Positions 1 to 64,000 of a stretch of 64,000 bases of DNA are shown here, piece after piece. Made by a program: the position numbers and the translations under genes. Under the pieces are notes generated by a model, which worked only from the letters and a program-made list of their open reading frames with translations, had not been told where the DNA came from and searched no databases. This DNA is from Bdellovibrionota bacterium (GTDB lineage: Bacteria > Bdellovibrionota_G > JALEGL01 > DATDPG01), in the NCBI GenBank assembly GCA_035292885.1, contig DATDPG010000164.1, positions 1,386 to 65,385 on the forward strand, given 5' to 3'. Position 1 is the first letter of the stretch; each line of letters opens with the position of its first letter.

Positions 1-1537
1 ATCCCGCGTCCATCTGACGATTCTCCGCCAAGGCGACCAGTACCTCGCCACGGACCGGTCCACCAACGGCACCTTCGTCAACAACAAACGAATCACCAGT
101 CATGAATTGAAGCCGAACGATCAGATCCGCGTCGGCAATTGGACGATTATTTTCGGCTCCACCGTGGAAGAACCGGAGGAGAAAACCGTCGTTCTCTCCG
201 ACCGCGACCCCACTCGGGTCCTCTCCTTTCGGCCGGAAAAGAATGAGCTGGTGTTTGAGCGGGCTCTTTTGGAACGGATGGGCACCGGAACCCCTCCCTA
301 CCCCATCGGCAAATCGATCGTCACCATCGGAAAATCCAAGGCGAACGACATCGTCATCACGGACGAATTCGTTTCGACGTTTCATTGCAAGATCGAAAAC
401 CGGAAGGGAATTTTCTATCTCAAGGACCTGGGCAGCACCAACGGCACGCTGCTCAACGGGCAGAAGGTGATTGAAACCGCGCTGCCGTTCAATTCGACGA
501 TTGAAATCGGACAAACAAAGCTACGGCTCTTTTCGTTGCAGGAGGTCCGTACCGTCGAAGCGATGAAAGATTCTCAGTTCGAGGGAATTCACTCCAACAG
601 CCCCCGCATGCGGGAAGTGTTTTCCCTCATTGCGCGCGTGGCGACTTCCGACACGACCGTTCTCATCCAGGGAGAGACGGGCGCGGGCAAGGAACTTGTC
701 GCGCGGGCGCTCCACAACCAGAGCGGCCGTTCGGGAAAGTCGTTCGTGGCGATCAACTGCGGAGCGATTTCGCGGGATTTGGTGGAAAGCGAACTCTTCG
801 GCCATGAGAAAGGCGCGTTTACGTCCGCGCACCAGCAACATCGCGGAGTTTTCGAACAGGCCAACGGCGGCACCCTCTTTCTCGATGAAGTCGGCGAACT
901 TCCGCTCGACCTCCAGCCCAAATTGTTGCGCGTGCTCGAAACGGGCGAGATCAAGCGAGTCGGCGGCACGCAATTGATCGACGTGGACGTTCGCGTCGTC
1001 GCGGCCACCAATCGCGATCTCGCCGGAGAGGTCCGAAAAGGAAAATTTAGGGAGGATTTATTCTTTCGATTGTTCGTCGTGCCGATCAAGCTGCCGCCGT
1101 TGAGGGAGCGGCCCGAGGATATTCCCTTGCTGGTCAACCACTTCCTCAAACAGGAGCTCGCGTCCAGTAAATCGAGGGCGCTCAAGAAAGTGGAGCCCGC
1201 GGCGATGGACCGCCTGGTCGACTATCCCTGGCCCGGAAACATTCGGGAACTTAAGAACGTGATCAGCCGGGCGGTACTCGAATGCAAAACCGACACGATC
1301 GGCCCCGGCGACCTGCAATTCACTCCCCTGGGTGTACGCGATCTGACGGCACATGATTTTAATGAAGACGAGGGACCGGCGGCCGTTTCCCGTTCCCTCA
1401 AAGACGTGGAACGCGATCGCATCCTCACGGAACTCCGACGGAATCGTTGGAACAAGAAGGCCACGGCGAAAGTCCTCGGCATCGCGAAATCGACGCTCCA
1501 CGAGAAGATTCGAAAGTATAATATTCAGGAAGATTAG
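1..1537 (+). CDS. sigma-54-dependent Fis-family transcriptional activator with N-terminal FHA domains (5' end outside window)
   Basis: Reading frame is open from position 2 and in frame with ORF 107..1537. FHA-like segments (GNWTIIFG; TIGKSKANDIVITDEFVSTFHCKIE). AAA+ sigma54-interaction motifs GETGAGKE, GAFTSA, ESELFGHEKGAF. C-terminal Fis-type HTH (KKATAKVLGIAKSTLHEKIRKY). Confidence 0.85.
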   Translation, partial: SRVHLTILRQGDQYLATDRSTNGTFVNNKRITSHELKPNDQIRVGNWTIIFGSTVEEPEEKTVVLSDRDPTRVLSFRPEKNELVFERALLERMGTGTPPYPIGKSIVTIGKSKANDIVITDEFVSTFHCKIENRKGIFYLKDLGSTNGTLLNGQKVIETALPFNSTIEIGQTKLRLFSLQEVRTVEAMKDSQFEGIHSNSPRMREVFSLIARVATSDTTVLIQGETGAGKELVARALHNQSGRSGKSFVAINCGAISRDLVESELFGHEKGAFTSAHQQHRGVFEQANGGTLFLDEVGELPLDLQPKLLRVLETGEIKRVGGTQLIDVDVRVVAATNRDLAGEVRKGKFREDLFFRLFVVPIKLPPLRERPEDIPLLVNHFLKQELASSKSRALKKVEPAAMDRLVDYPWPGNIRELKNVISRAVLECKTDTIGPGDLQFTPLGVRDLTAHDFNEDEGPAAVSRSLKDVERDRILTELRRNRWNKKATAKVLGIAKSTLHEKIRKYNIQED

Positions 1538-1561
1538 GCGCTTCAGTCAAACATTTTTTTA

Positions 1562-1648
1562 CGTAGCGTTGCGGGTGGCGAGGCGGGGGTCCCCATTGCG
1601 AGCAAACGGCGCAGCAATGGGGGTGCACGCCGAGACCGGAGCCCGTAA
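1562..1648. terminator. long imperfect stem-loop between convergent genes (candidate bidirectional terminator)
   Basis: cgtagcgttgcggg at ~1562 pairs with cccgtaacgctacg at ~1636 (one mismatch). Lies between the + strand regulator stop and the - strand HU stop. Confidence 0.25.
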
Positions 1649-1659
1649 CGCTACGATTT

Positions 1660-1941
1660 CTACTTCAGATCTTGTTTGAGATTGGCTGAAGCCCGGAAGA
1701 CGACGGTCTTGGAAGCCGGGATCATCATCTCTTCGCCGCTCTGGGGATTTCGGCCTTTGCGCTCCTTGCGCTTCTTGACCGCGAAGGTTCCGAACCCGGG
1801 ATAGGTAAATCGTTTGCCGCGCCGAATGGCGAGCGAGAGATTATCGAACAGGCTTTCGACCAAATCGGAGGCGGCGGCCTTGGAAATGCTGCGATGTTTG
1901 TGATTGGTCGCGATCTTCTCGATCAATTCCTGTTTCGTCAT
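1660..1941 (-). CDS. HU/IHF-family nucleoid DNA-binding protein
   Basis: MTKQELIEKIA...GFGTFAV..R.GRNPQSGEE signature of HU/IHF. Start taken at the internal Met (MTKQEL) of the 110-aa ORF. Confidence 0.85.
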   Translation of the reverse strand: MTKQELIEKIATNHKHRSISKAAASDLVESLFDNLSLAIRRGKRFTYPGFGTFAVKKRKERKGRNPQSGEEMMIPASKTVVFRASANLKQDLK

Positions 1942-2061
1942 ACATCCTCCGGGAAAGCATGCGGTATACCGGAGCAAATCGACTCCTGTCAAGCAGCTCC
2001 CGCGAGATTGGCCTTCTCTTGCCCATGGAACCGGCGAATGCGATAATTCCGATCTTCACCT

Positions 2062-2574
2062 ATGAAATCACAACACCTTTTTTGGTTCTGCCTTTTCTTC
2101 ATTCTCCCATCCTGCGCGCCGAAAGAGTTCAATGAACCGGGGATCCTCCCCGCCACGTCCGAACCGACGAAGAAATCGTTCGTCGGGAGCTACGGCGACG
2201 TATGGAATGCGACCCTCTCCGCGCTTCAATCCAAGAAATATACGGTCGGCAGTGCTTCCCGCGACAGCGGCGCCATCACGACCGATTGGATTCTGGGAAA
2301 ATCGGACCGTCTGTATTCCGGATACGGCGACACGCGAATCCCGTACAACATTCGTTTCAAATTGACGCTCCACCTTCGGCCGTCGAGGTCGGGAGTGGAA
2401 GTTAAAGTGAGCAACGAGGAACAATATTATTCCGACTCCGTGACGGCAGGGACCGATTTCACCGGTTCCCTGTACCAATGGCTCCCGACGGAAAGCTCCC
2501 GCGCGAAAGAAGGCGGCCTTTTGGCGGAAATTGAAACCCAGTTGGCCGCCCGAAAAAGCGGAGCGAATAAGTAA
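2062..2574 (+). CDS. hypothetical lipoprotein
   Basis: Signal peptide with lipobox (FFILPSC). No recognisable catalytic motif. Confidence 0.45.
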   Translation: MKSQHLFWFCLFFILPSCAPKEFNEPGILPATSEPTKKSFVGSYGDVWNATLSALQSKKYTVGSASRDSGAITTDWILGKSDRLYSGYGDTRIPYNIRFKLTLHLRPSRSGVEVKVSNEEQYYSDSVTAGTDFTGSLYQWLPTESSRAKEGGLLAEIETQLAARKSGANK

Positions 2575-2589
2575 AAATACTCGGACCGG

Positions 2590-4125
2590 ATGACGTCTGC
2601 GTCCCCCACTCGCCGTTTTGGAAAATACACGCTGGTCTCCAAGCTCGGAATGGGGGGCATGGCCGAAGTCTATAAGGCGGAGTATCTAGGCAACCCCAAC
2701 ATCGTCGTCGCCATCAAGCGGATTCTTCCCCAGTTCTCCCAGGACAAAAAACTGATCAATATGCTCGTGAACGAAGCGCGGCTCACGGTCGGGCTTTCGC
2801 AACCCAACATCGTCCCCGTCCTCGATTTTGGAATCATCGATGGTGACTACTTCCTCGCCATGGAGTACGTGCGGGGAAAGGATCTCAAGTCGATCATGAT
2901 CCGGGCCAAGACCCGTAAGGCCGACCTACCGATCCCGATGGTTCTGTTCATTCTCCGCCAAGTATTGGCGGGACTCGATCACGCCCACAACAAACGGGAC
3001 AACTTCGACCGTCCCCTTCAAATCATTCATCGGGATATCTCCCCCCAAAACATCATCGTCTCGCTCTGGGGTCAGGTGAAGATTCTCGATTTCGGTATCG
3101 CCAAAGCGGCTTCGATGGCGAGTGAGACGCAGGCCGGAATCTTGAAGGGCAAATTCAGTTACATGTCGCCGGAGCAGGCCCAGGGCGAGGACGTCGACGT
3201 CCGGACCGACATTTATTCCTCGGGTATCGTTCTGTGGGAAATGCTGACGCTGGAAAGCTGCTTCCAGGCTGAAACCGACATCAAGCTGTTGGAACGGGTG
3301 CGAAACGGCGAGATCCGCGATCCATCGGCGGTGAACAAAAAGATTCCACGGGATCTCGCAGCGATCGTGATGCAGGCGTTGGAGAAAAAGCCGCGAAAGC
3401 GCTTTCAAACCGCCGCCGAGTTCGCTTCCGCTCTCGAAGCGTTTCAGAAGGACCGATTTGGCAATGTCACGGAAGCGGACCTCGCGGCTTTTGTGCGAAC
3501 CATTTTTGGGATCACACCGGATGAAGTCCCCGCCGTGGCGGCGTCCAAAAAAGTCACCGCCAAAGACCTGTTCGCGGGTGGCATCGACCAGGCCATAGCG
3601 GACACGGTGCAGGCCAGCAGTGAAGGAATTGTCCCGATCCGGCGAAAGCGCCGGCCGGCGATTCGCTGGTCTTTACCCGACTGGGTTCCGCGAATGGCCG
3701 CGGCTCTGGCGACGGTCGCACTGGTAGGCGCATTTTTTTGGAAATTTTCTCCAAAGCACCTCTTCCGGCTTTACGATCGGCAGATCGTCCGAGCCGTGTA
3801 CTGGGTGCAGCAATTTCGTACGACGGAACCAAGTGCTCAGCCGACGATTCTCGATCTGGCACTGCCCGAAGTGCCGGAACCGCTCTATGCATTACAGCTT
3901 TCGTTCGCTGTCCAAAAACAGATGAATGCGCTGCCGTTTGAGACGTTCGAGCGAGTTCGCGATCGAACGTTGGATCTTTCCTTCGACCCGCATCCCTCCG
4001 CGGCGCAGCTCAACCCCGAGCGGCCCGGGTCTTGGTCGCTGAACCAGGACGGTTATCAGATTTCGTACTCGATCCGGGATCAACCCAAAGCGATTACCAT
4101 CGAGAGCATCCAGAAGCTTCATTGA
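2590..4125 (+). CDS. Hanks-type serine/threonine protein kinase with C-terminal TM and extracytoplasmic domain
   Basis: Gly-rich loop GMGGMAEVYKA, catalytic HRDISPQNIIV, DFGIAKA, SPEQ motif. TM segment MAAALATVALVGAFFW. Confidence 0.85.
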   Translation: MTSASPTRRFGKYTLVSKLGMGGMAEVYKAEYLGNPNIVVAIKRILPQFSQDKKLINMLVNEARLTVGLSQPNIVPVLDFGIIDGDYFLAMEYVRGKDLKSIMIRAKTRKADLPIPMVLFILRQVLAGLDHAHNKRDNFDRPLQIIHRDISPQNIIVSLWGQVKILDFGIAKAASMASETQAGILKGKFSYMSPEQAQGEDVDVRTDIYSSGIVLWEMLTLESCFQAETDIKLLERVRNGEIRDPSAVNKKIPRDLAAIVMQALEKKPRKRFQTAAEFASALEAFQKDRFGNVTEADLAAFVRTIFGITPDEVPAVAASKKVTAKDLFAGGIDQAIADTVQASSEGIVPIRRKRRPAIRWSLPDWVPRMAAALATVALVGAFFWKFSPKHLFRLYDRQIVRAVYWVQQFRTTEPSAQPTILDLALPEVPEPLYALQLSFAVQKQMNALPFETFERVRDRTLDLSFDPHPSAAQLNPERPGSWSLNQDGYQISYSIRDQPKAITIESIQKLH

Positions 4126-5042
4126 GCCGGTGGAGTCTTTTTCGACTCGAACCACGCAATCCATTGTTTCGCGCAATCGTGCGGAGAGAGATTCAATTCC
4201 TTCGCCGGCGGGGCTTCCGGCACGAGTTGCGCGAGAGCGGAACATCCGCGTTCGAGCAGCACAGGATCCTCTTCTTTCAGCACGACCAAGAGCGTCTCTG
4301 CGGCCTCTTCGCCTCCGATGGAAACCAAGGCTTCCAGAATGTGTTCCCGTATCCAAAGACTCCGCCCTCGATAGAAACTCCTAGGCGACACGAGTTCCGC
4401 GCGAAGGAGGGATACCGCTTCTCGGTCCTTAAGCTCTGCCATTGCGTCGACCACGGCCGAGCGAACCACCATCGCCTTGTCCGATAAAGCTTCTCGCAAA
4501 CGTGGCGCGGCCTGCGGATCTTTCATCTTGCCGAGCGCCTGCGCCGCCGCCAATCGAACCAAAAAGAGCGGATCTTTAAGCCCTTTCTCCAAAGCCAGGC
4601 GGGCCTCTTCACCCCCTAGGCGGCCCAGAGCCATTCCGGCGATCCATCTGGACTGCCAAAGAGCCGATGCGTCGACGTAAATTTCCGCCAGCGGCGGAAC
4701 CGCCTCTTCCCCAATGGCAACCAGGTCCGAAAATTGGTTCGGATATTCGTCCCCCGGAGGAACCGAGGCGATGATTTCGCGAACCCGCTCGGCCGAACTC
4801 TTCGGCGTGGCCACGGGTGTCGCCGTAGGTTGCGGAGTCACTTTTGGGCCGGGCTTTGCCGGCGCGGGTGTGGGGGTGGGCGTCGGCGTGCTCTCTTCCG
4901 GAATCGGGAGAAACGTCTCTGGATCCCCGAAACGAATCGGCTCTTCCGATTCCTGTTGCGAAAAGCCTTTCGGGACGAAGGTCGCCAAGACGAACCCGAT
5001 GAGGCTCGCTTGAAAGATGAGTCGTTTTCTGAGATACGTCAT
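4119..5042 (-). CDS. secreted HEAT/PBS-lyase repeat protein with Pro/Thr linker
   Basis: ATG at 5042. Signal peptide MTYLRKRLIFQASLIGFVLATF. PTPTPTPAPAKPG linker. Repeated LAAAQALGKM.../VRSAVVDAMAEL HEAT-like units. The longer ORF extension upstream overlaps ispH and is rejected. Confidence 0.55.
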   Translation of the reverse strand: MTYLRKRLIFQASLIGFVLATFVPKGFSQQESEEPIRFGDPETFLPIPEESTPTPTPTPAPAKPGPKVTPQPTATPVATPKSSAERVREIIASVPPGDEYPNQFSDLVAIGEEAVPPLAEIYVDASALWQSRWIAGMALGRLGGEEARLALEKGLKDPLFLVRLAAAQALGKMKDPQAAPRLREALSDKAMVVRSAVVDAMAELKDREAVSLLRAELVSPRSFYRGRSLWIREHILEALVSIGGEEAAETLLVVLKEEDPVLLERGCSALAQLVPEAPPAKELNLSPHDCAKQWIAWFESKKTPPAQ

Positions 5043-5049
5043 GATTCGA

Positions 5050-6020
5050 TGAAAGTTCTCCTCTCCAGGCCCCGCGGATTTTGCGCCGGTGTGGTGCGCG
5101 CCATCGACACCGTTGAAATCGCGCTTCAACACTTCGGAACCCCATTGTACGTCCGCAAGGAGATTGTTCACAATCAGGCCGTCGTCGCCCAATTTCGGGC
5201 CCGAGGCGTCGAGTTCATCGATGCCCTGGACGAAGCCCCTTCCGGCAGCCTGGTGGTGTTCAGCGCCCACGGCGTATCGCCGGAGGTTCGCAAACAGGCC
5301 TCGGACCGGAACCTTCATGTCATCGACGCCACCTGCCCGCTGGTGACAAAAGTTCACGCCGAGGTCCACCGGTTCCGCAAGCAAGGGTATTCGATTCTCC
5401 TGATCGGCCACGAGGATCACGACGAAGTGCAAGGTACGTTGGGCGAGGCTCCGGAAATAATCCATGTCGTCGGCTCGGCGGAAGAGGCGGACAGAGTTCA
5501 GGTTCCCAATCCGAACAAGGTCGTCGCTCTCACACAGACGACGTTAAGCGTGGACGAGGCCAGCATCATCATCGACGCGCTTCGTAAACGGTTCCCTAAA
5601 CTGGAGACACCCGCGAAGGATGATATTTGTTACGCCACGCAGAATCGCCAAGACGCCGTAAAAGCGCTGGTCAGCCAAGGAATCCACCTGTTGCTGGTCG
5701 TCGGCTCGCAAAACAGCTCCAATTCCGTTCGACTTTGCGAGGTCGCCGAAGCCTTGGGCGTGGAGGCGCATCTCATCGATCGGGCGGCCGAAATTGACCC
5801 GAAGTGGTTAGAAGGAACGGAAGCGATCGGCCTGACGGCGGGTGCATCCGCACCCGAATATATCGTCCAGGAAGTTATCCGTTGGTTGGAACAACAGGGT
5901 GCCAAGACCGAGGAACTCGACCTCATTCAGGAAGACGTCAATTTCGCTTTGCCCACGGAGCTGACCCAATTGGTCGACAGTCAAGAGCTGCGCCTGCTTC
6001 CGACGGCGGCGGCGGGCTAA
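5050..6020 (+). CDS. ispH: 4-hydroxy-3-methylbut-2-enyl diphosphate reductase
   Basis: ATG at 5050 (MKVLLSRPRGFCAGVVRAI). Conserved IspH/LytB blocks (HNQAVV, VVFSAHGVSP, ATCPLVTKVH, VVGSQNSSNS). Confidence 0.9.
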
Positions 6021-6280
6021 AAAAGTAAACCGGGAACCCTCTTCCGAAGATTCCCGGTCCCTTCGATTCCTGACGACCCCCAACGTACCGCTGTCAGGGC
6101 AACCTCATTTCCCTCTTACTTCAAAAAAGTTGGGGACTCCCGCCAGTCTCTCCATAACCCGGAAGCCCCCGCTTCCCCGTGTTTGATCTTGTGATGTGCA
6201 GCGATTGTGCCACCGATCTTGAATTTTGAGTTTCAGTAATATCGATTAGTTACGTGGCCATCGGTGTGCAGAATGGAATC

Positions 6281-6320
6281 GTTTTGACACCGACAAAACG
6301 CACCGCTGGGTGCGTTTTGA
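6281..6320. terminator. tandem hairpins, candidate bidirectional terminator
   Basis: cgttttg/caaaacg then aaaacgcacc-gctg-ggtgcgtttt with T run. Downstream of both ispH (+) and the gamma-lyase (-). Confidence 0.3.
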
Positions 6321-6333
6321 TCCCAAACGAAAA

Positions 6334-7509
6334 CTAAAACCGAACGGAATCGTCCGCCCGATGATCAAGAGCTGCCCGAAGATCGTTCAAGAGATCGTCG
6401 GCGTGTTCAATTCCTACCGAAAGCCGGATAAATCCGTCCGTTATGCCAAGTTTTCCCCTTACGTCCGGCGGAAGGCTCGCGTGCGTCATGATGGCGGGGT
6501 GCTCAATGAGAGACTCGACACCCCCCAAACTTTCCGCGAGCGTGAAGATCTTCAGTGACGAGAGAAACTTTTTTGTCTGTTGAAGATTTAACTTGAGCCG
6601 CGCGCTGATCATTCCGCCGAAATCTTTCATCTGTTTTTTCGCCAGGGCATGTTGCGGATGGGAGGCGAGTCCGGGGTAAAACACCTGTTCCACTTTCGGA
6701 TGCTTCTCCAAGAACGTGACAATCGCTTTTGCATTGGCCGTATGCCGCTCCATCCGAAGCGCCAGCGTCTTAAGTCCCCGCAACGTAAGCCAGGCATCGA
6801 ACGGACCGGGAACGGCGCCGATCGAGTTCTGAAGAAAGCGGATCCGCTCGGCCAGAGCATCGTCGCCAACGGCCACCGCTCCACCCACGACGTCCGAATG
6901 GCCGCCGATATACTTCGTCGTGGAGTGAAGAACGATATCGGCGCCCAACGCGAGCGGATTCTGCAAATACGGACTGGCGAATGTATTGTCGACGACCGAT
7001 AAGATTTTCTTTTTGCGCGCTTTGGAACAGATCGCCTCGATGTCGATCAGTTTAAGCAAGGGGTTCGTCGGCGTCTCGATCCAGACCATTCGGGTTTTGG
7101 CCGTAACGGTGTCATCGAACGCCTTCGGATTCGTTAAATCCACGAACGAAAAGGTGTAATTTCGCCGATGCAAAACCTTTGAAAAGAGCCGGTAGGTCCC
7201 GCCGTACACGTCGTCACAACAGACGACATGACTTCCCTCCTCCAAAAGATGAAGCAGTGTCGCGGCCGCTCCCATTCCGGAAGAGAACGCGGCGCCATGC
7301 TTCCCTCCCTCCAGGGACGCCAAGCATCGTTCCAACGCTTCGCGCGTCGGATTTCGCGTCCGGGAGTAGTCGTATCCTTTGTGTTCTCCGGGAGCCGACT
7401 GAGCATATGTGCTTGTCTGGTAAATCGGCTGGATGACGGCTCCGGTGGACGGGTCGGGAGCCTGGCCCACGTGAATCGCACGGGTTTCGAAGCGGGCTTC
7501 GTCCTTCAT
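6334..7509 (-). CDS. cystathionine gamma-lyase/gamma-synthase family PLP enzyme (Cys/Met metabolism)
   Basis: N-terminus RAIHVGQ...STYAQ, PLP-lysine region HSTTKYIGGHSDVVGGAV. 4-bp overlap with the upstream CBS gene. Confidence 0.85.
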   Translation of the reverse strand: MKDEARFETRAIHVGQAPDPSTGAVIQPIYQTSTYAQSAPGEHKGYDYSRTRNPTREALERCLASLEGGKHGAAFSSGMGAAATLLHLLEEGSHVVCCDDVYGGTYRLFSKVLHRRNYTFSFVDLTNPKAFDDTVTAKTRMVWIETPTNPLLKLIDIEAICSKARKKKILSVVDNTFASPYLQNPLALGADIVLHSTTKYIGGHSDVVGGAVAVGDDALAERIRFLQNSIGAVPGPFDAWLTLRGLKTLALRMERHTANAKAIVTFLEKHPKVEQVFYPGLASHPQHALAKKQMKDFGGMISARLKLNLQQTKKFLSSLKIFTLAESLGGVESLIEHPAIMTHASLPPDVRGKLGITDGFIRLSVGIEHADDLLNDLRAALDHRADDSVRF

Positions 7510-8879
7510 TGAACTCTTGCCGAAAGGTAATCGACCAAATCGATCTTCGTGACGATCCCGACGACCTTGCCGTTATCGCTGACGATCACGATCTTTCCTT
7601 CACGGAATGCCGGACCCAATTCGCCGATCCCGGCGGTGGGATCCAAGATTTTAAAGTCCTGGTCCACGTACTTGTCGATCGCTCGATCGGCCGCCTCCAC
7701 ATCCTTCAGCATGGCATTCAAGAGGTCCACCTCGCTGATCAGGCCGACCAGTTTTCCGCGATCCAAAACCGGAAGCTGGGAAATCGAACTTTTCTTCATC
7801 ATCGCTACGACCTCTCGGACGTTGGCTCCCCGTTCCGCCGAAATGACCTTCCCGTAGCGACTTCCCAAGACGTCCCGCACCGATCCGACCGAACGCCGAT
7901 CTTCCAGGAAACGGTTTTCACGCATCCACCCGTCGTCGTAAAACTTCGAGAGGTACCGCGAACCGCTGTCCGGTAGAAGAATGAGAAACGTTTTCTTGCC
8001 GGAAAGACTCTTCGCAAACTTCAAGGCTCCCGCCACGGCGCCGCCACAAGACCCGCCCACGAAGAGTCCTTCCTTTTTCGCCAGATCGCGCGCGGTTTGA
8101 AAACATTCTTTGTCGTTCACTTGAACCATCTCATCGATCATTTTGAAGTCGATGGCCCCGGGAAGAAAGTCTTCTCCGAATCCTTCCACCTTATAAGTCG
8201 TTAAAACTTTCACCAGTTTCCCGGTTTTGAAATACTCGTAAAACACCGATCCCTCGGGGTCGACACAAAGCGATTTCATTTTCGAGTTCTTTTCTTTAAG
8301 GAATTTTGTCGTGCCGCTGATGGTTCCGCCGGTTCCGGTGGCCACGACCAAATAATCGATTTTATCTCCCATCTGATCCCAAATCTCCGGACCGGTCATT
8401 CGGTAGTGCGCCTTCGCGTTGGAAGGGTTGTGGTACTGGTTTGAGTAAAATGCGTTCGGGATTTCCTGAGAAAGACGCTTGGCGACGGAGTAATAACTGC
8501 GCGGGTCATCGGGCTCGACGGCCGTCGGCGTTGTGATGACTCGCGCTCCGAAGGCACGAAGCGCTTTGATCTTTTCGTCCGAAACTTTGTCCGGCATGAC
8601 AAAGACGCACTGGTATCCTTTCACCGCGCCGACCATCGCGAGCCCCATGCCGGTGTTTCCGGACGTACATTCGATGATCGTTCCGCCCGGCTTGAGTTCT
8701 CCCGAAGCCTCGGCGTCTTCCACGATTTGCAGAGCGATTCGATCCTTGATCGACGCCCCCGGATTCAAAAACTCCAGCTTCGCGTAGAACTTATGCGGCA
8801 TATCCGCGCCCAGTTTGTGAAGCTTTACAATCGGCGTCTGCCCCACACACTCCAAAATGTTCTCATATATCTTAGCCAC
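7506..8879 (-). CDS. cystathionine beta-synthase with C-terminal CBS (Bateman) pair
   Basis: PLP-fold II motifs (NPGASIKDR, TSGNTGMGLA, GTGGTISG). C-terminal CBS domains. Operon with the gamma-lyase (reverse transsulfuration). Confidence 0.85.
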   Translation of the reverse strand: MAKIYENILECVGQTPIVKLHKLGADMPHKFYAKLEFLNPGASIKDRIALQIVEDAEASGELKPGGTIIECTSGNTGMGLAMVGAVKGYQCVFVMPDKVSDEKIKALRAFGARVITTPTAVEPDDPRSYYSVAKRLSQEIPNAFYSNQYHNPSNAKAHYRMTGPEIWDQMGDKIDYLVVATGTGGTISGTTKFLKEKNSKMKSLCVDPEGSVFYEYFKTGKLVKVLTTYKVEGFGEDFLPGAIDFKMIDEMVQVNDKECFQTARDLAKKEGLFVGGSCGGAVAGALKFAKSLSGKKTFLILLPDSGSRYLSKFYDDGWMRENRFLEDRRSVGSVRDVLGSRYGKVISAERGANVREVVAMMKKSSISQLPVLDRGKLVGLISEVDLLNAMLKDVEAADRAIDKYVDQDFKILDPTAGIGELGPAFREGKIVIVSDNGKVVGIVTKIDLVDYLSARVQ

Positions 8880-8936
8880 GGTTGGATCTTTTATACCTCA
8901 GCCGAAATCGGAACTCATCTTTCGTCATGCGATGCG

Positions 8937-9092
8937 GAGAGAATGAGGGAGAGCCTTTGGCGACGCGGGCGTCTCGGAGGCCGTCTCATCAATGGATCTA
9001 ATGACGAGACGGCCGAGAGCCGAGCCGCCGATCGGCGCGTAAAGCCGATCGGACGGCGTCCCGCGGAACCAAAGGCTCTCCAGCATTCTCTC
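8937..9092 (-). promoter_or_regulatory. highly structured leader upstream of the CBS/gamma-lyase operon (candidate cis-regulatory RNA)
   Basis: 24-nt long-range inverted repeat (gagagaatgagggagagcctttgg / ccaaaggctctccagcattctctc). It encloses CGCGGG/CCCGCG, the CCGATCGG palindrome pair and the ggccgtctc...gagacggcc hairpin. Confidence 0.3.
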
Positions 9093-9113
9093 TTCTAACG
9101 CAACGGAGTTGGA

Positions 9114-10775
9114 CTAAGGCGAGATCGAAATATTGGCGAACGGATGCTGATCCCAAATGTTCGGCGTGTACCCTTTGACGCGCGGGGAAACCGCCACGGC
9201 GATCGCATCGTAATAAAGAGGAATCACCTCCCCTTCACCTAACAAAAGGGCTTCGGCCCGCCGCAGATTACCTTTCGCCTCCGTCCAATTCGGAGCGTTG
9301 TCCGCGGAATTGAGCAGCCGATTGAAAACTTTTCTCGACGGCCCGTCGGAACGGAAGGCGTCCAAAAATCCGAACGGCCGCTCGGGCAGGACCGACACAT
9401 CGTCCAGAGCCACTGCATATTCACCGCTCTTTATGATGTGCAGAAACTCTTCGGGCAGTTTTTCCGTCACGTTGACCGAGATTCCGAGCTCCCGCTTCCA
9501 AATAGCCGCCAAAGCCAGAGCGATTTTCCGGACATCCAACCCCTCCCGGTGGACCATCTCGAATGCGGGGGGCGGCTTGCATCCGGCCAAGGCGATCCCT
9601 TTGGTGCAATAACCGAGATCTCGAAGAATCTTCCGGGCCCCCGGCACATTGAACAGAAAACCTCGCGGAGCTTCGTAGCTCTTGATCCCCTCCGGAAGAA
9701 TCGATAGCGCGGCTTTCTGCCCTTCTTTACCCACGCTGGCCGCGAATAATTCGCGATCGATCGCCATGGCAAGCGCCATTCGAAGTTTGAGTTGACTGGT
9801 CGGCGCCCGCCGCGGATTAACGCGGAGAAAGACTGTGCTTAGATCAGGCTGGTACACCAGACCTTTTTTCGAAGCGAATTTCAAAAAATCGTTTCGCTGG
9901 ACCGAAAAATCCCGATAGCCGAACTGATCGACCTGGCCGTCCAAAAACATCTGCGTTCCTTCTTCTCGGCTGGCAACCAGATGTACGTGCACTTCACCGA
10001 GCTGGATTCTTCCGGCCCAGCGATGATGCGGATTCTTTTTGAGGATGTGAACAAGTTCCCCTTTTGCGGCCGGCAAGAAAGGCCCGCTTCCAACCCAATT
10101 CTCCGGGCGCCACCAATTTGTGGGATGTCGTTCGAGCATTTCCCGGTGAACCGGAGCCGTGGCCGGCTGTGTGAGAAAATCGAGCAAAAATGCATTAGGC
10201 GAGCTCAGGTCGAAAATCACGGTTCGGTCGCCGTCGGTCCGAATTCCCAGCTGTGCCGGGAGCATTATCGCCCCCTCGTGATAGTCCTCAGCCCCCTTGA
10301 TCGACGTCAAAAAGTCGGCCACCCAGGCGTCGGTCGATGCAGAGAGAAGTCTCCGGAGCGAATAAACGAAATCCTCGGCCTTTACCTTTTCGCCGTTCGA
10401 CCAAAAAAGATCGGCCCGAAGCAGAAATTTGATCCGAAGTCCGTCATCCGAGACCGTGTAGCTTTCGGCGGCTAGAGGTAGGACGTTCCCGGTTTGGGGA
10501 TCCCGAAAGAGAAGCGGCTCCACAAGATTCGAAACAAGCAGGAGTTCCGCGTTGGTTTCCGCGGCGACCGGATCGAATGTTTCGATCGGGCCGGCCACGG
10601 CGACGCGATAGACCCGCTTCGGTGCGCTTGCCACCGCCGGCGCGGGCGCCGGCGCCTTTTGATCGCCCGCTGCAATCGCCGCGAAACCGAGAGCTAGGCA
10701 AAATGCGTAGCCAACGATTCGAGCGCCTTGCGGGCCTTTCGGACGCGGCTCACATCTTGTTCGAGAATCGCACAT
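9114..10775 (-). CDS. ABC transporter substrate-binding protein, family 5 (peptide/nickel type), solo
   Basis: Signal peptide followed by SBP_bac_5-like length and motifs. No permease/ATPase genes adjacent. Start codon uncertain. Confidence 0.75.
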   Translation of the reverse strand: MCDSRTRCEPRPKGPQGARIVGYAFCLALGFAAIAAGDQKAPAPAPAVASAPKRVYRVAVAGPIETFDPVAAETNAELLLVSNLVEPLLFRDPQTGNVLPLAAESYTVSDDGLRIKFLLRADLFWSNGEKVKAEDFVYSLRRLLSASTDAWVADFLTSIKGAEDYHEGAIMLPAQLGIRTDGDRTVIFDLSSPNAFLLDFLTQPATAPVHREMLERHPTNWWRPENWVGSGPFLPAAKGELVHILKKNPHHRWAGRIQLGEVHVHLVASREEGTQMFLDGQVDQFGYRDFSVQRNDFLKFASKKGLVYQPDLSTVFLRVNPRRAPTSQLKLRMALAMAIDRELFAASVGKEGQKAALSILPEGIKSYEAPRGFLFNVPGARKILRDLGYCTKGIALAGCKPPPAFEMVHREGLDVRKIALALAAIWKRELGISVNVTEKLPEEFLHIIKSGEYAVALDDVSVLPERPFGFLDAFRSDGPSRKVFNRLLNSADNAPNWTEAKGNLRRAEALLLGEGEVIPLYYDAIAVAVSPRVKGYTPNIWDQHPFANISISP

Positions 10776-11107
10776 AAGTACTCATGGTGATTTTGGGAAA
10801 TTTTCTTAAAGATGTCGGGCGAAGTTCCTTTCTTCAGTTCGATCGCTTGCCAAAAGATATCTTTATCCATGCTGACCGAATGCCCGATTAAGTCGTCCGC
10901 AACGCGGTAGAGAAACTCGATCCCTTCAAACGCGCACGGTTGAACGACCAGCTGGACATTTCGTTGTTTGCCCACATTTTCGATCTCCTCCCGGTTCGGC
11001 TCGACGTCCGCCGGTTGCAAAAAAAGGACGACGCTGAACAGACGATTCGGATCCCCAAACTGGTCGAGCTTCACGCGGCCTCTCCTCGAACGATCCCGAT
11101 CGCACAA
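10694..11107 (-). CDS. hypothetical protein (overlaps both neighbours; may be shorter or spurious)
   Basis: 137-aa ORF with no recognisable motifs. Overlaps the M16 peptidase 3' end and the SBP 5' end. Confidence 0.25.
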   Translation of the reverse strand: MCDRDRSRRGRVKLDQFGDPNRLFSVVLFLQPADVEPNREEIENVGKQRNVQLVVQPCAFEGIEFLYRVADDLIGHSVSMDKDIFWQAIELKKGTSPDIFKKISQNHHEYLCAILEQDVSRVRKARKALESLATHFA

Positions 11108-13698
11108 TTTTCAAGATCGAACACGTCCGCGGCGGCGGCGCGCACCCGCTCGGGAGTAACCGCGTCGATGTACCGATCGTATTCCGTAACCGCCTGTAAC
11201 CCCCGACCGGTGATGAATTGTTGCAGATACGCGTAGGCGATCGCGCGGTTTCCCTGAAGTCCGATGGCGTGGCTGCCGCGCGTGTACGCCTTCGCCGTCC
11301 GAACCTCTTCTGCCGTGGGAGCGCGCCTCTTCGTCCGCTCCAACTCGAACATCAAGAGATCCCGTACATCTTTCTCTTTTTCCGGCGAACAGCCAACATA
11401 GGTGAAGAATGCCCCTCCGCGCATCAGGCCTATGTTGAATGCCGTGACCGTATAGGCCAGCGCCCTCCTTTCCCGGAGCTCGTGGAACAGTGACCCTCCC
11501 ATCCCCGAAAGATGGTTCCGCAGGACTTCCAATGCGAAATAACGGTCGTCCCGAAGACTGACGCCGTTGAATCCGAGGACAACCCCCGTCTGCTTCCGGT
11601 CGCGCGTTTCGACCTTTTCTCTCATTCCGCGGTTGGGAACGACGGGAAAGAGCTGCGCCCTCGGCTCCAGGTCGGCGTCGCCCGTAACCGAAAATCGCCT
11701 GCGAACCAGTTCGATCGCCCGCTCCCGTTCGACGTCCCCGACGATCGCCACAACCATTTTCTTCCACGTAAACGTCTCCGAGTACCACTCCCACAATTGT
11801 TTTCGCGAGAAGTTGCGCACCGATGCCTCCGTTCCCTGGCGGGGGAGGCCGTACGGGTGAAGGCCGAAGAGTGACTGATAGAAGAGCTCGATCGGGTATC
11901 GAAACATGTCGTCCCGAATTCTCTGAATCTTCGCCAAGGCCGACGTCCGCTCCTTTTCGATCTCGGCTTCGGGCAACGTCGGCCGAAGCATGACATCGCA
12001 GAGAAGATCCATCGCCGTTTCCAGGTTTCGAGAAAGCACGTTGGTCGAATATCCGAAAAGATCCGCCGTCGATTCCACCTGAATCGAGCTTCCCAACGAC
12101 TCCATTTCAAACGCGATTTCATCCGCCGTCCGATTTTCCGTTCCCTTGAGCGTCGAACGAAGAACGAACTGCGTGATCCCGCAGTTGTCGACCGTTTCAT
12201 CCAGACGTCCCCCGGGGAAATAGACGGCGATTGTGGCGAGAGGCAAGGCTCCCGTCCGCAGATGAAGAAGCGTCCCCCCTCCGTCCAGCGGAATGGCCTC
12301 GATCCCTCGGCCGATCGGCTCCGTCACGCCTTGGGGCAACTGAAGCTCCGGAGCCTTCGGAGCGCTCGCGGGTTTCATCACCGGACCCAGCTTTTCCACC
12401 AATCCGGAGACCCGCTTGCGCAAATTCTCGAGCCGGTCGTCCACCTTCGCACCCTGACCCACCGATTTCGGCACGTATTCCAAGAGATTCATCATGGAGA
12501 ACGCGCAATATTGCTCCGCCACGCGAACCACTTCCGCGGGCGTCACCGCTCGCATCTTCTGCACGTACTCCACCGCTTTTGGGTACCCTCCGAGCGACTC
12601 AAAAAAAGCCAATCCGTACGCCTGGCCCATCACATCCTCTCGTTCGGAAAAGAAATTGGCTTCGATGATGTTCCGGATTTTGGAGACCTCCTCGATCGAT
12701 GGAGGGTCCCGCCGAAGCCGCTCCATTTCCACCCACAGCTCCTCCTCGCAAACGGCGATCTTTTCCGGTTTGAGTTCGGCTTCCATCGTGAAAAACCCGA
12801 CGTCCTTCGACGCATAAAGCGATGATCCGATCGAATCGACGATCCCTTTTTCCTCCCGAAGCGAGCGGTAGAGACGTGAACTCCGACCCCGTCCCAAAAG
12901 CGTGCTCAAGAACGTCATGGCGTAGTAGTCCGGATGCGTGATCGGCGGAGATTGAAATCCCATCTTCACCAAAACCCGGGACAGGTCGCCCAAGAGACGG
13001 GACATCTTCGGCTCTTTTTGCACCGGTTCGACCGGCGAAACCTCGTGCCGTACGTTCCCCTCCGGCATCATTCCATACCGCCGTTCGACCTCCGCCATCA
13101 CCGATTTCTGATTCACGTCCCCCACAACGACCAATGTGATGTTGGCGGGGCGGTAATAACGATTGTAATATTCCACGACCGCATCGCGGCTGAACCGGCG
13201 AATCTCCTCTTCCCTCCCCATTCGCCACCGCCTGATTCGATGTCTTTCGAACGCCATCTCGAGAAGCTTTTCCCAAGCGTACGGATTGGGATTGTCGTAT
13301 TTTCGCTTCAGCTCCTCGATGACGACCTCCTTCTCCCGCGTCATTTCTTCGGCATCGAAGAGCGGGTTAAGCAGCGCATCGGACTGGATATCCAGCGCCT
13401 GGTTCACGCTGCCGGACGGAACCACGGTGAAATAGTACGTATGGTCGTAAATCGTCGACGCGTTTAAATACCCGCCGATCGCCTTGGTCTCCTGCGCGAT
13501 GATCCCGACGCCGCGCTTGGGCGTCCCCTTAAAGAAAAGATGTTCGATGTAGTGCGAAATTCCGGTCAGTTCGTCCGGTTCGTTGAAATATCCGACACCG
13601 ACCCAGGTCAGAACACACGCGAGAGGCAATCGGCGGTCCGGTTTTACGAGAACCGTAAGGCCGTTCCCGAGTTTTCGCTTTTCAACGCCCGTCAGCAA
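11071..13698 (-). CDS. tandem M16 (pitrilysin/insulinase) family zinc peptidase
   Basis: HxxEH inverted zincin motif (HYIEHLFFKGT) in the N-terminal unit. A second M16-like unit lacks the motif. 875 aa. Confidence 0.85.
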   Translation of the reverse strand: MLTGVEKRKLGNGLTVLVKPDRRLPLACVLTWVGVGYFNEPDELTGISHYIEHLFFKGTPKRGVGIIAQETKAIGGYLNASTIYDHTYYFTVVPSGSVNQALDIQSDALLNPLFDAEEMTREKEVVIEELKRKYDNPNPYAWEKLLEMAFERHRIRRWRMGREEEIRRFSRDAVVEYYNRYYRPANITLVVVGDVNQKSVMAEVERRYGMMPEGNVRHEVSPVEPVQKEPKMSRLLGDLSRVLVKMGFQSPPITHPDYYAMTFLSTLLGRGRSSRLYRSLREEKGIVDSIGSSLYASKDVGFFTMEAELKPEKIAVCEEELWVEMERLRRDPPSIEEVSKIRNIIEANFFSEREDVMGQAYGLAFFESLGGYPKAVEYVQKMRAVTPAEVVRVAEQYCAFSMMNLLEYVPKSVGQGAKVDDRLENLRKRVSGLVEKLGPVMKPASAPKAPELQLPQGVTEPIGRGIEAIPLDGGGTLLHLRTGALPLATIAVYFPGGRLDETVDNCGITQFVLRSTLKGTENRTADEIAFEMESLGSSIQVESTADLFGYSTNVLSRNLETAMDLLCDVMLRPTLPEAEIEKERTSALAKIQRIRDDMFRYPIELFYQSLFGLHPYGLPRQGTEASVRNFSRKQLWEWYSETFTWKKMVVAIVGDVERERAIELVRRRFSVTGDADLEPRAQLFPVVPNRGMREKVETRDRKQTGVVLGFNGVSLRDDRYFALEVLRNHLSGMGGSLFHELRERRALAYTVTAFNIGLMRGGAFFTYVGCSPEKEKDVRDLLMFELERTKRRAPTAEEVRTAKAYTRGSHAIGLQGNRAIAYAYLQQFITGRGLQAVTEYDRYIDAVTPERVRAAAADVFDLENCAIGIVRGEAA

Positions 13699-13704
13699 CT
13701 TGCG

Positions 13705-14553
13705 TCATCGTAACACGACTTGAAAATCGTGCAGATGATTTTGCCACTCCGCTTCCGTACCCCTCGCCCGCCGATCGACCAGTTTCAAAATCAAAGAAGT
13801 CGCCGGAATGACGTAAATAAAACATCCGGCGATGAAAAGGCCATACTCGCCGATCCACCAGGTCACGGTGAGAATAAACGCCAGCACACCGTAATAAAGG
13901 CCAACGCCAAAGAGACCCCGAAGCGGCCATACCCGAATCCCGCGATCTCGAAAGCCGGGCCCGAACCACCTTTTTTCGATCCGCTGATAAAGGAACATCG
14001 CCACCAAGCCGATCAGCCCCCATCCCAGGGCGTTGGAGAGCGGCACGCCGAAGTAATGTCCTTCGTATTCATAATAGTAGATTTTTCCCAAGAACCACCT
14101 CTCCCCGCGGAGCGCCGCAGGGTCGATAACGAAATCAATCATCATCATGTAGACGGAGGTTAGAAAAAGTACGCTCCAACTCCAGCGGATTCGAAACGTA
14201 TCCGCCACTTGGACGTCGCCCTTTTGAATTCGGAGCGGAGCGAGGGAAAACAGGGCGAGAGAAAACGAAGCGAACAAAAGAAACGTATACGAGAGCGAAT
14301 CCATGAACGGAACGTTGCCGATGTAGAGTTCCTGACCGCGCGTGATGCCGGTGTAATGATAGAGGCCGTAGGGGAAGCCGGTCCGCGTGGAAGAGATCTC
14401 CGACAGGAACGCGATCGCCCAAACAACGCCGAAGAACGTGAACGTCCGCCAGAGCCCCATCGAGATGATGCCGGTCAGGAGAAACGCGGCTAAAAAAGTG
14501 AACACGTACGGGCGTAAAGCGACTGTTTTGAAGAAAAGAATCAGGACATGCAT
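13705..14553 (-). CDS. polytopic membrane protein, DUF422 (carotenoid-biosynthesis-protein-like) family, tentative
   Basis: About 8 TM helices, aromatic-rich. Resemblance to PF04240-type proteins recalled from memory only. Confidence 0.45.
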   Translation of the reverse strand: MHVLILFFKTVALRPYVFTFLAAFLLTGIISMGLWRTFTFFGVVWAIAFLSEISSTRTGFPYGLYHYTGITRGQELYIGNVPFMDSLSYTFLLFASFSLALFSLAPLRIQKGDVQVADTFRIRWSWSVLFLTSVYMMMIDFVIDPAALRGERWFLGKIYYYEYEGHYFGVPLSNALGWGLIGLVAMFLYQRIEKRWFGPGFRDRGIRVWPLRGLFGVGLYYGVLAFILTVTWWIGEYGLFIAGCFIYVIPATSLILKLVDRRARGTEAEWQNHLHDFQVVLR

Positions 14554-14696
14554 GGGTCAGAATCTGCCGAACGACTGCTCAAAAAGCCCGAAAAATCGGT
14601 AGATCGACCATCCAGCCAAGAACTTAACCCGCAGGAATAGCACTGTTTTCTTTCTTACTCCGCCTTGGCACATCCCTTGTGAAAGCAGATTGAGTC

Positions 14697-15716
14697 GTGC
14701 TTAAGAATCTTTCAAGACCGGCCGCGTTGTATTCACTCCTGACGCTGATCGCATGTGGCGGCCCGGAACCGCTTCCCCCAAAAACTGGCGACCCGCAAAA
14801 TCAGGCGGCTCTTGGAACCACACCCTGTGCCGCCGGCTATCAAGGAACGGATACCGACGGCGATGAAATTCCCGACCAATGCGAACAGCTCTTGGGCACC
14901 GATCCGAACAATCCGGACTGCAATGGGAACGGTATACCGGACGGCATGGATAACCCGATCGATTGCAGCCACAAACCCGCGGATGAGTGCGACGTCGCCT
15001 GCCAGGACAATAAGAATCGGATGTACAATGAATTGGCGAATTCACTAATGCTGGGTTCTTCAGCTATGGCCAGAAGCGCCCCGGCCGGACATACCGTTTC
15101 GGTAGACAAACAACAAATGGCCTTTGGCCCGCTCAAGAACATCACACACCCAAAATTTCAACCAACTCTAAGAGGGGACTCAAAGTGCGACACCCCCAAC
15201 AACGTATTCTTCCTGGTACAAGGCAAAGTCGACGGAAAGGCCGCGACCATCGAGTTTTGCGGAGATATTGAGACAAGCAAGCTTCCCGGCGTTACGGACG
15301 CAACCGACAAAACAGCGGACCCGTTAGATGGTTCATCGCTCAAACTGTGGAAAATTGGCAATGCTGACGGCAAGAAGTTTGACCCGGGCGCACTGCAGGT
15401 CAATAACATCGATGTCACTCAAACCTTCGATAAACTCAATATCAGTGGGGCCGTCGACCCCTGTTACGGCATAACGAACGACCCAAATTGTTCGGGCAAT
15501 CACATAATTTTTCTAAATCTTCACATGGAACTCTCAAGTAGTTACAAAATAGAGTTCTCAGGAATTTATAAGAACGAGGAAGTGACGGGGAAAACGGAGA
15601 AAATTGTAAAGGATTGGGTCCGAACAGTTGACATGGCCACGAAGGCAGAGGCTTCTTACTCACCGGGATACCTCGGATTCTGGGTAAATGGACCCACAAG
15701 CGCCCCTACTTACTAG
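14697..15716 (+). CDS. secreted lipoprotein with thrombospondin-type-3-like Ca-binding repeats
   Basis: Lipobox LIACGG. DTDGDEIPD / DPNNPDCNGNGIPDGMDNPIDC Asp-rich repeats. Paralogous N-terminus to the 20562 gene. Confidence 0.5.
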   Translation: MLKNLSRPAALYSLLTLIACGGPEPLPPKTGDPQNQAALGTTPCAAGYQGTDTDGDEIPDQCEQLLGTDPNNPDCNGNGIPDGMDNPIDCSHKPADECDVACQDNKNRMYNELANSLMLGSSAMARSAPAGHTVSVDKQQMAFGPLKNITHPKFQPTLRGDSKCDTPNNVFFLVQGKVDGKAATIEFCGDIETSKLPGVTDATDKTADPLDGSSLKLWKIGNADGKKFDPGALQVNNIDVTQTFDKLNISGAVDPCYGITNDPNCSGNHIIFLNLHMELSSSYKIEFSGIYKNEEVTGKTEKIVKDWVRTVDMATKAEASYSPGYLGFWVNGPTSAPTY

Positions 15717-15760
15717 AACCGTTTCTTGCGTTCAGAAAAAATCTGGGCGATTGGTAACCA

Positions 15761-15976
15761 ATGCACGGCCTCCATCACGACATCGGGTTTCGGTATGTCG
15801 TTTTTTCCCTGATCCTTGAAGTCATTTTCCTCGGGTTCTGCACGCTCTTTGTCGGCCTCGGCGTTTCCGAGCTCAAAAAGCACAAACCCTTTCTCCCCAA
15901 CGCCGGCCTCATCGGCCTCGGCTTTTGCCTCGCGGGCTTAAGCCTTTATGTCACCAAGCTCCTGATCGAAGGTTGA
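15761..15976 (+). CDS. small membrane protein, hypothetical
   Basis: Two hydrophobic helices, 71 aa. Confidence 0.3.
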   Translation: MHGLHHDIGFRYVVFSLILEVIFLGFCTLFVGLGVSELKKHKPFLPNAGLIGLGFCLAGLSLYVTKLLIEG

Positions 15977-16011
15977 CTTCTCCCATCGCTTCCCGGAAGA
16001 TCGCGCCCATC

Positions 16012-16233
16012 GTGGCCGAGAAGAAATTTGAAAGCGCCCTCTCCGAGTTGGAATCCATCGTCTCCAAGCTCGAATCCGAAGAACTTCCGCTGGAGGACTC
16101 TTTGGAGCTCTTCGAAAAAGGGATCAAGCTCTCCCGCCTCTGCTCCAAGAAACTGGCCGAAGCCGAAAAGAAGGTCGACGCCCTGGTGGCGGAGCTGGCG
16201 AAAGATCAACCTCAAGAAACGCAAAGTAGCTAG
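16012..16233 (+). CDS. xseB: exodeoxyribonuclease VII small subunit
   Basis: GTG start. FESALSELESIVSKLESEELPLEDSLELFEKGIKL matches XseB. Confidence 0.8.
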   Translation: MAEKKFESALSELESIVSKLESEELPLEDSLELFEKGIKLSRLCSKKLAEAEKKVDALVAELAKDQPQETQSS

Positions 16234-16399
16234 TGTCCCGGGTCCGAAATAGATTGATAACGAAGGACGTCGATGCGGCCGGATGGCAAGGCGCGACGAC
16301 GATGGCGTACTTGCAAAGCTGTGCGTCGAGGAGGAGCAACACAGCCAGCCGGGATGCAGCGGCGGCCGAGTATCAAGATATTTCGGACCCGGGACACTA
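16231..16399. repeat. intergenic inverted-repeat element (about 30-bp near-perfect terminal inverted repeats around a 108-bp core); MITE-like or RNA structure
   Basis: ctagtgtcccgggtccgaaatagattgata (16230-16260) versus tatcaagatatttcggacccgggacactaa (16369-16398). The arms abut the xseB stop and the ispA GTG. Confidence 0.6.
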
Positions 16400-16402
16400 A
16401 CT

Positions 16403-17284
16403 GTGGATCTCGAAAAATATCTCGAAACCTGCCGCCGTTCCGTCGAGGGGAGACTCGAAGAATATTTCTCCACCTCTGCAGTGGCCCCCCGTCTCGTCGA
16501 GGCGATGAAATACAGTCTCTTTGCGGGGGGCAAACGTATCCGTCCGGCTCTCGCTCTTGCTGCTTGTGAAGCCGTGGGCGGAAAGAGTGACGCCGCGCTT
16601 CCCGTCGCCTGCGCACTCGAAATGATTCATACCTATTCCCTCATTCACGATGATCTGCCGACCATGGACAACGACGACTTAAGGCGGGGAAGACCGACAA
16701 ACCACAAAGTGTTTGGAGAAGGTCTCGCGATTCTGGCCGGTGACGCTTTGTTGACCGAAGCGTTTAATCTCCTGGCCGATCCCTCGTGGAACATCCCAGC
16801 CGAATGCCGCATCGACATCGTCGGAATTGTCGCCGAAGGCTCCGGCGCCAACGGCATGGTGGGAGGCCAGGTCCTCGATCTTCAGTTTGAAGGGAAAGAC
16901 GTCGGCGAAAAGGAATTGGAGCAAATTCACCGGAACAAGACCGGCAAGCTGCTTCGTGCAGCTGTTTTAGCCGGCGGCCGAGCGGGCGGTGCCGAGGGAG
17001 AATTCTTCGACAGCCTCAAACGATACGGTGAGGCGATCGGTCTGGCGTTTCAGATCGCCGACGACGTCCTCGACGTGACGGCCACAACCAAGCAGCTCGG
17101 CAAAGGGGCGGCCAAGGACCAGGACAAAAAGAAGGCCACGTACCCCGCGATCCTCGGCCTGGATGAATCCCGCCGCCGCGCCGCGAATCTGCTCGAGGAC
17201 TCACTTTTGGCTCTCAAACCTTTAGGTAAGCGCGCTGAAGCGTTAACCGCCCTCGCCCGTTACATCATCGAGCGGCGGTCGTAG
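16403..17284 (+). CDS. ispA: polyprenyl (farnesyl/geranylgeranyl) diphosphate synthase
   Basis: First DDxxD (LIHDDLPTMDNDDLRRGRPT) and second (FQIADDVLD) Asp-rich motifs. GTG start at 16403. Confidence 0.85.
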   Translation: MDLEKYLETCRRSVEGRLEEYFSTSAVAPRLVEAMKYSLFAGGKRIRPALALAACEAVGGKSDAALPVACALEMIHTYSLIHDDLPTMDNDDLRRGRPTNHKVFGEGLAILAGDALLTEAFNLLADPSWNIPAECRIDIVGIVAEGSGANGMVGGQVLDLQFEGKDVGEKELEQIHRNKTGKLLRAAVLAGGRAGGAEGEFFDSLKRYGEAIGLAFQIADDVLDVTATTKQLGKGAAKDQDKKKATYPAILGLDESRRRAANLLEDSLLALKPLGKRAEALTALARYIIERRS

Positions 17285-17322
17285 CCATTCACACTTTCTG
17301 GGACCAGAGATATGATCGGTTA

Positions 17323-17751
17323 ATGCTCGACCTAGTCGCCCGAATACTGAAGAACGACCGCACCGTCGTATTTGCCTATCTTTTTGGCTCAAGGGCAAAG
17401 CAATACCAGCATTCTCAAAGCGATTGGGATATCGCGGTATTTCTTGATCCGCCACCGAAAGACGGACCGCACGGAAAGAAATATTTGGACCTTTACCTGA
17501 AAATTTCCAAAGAACTGCGCACGGACTCCGTTGATGTCGTCATTTTGAACTGTGCCACGCCATCCTTGGCAAAGGCGGCACTAACCGGAAAGCGACTTTT
17601 CTGCAGGAACACGGCCAAATATGTTCGATATTTTGTCCAGCTCATGCACGACCTAGACGATCAGATGTACCTAGTGGACGCATACGTTCCGGCGCTTAAG
17701 AAGCGCCTTAACGAAAGGACGGGTCGTGGTCGACCGAGCACTCGTCACTGA
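17323..17751 (+). CDS. MntA-type nucleotidyltransferase antitoxin (type VII TA)
   Basis: GS..G......D.D NTase motif (FGSRAKQYQHSQSDWDIAVF). Confidence 0.8.
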   Translation: MLDLVARILKNDRTVVFAYLFGSRAKQYQHSQSDWDIAVFLDPPPKDGPHGKKYLDLYLKISKELRTDSVDVVILNCATPSLAKAALTGKRLFCRNTAKYVRYFVQLMHDLDDQMYLVDAYVPALKKRLNERTGRGRPSTRH

Positions 17752-18139
17752 ACGTCTTAAGTTGATCGACGATTATCTCCGGCTCGCGGAGCGCTTATCA
17801 CGAAACGCTCGAAAACGATTTATTGAGAATCCGGAGATCCATATGCTGGCGGAAAGAGCACTGCATCTTGCGCTTGAAGCAATGCTCGACGTATCTAGTC
17901 ATATCGTGTCGGCCCGGAATCTGGGGCCTCCGCAGAGCTATGGAGACGTGATCTTTCGTCTGGCTGAAGGGGGCGTGATTCCTGAGCGTTTGGCACATCA
18001 GTTACGGCCATGGGTAGGCATGCGCAATGTGCTCGTTCATGGATACTCAAAACTAGATCACGGCCAGGTCCATCAAGCGATTCGAAGGGATCTGTCTTCG
18101 GTACGGCGCTTTTGCGCGGCAGTCTCCAAATTGCTTTGA
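17726..18139 (+). CDS. HepT-like (DUF86) toxin
   Basis: R-x4-H-x-Y-like motif (MRNVLVHGY). Overlaps mntA by 26 nt. Stop overlaps the tlyA TTG. Confidence 0.8.
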   Translation: MVDRALVTERLKLIDDYLRLAERLSRNARKRFIENPEIHMLAERALHLALEAMLDVSSHIVSARNLGPPQSYGDVIFRLAEGGVIPERLAHQLRPWVGMRNVLVHGYSKLDHGQVHQAIRRDLSSVRRFCAAVSKLL

Positions 18140-18897
18140 GAAAAAAACGCCTCGACCAGCTCGTCCACGAACGAGGTCTCGCAGAAACGCAAGTGAAGGC
18201 GCAGGCGCTCATTATGGCGGGGGAAATCATCGTCAACGAAACCATCGCCTCCAAGGCCGGGCAACTTGTGCCGTCCGACGCAGAGATCGCTTTGCGTTTT
18301 CCCGGACCCAAATATGTCAGCCGAGGAGGCGTCAAACTTGCGGGTGCGCTCGATCACTTCAAGATCGATCTAAGCGGTTGGCATTGCCTCGATGTGGGAG
18401 CCTCGACCGGGGGATTTACCGACTGCCTTTTGCAACGAGGTGCCGCACATGTCTGTACGATCGACGTGGGAAGAGGCCAGCTCGATCCCAAGATTCGAAA
18501 CCATCCTCAAGTGACGTGGAAAGAATCGTTTCACGTGAATGAACTGACGCCGGAAACATTCGGGAGATTATTCGAACTCGCCGCCGTGGACGTCTCGTTC
18601 ATCACCCTCAAAAAAGTCCTTCGCCATGTTCTGCCCTGCCTGAAATCGGGCGGAACCCTCCTCGCGCTCATTAAGCCGCAGTTTGAGGCGCAAAAAAGAG
18701 ACGCCGTAAAGGGAGTCCTTCGGGATGAAACGAAGCGACAGGCCATTTTGGAAAAGATGAAGGAATACGCCGTAACGGACCTCGGGCTTCACGATGTGAC
18801 TCTCACCGATTCGGTTCTGCCGGGCCCCAAGGGGAACCGGGAGGCATTTCTTTGCGCTGAATGGAGAATCAAAGGTCGTGATATACTGAATTCGTGA
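18136..18897 (+). CDS. tlyA: TlyA-family rRNA 2'-O-methyltransferase
   Basis: S4-like N-terminus then SRGGVKL, DVGASTGGFTD, DVGRGQL motifs. TTG start overlapping the hepT stop. Confidence 0.85.
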   Translation: MRKKRLDQLVHERGLAETQVKAQALIMAGEIIVNETIASKAGQLVPSDAEIALRFPGPKYVSRGGVKLAGALDHFKIDLSGWHCLDVGASTGGFTDCLLQRGAAHVCTIDVGRGQLDPKIRNHPQVTWKESFHVNELTPETFGRLFELAAVDVSFITLKKVLRHVLPCLKSGGTLLALIKPQFEAQKRDAVKGVLRDETKRQAILEKMKEYAVTDLGLHDVTLTDSVLPGPKGNREAFLCAEWRIKGRDILNS

Positions 18898-19100
18898 AAT
18901 CGACGAAGGTCCTGGGCAGGCGGTCGGGAGAACTTGAAAATTCACCTGAGGCCGCGTCTCAGTGGCTGGCCACGGTAGCCGCTCTGCGAAAGGGAAAGGG
19001 AATCTGCCCCCGGGGCCTCTATCGGTTCAAAAGTTTCGATGAGGCGGATGAATGGATGATCGAGATGATGGCTCGCGAGTCTCTCGGGTCCCTACAATAG
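18894..19100 (+). CDS. small ORF translationally coupled to tlyA (GTGA overlap), possible partner of the downstream NTase
   Basis: 68-aa ORF. GTG overlaps the tlyA stop. Overlaps the NTase start by 49 nt. No recognisable motifs. Confidence 0.2.
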   Translation: MKSTKVLGRRSGELENSPEAASQWLATVAALRKGKGICPRGLYRFKSFDEADEWMIEMMARESLGSLQ

Positions 19101-19546
19101 ACGATCTCGTCCGCCTTTGCCGCCACCTAAACGAACAGAACGTGGAGTACGTCGTTATCGGTGGGTTCGCCGTGATTCACCACGGATATCTCCGGGCGAC
19201 AGCCGACATCGACCTGTTGGTTCAGAAGAAACAGGCCAACGTGGAAAAGATCAAAACGGCGATGGGTTACTTGGAAGACCAGGCTGCCCGAGATCTACTT
19301 CCGGACGATCTGTCAAAATATACGGTTGTGCGTGTGGCGGACGAGATCGTCGTGGATCTCATGGCGAAAGCTTGCGGTCATTCCTTTGAGGATTTACGCA
19401 GTCAAATCGAGGAGGTTGAATTACAGGGAGTCCGCATCCCGTACCTTACGGCAGCCGGACTCTTGAAAACCAAAGCCGGCATTCGGCCAAAGGATCAGCA
19501 GGATCGCGCTTATCTGGAGCGACTGCTCAAGTCGAAACCGAAATAG
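19052..19546 (+). CDS. nucleotidyltransferase-fold protein (Pol-beta superfamily), hypothetical
   Basis: VIGGFAVIHHGYLRATADIDLLV fits the hG[GS]...Dh[DE]h NTase signature. Confidence 0.5.
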   Translation: MDDRDDGSRVSRVPTIDDLVRLCRHLNEQNVEYVVIGGFAVIHHGYLRATADIDLLVQKKQANVEKIKTAMGYLEDQAARDLLPDDLSKYTVVRVADEIVVDLMAKACGHSFEDLRSQIEEVELQGVRIPYLTAAGLLKTKAGIRPKDQQDRAYLERLLKSKPK

Positions 19547-19560
19547 GATTCGTTAAGATT

Positions 19561-19989
19561 TCACCTTTTCGTGAGCGTTCGAACCGTCTTCATGAACGCC
19601 GGATAGTGCCTAAGGGCCGTCTTGGCTCCGGTGAACACCTTCCCGGGAGTAAGGTCGTCGATCAGGTGCGCAATGGCGTCCCGAATTCGGGCGGATGAAG
19701 CGAGGCCCGAGGCCAGCTTGGTCGATAGGACACCCCGGCGACCGAGCACCAGGAATGCATCCGGATACGTGGGCACGGTTAGTTGGTAATTTTTCTTCAG
19801 GATAATGCAGGCGACATCCACCGCCCATTCCACGAGGCGTTCGATGTGACGTTCGGTCGCCAACTGATCCATTCGGTTTCGCCGATACGCTCGCTCCCCC
19901 TTCCGGAGAATTTCTTCCATCTCCAGTAACGTGCCACGCATAAAGTCGAGCTTTCGGACGATGATCTGTTTGTCGAGTGCCGTCAGCAT
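19561..19989 (-). CDS. HepT-like (DUF86) toxin
   Basis: IRDAIAHLID motif region, 142 aa. Overlaps the upstream mntA by 7 nt. Confidence 0.8.
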   Translation of the reverse strand: MLTALDKQIIVRKLDFMRGTLLEMEEILRKGERAYRRNRMDQLATERHIERLVEWAVDVACIILKKNYQLTVPTYPDAFLVLGRRGVLSTKLASGLASSARIRDAIAHLIDDLTPGKVFTGAKTALRHYPAFMKTVRTLTKR

Positions 19990-20432
19990 GTGAGGCGTTC
20001 GTCAAGGAAGTCGTCCAGTAATTCCCGTCGCAGGCCGTCGAATTTTTCGTTGTCCATGAACTGGCGGCTGGCGAGGGAGAAGAAGCGGTCGAATTCGCCG
20101 GTCTTTCGTTCGTAGACGAGTCGGCCCTGGCAGGCGGCGAATCGGGCGATGGGGTCGGCGTGGTCCAGGAACATGACGTCAGCGTCGTCGCGGCCGAGGA
20201 GGCTTTTGAGTTCGGTGATGATTTTCCCGTGGTCGAATTTGAACTGGAAAAGAACGGCGATGTCGAGGTCGGGTTCGGGGCCTTGAAGGCCGGTGACGGC
20301 GGAGCCGAACAGGAGGACGAGGCGGGGGCGTCGGCGTTGGATCCAGGGGGAGAGCTTGCGGCGCAGTTGATGGGCTCGCACGGGAGTGCACAGTACCATG
20401 GGGGTTGGCGGGGTCAGTTTTCGCCGCGGCAT
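19983..20432 (-). CDS. MntA-type nucleotidyltransferase antitoxin
   Basis: LLFGSAVTG....PDLDIAVLF NTase motif. Confidence 0.8.
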   Translation of the reverse strand: MPRRKLTPPTPMVLCTPVRAHQLRRKLSPWIQRRRPRLVLLFGSAVTGLQGPEPDLDIAVLFQFKFDHGKIITELKSLLGRDDADVMFLDHADPIARFAACQGRLVYERKTGEFDRFFSLASRQFMDNEKFDGLRRELLDDFLDERLTC

Positions 20433-20485
20433 TTTTCGGGCAGCGGTTCCCCGATGCCGAAAAGCCGCTCATTCAACCGATCGAA

Positions 20486-20522
20486 CACAGCCAATAAAAT
20501 ATAATAATATTAAATATTTAAC
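20486..20522. promoter_or_regulatory. AT-rich island with taataatattaaata motif in a divergent promoter region
   Basis: aataaaatataataatattaaatatttaa in an otherwise GC-rich context. A near-copy is at 31101-31125. Confidence 0.3.
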
Positions 20523-20561
20523 GCTGGTCTGCCTGGCACGGATGTTGGGATACTCCTGGGT

Positions 20562-21863
20562 ATGAAGATGAAATTACAGCCGGAGGACGCCATGATTCGC
20601 CGATCGATTTCAGCACTTCAAGCAGCTGGATTGTCAATACTGCTTGTTCTCGGTGGATGTGGAAAAAATGGCGTTACGCCGACCCCCATCAACCCAAATG
20701 GCACCGGCAACAGCCTTGGCGAACAAATTACTCAAACGCTCTGTGCGGAAACGGGCGATGTCGATTCAGATGGTGATGGCATCTGCGATACCGACGAAGC
20801 GAATGACCCTACCCTAGGGCCCGATTGTGTTGACAACCCGGATTGCAACAACAACGAAACACCCGACGGCGATGAACCTTCTTGGTGGGTCAAGAATAGG
20901 AAGTACGTCTGGATGGCTTCGGCATTGGGTGCTGGTTCGGTTTACTTAGTAAAGGCGTGCGATGGAAACGGCGACGGCTGTAACTTCCTATCGAATGTGG
21001 CTGGAAAAACGGGCGACGACGTCAATAACCAGGCCGGTTGGACAACCTCCGTCATCGGGAATCTGACTGGCGGCTATGCCTATGTGAAGCTCGACAACAT
21101 GCAAGGTCGATCCACATTCAAGCTTGGATTTACGGCTAAATCCGACAAAAGGGTCGTACTCGGCGGCATTGACCTCGGCTACGACTTTGGGGGATATATC
21201 GCCGGCTTCCCGCAATTCTCTAACGGGGCCTCCTTCCAAAAGGACGCAACCGGCGCGGCTAAAGTGGACCTCCCCTTGGCGGGAGTATTCTCCGACAACC
21301 TGAAAACCAACCATCCTCTGCGTGAGTTCGGAGTGCCCTGCGTGTCAGGCTCGTCATCTCCAGGGAATGTGTTTGAAAGCATCGAACAAAAAATAAAGGA
21401 TCTCGGCTATTCAGGTTATCCCGTCATTCTCTCTTTCGTCGCCCAGGCCGACGGGAACCAAGACTGTTGGTTTGCCAAGAGCCTCCTGCCCGAATCGGTC
21501 TTCAACGCGGCGAAGCCGAGCACTCTAACACTTAAATTTCCGCCTCTCGGCAAAACCGCCGAGGCCACTTTCTCACTTCACTCCGAACACCCCGAAGTCG
21601 GAGCGGTCATCGATTCGTTCGATTTCGTAGCAAAATGGGTGGGCAAGGTCGGTGGGCCTGATCTTACGAACCCCGCTTCTGGCCTCCCAACAAACCCTGT
21701 AGAGAACTACGCCGACGGCTACCAATACTGGCCCAAGCTTGAAAAAGCACTCGGATTAAATTCCCCGCAGGTGTCGTGTTCGAATATGACTTGTTCCATA
21801 AAGAATCTCTTTTCTCCCCTTCAAAATCTTTACGCCGTATTCGAAATGACAAGGTCTCAGTAG
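20562..21863 (+). CDS. secreted lipoprotein with Asp-rich Ca-binding (TSP3-like) repeats, paralog of the 14697 gene
   Basis: Lipobox VLGGCG. DVDSDGDGICDTDEANDP, DNPDCNNNETPDGDE. Confidence 0.5.
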   Translation: MKMKLQPEDAMIRRSISALQAAGLSILLVLGGCGKNGVTPTPINPNGTGNSLGEQITQTLCAETGDVDSDGDGICDTDEANDPTLGPDCVDNPDCNNNETPDGDEPSWWVKNRKYVWMASALGAGSVYLVKACDGNGDGCNFLSNVAGKTGDDVNNQAGWTTSVIGNLTGGYAYVKLDNMQGRSTFKLGFTAKSDKRVVLGGIDLGYDFGGYIAGFPQFSNGASFQKDATGAAKVDLPLAGVFSDNLKTNHPLREFGVPCVSGSSSPGNVFESIEQKIKDLGYSGYPVILSFVAQADGNQDCWFAKSLLPESVFNAAKPSTLTLKFPPLGKTAEATFSLHSEHPEVGAVIDSFDFVAKWVGKVGGPDLTNPASGLPTNPVENYADGYQYWPKLEKALGLNSPQVSCSNMTCSIKNLFSPLQNLYAVFEMTRSQ

Positions 21864-22129
21864 CGCAAAAACGACGCGCCCAATACAAACCCATTCGTCT
21901 TATAACTTTGCTCCGGAGCGACGCGGCCAAAAATTTCGGGATGATGGCTCAAGAAAGCGTATTGCCTCTGGACCTCGCGGAAGCATTGGCTCCCTCGGTC
22001 GGATTGCAAAATCGAATTGTTCATGAATACGGCCTTCTCGACGCCCGAAATGTTTTCGCTGGCACCGAAAAAGCCCTTCAATTGTTTCCTAAATATACCG
22101 CGTCGATTCTGGGGCTCATGAAAAACTGA
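21776..22129 (+). CDS. HepT-like DUF86 domain protein, probably truncated/remnant
   Basis: Exact Rx4HxY motif (QNRIVHEYGLLD). The N-terminal part overlaps the lipoprotein 3' end, so the likely true product is under 100 aa. No MNT partner. Confidence 0.45.
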   Translation: MFEYDLFHKESLFSPSKSLRRIRNDKVSVAQKRRAQYKPIRLITLLRSDAAKNFGMMAQESVLPLDLAEALAPSVGLQNRIVHEYGLLDARNVFAGTEKALQLFPKYTASILGLMKN

Positions 22130-22688
22130 AAACCCGCGAGAGTGGCGGAAGTGCATCGGAATCGAACCGACCAACACTCGCTCGGCGGGCGTTCGCTGGT
22201 TTTGAAGACCAGGAAGGACACCAGTCCCCAGCCACTTCCGTCGCCGGAATCATTACCCTTTTTTGGGTTGCCTGAAAATAGGTCGTTCTGAAGTGTCCAT
22301 TTTGGTGTCTGCTTTTTGTCGGAAATGGCCCATTCCAGATCCGGGAACTCACCCTTGGTCGACAATCTCGTACCGCGCAAATAGCGGAGGCACGGTCCAC
22401 CAGAACACCATCATGATCGCGCTTTCGGGCACACCCGCCTTCACCCATGATATTTGTGCCGCCGAACTCGGATCCACTTTCCCTTCTTGTCCCGTTCCCA
22501 AAGCCTTCCTTTCCGTTCATCTTCCAAAGCTCCTTCAAATTCTTCATCAAATCCGCATTATTCAGAACGTCGAACGTTTCGGAAAAAGCTTCATAATCTT
22601 CCATCGGTAAAAGGGCTCCGACGGCACGACCGTCCTTCGTCAAAATATACCCCCGCCCCTCCTCTTCCATAGCGCGCACAAGCGTCAA
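22116..22688 (-). CDS. Phd/YefM-family antitoxin domain (N-terminal ~80 aa) in an ORF that reads on through the tRNA-Sec gene
   Basis: GYILTKDGRAVGALLPMEDYEAFSETFDVLNNADLMKNLKE matches the Phd/YefM fold. The C-terminal ~110 aa are low-complexity and overlap selC. No cognate toxin downstream. Confidence 0.55.
   Translation of the reverse strand: MTLVRAMEEEGRGYILTKDGRAVGALLPMEDYEAFSETFDVLNNADLMKNLKELWKMNGKEGFGNGTRRESGSEFGGTNIMGEGGCARKRDHDGVLVDRASAICAVRDCRPRVSSRIWNGPFPTKSRHQNGHFRTTYFQATQKRVMIPATEVAGDWCPSWSSKPANARRASVGRFDSDALPPLSRVFSFS
22143..22239 (-). tRNA. selC: tRNA-Sec (selenocysteine, anticodon UCA), CCA encoded
   Basis: Minus-strand sequence GGAAGTGG-CT-GGGGAC/TGGT/GTCCTT-C-CTGGT/CUUCAAA/ACCAG-long variable arm-GTCGG/TTCGATT/CCGAT-GCACTTCC-G-CCA. 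8/5-type acceptor/T geometry, 6-bp D stem with 4-nt loop, long variable arm. Architecture parallels E. coli selC. Confidence 0.7.
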
Positions 22689-22694
22689 CGGCCG

Positions 22695-23183
22695 TTATTG
22701 CTGCGGCTTCTCGGCGCCTTTCGCCAAGGCTTCGTTCGCTTCCGGATATCGCAGATCGTCCCCGCTATACCATGCCAGACGCCCGCGCGAAGTAATTGAA
22801 TACGGCCGGTCTCCGCCCGGCGCCTTATACATGAACGCGTTTCCCCACGGGTCTTTGGGAACCGAAATGCGTCCGATATATCCGTCTTGATAATATTTCT
22901 GCGGCCGCGGCGGAACGCGCGGTTGCCTCACCAGCGCATCGAGTCCCTGTTCGGTTGTCGGATAAAAGCCGTTGTCCTGCTTATATGACTCGAGCGCGAC
23001 GCTGAGCCGTTGCAATTGATCGCGCACCATGAGGCGGCGGAGACGATCGTCCTGAGACATGTAAAAGGGATTGAAACGAGCCCAGGGCACAATAAAGATT
23101 CCGGCTAACACAAGCGCGATTCCGAGAAGACCGATTCCGACGTAGGCTTTCTTGATCCGATTCATAACGGCGGAGGGTAGCAC
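22695..23183 (-). CDS. GspG-like (type II secretion pseudopilin domain) protein lacking a canonical prepilin leader
   Basis: DPWGNAFMY motif typical of T2SS_G. The N-terminal TM has no G-F-T-L-I-E class III signal. Confidence 0.55.
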   Translation of the reverse strand: MLPSAVMNRIKKAYVGIGLLGIALVLAGIFIVPWARFNPFYMSQDDRLRRLMVRDQLQRLSVALESYKQDNGFYPTTEQGLDALVRQPRVPPRPQKYYQDGYIGRISVPKDPWGNAFMYKAPGGDRPYSITSRGRLAWYSGDDLRYPEANEALAKGAEKPQQ

Positions 23184-23272
23184 CCAAGGCTCTGCTCCTC
23201 AAGCCTCCTGACGTCGGGCCAGGAACCGTAAGCATTTGATCGAAGGCCTCAATTGGATTAGGGTACACGGCC

Positions 23273-24424
23273 GTGATCGGGTTCGACCTCACCGAAGAAC
23301 AGCAACAGCTTCAACAACTTGCGCGTGACTTCGCTCAAAAGGAAATGGCCCCGAAGGCGCCCCATTACGATCAAACCGGCGAGTTTCCCAAAGAGATTCT
23401 CAAGAAGGCCTGGGAAGTCGGCCTGATGAATCACCAAATTCCCACGGAATACGGCGGACCGGGCCTCAAGTGTCTGGACGGTTGCCTGATTGCCGAGGAA
23501 ACCGGCGCGGCCTGCACGGGAATCGCCACGGCGATGGAAGCCAACATGTTGTCCGAAGCTCCGGTGATCGTCGGCGGCAACGACGAACAGAAAAAACGGT
23601 TTCTCACGCCGATGACGGAAGAGTTTAAGCTGGCGGCATACTGTGTCACCGAGCCGGCCGCCGGGTCGGACGTCCAGGGCATCAAGACAACGGCCAAGAA
23701 AGCCGGGAACGACTATGTGATCAACGGTGAAAAGATGTGGATCACTTCAGCGTCGGTGGCCTCGTGGTATTTCGTCCTCGCGTACACAGACCCCTCCAAG
23801 GGGTACAAGGGGATGTCGACATTTCTCGTCCCCGGCGAGACCGACGGCATCGTCGTCGGGAAAAAAGAAAAGAACATGGGACAGCGTTGTTCCGACACGC
23901 GAGGAATCACGTTCACCAACGTCAAAGTGAGCGAGAAAAATCGGGTGGGGAACGAAGGCGACGGATTCAAGATCGCGATGGCGGCGTTCGATCACAGCCG
24001 TCCTATTGTCGCCTCCGCGGCGGTGGGGTTGGCCCGTTCGGCCATGGAGCACGCCATCCGGTATGCCGGGGAGCGGGAGACATTCGGCGTGCCGATCGCC
24101 AAGCATCAGGCCGTCGCTTTCATGATCGCGGACATGGCCAAGGACATTGAGGCGGCGAGACTCCTCACATGGAAAGCCGCATGGACGATCGATCAGGGCC
24201 AGCGCAACACCCTCTTTGCCGCCTATGCAAAGTCTTTCGCCGCGGACACTGCGATGCGAGTGGCGACCGATGCCGTTCAAGTTTTCGGCGGCTACGGATT
24301 CAACACGGAATATCCGGTGGAAAAACTGATGCGGGACGCGAAGATCTTTCAGATTTACGAAGGAACGAGCCAGATTCAGCGGTTGATCATCGCAAAGGAA
24401 ATATTTGAGCGGAGGAAATCATGA
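23273..24424 (+). CDS. acyl-CoA dehydrogenase (short/medium-chain type)
   Basis: ACAD N/M/C domains, catalytic-region [16 protein letters not shown]. Confidence 0.9.
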
Positions 24425-25803
24425 CCGGAAAAATCACGGCAGCGCAAATCGACGAACGAATCGCCAAACACAAGGATTCCATCCTAAAGGAGTATAAGAA
24501 GATCGTGGAATCGCCCTCGGTGAGTGCCGATCCTAAGCACAAGGGGGACATTCGCAAGACCGCGGAACTGGCAAGCGACTACCTGAAGAAAGCGGGCGCG
24601 GACGTAACCATCATTGAAACTCCGGGAAATCCGGTCGTTTTTGGACACATCGAAAACAAGTCCAAAGCTCCGACCGTCGCTGTTTACAATCACCTCGACG
24701 TTCAACCTGTGTCACCCAAGGGGCAGGACGGGTGGGAACGTGAGCCTTTTCAGTTCACGGAGGAGCGGGGCCGCTTTTATTCGAGAGGCACTACCGACGA
24801 CAAAGGCCCGGCGATGGCCGCTTTTTGGGCCGCCAAGATCGCAAAAGAATTCGAGATACCGATCAACGTCGAGTTTATCTGGGAATTTGAAGAAGAAATT
24901 GGGTCTCCACATTTTGCAGAATTCTGTACGAAGGCGAAGGAGCGGATCAAAGCCCAGTCGGTGGTCGTCTCGGATACCATCTGGATAACAAAAGGCAAGC
25001 CAGCCATTCCGACCGCCTTGCGCGGCCTCGTTGCATTGGAACTACGGCTTGATCTGAACAAAAAGGATGTGCACTCCGGATTGTGCGGAGGCGTGGCCCG
25101 GAATCCCTTGGCGGAAATGTGCCAGATCATCTCTTCGTGCATCGATGCCAAGACGGGAGACATCACCATCCCGGGCATTCGAGAGACTTGGACACCGCCG
25201 AGTGAGAGGGAAGTGGCTGATTTTCTCCGGTCGGGTTTCTCAGTGACTACGTTTAAGAAGGATCATGAGCTGACCACGTTGCGAACCGAGAATACGGCCG
25301 AAGTGGCCCAGCGGATTTGGGCCATGCCGACGTTTGAAGTGCACGGAATTGCCGGCGGTTACCAAGGGCCGGGAATAAAAACTGCGATTCCTCATTCGGC
25401 AACGGCGAAGATCAGTTTGCGTTTGGTTCCGGGTCAGCAATTCAACAAGATCATTGACCTGGTGCGAACGCACGTAAAAAAGATCAACCCGGATTGCGAA
25501 GTCCTTATGCCTGAAAAGGCATATCCGGCCTACGCTGCGCCAAAGGGAATCCCCCAAATCGCCTTGGTGTCCGACGCCATGGAGTTCGCCTTCGGCGCAA
25601 AACCAGCCTTCACGCGGGAAGGGGGTTCGATCCCTGCCGTCGCCACGATGGAAGAGACCTTCAAGGTTCCTGTGGTCTTCTTGGGCTTAAGCCTGCCCGA
25701 AGACGGTTACCACTGCCCCAATGAGTCTTTCGCGTGGGAACAGCTGGCGGGAGGCATAAAAGCTTTTGTGAAATATTTCGAGCTGTTGGCTGCGAGCCGA
25801 TAG
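24421..25803 (+). CDS. M20-family metallopeptidase (dipeptidase-like)
   Basis: [16 protein letters not shown] metal-binding motifs. 460 aa. Confidence 0.8.
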
Positions 25804-25977
25804 GTCCGTCACGGGTCGCCCCTTGACCCCAAAACTCTGTGGTTCTTATAAGGATACTGGTCATATCGCGTGGGAATTTATCGGATCCTATACATCATAC
25901 GAGACCGTGAAATTGTCGTGGAAGTTTTGAGAATCCAGCATCGAAAGGAAGTCTATGAACGTTTTCGGGGGTGAAAA

Positions 25978-26253
25978 ATGCCGCAACTGGTAACGGTCAC
26001 AAAAGCGAAACAACGGCTGCTCGAACTAGCACGAAGGAACCAAGAACTCGGAGAGTCCTTCATCCTTCTCAAAAATGGAAATCCCGTGAGCGCGCTATTG
26101 CCGTTTGAGGAATATGAGGCGTTGCTGGAAACGCTCGATATCCTCGAAACAGAACCGGATATTTTGGCCAAGTTACGGGCGGCGGAGAGGGAGGTTGCCG
26201 CCGGTAGGTACACGGTCTGGAAAGGCCGACCGCAAAGGCGTAAGAAGCAATAA
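25978..26253 (+). CDS. Phd/YefM-family antitoxin (orphan)
   Basis: ILLKNGNPVSALLPFEEYEALLETLDIL; 91 aa; no toxin gene follows (nadA is next). Confidence 0.7.
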   Translation: MPQLVTVTKAKQRLLELARRNQELGESFILLKNGNPVSALLPFEEYEALLETLDILETEPDILAKLRAAEREVAAGRYTVWKGRPQRRKKQ

Positions 26254-26256
26254 TCC

Positions 26257-27264
26257 ATGGGACTGCCGCTTGATTATTTTCAGCCGGTTCCGCCCCGGCA
26301 TCTGGACCGCACGGGAATCGAACGTGACAACCGACTCGTGGAAGAAATTCAGGCACTCAAACGGGAGAAGGGAGCTTTTGTTCTTTGCCACAACTACCAA
26401 AAACCGGAGGTCCACCGTGTGGCCGATGCCGTCGGCGATTCGTACGGCCTTTCGGTGGCGGCAAAAAAAGCGGCCTGTGACATCATCGTTTTTTGCGGCG
26501 TCCGTTTCATGGCCGAGACGGCGCACATTTTAAACCCATCGAAGAAAGTTCTGCTCCCCGAAGAGATGGCCGGCTGCGGCTTGGCGGACACCATCACGGG
26601 CGATGACGTCCGGGCCTGGAAAGCCCGTTATCCGGGGAAACCGGTGGTCATGTACATCAACTGCTCCGCCGACGTGAAGGCCGAGTCCGACGCGATCTGC
26701 ACCAGCTCCAACGCTCTGCACGTTGTGGAATCGATTGAAGGCGATCCGGTCCTTTTCGGTCCAGACGCAAACTTGGCGAACTATGTAAAACAGAAGGCCA
26801 AAAAAACCGTGATCCCGTGGGACGGGTACTGCCCGGTTCACCGCGCCGTCACCCGGGAGATGCTCGAAAAAACATTGGAGCTTTTCCCCGACGCCGTCGT
26901 CATCGTCCACCCCGAATGCAATCCCGACGTGGTCGACCTCGCCGACGAAGTTCTAAGCACGAGCCAAATGCTGGAAGCGATACAACGGCGGCCGGAAAAA
27001 AAGTTCGTCGTGGGTACCGAGATCGGCTTGATTCAGAAAGCGCAGGAACTTTGTCCGGACAAAGAAATTCATCCGATCTACCGCCACAAGAGCTGCGATC
27101 AGTCGTGCGCCTGCCCCTACATGAAAGTGACCGGCCTCCGTAGCGTGCTTCGATCTCTTCAGAATGAAACATGCGTGATTACGGTTCCGGAGGAAACGCG
27201 GCTCCGTGCGTTGCGAGCCGTAAACAAAATGCTGGAAATTGGCCTGCCGAAACCACAGAGTTAA
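26257..27264 (+). CDS. nadA: quinolinate synthase
   Basis: NadA motifs (LCHNYQ, FCGVRFMAET, three-Cys cluster region). Confidence 0.9.
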   Translation: MGLPLDYFQPVPPRHLDRTGIERDNRLVEEIQALKREKGAFVLCHNYQKPEVHRVADAVGDSYGLSVAAKKAACDIIVFCGVRFMAETAHILNPSKKVLLPEEMAGCGLADTITGDDVRAWKARYPGKPVVMYINCSADVKAESDAICTSSNALHVVESIEGDPVLFGPDANLANYVKQKAKKTVIPWDGYCPVHRAVTREMLEKTLELFPDAVVIVHPECNPDVVDLADEVLSTSQMLEAIQRRPEKKFVVGTEIGLIQKAQELCPDKEIHPIYRHKSCDQSCACPYMKVTGLRSVLRSLQNETCVITVPEETRLRALRAVNKMLEIGLPKPQS

Positions 27265-27271
27265 GAAAAAA

Positions 27272-27523
27272 ATGTTCAAGACAGCCCTCCCCCTTGCATT
27301 GATTCTCGGAGTCGCCACGTGCCAACCCGTTCCGGCAGCTCGTGGCCCCGCCGTGGACCGATGCGACGTGGAGTACGAACGGTGCGTCGCCCGTTGTGAG
27401 GGGCGCGCTGGCACGGGGGATGAATCGCTTTCGGGTCCGTTCAACGAAGCCTCCGGCGCCTGTCGAAATTCCTGCCAGATCCGCATCGAGACCTGTTATT
27501 CCACGCGCAACAAGCAAAAATAA
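27272..27523 (+). CDS. small cysteine-rich lipoprotein, hypothetical
   Basis: Lipobox LGVATC. 8 Cys in a ~65-aa mature part (CDVEYERCVARCEG...CRNSCQIRIETC). Confidence 0.4.
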   Translation: MFKTALPLALILGVATCQPVPAARGPAVDRCDVEYERCVARCEGRAGTGDESLSGPFNEASGACRNSCQIRIETCYSTRNKQK

Positions 27524-27534
27524 TTCGATCGCGT

Positions 27535-29058
27535 TTAGGACTGGCGCACGAGACAAATGGGCGCAGCCTCACGGCTGAGTTCCCGGAAGCCGGGAATTCG
27601 AAATTCGCCGTCCGGAAGTTTCTTGTCGGGATTAAGGATGCCCCTGGGATCAAATGCCGCCTTGATTTCACGAAAGAGCGGCAGAAGGTCGCCCCATTGC
27701 CGGGCCATATAGTTCTTTCGAAGCAATCCGTCGCCATGTTCGCCGCTGATCGATCCCTCGAGGCGAAAAATAAGGTCGTAAACATCGTTCATCAGGGACT
27801 CGATCCGCGCCGGCAACCGGGGCTTACCTACATCGACGTTCGGATTCACGTGAATGTTCCCGTCCCCCGCATGGCCGAAAATCGCGCCGTCACAATCGTG
27901 CCGGCGGAGAATCTCGCGCAATTCGGTAACGTACGTTCCCAGGCGATCGGTCGGGACAACGCCGTCTTCGACGCAACGAAGGGGTCGCCGCGCGCCGGGT
28001 TGGGCGTGCAAAATCTTGGACGCGTCGGAACGCAGCGCCCACAAATGCTTCTGAACGTCTGAATTCTCGAGCAAGGCCGCGGCTTCCTTTCGAAGGACCG
28101 ACGGAATCTCCCCCTCCCATTCCACCCAAAGCGACGCTTGTGCAGTCGTAAGACCCAATGAATCGATAAAACCCGCGTCACCGGTTTGCATGGCTTTCAG
28201 GATGTATCGGTCGACCAACTCGATCGCCGCAGGCCGGGAACTGCGCAGCGGTTCCGCGGCCGCAACGGCGACAGAAAGGGAGTCAAACGAGAAGACCGCC
28301 GTGTTGCACTTTTCCGGAAGCGGCACGGTCGCGAGTTCGATTTCCGTCGTGAGCGCGAGCGTTCCTTCCGAGCCGACCAAGAGAGGGGTCAGATCGGTCA
28401 TCGGCGGTATTAGAGTGCTCACGTGATAACCGCTGGCGTTCTTTCTCGTCTTTGGAATCCGGCTTTCGATCCGGTTCCGGGCCGCTACGATGGATCGGAT
28501 GATCGAAGGAAAAAACGAACCGACCTCCGTACTCTCGGCGATCCGGCCGTCGGCCAGAACCAAACGCAACCGGCGGACGTGATTCCGTGTCGCCCCAAAT
28601 TTGTACGCGTGCGGGCCGGAGGCGTTGTTCGCGACCATTCCGCCCAACGTACAGTACGCCCGGCTGGAAGGATCCGGCGCAAAACGCCGGCCGGCGCCGG
28701 CTAGTTCCCGATTGAGATCCTCCAGGACGACGCCCGGTTGAACAACGGCGGAATTTTCGGAGATCGAAAGAATTCGGTTGAAGTGTCTTGAAAAATCGAC
28801 AACGAGGCCGGGGCCGATCGCTTGGCCGGCCGTGCTGGATCCTCCTCCTCGCGCGGTCAGCGGAACACCATGGCGGGAAGCGATTTGAAGCAGCGCGCGA
28901 ACATCTTCTTCGTCGGCGGGGAGGACCACCGCCAGAGGGAAAATGCTGAAAATCGATTCGTCGGTCGAATACGCGGCGCGGCGTTCTTCCTGCTCCCACA
29001 CCTCTCCGCGCAACTCCAGTCGGAGGTCACGGATCAGCGTCGCATCGGCATCCCACAT
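27535..29058 (-). CDS. FAD-linked oxidase (GlcD / D-lactate dehydrogenase family)
   Basis: PCMH-type FAD-binding domain (RGGGSSTAGQAIG) plus FAD-oxidase C-terminal domain. Confidence 0.85.
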   Translation of the reverse strand: MWDADATLIRDLRLELRGEVWEQEERRAAYSTDESIFSIFPLAVVLPADEEDVRALLQIASRHGVPLTARGGGSSTAGQAIGPGLVVDFSRHFNRILSISENSAVVQPGVVLEDLNRELAGAGRRFAPDPSSRAYCTLGGMVANNASGPHAYKFGATRNHVRRLRLVLADGRIAESTEVGSFFPSIIRSIVAARNRIESRIPKTRKNASGYHVSTLIPPMTDLTPLLVGSEGTLALTTEIELATVPLPEKCNTAVFSFDSLSVAVAAAEPLRSSRPAAIELVDRYILKAMQTGDAGFIDSLGLTTAQASLWVEWEGEIPSVLRKEAAALLENSDVQKHLWALRSDASKILHAQPGARRPLRCVEDGVVPTDRLGTYVTELREILRRHDCDGAIFGHAGDGNIHVNPNVDVGKPRLPARIESLMNDVYDLIFRLEGSISGEHGDGLLRKNYMARQWGDLLPLFREIKAAFDPRGILNPDKKLPDGEFRIPGFRELSREAAPICLVRQS

Positions 29059-29070
29059 CCCAATCGTGCT

Positions 29071-29433
29071 TTAGCGCAAGGGCGTCGGATCGGTAAAGAC
29101 GAGATAATCCCGGATCCGGCCTTCCTGCATCGAGAAATGGTTCAAAAAAGGAACCTGGACCGAACGCCCCTTGGCCAGCGTGTACTCGACGGTACCTTCG
29201 ATGAACCAGGTGTTTCCTTGATCCGCGGACCACACCTCTTCGATCGTGTGTCGAATCGTCTGAAGGGATGCGAAATATCCGGCGACGAATTTTTCAATGG
29301 CGCTTTTGCCTTGAATCATCGCTTGGCTCCCGTACCGGAACCGGGCATCCTCCGTAAGAAACGACGCAAAGGCACGGGCGTCCTTCCGGTCGATGGAATC
29401 AAATAACTCGCGAACCCAGGAAGGAACTTCCAC
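29071..29433 (-). CDS. SnoaL-like / NTF2-fold protein
   Basis: 120 aa with NTF2-like pattern. Confidence 0.6.
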   Translation of the reverse strand: MEVPSWVRELFDSIDRKDARAFASFLTEDARFRYGSQAMIQGKSAIEKFVAGYFASLQTIRHTIEEVWSADQGNTWFIEGTVEYTLAKGRSVQVPFLNHFSMQEGRIRDYLVFTDPTPLR

Positions 29434-29442
29434 GCAGATCCT

Positions 29443-29952
29443 CTATTGAATAATAACCGGTGTGCGTTCTTCGGGCCGCCGAAGGAAATGCTCTTTCTTG
29501 ATTTTCTCCTGCAGAAGGAGAAGGCCCTCGGTCAGGGCTTCCGGTCGCGGAGGGCAGCCGGGAACGTAAACGTCCACGGGAATGATCTTATCGACCCCTT
29601 TCATCACCGAATACGCGAGCGAAAAGAGGCCGCCGCATGTGGCGCAGCTTCCCATCGACAAAACGTACTTCGGCTCCGGCATCTGTTCGTACAAAAGCTT
29701 TAGACGCACGCCCATTTTGTACGTCAGTGTGCCGGCCACGATCATGAGGTCCGATTGGCGTGGCGTGGCCCGAGGAACGGATCCAAACCGGTCGATATCG
29801 GCCCGCGGGCCGCCGGTTTGCATCAGTTCAATGGCGCAACAGGCGAGGCCGAAAAGCAGATACCACTGCGAGCTGGCGCGGGACCAGTTGATCACTTCGT
29901 CCACACGCGTGGTAAAAAAATTACCGTCGATTTCTTGATGCAAGCTTTTCAT
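29443..29952 (-). CDS. NuoB-like (complex I 20-kDa / hydrogenase small-subunit-like) Fe-S protein, solo copy
   Basis: [18 protein letters not shown] cysteine motifs. No other nuo genes adjacent. Confidence 0.8.
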
Positions 29953-30007
29953 CGGGGCGCCGTTTTCTCCTATAACTATAATACGAAATCACGCAAGTCC
30001 GGGCCCG

Positions 30008-31096
30008 TCAACGGACCAAGACCAACGACCTGGTTTTACTCCCTTTTCTGCGCTCTCCGTCCTCGCCGACCAACGGAACGCGCGGGCGATCGTCGCGATG
30101 AATCATCCGAAGAAAATTCTCCTCCAACTCATTTTCGAGATCATGAATTTGCCACGGTTCCAAACCCGGGACGTCGATTTTGCCTCCCGCGATCAGGCCG
30201 TGACCGCCGCCGCTCCCTTTTCCGCGCACCAGTCGCTTCATCAATGAGCCGGCATTCTTCCGGATATTCGTCGTCCGCATGGAAAGAACGACCGCGTCTT
30301 TGTACTGGCCGACGCAGAAGGCCCAAACCATTCCCTGCATTCGAAGCATCAGATCGGCGACCTCGGGAATGATATCGGGTGTGTCGACTTCGCCCAGACG
30401 GGTGACCAGGGCGTTTCCAACGATCTGGGCGTTTTCAATGGCGTCTTGAATCCAGGAATAATAGCTCTGCGGAACGCGTGAATTAACAATCTTTCCCAGA
30501 AGTTTCTTGTTCGCGAGGGGAAAAAGCTTCATGTAACACTCGGTGTCGATCTGGTACGCCTCCCTTCCCAAGTCCTGCGTTTCGGACTTAATTCCGTAGA
30601 GAAGCGCTGTCGCGAGATTCCGGTCGATCTGAATTCCCAGCTTGAAAAGGTATTCCGCCAGAATCGACGCCGTCGCGCCGTACCCTTCACGAACATCGGC
30701 GAAGGGCACCTTTCGGGTCGGCGCGATCATCGGATGGTGATCGATGACCAGGTCCGGGATCCTTCGGGGAGGGAGAGAATTGTTTCCGGTCCCCGGCTGA
30801 GTGTCGACGAGAGCGATATGGTTGTAATCCTCGATACGGACCCGGTCGATGGGGCGGAGATTCATCCGGAGGTATTTCACCATATGGGCGTTTTCCGTCC
30901 GGCCGATAATTCCACCGTACGCCACCGTGGTGCTCGCCTGTCCGATAAAAGACGCGATCTCCCTCAACGCCGCGGCGCTGGAAATCGAATCTGGATCGGG
31001 GTGGTCGTGGGTAAGAATCAAAAACGATTCACCCTGGCGGAATTGATCAAAAAATCGCTGTAAGACCGATTCCTGGGATTTTGTCTCGTCCGGCAT
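30008..31096 (-). CDS. nrnA: DHH/DHHA1 phosphoesterase, NrnA-like nanoRNase/pAp phosphatase
   Basis: DHPDPD, DHH, GGGH motifs. Confidence 0.8.
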   Translation of the reverse strand: MPDETKSQESVLQRFFDQFRQGESFLILTHDHPDPDSISSAAALREIASFIGQASTTVAYGGIIGRTENAHMVKYLRMNLRPIDRVRIEDYNHIALVDTQPGTGNNSLPPRRIPDLVIDHHPMIAPTRKVPFADVREGYGATASILAEYLFKLGIQIDRNLATALLYGIKSETQDLGREAYQIDTECYMKLFPLANKKLLGKIVNSRVPQSYYSWIQDAIENAQIVGNALVTRLGEVDTPDIIPEVADLMLRMQGMVWAFCVGQYKDAVVLSMRTTNIRKNAGSLMKRLVRGKGSGGGHGLIAGGKIDVPGLEPWQIHDLENELEENFLRMIHRDDRPRVPLVGEDGERRKGSKTRSLVLVR

Positions 31097-31130
31097 TTAT
31101 TTAATAATACTAAATAGTTAGGGTGTAATA

Positions 31131-31712
31131 TTAAGAAAACCGTTCCTCTTTCCAAGAATCGGCGTCGTTGTGATACCCCCGAATTTCCCAATAGCCTAAC
31201 TTGTCCTTGGGTAGGAATTCAATCTCCACCACCCATTTGCAACTTTTCCAACCGTAGAGTTTTGGCACGATGAGTCGCATGGGTCCCCCGTGGTCCGGCT
31301 CTAAAGGTTTTCCGTTCCAATGCGTCGCCAGAAGTACGCCAACCCGTGCGCAAGCTTCTCGGGGGAGGGACGTGTCGTAACCTTGGTGATCGGCAAATCG
31401 AACGAACTTCGCATCTGGGTTCGGGCGGATAATTTTAGCGAATTCCGTAAAGGGCGTCCCTCTCCACCGGTTGTCAAAATTGGACCAGCGGGTGACACAG
31501 TGAAAATCGCTCATCGTCTCCGTTCTTGGCCAGGCCAGAAATTCCTCCCACGAGACATTCCGCGGGTTCTCCACAGGTCCATGCACTTTGAGGCGCCACT
31601 TCTTGGGATCGAATTCCAGCGGGGAACCTTCGTGGAGCACCGGCCACTTTTCCGAATACGTCTGACCCGGCGGCAGACGTTTTTTCAAATGATCTGGGAC
31701 TTTTTCAGGCAT
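31131..31712 (-). CDS. sulfite-oxidase-family molybdopterin-binding oxidoreductase domain protein
   Basis: HCVTRWS Mo-cofactor Cys motif. 193 aa with no dimerisation/heme domains. Confidence 0.75.
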   Translation of the reverse strand: MPEKVPDHLKKRLPPGQTYSEKWPVLHEGSPLEFDPKKWRLKVHGPVENPRNVSWEEFLAWPRTETMSDFHCVTRWSNFDNRWRGTPFTEFAKIIRPNPDAKFVRFADHQGYDTSLPREACARVGVLLATHWNGKPLEPDHGGPMRLIVPKLYGWKSCKWVVEIEFLPKDKLGYWEIRGYHNDADSWKEERFS

Positions 31713-31756
31713 GAAAGTTCGCTTAACTACGCGATATTGTATATGTTTTCACCACG

Positions 31757-33571
31757 TTGCAAGCCCTGATCCTCACACTCCTGATCTTGGCGAGCCTGGC
31801 GGGCTTCCTTCTACCACTGTTCAAGATCGTTCAACTGATGAAGAGGGCCAAAGGAACGCTGTTCCTTCAGCCGGTCGGTCCCCGTATCGGACGTTTTATC
31901 TCGGAGGTTCTCTTTCAGTCGAAGGTGATCCGAGAACGCCCCCTCCCCGGCTTTTTGCACGCCCTGGTCTATTGGGGATTCCTCGCGTTCGGGCTGGAAA
32001 CCGTGGATCACTTTGCCAGAGGATACGGGACAACCTTTCTTGGAACCGGGGCTTTCCATCAAGCGTTTTCTACGTTTGTAGCTTTTTTCGCGTTTCTGGT
32101 CCTGATCGGAATCCTGGGCCTTACGTACCGTCGCTTCGTTTTGCGACCCAAGACTCTTGGAAAATTTTCTCCCACCTCGTTGACGGTATCTGCGTTCATT
32201 TCGATCCTGATGGTCACGTACCTCGCGAAATATTTTGGATGGGTGGAGGAAGGTACCTGGGCGGGTCAGGTGAACTGGTGGCTTCATGCCCTCGTCATTC
32301 TCGCGTTTCTGGTCCTGATTCCGCAAAGCAAACACCTTCATCTCGTCTTATCTCCGGTTACAACGTTCCTAAAAGACCTGAAAATCGCTCGGATCCGGCC
32401 GCTCGATTTCGAAAAGGAGGAACTCGGCGCCGAAAAACTCTTGGATCTTCACCCGCACACGGTTCTCGGCGCGTATTCCTGCGTCGAATGCGGCCGATGC
32501 AAGGACCACTGCCCGGCCAACAGCACGGGAAAGGTTCTCGATCCGAAACAGTTCATTCTCGACCTCCGCAGGGGATACGAAACCGAGCCCGGCGGCCCGG
32601 CGGTGGGGGAGTTCGTGAATTCGGAAGCGATCTGGCAGTGCACGACATGCGGAGCCTGCACGACACAATGTCCGGTGGGGATTGAACATCTCATCCCGAT
32701 GATCGAACTGCGGCGCGGAAGCGTGATGTCGGCGGGAAAATTCCCGGCCCCGATGGCGAATCTTTTCAAGGGACTCGAAACCACCGGAAATCCTTGGTCC
32801 TACGATCCAGGAAGCGCGGAGCCATTTTTGAACAAAAACGAGGTTCCCACGTACGGCGGCCAGGAAGTTCTCTACTGGATGGGATGTATGGCGCGTTACG
32901 ACGCTCAATATCAAAAGACGTCGAAGGCGTTCATGGGACTCTTACGACAGAGTGGCGTTTCGTGGGGCGTATTGCGGAACGAGACCTGTACCGGCGATGC
33001 CGCCCGGCGCGCCGGGAACGAGTTTCTTTTTCAGCAACAAGCTCGGCAGAACATCGCTACGCTCAATGGAGCGAAGCCGAAGACGATCGTCTCCACGTGC
33101 CCCCACTGCATTTGGACAATCGAAGAATACAAGGACATGGGCCTGGATTCCTCGATTAGGGTCGTTCATCACACCGAGTTTTTGCGACCGTTTGTCGAGA
33201 ACGGAAAAATTAAGAGCCGAGACGAGACCAAAAAGCTGGTTTACCACGACCCCTGCTATTTGAGCCGTTACACCGATGCCGGCGGCGTATCCAATCCCCG
33301 CGCCGTTTTGGATCACGTGTCAAAAGACCGCGTGGAACCGACCCGGTCGGGCAGCCGCTCGTTTTGCTGCGGTGCCGGAGGCGCCATGCTCTTTACGGAG
33401 GAAAAGCAGGGGAAACGGGTCAACCACGAACGCGCGGATGAGCTGTTGGCGACCGGAGCCGAGGTCATTGCCACAGGCTGTCCGTTTTGCCGGCTGATGA
33501 TCACCGACGCAGTGCGCGATCGCGGAAAGGACAACGTCAAGGTGGCCGACATCGCGGAGATTCTGGGCTGA
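31757..33571 (+). CDS. membrane-anchored Fe-S oxidoreductase: NarI/HdrE-like di-heme b membrane domain fused to an HdrD/GlpC-like domain (2x[4Fe-4S] + CCG)
   Basis: 6 N-terminal TM helices with conserved His. CVECGRCKDHCP and CTTCGACTTQCP ferredoxin motifs. Two CCG Cys-rich domains (CPHC, CPFC). Confidence 0.75.
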   Translation: MQALILTLLILASLAGFLLPLFKIVQLMKRAKGTLFLQPVGPRIGRFISEVLFQSKVIRERPLPGFLHALVYWGFLAFGLETVDHFARGYGTTFLGTGAFHQAFSTFVAFFAFLVLIGILGLTYRRFVLRPKTLGKFSPTSLTVSAFISILMVTYLAKYFGWVEEGTWAGQVNWWLHALVILAFLVLIPQSKHLHLVLSPVTTFLKDLKIARIRPLDFEKEELGAEKLLDLHPHTVLGAYSCVECGRCKDHCPANSTGKVLDPKQFILDLRRGYETEPGGPAVGEFVNSEAIWQCTTCGACTTQCPVGIEHLIPMIELRRGSVMSAGKFPAPMANLFKGLETTGNPWSYDPGSAEPFLNKNEVPTYGGQEVLYWMGCMARYDAQYQKTSKAFMGLLRQSGVSWGVLRNETCTGDAARRAGNEFLFQQQARQNIATLNGAKPKTIVSTCPHCIWTIEEYKDMGLDSSIRVVHHTEFLRPFVENGKIKSRDETKKLVYHDPCYLSRYTDAGGVSNPRAVLDHVSKDRVEPTRSGSRSFCCGAGGAMLFTEEKQGKRVNHERADELLATGAEVIATGCPFCRLMITDAVRDRGKDNVKVADIAEILG

Positions 33572-33628
33572 CGAGCGCGGGAGGCACGATTTCCACCATT
33601 GAATCGGCATGGTAAAATAACCGGGTTC

Positions 33629-33663
33629 TTGCAGGCAGTCGGCAGCCCGCCTGCGAAATTTGG
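33629..33663 (+). terminator. rho-independent terminator-like hairpin
   Basis: ttgcaggc-agtcggcagccc-gcctgcgaa followed by aattt. Confidence 0.4.
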
Positions 33664-33699
33664 CAAAGCAGGGATTAACATCCATATTACCGCCGCATT

Positions 33700-34851
33700 A
33701 TGAAAGACGGACTCTCCAAAGAAGATCTCTTTAGCCCCGGCCTCGAAGGGATTCCGGCGTGCCATTCGAAAGTCTGCTTCATCGACGGAACGGCCGGTAT
33801 TTTGGAGTATCGCGACGTCCGAATCGAGGAATTGGCGGAACACTCGACGTTCGAAGAGACCAGTTATCTGTTGTTGAAAGGAAAGTTTCCGAAGGCAGAT
33901 GAAATGAATCAGTTCGACTGGGATCTTCGCCGGCACCGGCGGCTGAAATTCAAACTCGCCGATATCATCAAATGCCTGCCCGAAGACGGTCACCCGATGG
34001 GTGCGCTGCAGACGGCGATCGCTGCACTGGGCGTATTTCATCCGATGAAAAATGTCGCCGATCCCGAGGAGAATTATCATGCGATGCTTCGCCTGATCGC
34101 GAAAATCCCCACGATTATCGCCACGTATCATCGCGTGCGGAACAATCTCGAGCCGATGATCCCGAAAGACGAATTAAATCATGCGGCGAATTTTCTCTAC
34201 ATGCTCACCGGCCAAGAGCCGCGGGAACGCGACGCGAAGATGATGGATATCTGTCTAATTCTGCATGCCGAGCACGGCCTCAATGCCTCGACATTTTCGG
34301 GCCGCGTGACCGGATCCACGCTCGCCGATCCTTTCGCCGTCATCGCGGCGGCGATCGGCACACTTTCCGGCCCGTTGCACGGCGGCGCCAACGAAGAGGT
34401 GATCGACATGTTCCGTCAAATCGGTTCGGCCGACCGTGTCCGTCCCTACATCGAAGAGCGGATCGCTAAAAAAGAAAAGATCATGGGGCTCGGCCACCGT
34501 GTGTACAAGACCAAGGATCCCCGCGCGATAATTCTGCAAAAACTGGCGCGGCAGCTCTTTGCGGACAAGCAGGACGATCCCTTGATGGCGGTGGCGGAGG
34601 AGGTTGAGAAAGTCGCCCTCGAAAAATTGTCCGCGAAGGGGATCTATCCGAACGTCGATTTCTATTCCGGAATCGTCTACAACCAGCTCGCTATTCCCGG
34701 CGATCTCAACACCTGTTTGTTCGCCATGGCGCGGATTTCCGGATGGCTGGCTCACTGGCTGGAGCAGCTGGACGGCAATCGTCTCTACCGCCCCACGCAG
34801 ATCTACGAGGGGAGCCACCAAAAGCCGTACCCTCCGATCGATCAGCGTTAA
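33700..34851 (+). CDS. gltA: citrate synthase (short ~380-aa type)
   Basis: Citrate synthase catalytic His/Asp regions (GLGHRVYKTKDPRA, HAEHGLNAST). Confidence 0.9.
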   Translation: MKDGLSKEDLFSPGLEGIPACHSKVCFIDGTAGILEYRDVRIEELAEHSTFEETSYLLLKGKFPKADEMNQFDWDLRRHRRLKFKLADIIKCLPEDGHPMGALQTAIAALGVFHPMKNVADPEENYHAMLRLIAKIPTIIATYHRVRNNLEPMIPKDELNHAANFLYMLTGQEPRERDAKMMDICLILHAEHGLNASTFSGRVTGSTLADPFAVIAAAIGTLSGPLHGGANEEVIDMFRQIGSADRVRPYIEERIAKKEKIMGLGHRVYKTKDPRAIILQKLARQLFADKQDDPLMAVAEEVEKVALEKLSAKGIYPNVDFYSGIVYNQLAIPGDLNTCLFAMARISGWLAHWLEQLDGNRLYRPTQIYEGSHQKPYPPIDQR

Positions 34852-34875
34852 TCGGCAGGGCTCGCGCAACGGCAT

Positions 34876-34910
34876 ATTGACATGTATACGTATATGTATA
34901 CAATGTATAA
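34876..34910 (+). promoter_or_regulatory. hicAB promoter with palindromic operator
   Basis: ttgaca -35. Near-palindrome tgtatacgtatatgtataca. tataaat adjoins the ATG, giving a near-leaderless transcript. Confidence 0.35.
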
Positions 34911-35105
34911 ATGAAGGCCCGCGATCTCAAGAGGCTGCTGAGATTACGGGGATGGTGGGACACGGGTCGCGGGTCCAAGCACGAAAAATGGACCAACGGA
35001 ATTCATACGATCGCCGTGCCTCGGCATAAGGGAGTTGCGGAAGGAACCGCTCGGGCGATTCTGAAGGAAGCCGATGAGTATGGCCAAAAGGAGGAAGAGT
35101 CATGA
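34911..35105 (+). CDS. hicA: HicA toxin (mRNA interferase)
   Basis: GSKHEKW...IHTIAVPRH motif, 64 aa. Confidence 0.8.
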   Translation: MKARDLKRLLRLRGWWDTGRGSKHEKWTNGIHTIAVPRHKGVAEGTARAILKEADEYGQKEEES

Positions 35106-35530
35106 CGTTTGAAGGACGTATTTATCCCCCCGAGAAAGGGGAACGTTATTGGGAAGTAAAGATTCCGGACCTTGGGGTCTTCACGCAGGGGAAATCGGAA
35201 AAGGATGCCTACGCGATGGCGGTAGATGCCGTAGAAACAGTGGTGGATCAAAAAGGCTTTCGCGTCGAGATCCGGCCCTTTGGGGATGGTCGCTTCTTGC
35301 TTTTGGCCAAGCATCCCGCGCCTCTGATCGGAAGATGGCTGCAACGTCTTAGAACGGAAAAGGGATTAACCGTGCGACAAGCAGCCAGACGAATGGGCTC
35401 CGTTTCACCTGAAGCCTGGTCGCGATATGAATCTGGCCGGGCTTCGCCAACGATCGACAAACTCACTCAACTGCTTCGTGCCGTTGCACCGGAGGCTCAG
35501 TTCACTTGGAAGCGGTTGCGGTTAGCCTAA
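35102..35530 (+). CDS. hicB: HicB antitoxin with C-terminal XRE-type HTH
   Basis: HicB N-terminal fold plus LRTEKGLTVRQAARRMGVS HTH. 4-nt overlap with hicA. Confidence 0.8.
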   Translation: MTFEGRIYPPEKGERYWEVKIPDLGVFTQGKSEKDAYAMAVDAVETVVDQKGFRVEIRPFGDGRFLLLAKHPAPLIGRWLQRLRTEKGLTVRQAARRMGSVSPEAWSRYESGRASPTIDKLTQLLRAVAPEAQFTWKRLRLA

Positions 35531-35546
35531 AACACCCGATTTCGAG

Positions 35547-36002
35547 TTACAAGCGCGCCTGCCGATATCTCTCGCCAACATGATGATCGAATGCGGTCAA
35601 CTGTTCTGTTTTTTGAAAACCCCGCACCTGCGCACCACAATTATAGCAAACGAGAACATTGGGCAGCGTTAGGTAGAGGACAACATCGACCAGAGCCAGA
35701 GCGAAGAGAACGCCCATTCCAAGGATCCATTCCAATAAAAGTAAATAAAACGCGAACGCCAAGAAAACAATCAAAATGCCCAGCAACAGTTTCTTCGGAA
35801 CATCTTTCTGAATAAAAGCGTCAAGCGATCCGCACGACGGGCATTCCTCCCACTCCCCTTTTTGAGCAAGAGACTCGGCCATCCGGTACGTCACCGTGTG
35901 ACCCCTCTTGCATAAAAGCACACCTAAAAGAGGCGTGGTGTCGCTGATCTCGATCCAAGGAAGAACGGATTTGCACTCGCGGCAGTTGAATCGAATCCAC
36001 AT
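35547..36002 (-). CDS. zinc-ribbon plus two-TM membrane protein, hypothetical (last gene of the Nuo-like operon)
   Basis: CRECK...CKRGH and CPSCGS...CYNCG Cys pairs flanking hydrophobic helices. Confidence 0.35.
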   Translation of the reverse strand: MWIRFNCRECKSVLPWIEISDTTPLLGVLLCKRGHTVTYRMAESLAQKGEWEECPSCGSLDAFIQKDVPKKLLLGILIVFLAFAFYLLLLEWILGMGVLFALALVDVVLYLTLPNVLVCYNCGAQVRGFQKTEQLTAFDHHVGERYRQARL

Positions 36003-36003
36003 G

Positions 36004-36810
36004 TCAGGCCGGCAAAATCGTGATGGAGCTTACGTAGAGCGCCGTCCCCTCGCCCACTAATACCATCGCCAAAAGAGCGAAAAGGATTCCCGTCGTGGAT
36101 TGAGTCGATCGGATCTTCGTCGTTTCCCAAGCCATATAGGCGAGCAACAACGGCCCCAAAATCCCAAACAGGACGCGCATCGTGGAGACCGAGACGATGA
36201 AAATCGGATCGACGCGTACCTGCGGGAGAATCCACGTGGCGAGATCCGCGTTTCCTCGGTAGAGAATCACGGTCGCCGCCAGTAGAAGCGTTGTTCTTAC
36301 GATCAAGAGCAGCGCCAGCCAGGACGTGGTGCGGCGCAGTGGCCGGATCGAAAGCTGCGACGCGGAGAGATACCAGTGACCGACGTTCATCGCGACCACC
36401 GCCGCGCCCATAATAAGGCCGCCGAGGAACATTGATGTAGCGTCCCCCAGGGTGTGCCATCGAATCGGCGTATGTTGTCGCAACGGTCCAAAGATGAACA
36501 AAGCGCCCAAAACAACTGCAATCCCCAATAGAGCCCGTTCGATTCCCCGGGGAAGCGACACGACCGTCGCCGAATAGACGGCGAGTAAAAGTGAAAAAAG
36601 AATCAAAACGACAAAGGACATTCGATCCGCGCCGATCCATTGGGTGAGCAACGCCGAAGCGATTCCGAGAACCGCCGCGATTAATCCGTTCAGACGAAAG
36701 AACTTGGGTTCAACATCTTCGGGGCGGACAATGAGCATCGCACCGACGACACCGATCGCTACTTGAGCGCAAAGATGCGACGCCAACCCTCCCAGAGGAA
36801 GGATCTCCAT
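36004..36810 (-). CDS. polytopic membrane protein, hypothetical (not NuoH/L-like)
   Basis: About 8 predicted TM helices. 1-nt gap to neighbours. Confidence 0.4.
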   Translation of the reverse strand: MEILPLGGLASHLCAQVAIGVVGAMLIVRPEDVEPKFFRLNGLIAAVLGIASALLTQWIGADRMSFVVLILFSLLLAVYSATVVSLPRGIERALLGIAVVLGALFIFGPLRQHTPIRWHTLGDATSMFLGGLIMGAAVVAMNVGHWYLSASQLSIRPLRRTTSWLALLLIVRTTLLLAATVILYRGNADLATWILPQVRVDPIFIVSVSTMRVLFGILGPLLLAYMAWETTKIRSTQSTTGILFALLAMVLVGEGTALYVSSITILPA

Positions 36811-37115
36811 TACAACCTCCGCTCCGGAAGCCTCACGACGACATCCCCCAGGACGGCGGCCTGACAGGAGAGGCGCGCGGAGGGAGCCAGGTTCTGCCGG
36901 CGAAGGTGCGATGCTTCCACTTCGTGGACGGGCGATAGGTTCTCGGTCCCCTGTTCAACGATGACATAGCAGATGCCGCAAACGCACTTGCTGTCGCAAT
37001 CGTACGGAATTCCCACGAGGTGCTCTTTGGACACGTCTAGAAGCGTTCGGCCTCGGCGAACATCAATGCTCCGGTTGCCGGGAAGAAAGGTAATTTTAGC
37101 GGTGGTTACGGACAC
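36810..37115 (-). CDS. putative [2Fe-2S] ferredoxin-like protein
   Basis: GTG start 4 nt after the upstream stop. Cys cluster YDCDSKCVCGICYV plus a distal LSCQ. Confidence 0.45.
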   Translation of the reverse strand: MSVTTAKITFLPGNRSIDVRRGRTLLDVSKEHLVGIPYDCDSKCVCGICYVIVEQGTENLSPVHEVEASHLRRQNLAPSARLSCQAAVLGDVVVRLPERRL

Positions 37116-37119
37116 TAAA

Positions 37120-37494
37120 TCACTGGATCGGCGTCCGCCCCGCAAACCCTTGATCGTAACTGTGGAAAAACGAAATACTCTCTTCGTTGTACCGCCAGCA
37201 GAAGAATCCGTTGCCCGAATCGAAGTCGACGAGCCAGAGCCCCTTCGGCACAGCGCCCAATCGAGTGATGTGCGTAGCCCACCGGTCAATTTTTTTCTGA
37301 AGTTCCCGGCTCAACTGCTCGCGCTCGTCTTCGTCCAAATTGGGGGGTTCGAGGGCGTGAATCAGGGACGCCGTTTCCCGGACCGCCTGATTCGTCAGTT
37401 CCTGAACTTGCGGCAGCGCTGCCCGGGCTTCGTTCAGCGTAAACCGTTTCGGCCGGTTCAAATAAAGGACTTTGGCATTTTCAACATCATTCAT
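37120..37494 (-). CDS. conserved hypothetical protein (DUF2203-like, tentative)
   Basis: LWLVDFDSGNGFFCWRYNEESISFFH segment. 4-nt overlap with nuoI. Confidence 0.4.
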   Translation of the reverse strand: MNDVENAKVLYLNRPKRFTLNEARAALPQVQELTNQAVRETASLIHALEPPNLDEDEREQLSRELQKKIDRWATHITRLGAVPKGLWLVDFDSGNGFFCWRYNEESISFFHSYDQGFAGRTPIQ

Positions 37495-37976
37495 GGTCGC
37501 ATCGTCTCGATCGTCTGGTAATCCTCGAGCAAGAGCTGTTTTTTGAACACGACGCTCTCCCTCGACCCGGACGACATCACATGTACATTTGAAAGCCGTA
37601 TCGCGTCAACCGGGCAGGCTTCCTCGCACATCCCGCACAAAATACAACGACCCATGTCGATCACAAACTCCGCCGGAACTCGCTCCCGCTTGTCCTGATC
37701 CGAATACTCCCCGATATTGATCGTGATCGCGATGGGCGGACAGACCACTTCGCACAATTTGCACGCCACGCACTTCTCGATTCCGTTCTCCCCCATGATC
37801 AGTTCTGGATAGCCGCGGTATAGAGGTGGATAGGTCCATTTTTCTTCCGGAAATTGAAGCGTCACCTTTTTTTTGAACAGGTGCCGAAGCGTGATTCCGA
37901 GTCCCTTCACGATCGCGGGAATGTACAGGCGATCCCACCAACCGAGGCGGGGACGAGGCGCGACGACTACCGCCAT
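37491..37976 (-). CDS. nuoI: NuoI-like 2x[4Fe-4S] ferredoxin subunit
   Basis: CVACKLCEVVCP and CILCGMCEEACP motifs. Confidence 0.85.
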   Translation of the reverse strand: MAVVVAPRPRLGWWDRLYIPAIVKGLGITLRHLFKKKVTLQFPEEKWTYPPLYRGYPELIMGENGIEKCVACKLCEVVCPPIAITINIGEYSDQDKRERVPAEFVIDMGRCILCGMCEEACPVDAIRLSNVHVMSSGSRESVVFKKQLLLEDYQTIETMRP

Positions 37977-39963
37977 ACGGCTCTTTCATAATGGGCGTAC
38001 GTTCGGGTCGACTCCGGAATCTCCGTCACTTTCTTCGGGTATCCGGTCAAATCCTGGGCCAGATCCTCGTACACGGCCCCAGCCTCTTTGGGCGTGGCCG
38101 CGCCCAACAAAGCACTCAAAGCCGAAAGAAACGTTAACGGCTCATATCCCGGCGCGATCCTGCGGGTCGACCGGCGAAGTCTCTGAACGCGGCCGAACGT
38201 GTTGGTATAGGTGCCGCGCTTCTCATAGAAGGTATCGAGTGGAAGAATCCATTTTGCTTCGGGATGAGCCTCTCCCGAGCGCGTCACCCACTGACCGAAC
38301 AGGCGCATCCCCCGGGCGTATTCATCGAAAATCGGCGTCGATGGCGTCCGACCCATCCATAGCAACCCTTGGACTTTTCCCCGCTGGATCTCCTCTTCGA
38401 GATCCGAGAAAGGCCGAACGCGATCGCTCCACTGGTCGAGCATTCCGTGTGCATTCGAAGCACTCAGAAGCAGAGCTACGGAGATGCGCCGCGGGCTCCT
38501 TTGGGCGGCTGACGACAGCCACTTCTTCACCGCCGCGATATTCGGATCCGATAAAACGTGTTCCGACAAGAAAACGAATAGCGGTTGATCCGTGGATAGG
38601 ATCGGCCAGACGATCTCCTCCGCCTTGTTTTTTGCCGGTACCGTTTCGCCTTTTTCTATTCGATCGAGAGCGTGGAATACGCGTTCCAGGCGCTCCCCTT
38701 CCGCCGTCAGATGCCCCGCTTCAATATCGTCGAATCCCATGTTCTCTCCGCCGATCGTGACCATTTGGGTCCGGTGGAAATGAACCTGCCTTCGGAGGCG
38801 CAAGACCAAGACGGGATGGTCGTTCTCCAGACGTTCCCCCAGAATCAAAACGGTCGGAGCGCGATCCAGCGAGGCGGGAAAATCGGCGCGAACGGAACTC
38901 TTTCGAAGTGTCTCCCAGATCTCGATTCCGCCTCTCGACACCGGGGCGAAAACACGGCCGTTCAAAGCCGCCTTGGCCAGCGATTTCACTTGATAAAATT
39001 CCTCGTTCGTCACGGATGAATCCACGATCCACGCCAGAGATCCTTCCGGGACACGGCGGATTTCCTGCGCCAAAAGACGCGCCGTTTCTTCAACGGTCTG
39101 CGGCGCGCTGCCGTTGCCCGGGATAAGCGGCTGTTGAAGGCGTTCACCACCGACCAGAGGATCCAAACTGAAACGCCCACGATCGCAGAGCCACCATTCG
39201 TTCACGGCCGGTTCGATCCGCGGCGTCATTCGAAAAATCTTGTCTTCCTTGCGCCAGACCTGGGCGCTGCAACCCAAGCTGCACTCCCCGCAGACTGTGT
39301 CTACCGTTTTCATTTCCCACGGCCTCGCCTTGAATCGAAACTCCCGGGCCGTCAACGCGCCGACGGGACAAATATCCGCCAGGTTGCCGGTGAATCCGTT
39401 CGTGAGCTGCGCGTTTTCCGGAACAAAAATTTCGGAGCCGGCACCGCGGTTGCGAATCTGCAATTCCTCCCGGCCGGTAAAATCGCGCGAGAACCGCACG
39501 CAGCGGTTGCAGAGAATACAACGCTCTTTATCCAAAATGATGTGATCTCCGATAATTTGGTGCTTCGGCCGGTGAGTCTTCTGAAACTCAAAACGGCTGG
39601 CGAATTGGCCGGAGTCGAGCGTGAAATTTTGAAGCGGACACTCTCCGCCTTTGTCGCAAAACGGGCAGTCGAGCGGGTGATGTAGAAGAAAAAATTCCAG
39701 AACTCCTTTGCGGGCCTTTTTCACCGCATCGGATTGGGTATTCACATCGAGACCTTCCTTCACCGGAACGGTGCAGGAGGTCTGCATTTTCGGCATACCC
39801 TTGATGTCCACGAGACAGAGACGACAGCTCCCCTCGACCCCGATGCCGGGGTGATAACAGAAATGAGGGATTTCGATCCCGGCGTCGAGGCTCGCCTGAA
39901 GCAACGGCGAGCCGGCTTCCGCCTGAACAACTTTGCCGTCGATCTTGAGGTTCACTTTCGGAC

Positions 39964-39976
<13 letters not shown>
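37967..39976 (-). CDS. nuoG: NuoG-like 75-kDa Fe-S subunit
   Basis: ATG at 39976 ([14 protein letters not shown]). N-terminal 2Fe-2S Cys set, [36 protein letters not shown] molybdopterin-like domain. Confidence 0.8.
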
Positions 39977-41711
<1,735 letters not shown>

Positions 41712-41715
<4 letters not shown>

Positions 41716-42343
41716 TTGCGCCCCTTTTTACTTGAAGGGAGGTATGTCGACAACTCCTTGGCATCAAAGGGAAAACCGTGCCCCGGATGAATTTTTCCGG
41801 ATGGACCGATCCGACGAATCAACTTCCGTAGACTCTCCTCCCAAAGTACAGCGTCGTGCGGCGAACGTTCGCAAAGATCGCCGACAAACCATTGGGATTC
41901 AATATGAAAGGAAATATCTCCAATGGAATGTCCTGGAGTTTCAAGAACTTCAATTACAATATCTCCGAACGACATTACGTCTTTATCTTTCAAGAGCGAT
42001 TCCACGAGCGGCGCCTTAACACCACAAAGACCCGATTGCTCAGCTAAAGAAGGTAACTGTTGAAGCGCCGGAAGTTCGGCAACATGGGCGCCGATCTTGC
42101 AGCCGAGCCGAACAGCCGCTTCCTGGGCTCGAGCGGCATGGCGAAGATGGCCGTGCGTTAAGAGGATTGCCCGAACGCCGAGCGAATCTTGCTTTACACG
42201 AGCCAAAATCGATTCGAGGTCGCTGGCGGGATCGATCAAAATCGCCTCTTTCCTACCGGAAGCGGATACCAAATAGGTTCGAGCCGCATCCTTCGAACCA
42301 AACGATTCAACGATGATCATTCGGCTAACCCTGCCCGCCATTG
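41712..42343 (-). CDS. MBL-fold metallo-hydrolase family protein with variant HxHxRH motif (first gene of operon)
   Basis: [31 protein letters not shown]. Start taken at [12 protein letters not shown] (the longer ORF extension overlaps the divergent gene). 4-nt overlap with nuoBD. Confidence 0.55.
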
Positions 42344-42385
42344 GCGCAGCTTTCAAGTTGATCCGAGAAGAGATATGAGAACCCC

Positions 42386-42958
42386 ATGGCGACTTCATTT
42401 GCTCCCGAGCCAATTCGAAAGCAGGTTGTGGAGGCTTTTTCCGATGCGGAGGCACCGGCTTACGCCCAATTCGGCACGACCGATGCCGAGGGGAATTCCC
42501 AGATCCGGACCGTCCACTTTCATTATCTTTCCGAACTTGACGTTCTTGCATTCAATGCCCACGTCCGTTCACCGAAATGGGCCCACCTCAAAGCAAATCC
42601 GAAAGCGTCAGGCTGCTATTTCGATACGAAAAGGTTGATCCAATTTCGGTTCGAAGCCGAAGCCTGCTGTTTCGCGGACGGCGGCGGGCACGATCCGCTT
42701 CTCGATTCGATGTGGGCCAAAATCCGGCCCGACGTCCGCGCTGCCTATTGGGAGGATCAAAGCTCGTCCTCGTTTGACGTCGATCGACGGTGTTCCACGC
42801 TGGGAGTCATCGTGCTCCAACCGACGCTTTGGGACATCTGCACGATCGCCATGGAAGATTACCGAAAGGGAAGGCGCGTTCTTTACCGAAATCGCAAAGG
42901 CGTCTGGAGCGAGGAAAGAGTCTCGCTTCTCCACGGCGAAGCGCCCCCAAGCCGATAG
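42386..42958 (+). CDS. pyridoxamine 5'-phosphate oxidase-like FMN-binding split-barrel protein
   Basis: PNPOx-like pattern; 190 aa. Confidence 0.6.
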   Translation: MATSFAPEPIRKQVVEAFSDAEAPAYAQFGTTDAEGNSQIRTVHFHYLSELDVLAFNAHVRSPKWAHLKANPKASGCYFDTKRLIQFRFEAEACCFADGGGHDPLLDSMWAKIRPDVRAAYWEDQSSSSFDVDRRCSTLGVIVLQPTLWDICTIAMEDYRKGRRVLYRNRKGVWSEERVSLLHGEAPPSR

Positions 42959-43044
42959 CGGCCGCACCCGGGGAACCCTGGCCCCTCCGGGGGTGGAATT
43001 TTAGGGGCGTTTTCGGGTAATGTTTATGAACAACGAATACGACT

Positions 43045-43458
43045 ATGAAGTCCTCCCGCAGAAAGCACCCCCGAGTCAACGCAGAACTTACCGCTCAAGC
43101 CAAGCCTAATCGTCGGAATATGTTTGAAGGAAGGGTATTAAACTTAAGCGAAGGAGGCGCATTTTTAGCCACAGCTGAAAAACTGGCCGTGGGAAATGGG
43201 GTCATCCTAAACTTCACGTTGAACATAACCGGCCGCCAAAGGTCCTGCATGGTTGAAGGAAGAATTGTGTGGGCAAACACCGATCCATCCCGGGGCACGG
43301 TAGGAACAGGCATTCGTTTTGACCGTCTCTCCCCGGCAATGGTTCGATTCATACGCGACTATGTGAAGGCAGAACTCAAAGGGGAGGTAAACGCTGAAGG
43401 CACGACCACGGACTCCCAAAGCACTAAACCTCCTGTGCGAGGGCAATTGCGGGGTTGA
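43045..43458 (+). CDS. PilZ-domain protein (c-di-GMP binding)
   Basis: RxxxR (HPRVNAE) and D/NxSxGG (NLSEGGAFL) motifs. Confidence 0.7.
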   Translation: MKSSRRKHPRVNAELTAQAKPNRRNMFEGRVLNLSEGGAFLATAEKLAVGNGVILNFTLNITGRQRSCMVEGRIVWANTDPSRGTVGTGIRFDRLSPAMVRFIRDYVKAELKGEVNAEGTTTDSQSTKPPVRGQLRG

Positions 43459-43477
43459 TATCTGATGACGGAGACGA

Positions 43478-43615
43478 ACGGCTATTTCTTCAGCTTGTCG
43501 TACGAATAAGCGCCGCGCCTGGATTTGCGGCCGGGGCGCCCGTCGGCAACACGCTTCTCCAAGAATCGGCTGGGGCGAAACCGGTCCCCTCCCTTTGTGA
43601 AGAAAGTCTTTCGGC
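43478..43615. repeat. diverged direct-repeat copy of the hbd 3' end (partner at 45609-45748)
   Basis: acgaacggctatttcttcagcttgtcgtacgaataagcgccgcg... versus gcgaacggctatttctttagcttgtcgtaagaataaacgccgcg... The minus-strand ORF here ends ...GAYSYDKLKK, like the Hbd C-terminus. Confidence 0.65.
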
Positions 43616-45516
43616 GGTTCGTGCGTTGGACGGCTTGGACCGCTTTGTTGTTCGCCGGGCTCGCGGCCATTCTTGTTTCTGCGTTTTATGCCTATCGAGG
43701 AGTCGAAGAACACCGATTCGAGGGGCGAATCTGGAAGCCCTGCGGAGCGACTCTTAAGGAAGCGCTCCGGTGCTTGAAAGAGGCCGAGGCCGGTTTCCAC
43801 CAAGAAGACACCCTTGTCATCGCGCAAAAAATCCTGGCGGAGTTTGGCGACGAGCTTCCGGCTTCATCGAGAGCCGCCCTGTGGTACAAGATCGGATCCG
43901 TCCACAACAATCAGTCCCATTTTAAGCCGGCCGTCCGAGCCTTTCAGAAGTCGATCGATCTTTCGAAAAGCTCCGGAGCTTCCCTTCGGAAAGAGGCGAC
44001 GTACCGCCTCTGCGCCGCCCTGGCCTCGATGGACCGAGTCCGAGAAGCGGTGGCCTGTTATGAAGATGCCTACGAACAATACAAGTTGAAACGATTCCTC
44101 AAGGATGCGGAAGACCTTAAAGCTGGCCTCCGTCACCCTTCCGACGCGCCGGAGATAAACGTGACGCTCCGGTTCGCGAGATCCGTGGGAAGGGGAAAGT
44201 CTCTGATCGTTCGCGGAAGTTGGAACCAGAGGGGCGAGCACGACGCAGTGACCGGGTGGGCCCCCCTCCCGATGACAAAGGCCGACGACATGGATGACGA
44301 AACGTGGACGCGTGAAATCCGTCTGCGGACGGATTCGGATCTCCCTTACGTTGCGGTCGTCAGCGAGCAGGATTCTCTCCGGGCGTTTTCCTCGCGCCCG
44401 GTCGGGATCGCCACGTTTCACGCCTCCGCCGCCGCAAACCGTCGAATCGATGTCAGGCCTTATGTTTCCGGGGACCGCCGCAACGCGGATCGGCCGGCCG
44501 CAAAGAGCGACGGCCGCCGGCGGATCGTGGTTCTTTGGCCGGATTCCGGTACGTGGCTCCATTTTATGACGCTCGTTCATTCCGATCAGGCGCCGAACAC
44601 CAAAGCCTTAATGGAGTCCGGCGCATTCGGAATCCTCGACTCCGATCCGCCCATCACGAGCGTGGCTACGGAAAAGCTCACGCATTTTTCCACCACGGAG
44701 TGGAGTCTCCGGAAATGGGCGCGCCTCGGCCTACTTCAGCTCAAAGGGATTGAAATGCTCGAGTCTTTTGTCCCCGATGTTTTGCTTGAAACGCTCCTCC
44801 CCACGGGCCAGATTGCGATTTGGGATCACCTCAAGCGGCACGGGCGGTCTTCGTTAAACCTCATCTTCTCGGACCCCTATGCGTACGCCCACGACGAGGC
44901 GAGAGCGGCGGATTTGATGGCGCACGGCCTCGGTCCGATCGAACTCTATGAGAAGCGCGCGGAGGCCGCGTTTCCTGATTTCTTTGTCCGATATTTTCAC
45001 TTCGACGGAGATGCGAAGAAGCTTCGGAGGAAATTCGTTGAAACCCAATGGAAAGCGATGCACGCGCGCCGGCTGTTGGCGGAGGAAGCTATAAAAACGC
45101 GAGCGTTCGATCTGGTGATCGTACGGTACGCGAGTTTCGATCTCATCCATCATTACGGGTCGGTGCTCACGTCTTCCCAAGACACCTTCTTGGAAGACCT
45201 TCACGGGTTTTACCGTTATGCGGACGACAGCATCGGCACCCTCCGAAAACTCATGGATGCCGACGACATCTTCATCCTCTTGAGCGACCACGGGAGTCGC
45301 GACATGGTCCGCCACCACCGCGATTCTGTTTTCGCCGCCGCGGGGGACGGAATCCCCCGCAACCGCTATCTCGGGCGATCGGATATCCGTGTGTTTCCCG
45401 GATGGGTCGTCGCTCTCCTCGGCGCGCCCGCGGCGGAACATGCCGTTTTCCCGCATGACCCGGCCCTCCCGACCCCGGTGCCGTCAAAAACGAATTCTCC
45501 TCCGGGCATCCGCTAA
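43525..45516 (+). CDS. membrane-anchored protein with TPR-like region and alkaline-phosphatase-superfamily (type I phosphodiesterase-like) C-terminal domain, hypothetical
   Basis: N-terminal TM helix. IFILLSDHGSRD and VVLWPDSGTW motifs suggest an AP-fold. 5' end lies inside the hbd-tail repeat copy, so the start is uncertain. Confidence 0.45.
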   Translation: MRPGRPSATRFSKNRLGRNRSPPFVKKVFRRFVRWTAWTALLFAGLAAILVSAFYAYRGVEEHRFEGRIWKPCGATLKEALRCLKEAEAGFHQEDTLVIAQKILAEFGDELPASSRAALWYKIGSVHNNQSHFKPAVRAFQKSIDLSKSSGASLRKEATYRLCAALASMDRVREAVACYEDAYEQYKLKRFLKDAEDLKAGLRHPSDAPEINVTLRFARSVGRGKSLIVRGSWNQRGEHDAVTGWAPLPMTKADDMDDETWTREIRLRTDSDLPYVAVVSEQDSLRAFSSRPVGIATFHASAAANRRIDVRPYVSGDRRNADRPAAKSDGRRRIVVLWPDSGTWLHFMTLVHSDQAPNTKALMESGAFGILDSDPPITSVATEKLTHFSTTEWSLRKWARLGLLQLKGIEMLESFVPDVLLETLLPTGQIAIWDHLKRHGRSSLNLIFSDPYAYAHDEARAADLMAHGLGPIELYEKRAEAAFPDFFVRYFHFDGDAKKLRRKFVETQWKAMHARRLLAEEAIKTRAFDLVIVRYASFDLIHHYGSVLTSSQDTFLEDLHGFYRYADDSIGTLRKLMDADDIFILLSDHGSRDMVRHHRDSVFAAAGDGIPRNRYLGRSDIRVFPGWVVALLGAPAAEHAVFPHDPALPTPVPSKTNSPPGIR

Positions 45517-45608
45517 CGGCAGTTTCCAAAATACCCGACCGTGTTTACGTTCGATCAGGTGTCCCGGCAACTCCCCCGCTTACGGAACCACGCGATAAAT
45601 CAGAACAG

Positions 45609-45748
45609 CGAACGGCTATTTCTTTAGCTTGTCGTAAGAATAAACGCCGCGTCCCGTTTTCCGGCCGAGGCGGCCTTCGGAGACGTACTTTTCAAGTACC
45701 GGGCTCGGGCGGAAACGGTCCCCGAGAGTCTTGTGAAGGTATTTAAGG
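45609..45748. repeat. hbd 3'-end segment, the authentic copy of the 43478-43615 repeat
   Basis: See the partner repeat. About 90% identity over the first 45 nt, about 75% over 140 nt. Confidence 0.65.
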
Positions 45749-46488
45749 GTCGTCAATCGTACGTCGAGGCCGACGAGGTCGACCATTTCAAACGGTCCCA
45801 TCGGATGATTGAGACCGAGTTTGATCGCCTTATCGATATCCTCGGGCGAGGCGATCTCTTCCTCCAGCATCCGGAAGGCCTCATTTCCGATCAGGGCGTT
45901 CATTCGTGACGTGACGAATCCGGGAGATTCTTTCACGACCACGGTCTCCTTTCCCATCGCCCGAGACACTCGCCTTGCCGTTTCAATCGTCTCCTCACTC
46001 GTCGCCTCGCACGTCACGATTTCAATGAGTTTCATCTTGTGAACCGGATTGAAGAAGTGCATTCCGATGAAACGATCCGGCCGCCCGGAGGCGGCGGCCA
46101 TCTCGCCGACCGGTAATGCGGAAGTATTGGTGGCAAGAATCGCCGATTTCGGGGCGAGGGAATTCAGGCGCTCGAAGAGGTCGCGCTTCATCGTGAGATC
46201 CTCCGGAATCGCCTCGATCGCCAGATCCGCACTTCGGGCGGAAGCCTCGAAGTCGGTGACAAAAACCAAATTGCCCACAGCGCTTTTCATTCCTTCCGCC
46301 GTTACTTTTCCGACTTCGACCCCCTTTTTCAGGTTCTCTTCAATATTCGCTTTGGCCTGGGCCAGAATTTCTTCCGAAACGTCCTGAACGGTGGTGGCAA
46401 AACCACCCAACGCCGAAACATGAGCGATCCCCCGGCCCATCGTTCCGGCGCCGACTACGAGAACATTCTTGACCGGATTCGCCGTCAT
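45616..46488 (-). CDS. hbd: 3-hydroxybutyryl-CoA / 3-hydroxyacyl-CoA dehydrogenase
   Basis: NAD-binding VVGAGTMGRGIA. 3HCDH N and C domains. Confidence 0.9.
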   Translation of the reverse strand: MTANPVKNVLVVGAGTMGRGIAHVSALGGFATTVQDVSEEILAQAKANIEENLKKGVEVGKVTAEGMKSAVGNLVFVTDFEASARSADLAIEAIPEDLTMKRDLFERLNSLAPKSAILATNTSALPVGEMAAASGRPDRFIGMHFFNPVHKMKLIEIVTCEATSEETIETARRVSRAMGKETVVVKESPGFVTSRMNALIGNEAFRMLEEEIASPEDIDKAIKLGLNHPMGPFEMVDLVGLDVRLTTLKYLHKTLGDRFRPSPVLEKYVSEGRLGRKTGRGVYSYDKLKK

Positions 46489-47534
46489 GTCCGGCTGCTG
46501 GCGGAGGGAGTCAAGACGACTTTGCCGAACTGTTTCCGGTCTTCCAGCAACTTATGAGCGACTTTTACATCCTTGAGCGTCAACACGCGATCCACGACCG
46601 GATGAAGTTTTTTCTCCGGAAAGTACTTGAGAACTTCCAAAAGCTCCGCTTTCGACCCGACGTACGAACCCAAGACGGAAAGGTGGCGGGAAAATATGTA
46701 GCGGAGATCGAGCTTCACGATGGGGCCGGTGGTGGCACCGCAGGTGACCAAGCGGCCTGCTCGCGCCAGCGACAGAATGCTTTTCTCCCACGTGGCGGGA
46801 CCCACATGCTCGATCACGACCTCCACGCCTTTCTTGTCCGTCAATTTCATCACTTCGGCGTGAAAATCTTTCTTCACGTAATTGACGGTGTCGTCGGCGC
46901 CCAAATCCTGGGCCTTTGCGAGTTTCTCTTCCGTGCTCGCCGTGGCGATGACGCGCGCTCCGAAGAGTTTCGCGATTTGGATCGCCGCGATTCCGACTCC
47001 GGACCCCGCCGCCAAGACCAACACATCCTCCCCCGGCTGAACTTTCGCCCGCGCCACAAGCATGTGCCAGGCGGTCAGAAACACGAGGGGGATACTCGCG
47101 CCTTCGACGAAATTGATCCCTTGAGGCATCGGGATCACGTTCGTGGACGGAACTTTCACGTATTCGGCGCAGCCGCCGTCCCGTTTGAACCCCAGGAGCG
47201 TGTAGTCGGGGCACATGTTGTCGTTCCCCGCGAGACAATATTTGCATTCTCCGCAGCTGACTCCGGGGGAGAGAAGAACTTTGTCCCCCTTTTTGATTCC
47301 ACTGACCATGTCCCCTGTTTCATGCACTACTCCTGAAATGTCGGTGCCGGGAATCACGGGCAGCGGAATTTTAATTCCAGCAATGCCCTGCCGGGTCCAA
47401 AGGTCGAGATAATTGAGCGCACACGCCTTTACGGCAACCAAGACCTCGTTCGGTTGAATCTTGGGGTCGGGAACAGACTCGTACGTCAGGCGTTCCAACC
47501 CGCCATGTTTATGAATTCGAACCGCCTTCACGTC
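46485..47534 (-). CDS. zinc-type alcohol dehydrogenase / quinone oxidoreductase (MDR family)
   Basis: GTG start at 47534 (VKAVRIHKHGG). The ORF extension upstream overlaps the next gene and is rejected. GSGVGIAAIQIAK Rossmann motif. Confidence 0.8.
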   Translation of the reverse strand, partial: DVKAVRIHKHGGLERLTYESVPDPKIQPNEVLVAVKACALNYLDLWTRQGIAGIKIPLPVIPGTDISGVVHETGDMVSGIKKGDKVLLSPGVSCGECKYCLAGNDNMCPDYTLLGFKRDGGCAEYVKVPSTNVIPMPQGINFVEGASIPLVFLTAWHMLVARAKVQPGEDVLVLAAGSGVGIAAIQIAKLFGARVIATASTEEKLAKAQDLGADDTVNYVKKDFHAEVMKLTDKKGVEVVIEHVGPATWEKSILSLARAGRLVTCGATTGPIVKLDLRYIFSRHLSVLGSYVGSKAELLEVLKYFPEKKLHPVVDRVLTLKDVKVAHKLLEDRKQFGKVVLTPSASSRT

Positions 47535-47563
47535 GCGGAATCTACCGGATGTTCCGCGTTTTA

Positions 47564-48517
47564 CTAAGGAAGAACTTTTCGGGCGTTTTCGACCAGCATT
47601 TTTTGTTTGGCCTCTTCCGAAAGCGGAAGGGACTCGAACACCGCAAGATTCTCCGCCATATCGGGGACGCCGGGACCCGGCCAGTCCGTGCCGTAGAGAA
47701 CCTTGTCCGCGATCTCCTCCAGGCGTGGGAAATAGGAGAGCAGCGACTTCGGAGGTATGCCGGAAATGTCCATGAAGAAATTGGGGTGTCGCCGGACCAG
47801 AAAGAAACAGGTGTTCATCCAAAGCGGCCGGCCGCCGTGGGCCAGCACCACGCGGAGGTTCGGAAAATCAACGCCGATGTCGTCGCAGGTCATGGGATCT
47901 CCATACTTGTTCCTCGCGCCCGGGAAAATCGACGTCCCGGTATGGATCATGACCGGAACGCGATATTCTTCCGCCTTCCGGTAGATCACTCCAAGAGCGT
48001 GAAGACCGCCGCGGTATTCGTTCGGGAACACCAGCTGATGCGGCGGATGGATTTTGATCATCCGGATTCCCAGATCACCGCAAAGTTTGTCCATCAGATC
48101 TTGCGGGGCCGGGGAAAGGCGCGGGTGCACCGAGCCGACAGCCAAGAGCCGCGCCGGAGAGACCGAACAGAACTTTGAAACCCACGAATTCACGTCGTCG
48201 GTGAATCCCATGATGTCGGGACTCACGTAATTGACGACGCACACACGATCGATACCGACGCGGTCGATGTGATCGATAAACTCCAGTGGATCTTCTCCGT
48301 AGCGGGCGATTAAATCGGCATCGGGTCTCTTTTGCCGCATTTTCTGCAGCGCTTCCGGTTTGAACATGTACCAGGGCTGAACATGCACATGAAAATCGGT
48401 AATCCCCTCCCGTCGCCGCACCTGCGCTCCCGAAGCTTTCCGTTTCGGATTTGTCGTCTCTTTTTTCGCTTTCGTCACGCGTGGGAACAGAATAAAACAA
48501 TCGCCGATGAAAGCCAT
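47564..48517 (-). CDS. amidohydrolase-2 (PF04909-type) TIM-barrel metal-dependent hydrolase
   Basis: DFHVHV HxH motif, later His/Asp ligands (MIHTGTS, VLAHGG, GTDWP). ATG at 48517, or alternative GTG near 48477. Confidence 0.75.
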   Translation of the reverse strand: MAFIGDCFILFPRVTKAKKETTNPKRKASGAQVRRREGITDFHVHVQPWYMFKPEALQKMRQKRPDADLIARYGEDPLEFIDHIDRVGIDRVCVVNYVSPDIMGFTDDVNSWVSKFCSVSPARLLAVGSVHPRLSPAPQDLMDKLCGDLGIRMIKIHPPHQLVFPNEYRGGLHALGVIYRKAEEYRVPVMIHTGTSIFPGARNKYGDPMTCDDIGVDFPNLRVVLAHGGRPLWMNTCFFLVRRHPNFFMDISGIPPKSLLSYFPRLEEIADKVLYGTDWPGPGVPDMAENLAVFESLPLSEEAKQKMLVENARKVLP

Positions 48518-49538
48518 TCAATATTCGCGGCACGGCGGGCCGGAAGTCCTTGCCTACGTCGATCTTCCGGACCCAGTGCCCGGCCCGGGGCAGGCCGTTG
48601 TGCGTCTCAAGGCCGCCGGAATCAATCACATCGACATTCACATCCGCCGAGGCATTCCCGGAATGAAAACTCCCCTCCCCCACATCCCGGGTTGTGACGG
48701 CTCCGGGATCGTCGACGCGGTCGGCGCGGGCGTCACGAACGTTGAAGCGGGTCAGCGAGTGACCATCAATCCAGGGACCTCGTGTGGCGTATGCGAGCAG
48801 TGCGGCGCCGGAGAAAAGAGCCTATGTCACCGCTACCAAATTCTGGGAGAGCACGGCAACGGCACATATGCCGAAAAAATCGCGATCCCGGCCGTCAATG
48901 CTTTGCCGATCCCGGATTCCGTATCCTTTGAAACGGCGGCCGCGGCGCCATTGGCCTATCTAACGGCTTGGAGCATGGTCGTGTCGAAGGCTCGTGTACG
49001 AGCGGGAGATGCCGTGCTCGTCATGAGCGCCGGCTCTGGCGTCAGTACGGCGGCCATCCAAATCTGCAAGATGCTGGGCGCGAAGGTCTTTGCCACCGCG
49101 AGTACGCCGGAGAAGGCCGACCGGGCCAAAAAGGACCCGGGCGCCGACGTCGTCATCGATTACACGACGACGCCGATCGACAAAGAGATTCGAACCCTGA
49201 CGGAAAAACGGGGCGTCGACGTCATCATCGACCATGTCGGGGGTGAACAGTGGCTTCCGATGCTTCGTTCTCTTCGGAAGGGTGGAACGCTCGTCACGTG
49301 CGGAGCGACGGCCGGTTTCGAGCCGAAAGAAGATCTCCGCCAAATCTTTTTTCGGCAGCTCCGGATTTTGGGCTCGACGATGGGAAACGACGCGGAACTG
49401 CATTCAGTCCTGAAACTTGTGTTCGAAGGCCGACTGAAACCAATCATTGATAAGAGTTTCCCCCTTAAACAGGCACCCGAAGCTCATCGCCGAATGGAAG
49501 AGCGGAAGTCTTTCGGAAAAATCGTGTTGATCCCGTAG
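48507..49538 (+). CDS. quinone oxidoreductase / Zn-ADH (MDR family)
   Basis: ATG at 48507 (MKAIQYSRHGGPEVL). GSGVSTAAIQICK cofactor motif. Confidence 0.85.
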   Translation: MKAIQYSRHGGPEVLAYVDLPDPVPGPGQAVVRLKAAGINHIDIHIRRGIPGMKTPLPHIPGCDGSGIVDAVGAGVTNVEAGQRVTINPGTSCGVCEQCGAGEKSLCHRYQILGEHGNGTYAEKIAIPAVNALPIPDSVSFETAAAAPLAYLTAWSMVVSKARVRAGDAVLVMSAGSGVSTAAIQICKMLGAKVFATASTPEKADRAKKDPGADVVIDYTTTPIDKEIRTLTEKRGVDVIIDHVGGEQWLPMLRSLRKGGTLVTCGATAGFEPKEDLRQIFFRQLRILGSTMGNDAELHSVLKLVFEGRLKPIIDKSFPLKQAPEAHRRMEERKSFGKIVLIP

Positions 49539-49560
49539 ATCCGGTTTCCGCTACCGATAC
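49481..49560. repeat. 80-bp direct repeat (copy 1), 3' end of the MDR gene plus 22 bp beyond its stop
   Basis: agctcatcgccgaatggaagagcggaagtctttcggaaaaatcgtgttgatcccgtagatccggtttccgctaccgatac. 78/80 identical to 53262-53341. Confidence 0.75.
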
Positions 49561-49596
49561 GGATCTGGCGAAAGAGATCTCCTGCGAAGTTCGGCC

Positions 49597-50280
49597 TTAC
49601 CGGGATTTGGATTTTCCGGATTGTTTTACGCTGTTCGCGGGCTTGGTTAGTGTCCTGCTGCAGCAAATGGCGGTGGTCACCGTCGTCAATTTTCCGACGT
49701 GCGCTTGCACCGAAGCGATCGCATGGTTGATCGCGGTCGTCGTGGCGGCATCAACGCTCCCAATCCGAGAATTCGCGTTTTGCAACGCCGCTATCAGATT
49801 GTTGGCCGCCGTCACGGCGGTTCCCGACGTATTCGCAAAGGTTTGTGTGAGATAATTTTCAGATTTGCATTGAACGATCGTGGGATCGTTGAACGTGTCA
49901 TTTATCTCGTCGCTTACCGCCTCGGAGAGGTCCCCATCCGAATCGGTGTCTTGTTCGCTGTAGTCCGCGATCACGTTGTTTGCCGCATCCAGGGCGTCCT
50001 CCGCATACTCGCTTTCGCTGAACTCGCTGTTATGCGTATTGTCCGATTCCAAAAGCGCCAATTCATTTAGGATATCGGTCGACGTAGCCGTGGATTCGCT
50101 TATAACATCCGCCGCCTGAAGCGTCAGATCGTCGATGGCGTCCTGAGTGAGGTTCGGACATGGCTCCTGTGCCTGGGCGCCAGAGAGCGTCAACAGAAAT
50201 CCGACGCTGCACGCGATGGACGCTGCGGATGGTAGGCGTTTTCCTCTAGTCGCTTTCCGATTTTTCGCAAATGGGTTCAT
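49597..50280 (-). CDS. secreted acidic protein, hypothetical
   Basis: Signal peptide (LTLSGAQAQE). Asp/Glu/Ser-rich middle. 227 aa. Downstream of the 907-aa gene in the same operon. Confidence 0.4.
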   Translation of the reverse strand: MNPFAKNRKATRGKRLPSAASIACSVGFLLTLSGAQAQEPCPNLTQDAIDDLTLQAADVISESTATSTDILNELALLESDNTHNSEFSESEYAEDALDAANNVIADYSEQDTDSDGDLSEAVSDEINDTFNDPTIVQCKSENYLTQTFANTSGTAVTAANNLIAALQNANSRIGSVDAATTTAINHAIASVQAHVGKLTTVTTAICCSRTLTKPANSVKQSGKSKSR

Positions 50281-50296
50281 CTTTCAATCCTCCGAT

Positions 50297-53020
50297 CTAG
50301 ATGTTGCAACGACAATATTGGAAAGTATCTTTGCAGCCCGCCTTGCAGGACGCTTTGGCGTCTTTGCATTGCTGTTTGCATGCTTGTTTGGTGTCCTTGC
50401 ACGTTTGCTTGCAATCCCGCTTGGTTTGTCGGCAGGTCTGTTTGCACTCCCGTTTGTCCTGTCTACACTCCCTCCGGCACTTTCTGCGCTGCGACCCCGT
50501 GTACTGATCGCAGTTGGCGTAGCATGTGTCTTTGGTATTTACGCATGAAGTGGAGCAGCTCGCCTTTTGTGTTTCACAGGTTTGAACGCACAGACCTTTC
50601 ACAGTCTTGCAGTCGCTCTTGCAGGACTGGAACGAGTCTCTGCACCCCGTTCGGCAGGTGTGGCGATTCGGCTTACAACTTTGTTTCTGTTGGCGGTACG
50701 CGCGTTTCCGATCTTTTTTGGATACGTACGCTTGAATGCCGGAAAGATCCGATGGGGCCGTTGCCACAGGGCCGGTCCGAGGTCCGATACTTCGTTCCCA
50801 CATACGAATGAATTTCTCCGATGAATTTTCGATGTTCGTCGTGTCGATTCCGAAATTGTCGAGCTGATGTACCAGATCCGGGAGGAGCCCCTCGTGGCCG
50901 AGACCCAGGATATCGAACTCGGTCCCGACGCCGTTAAAGGACCGTTTGCATTCCGCTCGAGCCTGACAGCGGCTTTCTCTCCGGATACCGCTTCCGGAGC
51001 AGGGATCGGTTTTTCCATACGTCTCGCAGGCGTCGGTGTTTCCATACCGCGGGCGGGTCTGTGTGATGAAACCGTTAAGGTCCGTGGCGAAAGCGATGTC
51101 GACGTTTAATCCGTTGCGCCCCAAGGCATACGCTTGCGCAAATGATTTAGCGGATCCGTGACAGTCGTTCGGAACCAAGGCTGGCTGATAGTGAAGAACT
51201 TCTTCATTAGCCGTTCGAAGGCCGAAAATTCCTCCCGTCTCCTTCACAATGTCTACGATGTTCGCGGGTGTCGTTTTCTCTTCCAACTGCTTTTTTGGTG
51301 TCATGATCTCGCGGAAGTGACCGTGGGACATGAAGAGGGGGTAATAGTTTCTCGCGACGGAGATGTTATAGATTTCGTTCACAGCGTTCTCGGATACATG
51401 GGAGAGATCGATGAGCATCCCGAGATTCATCATCTCGTTGACCAGGGCGACACCGTCCGCCGTAAGGCCCTTTACGTTCTTGCAACTTGAGTCAAGATCA
51501 AAACCGAAGGGATATCGATCCGAACAGTCTGTTTCGATGTGACACGTGTCCATGAATTCGCCGATGAAGAAAACGGTGTGATGAGGGGCCGCGCCTGAAA
51601 ACTGATTGTCGAATTGGTGCACCGGCTGAACCGATCGAACGCCCAGGTCGTAAAAACGACGGAGCTCAGCCATATAGTCGGGCGCGCCTTCGAACAGGCG
51701 GGAAGCTTCAATGGCCAGGATGATCGCGAGTTTTCCCTCATGAATGATCCGCCGCGCATCTTGCGGTGTGAGCGCAATCTCGGCCCATGGGTGATTTTGA
51801 ACAAAGTTGTGCGCCATGTTGATCTCTTGTTCGACGGCGAACATCTCATCGCAGAAGGGGTTGAATAGCGTCGGCGGGTTCAGATTACACAAAAAAGCGT
51901 TATCGACGGCTGACATGACCATTAACGAAAGTCCCCGGTCGTGCGCCTGCTTTAACCACCCCTCCCAAACTTGCTGGTGAGCCGAGACATCCCAACGGGG
52001 CCAGCCGGTATACGTCGGATAGCCGAACGTTCGCAAAAGGTGAAAGCCTGTGTCTTTCCCCAAAATTTCGGAAAGTACGAAGTCCAGCACGTGGATTAAA
52101 ATCGTTGTCGCGTGAGCGCACGGATTGAGCGCTGTCAGACGCTCCAAGAACATTCGACCATGGCTAAAACCGTCGCATGGCGCGAGAGCGATATCCTCGG
52201 GTCCAGCGGCGTTTCCCCAAAGCCAGTTCCCGCCGAAGGCGAGTTCGGAAAACGTGTGAATGTGCGTATCGGCAAACCCAGGGACCGGACTCAGCGCGGC
52301 CGCTTGGTTCGACAGGGGGACGCGAAAGATCAGGTACTCTTTGTGATTAAACCCGGGATAGAATGGAGCCGACGCGTGGCTGGTGTCGTTTCCACTGTTA
52401 AACCAAATCCAATGTGCGTTGGATGAAATGGCTGGGACTACTGGAAACGGGCTCTCCACGGGAAAGGTTCCGTTGTTTACGCCCCCGATCGTCGGGATTC
52501 GCCATTTGAGATTCGTATCCGCGTCGCCGGCGATCGAGCGAATGTCCGCCGAACCGGGCCCCTGTGAGGGAAACGGCTGGTCAAGATCAATGAGAGAGGG
52601 GACCACCTGGACCAATGGGTCCCCGCTCAAAATCATCTTACGGTTGACCTGAATTTGAAACAGGAGGCCCTGCGTGCCGACATCGTCGCCCCAAGCGGTA
52701 ATGTAAAGGAAAGGATCGTTGGTAACGATGGACGCCGCGGCGGCGCTCCCGGCCGACGCATTTCCGCCGCTGACCGGCGTGATCGATCCATTGGCCGATT
52801 GGGTGAACAAGGCGAACGAGTCGAAGCCCATGACTTGAGTCTGAACATTCAGCCCCCCTCCGCCGCCAGGCCCGTTAGGGTTATGCTTCTGGGTGTTGCC
52901 AGCGACCGTCGCGGCACGGACGCCGAGACCGTTCGTGAAGGCGAATGCGACGATTAACCATCCAAGAAGGGGTAGAAAAACGCCCACGAGCGGTCTCTTC
53001 GGTTGCCGAGGAGGGCGCAT
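50297..53020 (-). CDS. large secreted protein: N-terminal unknown domain, central putative metal-dependent hydrolase-like region, C-terminal Cys/Lys 11-residue ladder (~13 repeats of C-x3-C-x6)
   Basis: Signal peptide. ...CKPNRHTCRTGCRDSFQSCKSDCKTVKGLCVQTC...CKQTCRQTKRDCKQTCKDTKQACKQQCKDAKASCKAGCKDT tail with strict 4/7 Cys spacing. Confidence 0.5.
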   Translation of the reverse strand: MRPPRQPKRPLVGVFLPLLGWLIVAFAFTNGLGVRAATVAGNTQKHNPNGPGGGGGLNVQTQVMGFDSFALFTQSANGSITPVSGGNASAGSAAAASIVTNDPFLYITAWGDDVGTQGLLFQIQVNRKMILSGDPLVQVVPSLIDLDQPFPSQGPGSADIRSIAGDADTNLKWRIPTIGGVNNGTFPVESPFPVVPAISSNAHWIWFNSGNDTSHASAPFYPGFNHKEYLIFRVPLSNQAAALSPVPGFADTHIHTFSELAFGGNWLWGNAAGPEDIALAPCDGFSHGRMFLERLTALNPCAHATTILIHVLDFVLSEILGKDTGFHLLRTFGYPTYTGWPRWDVSAHQQVWEGWLKQAHDRGLSLMVMSAVDNAFLCNLNPPTLFNPFCDEMFAVEQEINMAHNFVQNHPWAEIALTPQDARRIIHEGKLAIILAIEASRLFEGAPDYMAELRRFYDLGVRSVQPVHQFDNQFSGAAPHHTVFFIGEFMDTCHIETDCSDRYPFGFDLDSSCKNVKGLTADGVALVNEMMNLGMLIDLSHVSENAVNEIYNISVARNYYPLFMSHGHFREIMTPKKQLEEKTTPANIVDIVKETGGIFGLRTANEEVLHYQPALVPNDCHGSAKSFAQAYALGRNGLNVDIAFATDLNGFITQTRPRYGNTDACETYGKTDPCSGSGIRRESRCQARAECKRSFNGVGTEFDILGLGHEGLLPDLVHQLDNFGIDTTNIENSSEKFIRMWERSIGPRTGPVATAPSDLSGIQAYVSKKDRKRAYRQQKQSCKPNRHTCRTGCRDSFQSCKSDCKTVKGLCVQTCETQKASCSTSCVNTKDTCYANCDQYTGSQRRKCRRECRQDKRECKQTCRQTKRDCKQTCKDTKQACKQQCKDAKASCKAGCKDTFQYCRCNI

Positions 53021-53261
53021 CGGCCTCCCATGTCAAACATGACGCTCCTAGTCAAGGTAAACCTCCTAGGAAATTTCAAGAATCCGGCGGTTGTATTGGG
53101 GCGAGAATGGGTGTGGCCGAGGAGATCGATGGACTCCGCGATGTCCGAGCGATTTCGGTCAAGGTGCGAAACCACACGCTTTGGATTCGCATCGATATCC
53201 GCTTCGAGGGGCGTCTAAAAGTCTTCCTCGATCAGACGTTCGCGTTGAAAGACGCCGCGAA

Positions 53262-53341
53262 AGCTCATCGCCGAATTGAAGAGCGGAAGTCTTTCGGAAA
53301 AATCGTGTTGATCCCGTAGATCCGGTTCCCGCTACCGATAC
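53262..53341. repeat. 80-bp direct repeat (copy 2), duplicated MDR 3' end
   Basis: 78/80 identity to 49481-49560. Upstream ~65 nt still encode ...FEGRLKVFLDQTFALKDAAKAHRRIEERKSFGKIVLIP, a diverged copy of the MDR C-terminus. Abuts the relE stop. Confidence 0.75.
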
Positions 53342-53589
53342 ACTTCACTCCGATGGGCGATCTTCACGACGTCCACAACTTTGCGGGCGTCATCGACAGC
53401 ATAGACGACTCGATAAGGTCCTTGTCTCAGCCGGTATTTTTCCTCGCCTGAAAGCTTCTGCGAGCCGGGCGGCCGGGGATTCAAAGATAAGCCTTCGATT
53501 CGCGCGACGATCTGTTGAACAATTTTCTTTGGAAAACCCTCGAGCTCCTTGAGCGCCGATGGCTTGATGGAGAGACTATAATTTTCCAC
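53332..53589 (-). CDS. relE: RelE/ParE-family toxin
   Basis: 85 aa; ...YRLRQGPYRVVYAVDDARKVVDVVKIAHR typical of RelE/StbE. Confidence 0.75.
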   Translation of the reverse strand: MENYSLSIKPSALKELEGFPKKIVQQIVARIEGLSLNPRPPGSQKLSGEEKYRLRQGPYRVVYAVDDARKVVDVVKIAHRSEVYR

Positions 53590-53806
53590 TCGAGCGCAGT
53601 CTCTTCAACGCATCTTCAAACGGGAGGCTCTTCTCTTTTTTGCGCTCGTCGAACGAGGCCAGATCCTCAAGGTCCTCGGAAAGATTGAGCCGAATCACTT
53701 CGTTCACAATCTCCGACACCGATTTTTCAATCTCGGCGGCCTTGAGTTTCAGGGCTTTATGAAGGTCGCGATCAAAGTAAATGGTCGTTCTCGAAGTGTT
53801 TGCCAT
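53576..53806 (-). CDS. ribbon-helix-helix (CopG/Arc-type) antitoxin
   Basis: TTIYFDRDLHKALKLKAAEIEKSVSEIVNEVI RHH pattern. Overlaps relE by 14 nt. Confidence 0.7.
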   Translation of the reverse strand: MANTSRTTIYFDRDLHKALKLKAAEIEKSVSEIVNEVIRLNLSEDLEDLASFDERKKEKSLPFEDALKRLRSSGKL

Positions 53807-53874
53807 TAAAATTCATTAAAGCATCATAGCCTTATAACGTCAAGACGCTTGAATGTCTTAAGAATATCCCGGCC

Positions 53875-55053
53875 TTAGCGCTCAAACAAAGCGGCGATCC
53901 CCATTCCGCCGCTCACGCACAACGTGGCGATTCCGCGCTTGGCGTTCAGAATTTCCATCTCGTGAAGAAGCGTTGTGACGATACGAGCCCCCGTAGCGCC
54001 GATCGGATGACCGAGGGCGATGGCCCCGCCGGAGACATTTACCTTCGACAAATCGAGCTCGAGATGTTTGGCGCAGGCCAAAACCTGTCCCGCAAAGGCT
54101 TCGTTGAGTTCAATGAGGTCGATTTCTCTGAGCTTTAACTGCGTCTTGGCCAGAAGTTTCTCGACGGCCGAGACCGGACCGATCCCCATGATCGACGGAT
54201 CAACGCCGACCGTGGCGTGGGCCACAAGACGAGCCATCGGCTTCAGACCTAACTTCTTAGCCTTTTCCGCCGTAGTCACGATGCATGCCGCTGCGCCATC
54301 CGTAATTCCGGAGGAATTCCCGGCATGGACCGAACCGTCCTTGACGAAGACCGGGGGAAGTTTCGCCATCGATTCCACAGTGGAGTCCGGCCGGGGATGT
54401 TCATCCTTCGTGACCATCTTTATCCCGCCCTTTGCGGCGACTTCGACCGGCGCGATTTCCCGATTCCAACGGCCCGACTGATCCGCGGCGAGCCATTTTT
54501 TCTGGCTTTCGGCGGCATACGCATCTTGATCCGCCCGAGTGATCCCTTCTTGGCGGACCAGCTTCTCCGCAGTCTCCCCCATCACCATTCCGCAGAGCGG
54601 GCAAAGAAATCCATCGCGGTACATTCCGTCGACGACTTCCGAATGGCCCATCCGGTAACCCCATCGGGCGCCCGTGAGAAGGTACGGCGTGTTCGACATC
54701 GATTCCGTTCCGCCGGCTAAAACCACTTCAGCCTCGCCGGTTTGAATCGACTGAGCCGCGTTTACAATGGCCCGAAGTCCGGAGGCACAAGCCTGATTGA
54801 CCGTATACGCCGGAACCGCATCGGATAAGCCTGCGAGACGAACAATTCGGCGGGCGGTATTTGGGCCACCTCCCGCCTGTCGGGCATGGCCGAAAATACA
54901 GAGGTTTATTTTGTCAGGCGTGATTCCGGAAACGGAAATTGTGCTGCATCCGACACTTCCGCCTAGTTGCGCTGCAGACAGGGAGGCCAAACCCCCGCCG
55001 AACTTACCGATCGGCGTTCGGCCTGCCCCGACAATGACGATATCGTGGGTCAC
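53875..55053 (-). CDS. acetyl-CoA C-acetyltransferase (thiolase II)
   Basis: Thiolase active-site regions (NQACASGL, GNSSGITDGAAA, CVSGGMGIA). Confidence 0.9.
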   Translation of the reverse strand: MTHDIVIVGAGRTPIGKFGGGLASLSAAQLGGSVGCSTISVSGITPDKINLCIFGHARQAGGGPNTARRIVRLAGLSDAVPAYTVNQACASGLRAIVNAAQSIQTGEAEVVLAGGTESMSNTPYLLTGARWGYRMGHSEVVDGMYRDGFLCPLCGMVMGETAEKLVRQEGITRADQDAYAAESQKKWLAADQSGRWNREIAPVEVAAKGGIKMVTKDEHPRPDSTVESMAKLPPVFVKDGSVHAGNSSGITDGAAACIVTTAEKAKKLGLKPMARLVAHATVGVDPSIMGIGPVSAVEKLLAKTQLKLREIDLIELNEAFAGQVLACAKHLELDLSKVNVSGGAIALGHPIGATGARIVTTLLHEMEILNAKRGIATLCVSGGMGIAALFER

Positions 55054-55078
55054 ACGACCGGAGATGGCCCTTGCGGAA

Positions 55079-56518
55079 TCACGTCAAATCGACCCAAACC
55101 GTTTTCGTTTGCGTGTACATCTCCAGAGCCTGAATTCCCAATTCGCGTCCGTAGCCCGACTGCTTGTAACCTCCGAACGGCGACGCCGCATCGTACTGAT
55201 TGTACGTATTGATCCAAACGGTCCCGGCTTTCACCTTTTTTGCAAACGCGTGCGCCTTCTTGATGTCGCGCGTCCATACCGCGGAAGCCAAGCCGTAAAT
55301 CGTATCGTTCGCCTTGGCCACGGCGTCGTCCACGTCATTGAACGGAATCGTCGCCAGCACCGGACCAAAGATCTCCTCTTGAGCGATCCTCATCTTGTTG
55401 TCGACCTGATCAAAGACCGTCGGCTTCAGGTAGTACCCCTTCCCTCCGACCTTGACCGACTCTCCACCGGAGACCAATTTGGCCCCCTCTTTCTTGCCGA
55501 TGTCGATGTACTCCAGCACTTTATCCATCTGTTTCTTGGCGACGATGGCTCCCATCCGCGTCTTTGGATCCATCGGATCCGCCGGCTGCAACTTTTCAAC
55601 GCGGGACAAAAGCTTATCCATAAACTGTTCATGCACTTTCGCTTCCACAAAAAGGCGCGAACCCGCGGCGCAGACTTCGCCTTTGCCGTAGAAAATTCCG
55701 ATCGACGCCCCCTTGGCCGCGGCGTCCAGATCGGCGTCGGCAAAGACAACGTTCGGTGACTTGCCGCCCAATTCGAGGGAGATTTTCTTAAGCGTATCCG
55801 CCCCCGATTTCATGATCGACTTGCCGGTGTTGGTTTCCCCCGTAAACGCAATTTTGTCGACGCCCGGGTGATTCGCCAGAGCCATGCCGATCGTTCCGCC
55901 CGGACCGGTGATGACGTTCATCACGCCATCGGGGAGGCCGGCTTCTTGGCAGATCTCCCCGAGTTTAAGCGCCGTCAGAGGCGTCCAGGACGCCGGCTTC
56001 AGAATGACCGTATTCCCCATCGCCAGCGCCGGCGCCACCTTCCAGGCCGCTAGGAGTAACGGAAAATTCCAAGGCGTAATCGCCGCCACGACGCCGATCG
56101 GTTCGCGAAGCGTGTAATTGAACGAGTTCGGTCCGATCGGGATCGTCTCGCCGCAGAACTTCGTCGCCCAGCCCGCGTAATACTGAAAACAGTCGGCCGT
56201 TACCGGGACGTCGATGTATCGGGATTCAAAAATCGGCTTCCCGTTGTCTGCGGTCTCCAGAGAGGCGACTTCGTCGACTTTGTGCATGAGAAGCTCGCCG
56301 ATCTTCCAAACAATCTTTCCCCGATCTTTGGCGCTCATGGACCCCCAGGGCCCTTCCAATGCAGCCCGCGCCGCCTTCACCGCCCGATCCACATCCTCCA
56401 CCGTAGCCTCGGCGATATCGGTGATTTTTTCTTCCGTGGCGGGATTGATCGTGGGAAACGTCTTCCCCGACGACGAATCGACCCACTTGCCGCCGATCAA
56501 GAGTTTTCGGGCCGTCAT
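55079..56518 (-). CDS. NAD(P)+-dependent aldehyde dehydrogenase
   Basis: ELGGKSP and catalytic Cys region (GEVCAAGSR). Confidence 0.9.
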   Translation of the reverse strand: MTARKLLIGGKWVDSSSGKTFPTINPATEEKITDIAEATVEDVDRAVKAARAALEGPWGSMSAKDRGKIVWKIGELLMHKVDEVASLETADNGKPIFESRYIDVPVTADCFQYYAGWATKFCGETIPIGPNSFNYTLREPIGVVAAITPWNFPLLLAAWKVAPALAMGNTVILKPASWTPLTALKLGEICQEAGLPDGVMNVITGPGGTIGMALANHPGVDKIAFTGETNTGKSIMKSGADTLKKISLELGGKSPNVVFADADLDAAAKGASIGIFYGKGEVCAAGSRLFVEAKVHEQFMDKLLSRVEKLQPADPMDPKTRMGAIVAKKQMDKVLEYIDIGKKEGAKLVSGGESVKVGGKGYYLKPTVFDQVDNKMRIAQEEIFGPVLATIPFNDVDDAVAKANDTIYGLASAVWTRDIKKAHAFAKKVKAGTVWINTYNQYDAASPFGGYKQSGYGRELGIQALEMYTQTKTVWVDLT

Positions 56519-56519
56519 C

Positions 56520-57308
56520 TCACGCGCCTTTAAACCGCGGCGTCCGCTTCTGAATGTAGGCGTTTAAGCCTTCCTTGGCGTCATCCGACTGAAAAAGCTG
56601 TTGTTGAAGTTCGCGCTCAAGGGTTAGCGCCGACTCAAACGGTATCTCCCACCCGCTTTGGACCGACCGTTTGATCCGACCGACGGCTTTAGAAGCTTTG
56701 TTGGGCGGGCAATATTGCTTCCCGTATGCAACCACCCGGTCCAGGAATCCGTCATTCTCGTAAACCGAATTGACGATCCCGAGTTTCATCGCCTCTTCAA
56801 ATTCCATGTTCTGGCCGGAAATCATCATCTCGATGGCCTTCGACTTTCCCACGATTCTTGAAAGACGCTGCGTTCCCCCCGTTCCGGGCAGAACCCCCAG
56901 AGTTATTTCCGGAAGGCCGATTTTCCCGCCGCCTTTTTTGGCGATGCGAAGGTCGCAGGCCATGGCGATCTCAAGCCCGCCTCCCACCGTATGGCCGTTC
57001 AGCGCGGCGATCGTCAGTTTCGGCGTATGTTCCAAACGATTGAGCGTTTCGTTCGCGTGAAGGCAAAAGTAATACTTGAACGTCGGCGTCACGTCCGAAA
57101 GCATTTTGATGTTGGCTCCGGCGGAGAAGAATTTTTCGCCGTGACCGGTAAGCAGCATGACGTGCGCTTCGTCGTCCATCCGAAATTCGAGGATAGCTTT
57201 ATCCAATTCAATCATCATTTCGTGGGTATACGTATTCGCGGGAGGATCGTTCATTTCGACGATCGTCACGCCGCCGTCCTTTCGTGTGTTCACCAACGCT
57301 CCGGTCAT
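56520..57308 (-). CDS. enoyl-CoA hydratase (crotonase family)
   Basis: Crotonase fold, ALNGHTVGGGLEIAMACD. Confidence 0.9.
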   Translation of the reverse strand: MTGALVNTRKDGGVTIVEMNDPPANTYTHEMMIELDKAILEFRMDDEAHVMLLTGHGEKFFSAGANIKMLSDVTPTFKYYFCLHANETLNRLEHTPKLTIAALNGHTVGGGLEIAMACDLRIAKKGGGKIGLPEITLGVLPGTGGTQRLSRIVGKSKAIEMMISGQNMEFEEAMKLGIVNSVYENDGFLDRVVAYGKQYCPPNKASKAVGRIKRSVQSGWEIPFESALTLERELQQQLFQSDDAKEGLNAYIQKRTPRFKGA

Positions 57309-57424
57309 GTCACCTCTCCTTTGTTTTGTTCAAACGACTGCCTACTTTAATGTCGCAAAAATTCTTTACAAGTGCTTCGCAACTGACTAGGTAACTCTTT
57401 GCATCAAAACGATTTCTGTTCGTC

Positions 57425-58402
57425 ATGAGCAACCCACCGATCACCACATTCATGAAAACGCATTTTCGGCACTTCAACGCCGCTCGCGTCGTTGAAGCGT
57501 CGGAAGCGTACAAACACCACCTCGACCGGGGTGGCAAGATGTTTTTGGCCTTGGCGGGTGCGATGAGCACGGCTGAGCTGGGGATCTCGCTGGCCGAAAT
57601 GATCCGGAAAGGGAAAATTCACGCGATTTCCTGCACCGGAGCGAATCTTGAGGAAGATCTTTTCAACCTCGTCGCGCATGAACATTACGTAAAACTTCCG
57701 AACTACCGGGAGCTCACCCCGAAAGATGAGGAAAAATTATTGGGCCGGGGGCTCAACCGGGTCACGGACACCTGCATCCCGGAAGAAGAGGCGATGCGCC
57801 GAATCGAGAACATCATCGCCGACGAATGGGAAACCGCCGATAAGAAAGGGGAGTCCTATTTCCCGCACGAATTTGTCTATCGAGTTGTCAACGAAGGGAA
57901 ACTGAAAAAGAATTACCAGATCGATCCGCAAGCGAGCTGGGTTGTCGCGGCCGCCGAGAAAAACATCCCCCTCTTCGTACCCGGGTGGGAAGATTCCACG
58001 CTCGGGAATTTTTTCGCCGCCCGTTGTATTTCGAAAAAGATCAAGAATCCCCGATGCATGCGCTCCGGAATCGAGACGATGATGGAACTTTCCGACTGGT
58101 ATTCCAAAGCGAGCCGGGAGAATTCCATCGGATTTTTCCAGATTGGCGGAGGCATCGCCGGAGATTTCCCGATCTGCGTCGTCCCGATGCTTCACCAGGA
58201 TCTCAAAAAGACGAATATCCCGGTGTGGGGCTATTTCTGTCAGATCAGCGACTCGACCACGAGTTACGGTTCGTATTCCGGCGCCGTTCCGAACGAAAAG
58301 ATCACATGGGGGAAGCTCGCCTCCGACACCCCCCGATTCATCATCGAATCGGATGCCACGATCGTGGCCCCGTTGGTTTTCGCGTACGTGCTGGGTTGGT
58401 AA
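57425..58402 (+). CDS. deoxyhypusine synthase-like protein (homospermidine-synthase-like)
   Basis: DHS family pattern (AISCTGANLEEDLF, NAD-binding core); 325 aa. Confidence 0.8.
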   Translation: MSNPPITTFMKTHFRHFNAARVVEASEAYKHHLDRGGKMFLALAGAMSTAELGISLAEMIRKGKIHAISCTGANLEEDLFNLVAHEHYVKLPNYRELTPKDEEKLLGRGLNRVTDTCIPEEEAMRRIENIIADEWETADKKGESYFPHEFVYRVVNEGKLKKNYQIDPQASWVVAAAEKNIPLFVPGWEDSTLGNFFAARCISKKIKNPRCMRSGIETMMELSDWYSKASRENSIGFFQIGGGIAGDFPICVVPMLHQDLKKTNIPVWGYFCQISDSTTSYGSYSGAVPNEKITWGKLASDTPRFIIESDATIVAPLVFAYVLGW

Positions 58403-58443
58403 GCCGCTCGTTCAGCGTTTTGGCCTACGCGGCAACCCTGTCC

Positions 58444-58899
58444 TCATGCGGCACGTCGAACGTCGCTTGAAAGTAACGGTTGAACTTGAATCTGTGCTTT
58501 GACGCCGAAAACGGCGAGGGTCCTCTCCAGTGTTTCAACGGACGGATTTCCCGTACCTCGCTCCAATTTTTCATACGCCTGTCTTGAAATTCTTAACTTG
58601 TTAGCTACGAGTCGGGTCGTCCATCCCTTCTCTCGACGCAGCTTTCGCAAAAGAAGAGCGATACCAATTTCAAGAGATACGGGAATAAGATGAGTTTCCC
58701 GTTTTCTGGAGTACCGGCGAGGAACCGGCAGATCAAGACCACGGTTCAGGTCTTCGAGCAGACACCCTTCCAGCGCCTCGCGGGCCGACGTTAACGCACA
58801 ATCGAATGACTCCGCGTAGGTAAAGACATTGGGGAGGCCGGGGAAAGTTACCCGATATCCCTTTCCTTCTTTCCGAATTTTCGCCTCGAAATACATCAT
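58444..58899 (-). CDS. hicB: HicB-family antitoxin with XRE HTH
   Basis: YFEAKIRKEGKGYRVTFPGLPNVFTYAESFDCAL (HicB fold) plus C-terminal HTH. Confidence 0.7.
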   Translation of the reverse strand: MMYFEAKIRKEGKGYRVTFPGLPNVFTYAESFDCALTSAREALEGCLLEDLNRGLDLPVPRRYSRKRETHLIPVSLEIGIALLLRKLRREKGWTTRLVANKLRISRQAYEKLERGTGNPSVETLERTLAVFGVKAQIQVQPLLSSDVRRAA

Positions 58900-59114
58900 T
58901 CTCCTACCTTCCATTTGATTCCTAACTGCTTGAGGATCACCCTAACAAACGACCGTGGGAACTCTCCCACATGACTCGAAATCGGAACGGAGCGATAGCC
59001 TTCTTTCGTCATTATCCAGTGACCTCCCGATGTCCGGGCATGTTTCCAGCCGTGCTCCTCCGCCAGCTTTTTAAGATCGCGGGGTTTCAACGATGGAACT
59101 TTCATAGTATGCAA
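58896..59114 (-). CDS. hicA: HicA-family toxin
   Basis: 72 aa, HGWKHARTSGGHWIMTKEGYRSVPISSH. Confidence 0.75.
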   Translation of the reverse strand: MHTMKVPSLKPRDLKKLAEEHGWKHARTSGGHWIMTKEGYRSVPISSHVGEFPRSFVRVILKQLGIKWKVGE

Positions 59115-59159
59115 CTTTTAGGTTGCCAAGTCAAATCCACAATGACCCACCCCCTTCGC

Positions 59160-59621
59160 CTATCTCAAGCCATAGAAACAGAGAAGCGCCGCCCAACCAG
59201 AAGGCAACGTTTCCGGAGGCTTCTCCAATTCCGTTCCGTATTTGACCGCCATTTCCAAAAAATATTTGGCGTGGAAAAAAGCTTCGACAATCGGCCTTGT
59301 GTGCTGCGTCCAGTTCTGATTATGTTCGTTCGAAAACTCCTTCCCGGAAGCGCCAGCATTGAGGAGTTCTTCGAATTCCGGGGCAAGCTTGCAGTCCTCC
59401 GGAGCCATTGATCTCAACAGTTCCGAAATCTGCTGAGTTTCTTTCTGAAGAAAATAGACCTTGAACGAATGGTAGTAGAATCGATAAACCGGATCTTCGT
59501 ACCCCCAATGGGAAGCGATCTTCTCCAACTTCGCCTTTAACTCAGGCAGCTTTCTTTTCAGGTTCGCAAGGAGTTCCGCTTCCTTCTTCGCGAGACTTTC
59601 ACCGGATGCGGTCATACTCAT
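59160..59621 (-). CDS. hypothetical protein downstream of nth
   Basis: Start taken at the internal Met (MSMTASGES...) to avoid overlap with nth. No recognisable motifs. Confidence 0.3.
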   Translation of the reverse strand: MSMTASGESLAKKEAELLANLKRKLPELKAKLEKIASHWGYEDPVYRFYYHSFKVYFLQKETQQISELLRSMAPEDCKLAPEFEELLNAGASGKEFSNEHNQNWTQHTRPIVEAFFHAKYFLEMAVKYGTELEKPPETLPSGWAALLCFYGLR

Positions 59622-59652
59622 TCCGATCGGGCCCTCGTTGGCAAATGTGCTG

Positions 59653-60423
59653 TCATAGCTCCGCCGAAGGACAGAGGGAAGCGAGTTTACATTCAGGGCA
59701 CTTTGGCCGAATCGCCTTGCACAATCTCCGCCCATGCCATATGAGACGATGCGAGAACATCGTCCACTCTTCCCGCGGCACAAACCGCATCAAATCCTGC
59801 TCCACCTTTTCCGGATCGTTGTGTTTCGTTAGACCCAGCCTTCGCGCGATTCGCCCCACGTGCGTATCGACGACGACACCGTCATTCTTTCCAAACGCCG
59901 TTCCCAAAACGACGTTAGCGGTCTTCCTTCCTACTCCGGGCAACCTTACCAACTCATCCATGGTGTCGGGCACCCGCCCCCCATAGTCATCCGCTATTTT
60001 TTCGCTGGTTCCCTGAATCGACTTTGCCTTGCTTCGAAAAAACCCCGTCGAACGAATCAGATCCTCCAGTTCCTCCCGCGGAACGGAAGCAAAGTCGCGG
60101 GCCGTTTTAAATCGCCGGAACAGCTCCGGCGTGACCTTATTCACCCGTTCATCCGTGCATTGTGCGGATAAAATCGTAGAGACCAGAAGCTGCAGCGGAT
60201 TCTCATGCGTCAGCGCGCACTCCACATCCGGATACATTTCCTTTATCAATCTCAAAATTTCCTCAAGATTCGGACCACGACGAACACGCCCAACCCGAGA
60301 ACTGCGCGCGGGCGAGGCCGGAGTGAACTTTCGTCGACCTGTCCTTTTCTGGAGACGAAAGGCACTCCGGCCTCGCTGTGCAAGGCTTTCGACTTTCTGT
60401 TTAGTGCGTGCGGGTTTGGGCAA
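59653..60423 (-). CDS. nth: endonuclease III (HhH-GPD plus 4Fe-4S)
   Basis: LVRLPGVGRKTANVV HhH. C-terminal CPECKLASLCP cluster. The N-terminal Arg-rich ~50 aa and the exact start are uncertain (non-ATG start; a strong hairpin lies at 60312-60377). Confidence 0.8.
   Translation of the reverse strand: MPKPARTKQKVESLAQRGRSAFRLQKRTGRRKFTPASPARSSRVGRVRRGPNLEEILRLIKEMYPDVECALTHENPLQLLVSTILSAQCTDERVNKVTPELFRRFKTARDFASVPREELEDLIRSTGFFRSKAKSIQGTSEKIADDYGGRVPDTMDELVRLPGVGRKTANVVLGTAFGKNDGVVVDTHVGRIARRLGLTKHNDPEKVEQDLMRFVPREEWTMFSHRLIWHGRRLCKAIRPKCPECKLASLCPSAEL
60312..60377 (-). terminator. strong GC-rich hairpin at the polX/nth junction (attenuator/terminator or intra-coding structure)
   Basis: gcgaggccggagtgaactttcgtc / gacgaaaggcactccggcctcgc, ~22-bp stem, 17-nt loop. 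Confidence 0.4.
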
Positions 60424-62134
60424 GTGCCTTCTCCATGGCTGCCACCGGCAACGTATTAAACACGTCGCGCTTCGTCAGCCCCCCTTTGCGAGCCATATTG
60501 ATCCCGAATCGAATGTCCGAAAGCCCCTTCGTATCGTGCGCATCGGGATCGATCGCCAAACGAACCCTTTTTTCCTTCGCGTATCCGACGACGCGCCAAT
60601 CCAGATCGAGCCGATACGGATTGGCGTTCAATTCGACGATTTTCCCCAAATTAGCGGCGCGATCGATGATGGCGTGCAAATCAATCTTGAACGCCTCCCG
60701 ATTCAATAAAAGGCGCCCTGTCGGATGCCCCAAGATGGTGCAATAGGGATTCTCCAAGGCCCTAACGCAACGTTTCGTCATCTCTTCTTCCGGCATATTG
60801 AAGCTGGCGTGCACCGATCCAATGACGAAATCGAAGTTCTTTAACACACGGTCCGGATAATCCAGAGAACCGTCCGGAAGGATATCCGACTCCACTCCTC
60901 GGAAGATCCGAAGCTTGGGATACTTTTTCTGAAGGTGATCGAGCTCTGTGAACTGCCGATCGATATCGGCCTCTTTCAGCCCGCCGGCGTAAAAGGCGGT
61001 TTGGCTGTGCTCGGAGATTCCGATGTACTCAATATCCATCTCGGCCGCCGCGGCCACCATCTCGGCTAATGTGTTGCGCCCGTCGCTGTATGTGGAATGG
61101 ACGTGAAAAAAACCGCGGAGGTCCCCCAATTCGATCAATTCCGGAATCTTCCCTCTTTCCGCCGCTTCAATCTCGCCGTTATCCTCTCGAAGCTCGGGAG
61201 GAATGTACGCAAGCCCCAGCGCTTTGAAGATCGCCGCTTCGTCATTGCACGGAACCAGTTTCTCCCCTTTGAAGAGGCCGTACTCGTTCATCTTAAAACC
61301 CGTCTCCTTCGCCCGTGTCCGCATCGCCGTGTTGTGTTCCTTGCTTCCCGTGAAATGGTGGAGAGCGTACGGGAACTCTTTATCCGTAACGACGCGAAGG
61401 TCGCACTGAAGTCCCTTCCCCAGAATCACGCTGGACTTTGTTTCTCCATGCGCCAGCACCTGAACAACGCCCGGCATTGCAACGAACTTGTCCATCACGG
61501 CCTGCGGCTTCGTCGACGCCGCCACGATGTCGACATCTTTGACCATTTCCTTTCCACGTCGGAGACTCCCGCCCAAAGATACCCGCTCGATCTCTTTCCA
61601 TTTTTTCATCTTGTGCAGAATTCCTTCGGCGGTATCAATGACGTCGCCGTAGAGATAGCGACCGGATGCGGTATGGAGAAATTCAATCCCTTTCAAGACT
61701 TTCTCCTGCGTCTTCTGGCCGAATCCGGCGAGCTTTAACAGCCGATTCTCCCTGCATGCCTTTTCCAGTTGTTCGAGCGACTCGATGCCAAGCTCTTCGT
61801 AGAGAACTTTCACTTTCTTGGGTCCGAGTCCCTGGACCTTCAAGAGATCAAAAAGTGTTTCGGGGAACTCCTTTCGGAGCTTTTCCAGATACACAAGCTT
61901 TCCGGTCTGGGCCAACTCCGTGATCTTTTCCTTTAACGCCGCGCCGATCCCCTTCATTTCCCAAAGTCGACCGGAGCTCATCAGCGATCCGAGGTCCCCG
62001 TCCACGGATTCAAGCGTTCGGGCGCCTGCGGAATAAGCTCTGACTTTGAAAGGGTTTTCCCCTTTGAGTTCCAGGAGAACGGCGATTTCCTCGAGGGCCT
62101 CCGCGACCTGATGCCGATCCGCCTGAAGGTTCAC
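60401..62134 (-). CDS. polX: DNA polymerase X family protein with C-terminal PHP domain
   Basis: GTG start overlapping the queC stop (GTGA). PolX palm/HhH regions and PHP motif FFHVHSTYSDG. Confidence 0.85.
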   Translation of the reverse strand: MNLQADRHQVAEALEEIAVLLELKGENPFKVRAYSAGARTLESVDGDLGSLMSSGRLWEMKGIGAALKEKITELAQTGKLVYLEKLRKEFPETLFDLLKVQGLGPKKVKVLYEELGIESLEQLEKACRENRLLKLAGFGQKTQEKVLKGIEFLHTASGRYLYGDVIDTAEGILHKMKKWKEIERVSLGGSLRRGKEMVKDVDIVAASTKPQAVMDKFVAMPGVVQVLAHGETKSSVILGKGLQCDLRVVTDKEFPYALHHFTGSKEHNTAMRTRAKETGFKMNEYGLFKGEKLVPCNDEAAIFKALGLAYIPPELREDNGEIEAAERGKIPELIELGDLRGFFHVHSTYSDGRNTLAEMVAAAAEMDIEYIGISEHSQTAFYAGGLKEADIDRQFTELDHLQKKYPKLRIFRGVESDILPDGSLDYPDRVLKNFDFVIGSVHASFNMPEEEMTKRCVRALENPYCTILGHPTGRLLLNREAFKIDLHAIIDRAANLGKIVELNANPYRLDLDWRVVGYAKEKRVRLAIDPDAHDTKGLSDIRFGINMARKGGLTKRDVFNTLPVAAMEKALAQTRTH

Positions 62135-62826
62135 GGCGCCGTCGCCACTCTTAGCCGAACTGCCGCTCCGTAATCGGTCGGGTCGATGATTCCGGCCTGC
62201 TGAAACGCCTTTTGACGTTCCGCGCACTTGTTGCACTTACCACAATGGCGTCCTCCGCGAGGCTGAAGGCAGGAGAGCGTTAAATGAATCGGCCAGCGGC
62301 GGCCGCGAAGAATCACATCCGATTTCGAATACTGGCGATACGGCGCGTGGATCTCGATCGGGCGCCCCAAGGCCATGGAGACCGTACGCGCCATCTGTTC
62401 CAGGAATTTTTCGCTCGCGTCCGGGAAGGGATTCCCCCGCAACAAACCCACGAATATTTGATCGATTCCGGTGAGGGAGCAGAACGTAGCCGCGTGGGAC
62501 AAAAGCAAAAGGTTTCGGCCGGGAAGATAGACCTCCGGATCCGGGTCTTGGAATTTGGGAACCCGGGCGCCGTTGACGCTCCAATGATCGTCGCCGTACA
62601 TCTGAGCCGCTCCGAGAGTGAGTTCGGCAATCGGAGTCAGGGACGGCTCCGCCAACGAAGCCACAAAGCGTCTCAAGGCCCGAAGCTCCGCTTCCTCCCA
62701 CAAAAGCCCGCTTCGAATAAAGATCGGAGTCACCTGCGGCCAGATCTCGGCACATTCCGCCAGCAGTACGGCGCTGTCCAGACCTCCGCTCACCAGGACG
62801 GCGGCATTTCGTTTGTGCGCGGACAT
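62131..62826 (-). CDS. queC: 7-cyano-7-deazaguanine synthase
   Basis: VLVSGGLDS PP-loop. C-terminal Zn Cys cluster (CLQPRGGRHCGKCNKC). Confidence 0.9.
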   Translation of the reverse strand: MSAHKRNAAVLVSGGLDSAVLLAECAEIWPQVTPIFIRSGLLWEEAELRALRRFVASLAEPSLTPIAELTLGAAQMYGDDHWSVNGARVPKFQDPDPEVYLPGRNLLLLSHAATFCSLTGIDQIFVGLLRGNPFPDASEKFLEQMARTVSMALGRPIEIHAPYRQYSKSDVILRGRRWPIHLTLSCLQPRGGRHCGKCNKCAERQKAFQQAGIIDPTDYGAAVRLRVATAP

Positions 62827-62910
62827 TCGGCCGCTTTTTACCTCCGTTACCGAAAGAGGTCTACGGTTCAGATTTGACCGTTCCGCCTCCCCTCCGTATC
62901 GTCCGGCCGA

Positions 62911-63645
62911 ATGAATCTAAAGAAGCAGGTCGCTCTCATCACCGGAGGCGCCCGGCGGGTCGGCCGGGAAATTGCTCTGGCCCTGGCCGAACGGGGTTGC
63001 CATGTGGCGATCAGCTACCGGACGTCCAATTCCGAAGCGAATTCCACGGTGGACGATCTTCGGGAATTCGGCGTCAAGGCCCTCGCCATGAAGGCCGACG
63101 TGTCGAATAAATCGGACGTGAACCGAATGCGCGCCGACGTCGAAAAAACGATCGGGCCGGTAACGGTTTTGGTCAACAACGCGGCCATCTTTGAGAGGAC
63201 CCCATGGCCCGGTATTTCGGAAGAAAGCTGGGACCGCCATATCGACGCCAATTTGAAAGGACCGTTCCTTTGCGCGCAGGCGTTCGGACCCGGGATGGTG
63301 GAACGCAAGCTCGGAAAGATCATCAACATCGTCGATTGGGCCGCAGAACGACCCTATACAGGCTATATCCCGTACTGCGTTTCTAAAGCGGGGCTCATTT
63401 GCCTGACCAAAGCGTTGGCCAAGACCTTGGCGCCGCACGTTCAGGTGAACGCCGTAGGGCCCGGGCCGGTCATGCTGCCCGAAGATATGCCGAAGGAAGA
63501 GCGCGACGCGGTCTTGAAAGCCATTCCTCTGAAACGAGAAGGATCGCCGCGGGATGTGGCGAACGCCGTTCTTTTTCTCGTTGAGGGAACTGATTTCGCG
63601 ACAGGGTCTGTGGTTTACGTCGACGGCGGAAGGTTGATCGCATGA
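62911..63645 (+). CDS. SDR-family oxidoreductase (pteridine-reductase / FolM-like)
   Basis: TGGARRVGREIA cofactor motif, YxxxK (YCVSK), 244 aa. Stop overlaps the queD ATG. Confidence 0.85.
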   Translation: MNLKKQVALITGGARRVGREIALALAERGCHVAISYRTSNSEANSTVDDLREFGVKALAMKADVSNKSDVNRMRADVEKTIGPVTVLVNNAAIFERTPWPGISEESWDRHIDANLKGPFLCAQAFGPGMVERKLGKIINIVDWAAERPYTGYIPYCVSKAGLICLTKALAKTLAPHVQVNAVGPGPVMLPEDMPKEERDAVLKAIPLKREGSPRDVANAVLFLVEGTDFATGSVVYVDGGRLIA

Positions 63646-64000
63646 GCTACCGGGTCACGCAGCAAATTCATTTCTGTTACGGCCACCGTCTGCTCGATTA
63701 CGAGGGGAAATGCGCGCATCCGCACGGGCATAACGGCCTTGCCGAAGTCTCGTTCGAATCCGACAAGCTCGATCGCCGCGGAATGGTCCTCGACTTCACC
63801 GATATCAAACGTTTGCTCAAGAGTTGGATCGACGACACGATGGATCATCGGATGCTTTTGCGAAAAGACGACCCCCTGATCCCGTTGCTCGAAAAATTGG
63901 GAGAACCGGTTTACAAAATCGACGTGAATCCTACGGCGGAGAACATCGCGCGGGAAATTTTTGTGCACGCTCGCGAAAGAGGACTCCCGGTCGTCGAAGT
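63642..64000 (+). CDS. queD: 6-carboxy-5,6,7,8-tetrahydropterin synthase (3' end outside window)
   Basis: MSYRVTQQIHFCYGHRLLDYEGKCAHPHGHNG (Cx3HGH QueD motif). ORF runs off the window end. Confidence 0.85.
   Translation, partial: MSYRVTQQIHFCYGHRLLDYEGKCAHPHGHNGLAEVSFESDKLDRRGMVLDFTDIKRLLKSWIDDTMDHRMLLRKDDPLIPLLEKLGEPVYKIDVNPTAENIAREIFVHARERGLPVVE

What the first reader, a model, noticed from the sequence alone, without database searches (positions are those of the whole stretch)
50297..50780. C-terminal Cys/Lys ladder with strict 11-residue periodicity in a 907-aa secreted protein
The last ~150 residues contain ~26 cysteines spaced alternately 4 and 7 apart (C-x3-C-x6, about 13 repeats) and embedded in Lys/Arg/Thr/Gln. 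Examples are CKQTCRQTKRDCKQTCKDTKQACKQQCKDAKASCKAGCKDT. The DNA is correspondingly repetitive. Such a basic cysteine ladder is unlike common bacterial repeat domains. It could be a metal-binding or disulfide-stapled stalk, or a nucleic-acid/polyanion binding tail.
Basis: seen in the sequence. Interest (0 to 1): 0.65.

Follow-up and report, generated by a model that had tools for sequence, protein, structure and literature searches.

The report
Disulfide-laddered helical hairpin on secreted dipeptidase
The cysteine-rich tail of this exported bacterial enzyme is most likely one long two-helix hairpin pinned together by 11 disulfide rungs. This rigid, positively charged rod has a design that recurs unannotated in well over a hundred other exported microbial proteins.

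Summary
The ladder is real and far beyond chance, but it is a mirror image, not a tandem repeat. Residues 782-905 of the 907-aa ORF (50297-53020, minus strand) hold 23 Cys, not about 26. The gaps run 7,4 x5, then 11, then 4,7 x5, so 22 Cys form 11 pairs whose positions all sum to 1685.

AlphaFold2 gives two long helices (768-837 and 843-906) joined by a turn exactly at that symmetry centre (tail pLDDT 87-91). Two orthologs at about 40% identity keep 11+11 Cys with turn gaps of 13 and 14.

A profile of the three tails finds 206 proteins, mostly with signal-peptide-like N-termini, on M19, FG-GAP, Laminin_G_3, PKD or PilY1 hosts or alone. Where a cysteine is missing on one arm, its mirror partner is missing too. 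This favours independent disulfide rungs over Cys4 metal sites.

Pfam, NCBIfam and PDB sequences have nothing over the ladder. The body is an M19-type zinc dipeptidase.

Best reading: an 8-10 nm disulfide-stapled rod without a hydrophobic core, net charge +18. It works like an extended alpha-hairpinin or twin-CX3C motif. Its role as a polyanion or partner anchor is inferred only. An acidic secreted protein is encoded just downstream. No disulfide has been shown experimentally.

The parts
50297..53020 (-). Gene for the 907-aa exported M19-type dipeptidase with the Cys-ladder tail. The stop codon is at 50297-50299. NCBI annotates a GTG start 11 codons downstream, giving 896 aa.
   Evidence: ORF list. 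The 100%-identical protein P0001 is named 'MAG TPA: membrane dipeptidase [Bdellovibrionota bacterium]'.
52910..53020 (-). Residues 1-37: signal-peptide-like N-terminus with a basic n-region, a hydrophobic core and VRA|A. There is no twin-arginine motif and no lipobox Cys.
   Evidence: Read from the sequence. Passes the hydrophobic-segment heuristic. Not verified with a dedicated predictor.
52289..52909 (-). Residues 38-244: N-terminal region of unknown fold, with a Gly run and some beta strands.
   Evidence: No Pfam hit. pLDDT below 50 in the full-length model.
50786..52288 (-). Residues 245-745: M19 / amidohydrolase-type catalytic TIM barrel.
   Evidence: Pfam PF01244, 88 bits, residues 391-606. 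High-pLDDT model. Foldseek probability 1.0 to DPEP1, Sco3058, GliJ and PvdM. H253, H255, E438, H541 and H566 are invariant across 39 homologs.
50510..50719 (-). Residues 768-837: arm 1 of the hairpin, a continuous helix. Its 11 Cys are at 782, 789, 793, 800, 804, 811, 815, 822, 826, 833 and 837 (C-x6-C-x3 register).
   Evidence: Cys positions. AF2 helix 9-78 of the tail model, equal to residues 768-837. H768-781 plus H783-837 in the full-length model.
50480..50509 (-). Residues 838-847 (DQYTGSQRRK): the segment between the innermost Cys pair. DSSP places the actual turn at 838-842, and G842 is invariant in the three orthologs.
   Evidence: Non-helical residues 79-83 of the tail model and 838-842 of the full model. 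Turn gaps of 11, 13 and 14 in the orthologs, and the invariant Gly.
50303..50479 (-). Residues 848-906: arm 2 of the hairpin. Its 11 Cys are at 848, 852, 859, 863, 870, 874, 881, 885, 892, 896 and 903 (C-x3-C-x6 register). Each mirrors an arm-1 Cys, and every pair sums to 1685. There is also an unpaired 23rd Cys at 905 (bases 50306-50308).
   Evidence: Cys positions. AF2 helix 84-147 of the tail model and H843-906 of the full model. A terminal extra Cys also occurs in P0002 (CAC) and P0003 (C-x4-C).
49597..50280 (-). Downstream, probably co-transcribed gene 16 nt after the stop codon. It encodes a 227-aa orphan with a signal-peptide-like N-terminus and pI 4.4. It is a possible partner of the cationic rod, and its membership in the system is tentative.
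   Evidence: ORF. pI and composition. Only itself is found in 5.8 billion proteins. Same-strand genes of about 200 aa with acidic products (pI 4.4) follow the ladder-type M19 genes of P0002 and P0085, and a 203-aa gene follows that of P0003. No such gene follows P0063 or P0064, nor three Dickkopf-type orthologs.

Best explanation
The last ~140 residues fold into a single long antiparallel alpha-helical hairpin. Arm 1 is residues 768-837, the turn is at 838-842, and arm 2 is residues 843-906.

On each helix the cysteines recur at 4/7 spacing (11 residues = 3 turns), so they form one stripe. The two stripes face each other. This gives 11 nested cross-arm pairs: 837-848, 833-852, 826-859, 822-863, 815-870, 811-874, 804-881, 800-885, 793-892, 789-896 and 782-903.

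After export into the oxidising periplasmic or extracellular space, each pair is proposed to form a disulfide rung. The interface otherwise contains only small Thr/Ser/Gly/Ala residues, and only about 10% of the tail is hydrophobic. The ladder, not a hydrophobic core, would therefore hold the fold together.

The result is a stiff rod of roughly 8-10 nm, probably resistant to proteases, projecting from an M19-type zinc dipeptidase. Its outward-facing positions are Lys/Arg-rich (net +18). The most likely job of the rod in this protein is to dock the enzyme onto a polyanionic surface. Candidates are the cell envelope, LPS, matrix polymers or eDNA. The acidic secreted protein encoded immediately downstream is another candidate partner.

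Shown here: the symmetry, the helical hairpin prediction, the conservation of the pairing pattern, the recurrence as a module, and the enzyme family.
Inferred: export, disulfide formation, stiffness and the docking role.
For: 1. Symmetry. All 11 Cys pairs sum to 1685. 20 of 22 gaps are 4 or 7. 20,000 shuffles never exceed 8 mirror pairs.

2. Structure prediction. AF2 on the tail alone, without an alignment, gives pLDDT 88.3 with helices 768-837 and 843-906 and a turn at the symmetry centre. The full-length model built with 39 homologs gives the same hairpin at pLDDT about 87-91.

3. Orthologs. P0002 and P0003 are 38-44% identical overall and 33-41% in the tail. Both keep exactly 11+11 Cys in the same mirrored spacing, while the turn gap varies (11, 13, 14). 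The arms are constrained and the turn is not.

4. Wider class. A profile of the three tails finds 206 proteins at E<=1e-3 among 1.84 billion representatives. Among arms that are irregular and not palindromic, 144 candidate turns are perfectly mirrored and 1 is perfectly translational. That is 19 distinct mirrored spacing patterns against 1.

5. Pairwise loss. Inside the detected ladders, 1201 Cys pairs are matched and only 52 Cys are unmatched. Vacant lattice sites (spacings of 11 or 15) occur on both arms together. Single rungs are therefore gained and lost as cross-arm pairs, as expected for independent disulfides.

6. Export. 128 of 148 listed hits have a signal-peptide-like N-terminus. The host domains are extracytoplasmic ones: M19, FG-GAP, Laminin_G_3, PKD and the PilY1 propeller.

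7. Interface register. Cys sits at two of the 11 positions. Thr/Ser/Gly/Ala lie next to the stripe and Lys/Arg point outward.

8. Idealised geometry. With 11/3 periodicity all 11 rungs keep an equal CA-CA distance of 4.3-5.7 A at helix-axis distances of 8.5-10 A.

9. Module swap. Orthologous M19 enzymes carry Dickkopf_N-like disulfide-rich modules at the same C-terminal position. That position therefore hosts interchangeable extracellular Cys-rich modules.

10. Charge. M19-linked ladders carry net +15 to +29 in six of seven cases. Acidic, exported-looking proteins (pI 4.4) are encoded directly downstream in three loci (window, P0002, P0085), and a same-size gene follows P0003.
Against: - No disulfide has been observed. 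I could not read model coordinates, so SG-SG distances in the AF2 models were not checked.
- DsbA oxidises cysteines mainly in sequence order. Ten of the 11 proposed pairs are non-consecutive, so folding would need isomerisation or hairpin formation before oxidation.
- The tail has an odd number of Cys (23), and so does the protein (35). At least one thiol is free or bonded elsewhere.
- The mirror statistics come from homologous, non-independent proteins. The detection favours mirrored solutions.
- The docking role is weakly supported. Ladders of the wider class range from net -35 to +45, so charge is not part of the scaffold.
- The acidic downstream gene is absent from two of six ladder-type M19 loci.
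- The downstream proteins share no significant sequence similarity with one another.
Confidence: 0.65

Rival explanations
1. Metal-binding tail. In this reading the facing Cys stripes stay reduced and bind metal. One version has five Zn(Cys)4 sites, each built from a C-x3-C on each arm, as reduced twin-CX3C small Tim proteins can do. Another has chains of Cu(I)-thiolate, as in the Cys-lined helical bundles of copper storage proteins (Csp), possibly after two hairpins pair into a four-helix bundle. The tail would then store or deliver metal for the binuclear zinc enzyme, or sequester copper.
For: - There are 22 Cys on helical faces pointing at each other.
- The enzyme it is fused to is a zinc hydrolase.
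- The tail has no hydrophobic core, so some ligand or cross-link must hold it together.
Against: - In relatives, cysteines disappear one rung at a time and always together with the mirror partner. Some family members have only one Cys per 11 residues (P0067, P0082). That leaves Cys2 half-sites, which suits independent disulfides but not Cys4 sites.
- Many hosts are not metalloenzymes: PKD, Laminin_G_3 and PilY1.
- Export by a Sec-type signal peptide into an oxidising compartment disfavours 22 free thiols.
- The tail has no Pfam hit of any kind above threshold at E<=10, and its only three weak matches are unrelated families. There is no PDB sequence hit at E<=1.
- AF2 predicts a two-helix hairpin, not a bundle. 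Oligomers were not modelled.
Confidence: 0.15
2. Released cationic effector. In this reading the hairpin is cleaved off, or acts in place, as an alpha-hairpinin-like antimicrobial, membrane-active or protease-inhibiting peptide. A predatory bacterium would use it against prey. The acidic downstream protein would serve as its neutralising or immunity partner.
For: - The tip C833-x3-C837-x10-C848-x3-C852 fits the alpha-hairpinin 4C motif C-X3-C-X4-20-C-X3-C. Alpha-hairpinins are disulfide-stapled helix-loop-helix peptides with antimicrobial or trypsin-inhibitor activity (PMC11591084).
- The rod carries +18 net charge.
- The source is a Bdellovibrionota MAG.
- An acidic, exported-looking orphan is encoded 16 nt downstream.
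Against: - The rod is polar, not amphipathic, with only about 10% hydrophobic residues.
- No processing site is evident.
- The same scaffold occurs with acidic or neutral surfaces and inside large adhesin-like proteins. Toxicity is therefore not a property of the scaffold.
- The downstream gene is missing in two ladder-type loci.
Confidence: 0.08
3. Artefact. The periodicity would come from a wrong reading frame, a frameshift, low-complexity DNA or a misassembled repeat.
For: - The antisense strand also yields ORFs with periodic Cys.
- The only identical database entry, P0001, comes from a single contig, so there is no independent resequencing.
Against: - The frame is continuous with a well-conserved M19 domain.
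- The same 11+11 ladder follows the same domain in two orthologs from other assemblies, one on a 33%-GC contig.
- The DNA is not a tandem repeat.
- AF2 is confident.
- 206 profile hits exist.
Confidence: 0.01

Closest known systems
Alpha-hairpinins (plant helix-loop-helix peptides, motif C-X3-C-Xn-C-X3-C; PMC11591084)
   Same: Both have two antiparallel helices joined by a loop and stapled by nested disulfides (C1-C4, C2-C3) between C-x3-C motifs. The hairpin tip here (C833...C852) fits the 4C motif exactly. In both, the cysteines are almost the only conserved residues.
   Different: Alpha-hairpinins are short plant peptides with 2-3 disulfides, released from precursors. Here there are 11 predicted rungs continued outward with alternating x6/x3 spacers (an 11-residue period). 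The hairpin is a 140-residue domain fused to a bacterial enzyme. No homology is demonstrable.
Twin-CX3C small Tim proteins and twin-CX9C CHCH proteins of the mitochondrial intermembrane space (PMC4571295, PMC11832770)
   Same: These are helical hairpins whose two arms carry mirrored Cys motifs that form two nested disulfides in an oxidising compartment. The fold depends on oxidation. From my own knowledge, reduced forms can bind zinc.
   Different: They have two rungs only, are eukaryotic and depend on Mia40 for oxidation. The tail's Pfam scan at E<=10 returned only three weak, unrelated families and no Tim10 or CHCH family. The ladder here is equivalent to five twin-CX3C units stacked in register plus one extra pair.
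Copper storage proteins Csp1/Csp3 (Cys-lined four-helix bundles; PMC9484137, PMC12510493)
   Same: Many cysteines sit on helices at helical-face spacing and point into the helix-helix interface. Some Csps are periplasmic.
   Different: Csps are four-helix bundles with reduced thiolates binding Cu(I), and their Cys pattern is not mirror-symmetric. Here there is no Pfam or PDB sequence match. A two-helix hairpin is predicted. Pairwise co-loss of cysteines points to disulfides.
Dickkopf_N-like cysteine-rich C-terminal modules of orthologous Myxococcota M19 enzymes (PF04706 hits)
   Same: They occupy the same position, the C-terminus after the conserved ...MWER... end of the catalytic domain. They have a similar number of Cys in the last 150 residues (22-24) and a presumably extracellular, disulfide-rich nature.
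   Different: The Cys spacing is completely different (6, 5, 3, 7, 12...), with no 4/7 ladder hits. The window protein has no PF04706 match. This looks like a module swap, not homology.
Long antiparallel coiled-coil hairpins (chemoreceptor cytoplasmic domain, colicin, SMC arm, YscO)
   Same: The overall shape is the same. These are the best Foldseek matches to the tail model.
   Different: All matches are insignificant (E>=0.33, TM 0.3-0.6). Those hairpins have hydrophobic cores and no cysteine ladder.
Peptidase family M19 (renal/membrane dipeptidase, Sco3058, GliJ, PvdM), for the body of the protein
   Same: Pfam PF01244 scores above the gathering threshold. The TIM-barrel model matches solved M19 structures with probability 1.0. 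His/Glu/His/His residues are invariant.
   Different: The catalytic domain is much longer, with insertions. The first metal motif is H-x-H rather than the H-x-D of DPEP1 (the DPEP1 motif is from my own knowledge). There is an extra N-terminal region of about 200 residues and the ladder tail. Identity to solved structures is only 13-16%.

Membership tests
Peptidase M19 (membrane dipeptidase), whole protein | Match to the family profile above the curated threshold | tested here: met
   PF01244 at 88 bits against a cut-off of 26, E 8e-25, residues 391-606. PDB sequence hits to M19 dipeptidases at E 1.6e-6 to 1e-3.
Peptidase M19 (membrane dipeptidase), whole protein | Amidohydrolase-type TIM-barrel fold | tested here: met
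   The full-length AF2 model has pLDDT mostly above 90 over residues 245-745. Foldseek gives probability 1.0 and E about 1e-12 to 9h0b_B (DPEP1), 1itq, 3id7, 5lwz and 3b40.
Peptidase M19 (membrane dipeptidase), whole protein | Binuclear zinc ligand set (His/Asp, bridging Glu, His, His) and dipeptidase activity | tested here: inconclusive
   H253, H255, E438, H541 and H566 are invariant in 39 homologs. The first motif is H-x-H, not H-x-D. The residues were not superposed on a solved active site. Activity cannot be tested here.
Alpha-hairpinin | Cys motif C1-X3-C2-X4-20-C3-X3-C4 in a helix-loop-helix | tested here: met
   C833-x3-C837-x10-C848-x3-C852 lies at the predicted turn. Motif definition from PMC11591084.
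Alpha-hairpinin | Short plant peptide with 4-6 Cys and 2-3 disulfides | tested here: not met
   This is a bacterial (Bdellovibrionota MAG) domain of about 140 residues with 23 Cys, fused to a 760-residue enzyme.
Alpha-hairpinin | Nested disulfide connectivity (C1-C4, C2-C3) | not testable with these tools
   It is predicted from the mirror symmetry only. Disulfide mapping is needed.
Twin-CX3C (small Tim) / twin-CX9C (CHCH) | Profile match to the family | tested here: not met
   The Pfam scan of the tail at E<=10 returned only RRF, DUF2390 and Nop25, all far below threshold.
Copper storage protein (Csp) | Profile or sequence match to the Csp family | tested here: not met
   No Csp-type family appears among the Pfam hits of the tail at E<=10. 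No NCBIfam hit is near threshold. The tail profile finds nothing in the PDB below E=1.2.
Copper storage protein (Csp) | Four-helix bundle with a Cys-lined core binding Cu(I) | tested here: inconclusive
   The monomer model is a two-helix hairpin. A dimer of hairpins was not modelled. Metal binding is not testable here.
Metallothionein-like Cys cluster | C-x-C / C-x-x-C clusters in a peptide with little regular secondary structure when metal-free | tested here: not met
   The gaps are 4, 7 and 11, with a single C-x-C at the very end. Continuous helices are predicted with confidence.
Dickkopf_N-like Cys-rich module (as in orthologs) | PF04706-type Cys spacing or profile match | tested here: not met
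   Only PF01244 is found in the window protein. The ortholog tails have different spacing and no 4/7 ladder hits.
DNA-level tandem repeat array (variable-number repeat) | Head-to-tail near-identical DNA units | tested here: not met
   TRF finds only a 12-nt x 2.3 repeat, score 40. Lag-33 identity is 44%. The rung number is identical (11) in three divergent orthologs.
Proposed class: hendecad Cys-ladder hairpin (defined here, not a curated family) | Two runs of Cys at 4/7(/11) spacing arranged as mirror images around a gap of about 5-21 residues, in an exported protein | tested here: met
   Window protein: 11 mirror pairs and a turn gap of 11. The same design occurs in 197 ladders in 143 proteins among the profile hits. 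128 of 148 hits have a signal-peptide-like N-terminus.

The most novel reading that the evidence does not exclude
The tail would be a member of a previously unrecognised, widespread class of extracytoplasmic domain. The class is a helical hairpin without a hydrophobic core whose only glue is a ladder of interhelical disulfides at 11-residue periodicity.

Rung number would set the rod length like a ruler. Observed examples range from about 4 rungs to about 35 rungs (roughly 27 nm) in P0071. The surface would be free to evolve any charge.

In this operon the cationic 11-rung rod and the acidic secreted protein encoded downstream would form a charge-matched pair that targets or masks a secreted dipeptidase of a predatory bacterium.
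Probability: 0.3. Interest if true: 0.78.

Novelty: new variant of a known kind. Interest (0 to 1): 0.62.

Why it matters
If the rungs are real disulfides, this is a natural protein rod built on a principle known so far only from two- or three-rung mini-hairpins (alpha-hairpinins, small Tims, CHCH) and from engineered 'cysteine zippers'.

The principle is a helix pair with essentially no hydrophobic core, held by up to dozens of evenly spaced covalent staples. Such rods would be very stable. Their length would be programmable through rung number and their surface freely re-designable. That is attractive for protein engineering.

It would also explain how exported bacterial enzymes and adhesins (M19 peptidases, PKD, LamG and PilY1 proteins) gain rigid projections. 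It would give a name and a model to well over a hundred 'hypothetical' exported proteins that Pfam and NCBIfam currently leave blank.

The folding problem is interesting in its own right. Eleven nested, non-consecutive disulfides must form in a Dsb-type periplasm.

For this particular protein the biological role remains inferred.

Tried and rejected
- Word-indexed homolog search with the tail alone found nothing, not even the protein itself. It was replaced by the exhaustive profile search.
- Foldseek of the tail model against the PDB gave only generic coiled-coil hairpins, best E 0.33.
- Pfam and NCBIfam scans of the tail and of 17 other ladder proteins found no family over any ladder.
- A PDB sequence-profile search gave nothing below E=1.2.
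- The genome-contig scan with the tail profile returned only two loci: an Acidobacteriota MAG (the P0063 contig) and the P0002 contig. Taxonomic breadth is therefore poorly sampled.
- Eight literature searches covered helical hairpin + CX3C, cysteine ladder, hendecad + cysteine, CX3CX6C, disulfide ladder, cysteine zipper, Balbiani ring 3 and Csp. None found a description of a natural multi-rung ladder hairpin.
- Downstream acidic protein: pairwise BLAST and MAFFT between the three available copies were not significant. The homolog search found only the protein itself. Pfam found nothing above threshold. Homology among these 'partners' is unproven, and the link rests on position, size, the signal-like N-terminus and pI.
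- Tandem-repeat and frameshift artefact readings were rejected.
- Rfam found nothing in 49000-54500. The promoter and terminator scan was no better than shuffles.
- Recent horizontal acquisition of the gene pair was rejected. GC and GC3 equal those of the neighbouring genes.

Full report
**1. The observation**

The minus-strand ORF 50297..53020 encodes 907 residues in one uninterrupted frame. Its last 126 residues hold 23 cysteines at positions 782-905. The Cys-Cys gaps read 7,4,7,4,7,4,7,4,7,4 | 11 | 4,7,4,7,4,7,4,7,4,7 | 2.

The ladder is therefore real and lies at the stated coordinates. The Cys span 50306-50677 and the helices span 50303-50719. It is far beyond chance. In 20,000 shuffles of the tail, at most 11 gaps were 4 or 7, against 20 observed. 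At most 8 Cys pairs were mirror-related, against 11 observed.

- There are 23 Cys, not about 26.
- There are 11 hendecads, not about 13.
- The DNA is not meaningfully repetitive. TRF finds only a 12-nt x 2.3 repeat. The repeat finder sees only 12-14-nt imperfect repeats. Identity at a 33-nt lag is 44%, against 23-26% at lags 3, 6, 30 and 36.
- The second half of the tail does not repeat the first half. It mirrors it.

**2. The key feature is mirror symmetry**

Arm 1 uses C-x6-C-x3 and arm 2 uses C-x3-C-x6. Every one of the 11 pairs (837/848, 833/852... 782/903) sums to 1685.

The apparent 'strict 11-residue periodicity' across the whole tail exists only because the central gap happens to be 11 here. 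In the two orthologs that share the tail, the arms are identical in spacing (7,4 x5 and 4,7 x5) but the central gap is 13 (P0002, 890 aa) and 14 (P0003, 692 aa). These orthologs are 38-44% identical to the window protein. A constrained pair of arms around an unconstrained middle is the signature of a hairpin.

**3. Structure prediction**

AlphaFold2 on residues 760-907 alone, without an alignment, gives mean pLDDT 88.3. It predicts two uninterrupted helices (768-837 and 843-906) and a five-residue turn (DQYTG) exactly at the symmetry centre.

The full-length model built with 39 homologs reproduces the same hairpin at pLDDT about 87-91.

At 11 residues per 3 turns, all Cys of an arm lie within 33 degrees of one another, forming one stripe. 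The positions next to the stripe are Thr/Ser/Gly/Ala, and the remaining positions are dominated by Lys/Arg. Only about 10% of the tail is hydrophobic. There is thus no conventional core.

An idealised two-helix model shows that 11/3 periodicity keeps all 11 rungs at the same CA-CA distance, 4.3-5.7 A for helix-axis distances of 8.5-10 A. Undistorted 3.6-residue helices would drift out of reach after about four rungs. A gentle right-handed twist is therefore implied. That last step is inference from coiled-coil theory. I could not read the model coordinates, so the SG-SG distances of the AF2 models remain unchecked.

**4. It is one member of a larger, unannotated class**

A profile of the three tails searched against 1.84 billion representative proteins returned 206 hits at E<=1e-3. 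Many show the same design with other rung numbers:

| Protein | Ladder | Context |
|---|---|---|
| P0059 | 7+7 alternations | M19 enzyme |
| P0061 | 8+8 | Laminin_G_3 protein |
| P0076 | 9+9 | end of a 3086-aa protein |
| P0081 | 11+11 | 333-aa protein, no Pfam domain |
| P0189 | 12+12 | in front of a PilY1 beta-propeller |
| P0071 | about 35 rungs | 31 of 34 outward spacings identical on the two arms |

The most numerous group is a set of small proteins of about 170-240 aa with signal-peptide-like N-termini and the five-rung pattern 4,7,11,4 | turn | 4,11,7,4.

Host domains are M19, FG-GAP+M19, Laminin_G_3, PKD, PilY1 or none. 128 of the 148 listed hits have a signal-peptide-like N-terminus by a crude heuristic.

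No Pfam or NCBIfam model covers the ladder in any of the proteins tested. The profile finds nothing in PDB sequences below E=1.2. Foldseek of the tail model finds only generic long coiled-coil hairpins at E>=0.33. Eight full-text literature searches found no description of a natural multi-rung ladder of this kind.

**5. Disulfides or metal?**

The family provides an internal test. Where the 4/7 lattice has a hole (a spacing of 11 or 15), the hole is on both arms at the mirrored position.

- Among arms that are irregular and non-palindromic, 144 candidate turns are perfectly mirrored and 1 is perfectly translational. That is 19 distinct mirrored patterns against 1.
- Inside detected ladders, 1201 pairs are matched and only 52 Cys are unmatched. 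There are 252 arm spacings of 11 or 15, which are positions vacant on both arms.
- Some relatives retain only one Cys per hendecad (P0067, P0082).

Loss of single rungs as cross-arm pairs is what independent disulfides predict. Zn(Cys)4 sites built from two C-x3-C motifs would be destroyed by such losses.

Three further points agree with disulfides. The signal-like N-termini suggest export. The hosts are extracytoplasmic. Orthologous M19 enzymes carry a different disulfide-rich module (Dickkopf_N-like) at the same C-terminal position.

Caveats:
- The proteins compared are related, so counts are not independent events.
- The detection favours mirrored solutions.
- Digonal Cu(I) between pairs is not excluded.
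- Ten of the 11 pairs are non-consecutive and would need isomerisation in a Dsb-type periplasm.
- The tail has an odd, 23rd Cys (C905). An extra terminal Cys also occurs in P0002 (C-x-C) and P0003 (C-x4-C), and its partner is unknown.

**6. The rest of the protein and the locus**

Residues 245-745 are an M19 / amidohydrolase-type TIM barrel. Pfam PF01244 scores 88 bits. Foldseek gives probability 1.0 to DPEP1, Sco3058, GliJ and PvdM. H253, H255, E438, H541 and H566 are invariant.

Residues 38-244 have no family and a low-confidence model.

The identical protein is annotated as a membrane dipeptidase of a Bdellovibrionota MAG. A ladder-type relative, P0063, lies in an Acidobacteriota MAG.

Sixteen nucleotides downstream lies a 227-aa orphan with a signal-peptide-like N-terminus and pI 4.4. 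Same-strand genes of about 200 aa follow four of six ladder-type M19 genes examined (window, P0002, P0003, P0085). None follows the three Dickkopf-type orthologs examined. Where the sequence is available (window, P0002 and P0085 loci) the products have pI 4.37-4.44. However, they share no significant sequence similarity with one another.

M19-linked ladders are cationic (+15 to +29) in six of seven cases. Ladders on other hosts range from -35 to +45. Charge is therefore a lineage-specific decoration, not part of the scaffold.

**7. Mechanism proposed**

- Shown: a mirror-symmetric Cys lattice, a confidently predicted helix-turn-helix, conservation of the pairing pattern, recurrence as a module in proteins with signal-like N-termini, and the M19 identity of the body.
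- Inferred with good support: after Sec export the two arms zip into a hairpin locked by 11 nested disulfides, giving a stiff rod of 8-10 nm without a hydrophobic core.
- Inferred with weak support: in this enzyme the Lys/Arg-covered rod docks the dipeptidase on a polyanionic surface or on the acidic downstream protein.

Because a hairpin returns the chain to its origin, the module is a projecting spike rather than a spacer between domains. This also fits its internal position in the PilY1-type protein.

**8. Comparison with known systems**

It works like an alpha-hairpinin or a twin-CX3C/CHCH hairpin, in which nested disulfides join two antiparallel helices. The hairpin tip even satisfies the alpha-hairpinin 4C motif.

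It is not a member of those families. It has 11 rungs against 2-3. It is a bacterial enzyme domain, not a plant peptide or a mitochondrial protein. There is no profile match.

It resembles copper storage proteins only in having Cys on helical faces. It fails every sequence and architecture test I could run for them. The engineered 'cysteine zipper' of RSV F vaccines (PMC4476739) is an artificial analogue.

I therefore rate it a new variant of a known kind: an extended, hendecad-periodic, multi-rung version that appears to be a widespread but uncurated bacterial module.

**9. Verdict**

'Tandem repeat' is wrong. Metal binding remains a minority possibility.

Confidence in the hairpin is about 0.85, in disulfide rungs about 0.7, and in the docking role about 0.35. 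Interest is 0.62. It is structurally striking and broadly distributed, but everything beyond the sequence pattern is prediction.

Noticed in passing
window 49422-49560 and 53203-53341: A 139-nt direct repeat (82% identical, 3781 nt apart) brackets exactly the two-gene unit of acidic orphan plus M19-ladder gene. One copy is the 3' end of the intact Zn-ADH-like gene 48507-49538(+). The other is a relic ADH C-terminus inside ORF 52945-53319(+) (ADH_zinc_N_2 positions 100-134). It looks like an old insertion or duplication footprint. GC and GC3 of the unit match the neighbouring genes, so it is not recent.
   Followed up: partly
window 53332-53806 (-): A type II toxin-antitoxin pair lies just upstream of the M19 gene. 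The 85-aa ParE-family toxin is at 53332-53589 (PF05016, E 6e-12). The overlapping 76-aa protein at 53576-53806 gives only weak, sub-threshold ribbon-helix-helix hits (RHH_1 17.9 bits against a cut-off of 20.5), so its antitoxin role is inferred mainly from position. Local GC is 0.50, against 0.557 for the window.
   Followed up: partly
window 49597-50280 (-): A 227-aa orphan with a signal-peptide-like N-terminus and pI 4.4 is encoded 16 nt after the ladder gene. It has no homolog other than itself among 5.8 billion proteins and no family. Genes of similar size (196-203 aa) occupy the same position after three other ladder-type M19 genes. The two whose sequence is available are also acidic (pI 4.4) but show no detectable sequence similarity.
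   Followed up: partly
P0071 residues 465-841 (JGI metagenome, 'hypothetical protein'): A giant version of the ladder. The two arms have about 185 residues each, and 31 of 34 outward Cys spacings are identical on both. That is about 35 rungs and roughly 27 nm if helical, around an irregular centre CHCVTICAPWPWDDECTTQCTC.
   Followed up: partly
P0189 residues ~630-839: A 12+12 ladder with three mirrored vacant rungs is inserted upstream of a PilY1 (type IV pilus tip adhesin) beta-propeller. It is seen on 25 contigs, the longest 298 kb.
   Followed up: no
P0062 (KAK2963145.1, Blattamonas nauphoetae): A eukaryotic (oxymonad) protein named 'Balbiani ring protein 3-like'. It has 77 Cys at 4/7/11 spacing arranged as several successive small mirrored ladders. 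The design is therefore not restricted to bacteria.
   Followed up: no
P0083, P0088, P0108, P0112 and many others among the hits: The most numerous group of hits is a family of small proteins (about 170-240 aa) with signal-peptide-like N-termini and a five-rung hairpin (4,7,11,4 | turn | 4,11,7,4). They are usually Lys/Arg-rich. The two members tested (P0088, P0108) have no Pfam or NCBIfam family.
   Followed up: partly
orthologs P0004, P0008, P0016, P0023, P0027, P0028 (Myxococcota and others): Orthologous M19 enzymes end in one to several Dickkopf_N-like cysteine-rich modules instead of the ladder. PF04706 itself is recorded only for P0023 among these six. The others share the same Cys spacing (6, 5, 3, 7, 12...). 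Most remaining orthologs end in a single shorter Cys-rich module. This looks like C-terminal module swapping within one enzyme family.
   Followed up: partly
window 52289-52909 (-), residues 38-244: This N-terminal region has a Gly run (GPGGGGG), no family match and pLDDT below 50. The corresponding region of ortholog P0002 gives a weak, sub-threshold DNRLRE-domain hit (24 bits against a cut-off of 34).
   Followed up: no
window 52256-52264 (-), residues 253-255: The first metal-binding motif of this M19 subfamily is H-x-H (H253, H255, invariant in 39 homologs). From my own knowledge, renal dipeptidase has H-x-D there. This is closer to the general amidohydrolase pattern.
   Followed up: no
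window 50147-50811 (+): Several plus-strand ORFs (133, 68 and 143 aa) overlap the tail in antisense. Two of them also show periodic Cys, because the sense strand is periodic. They are shadow ORFs, not genes.
   Followed up: yes
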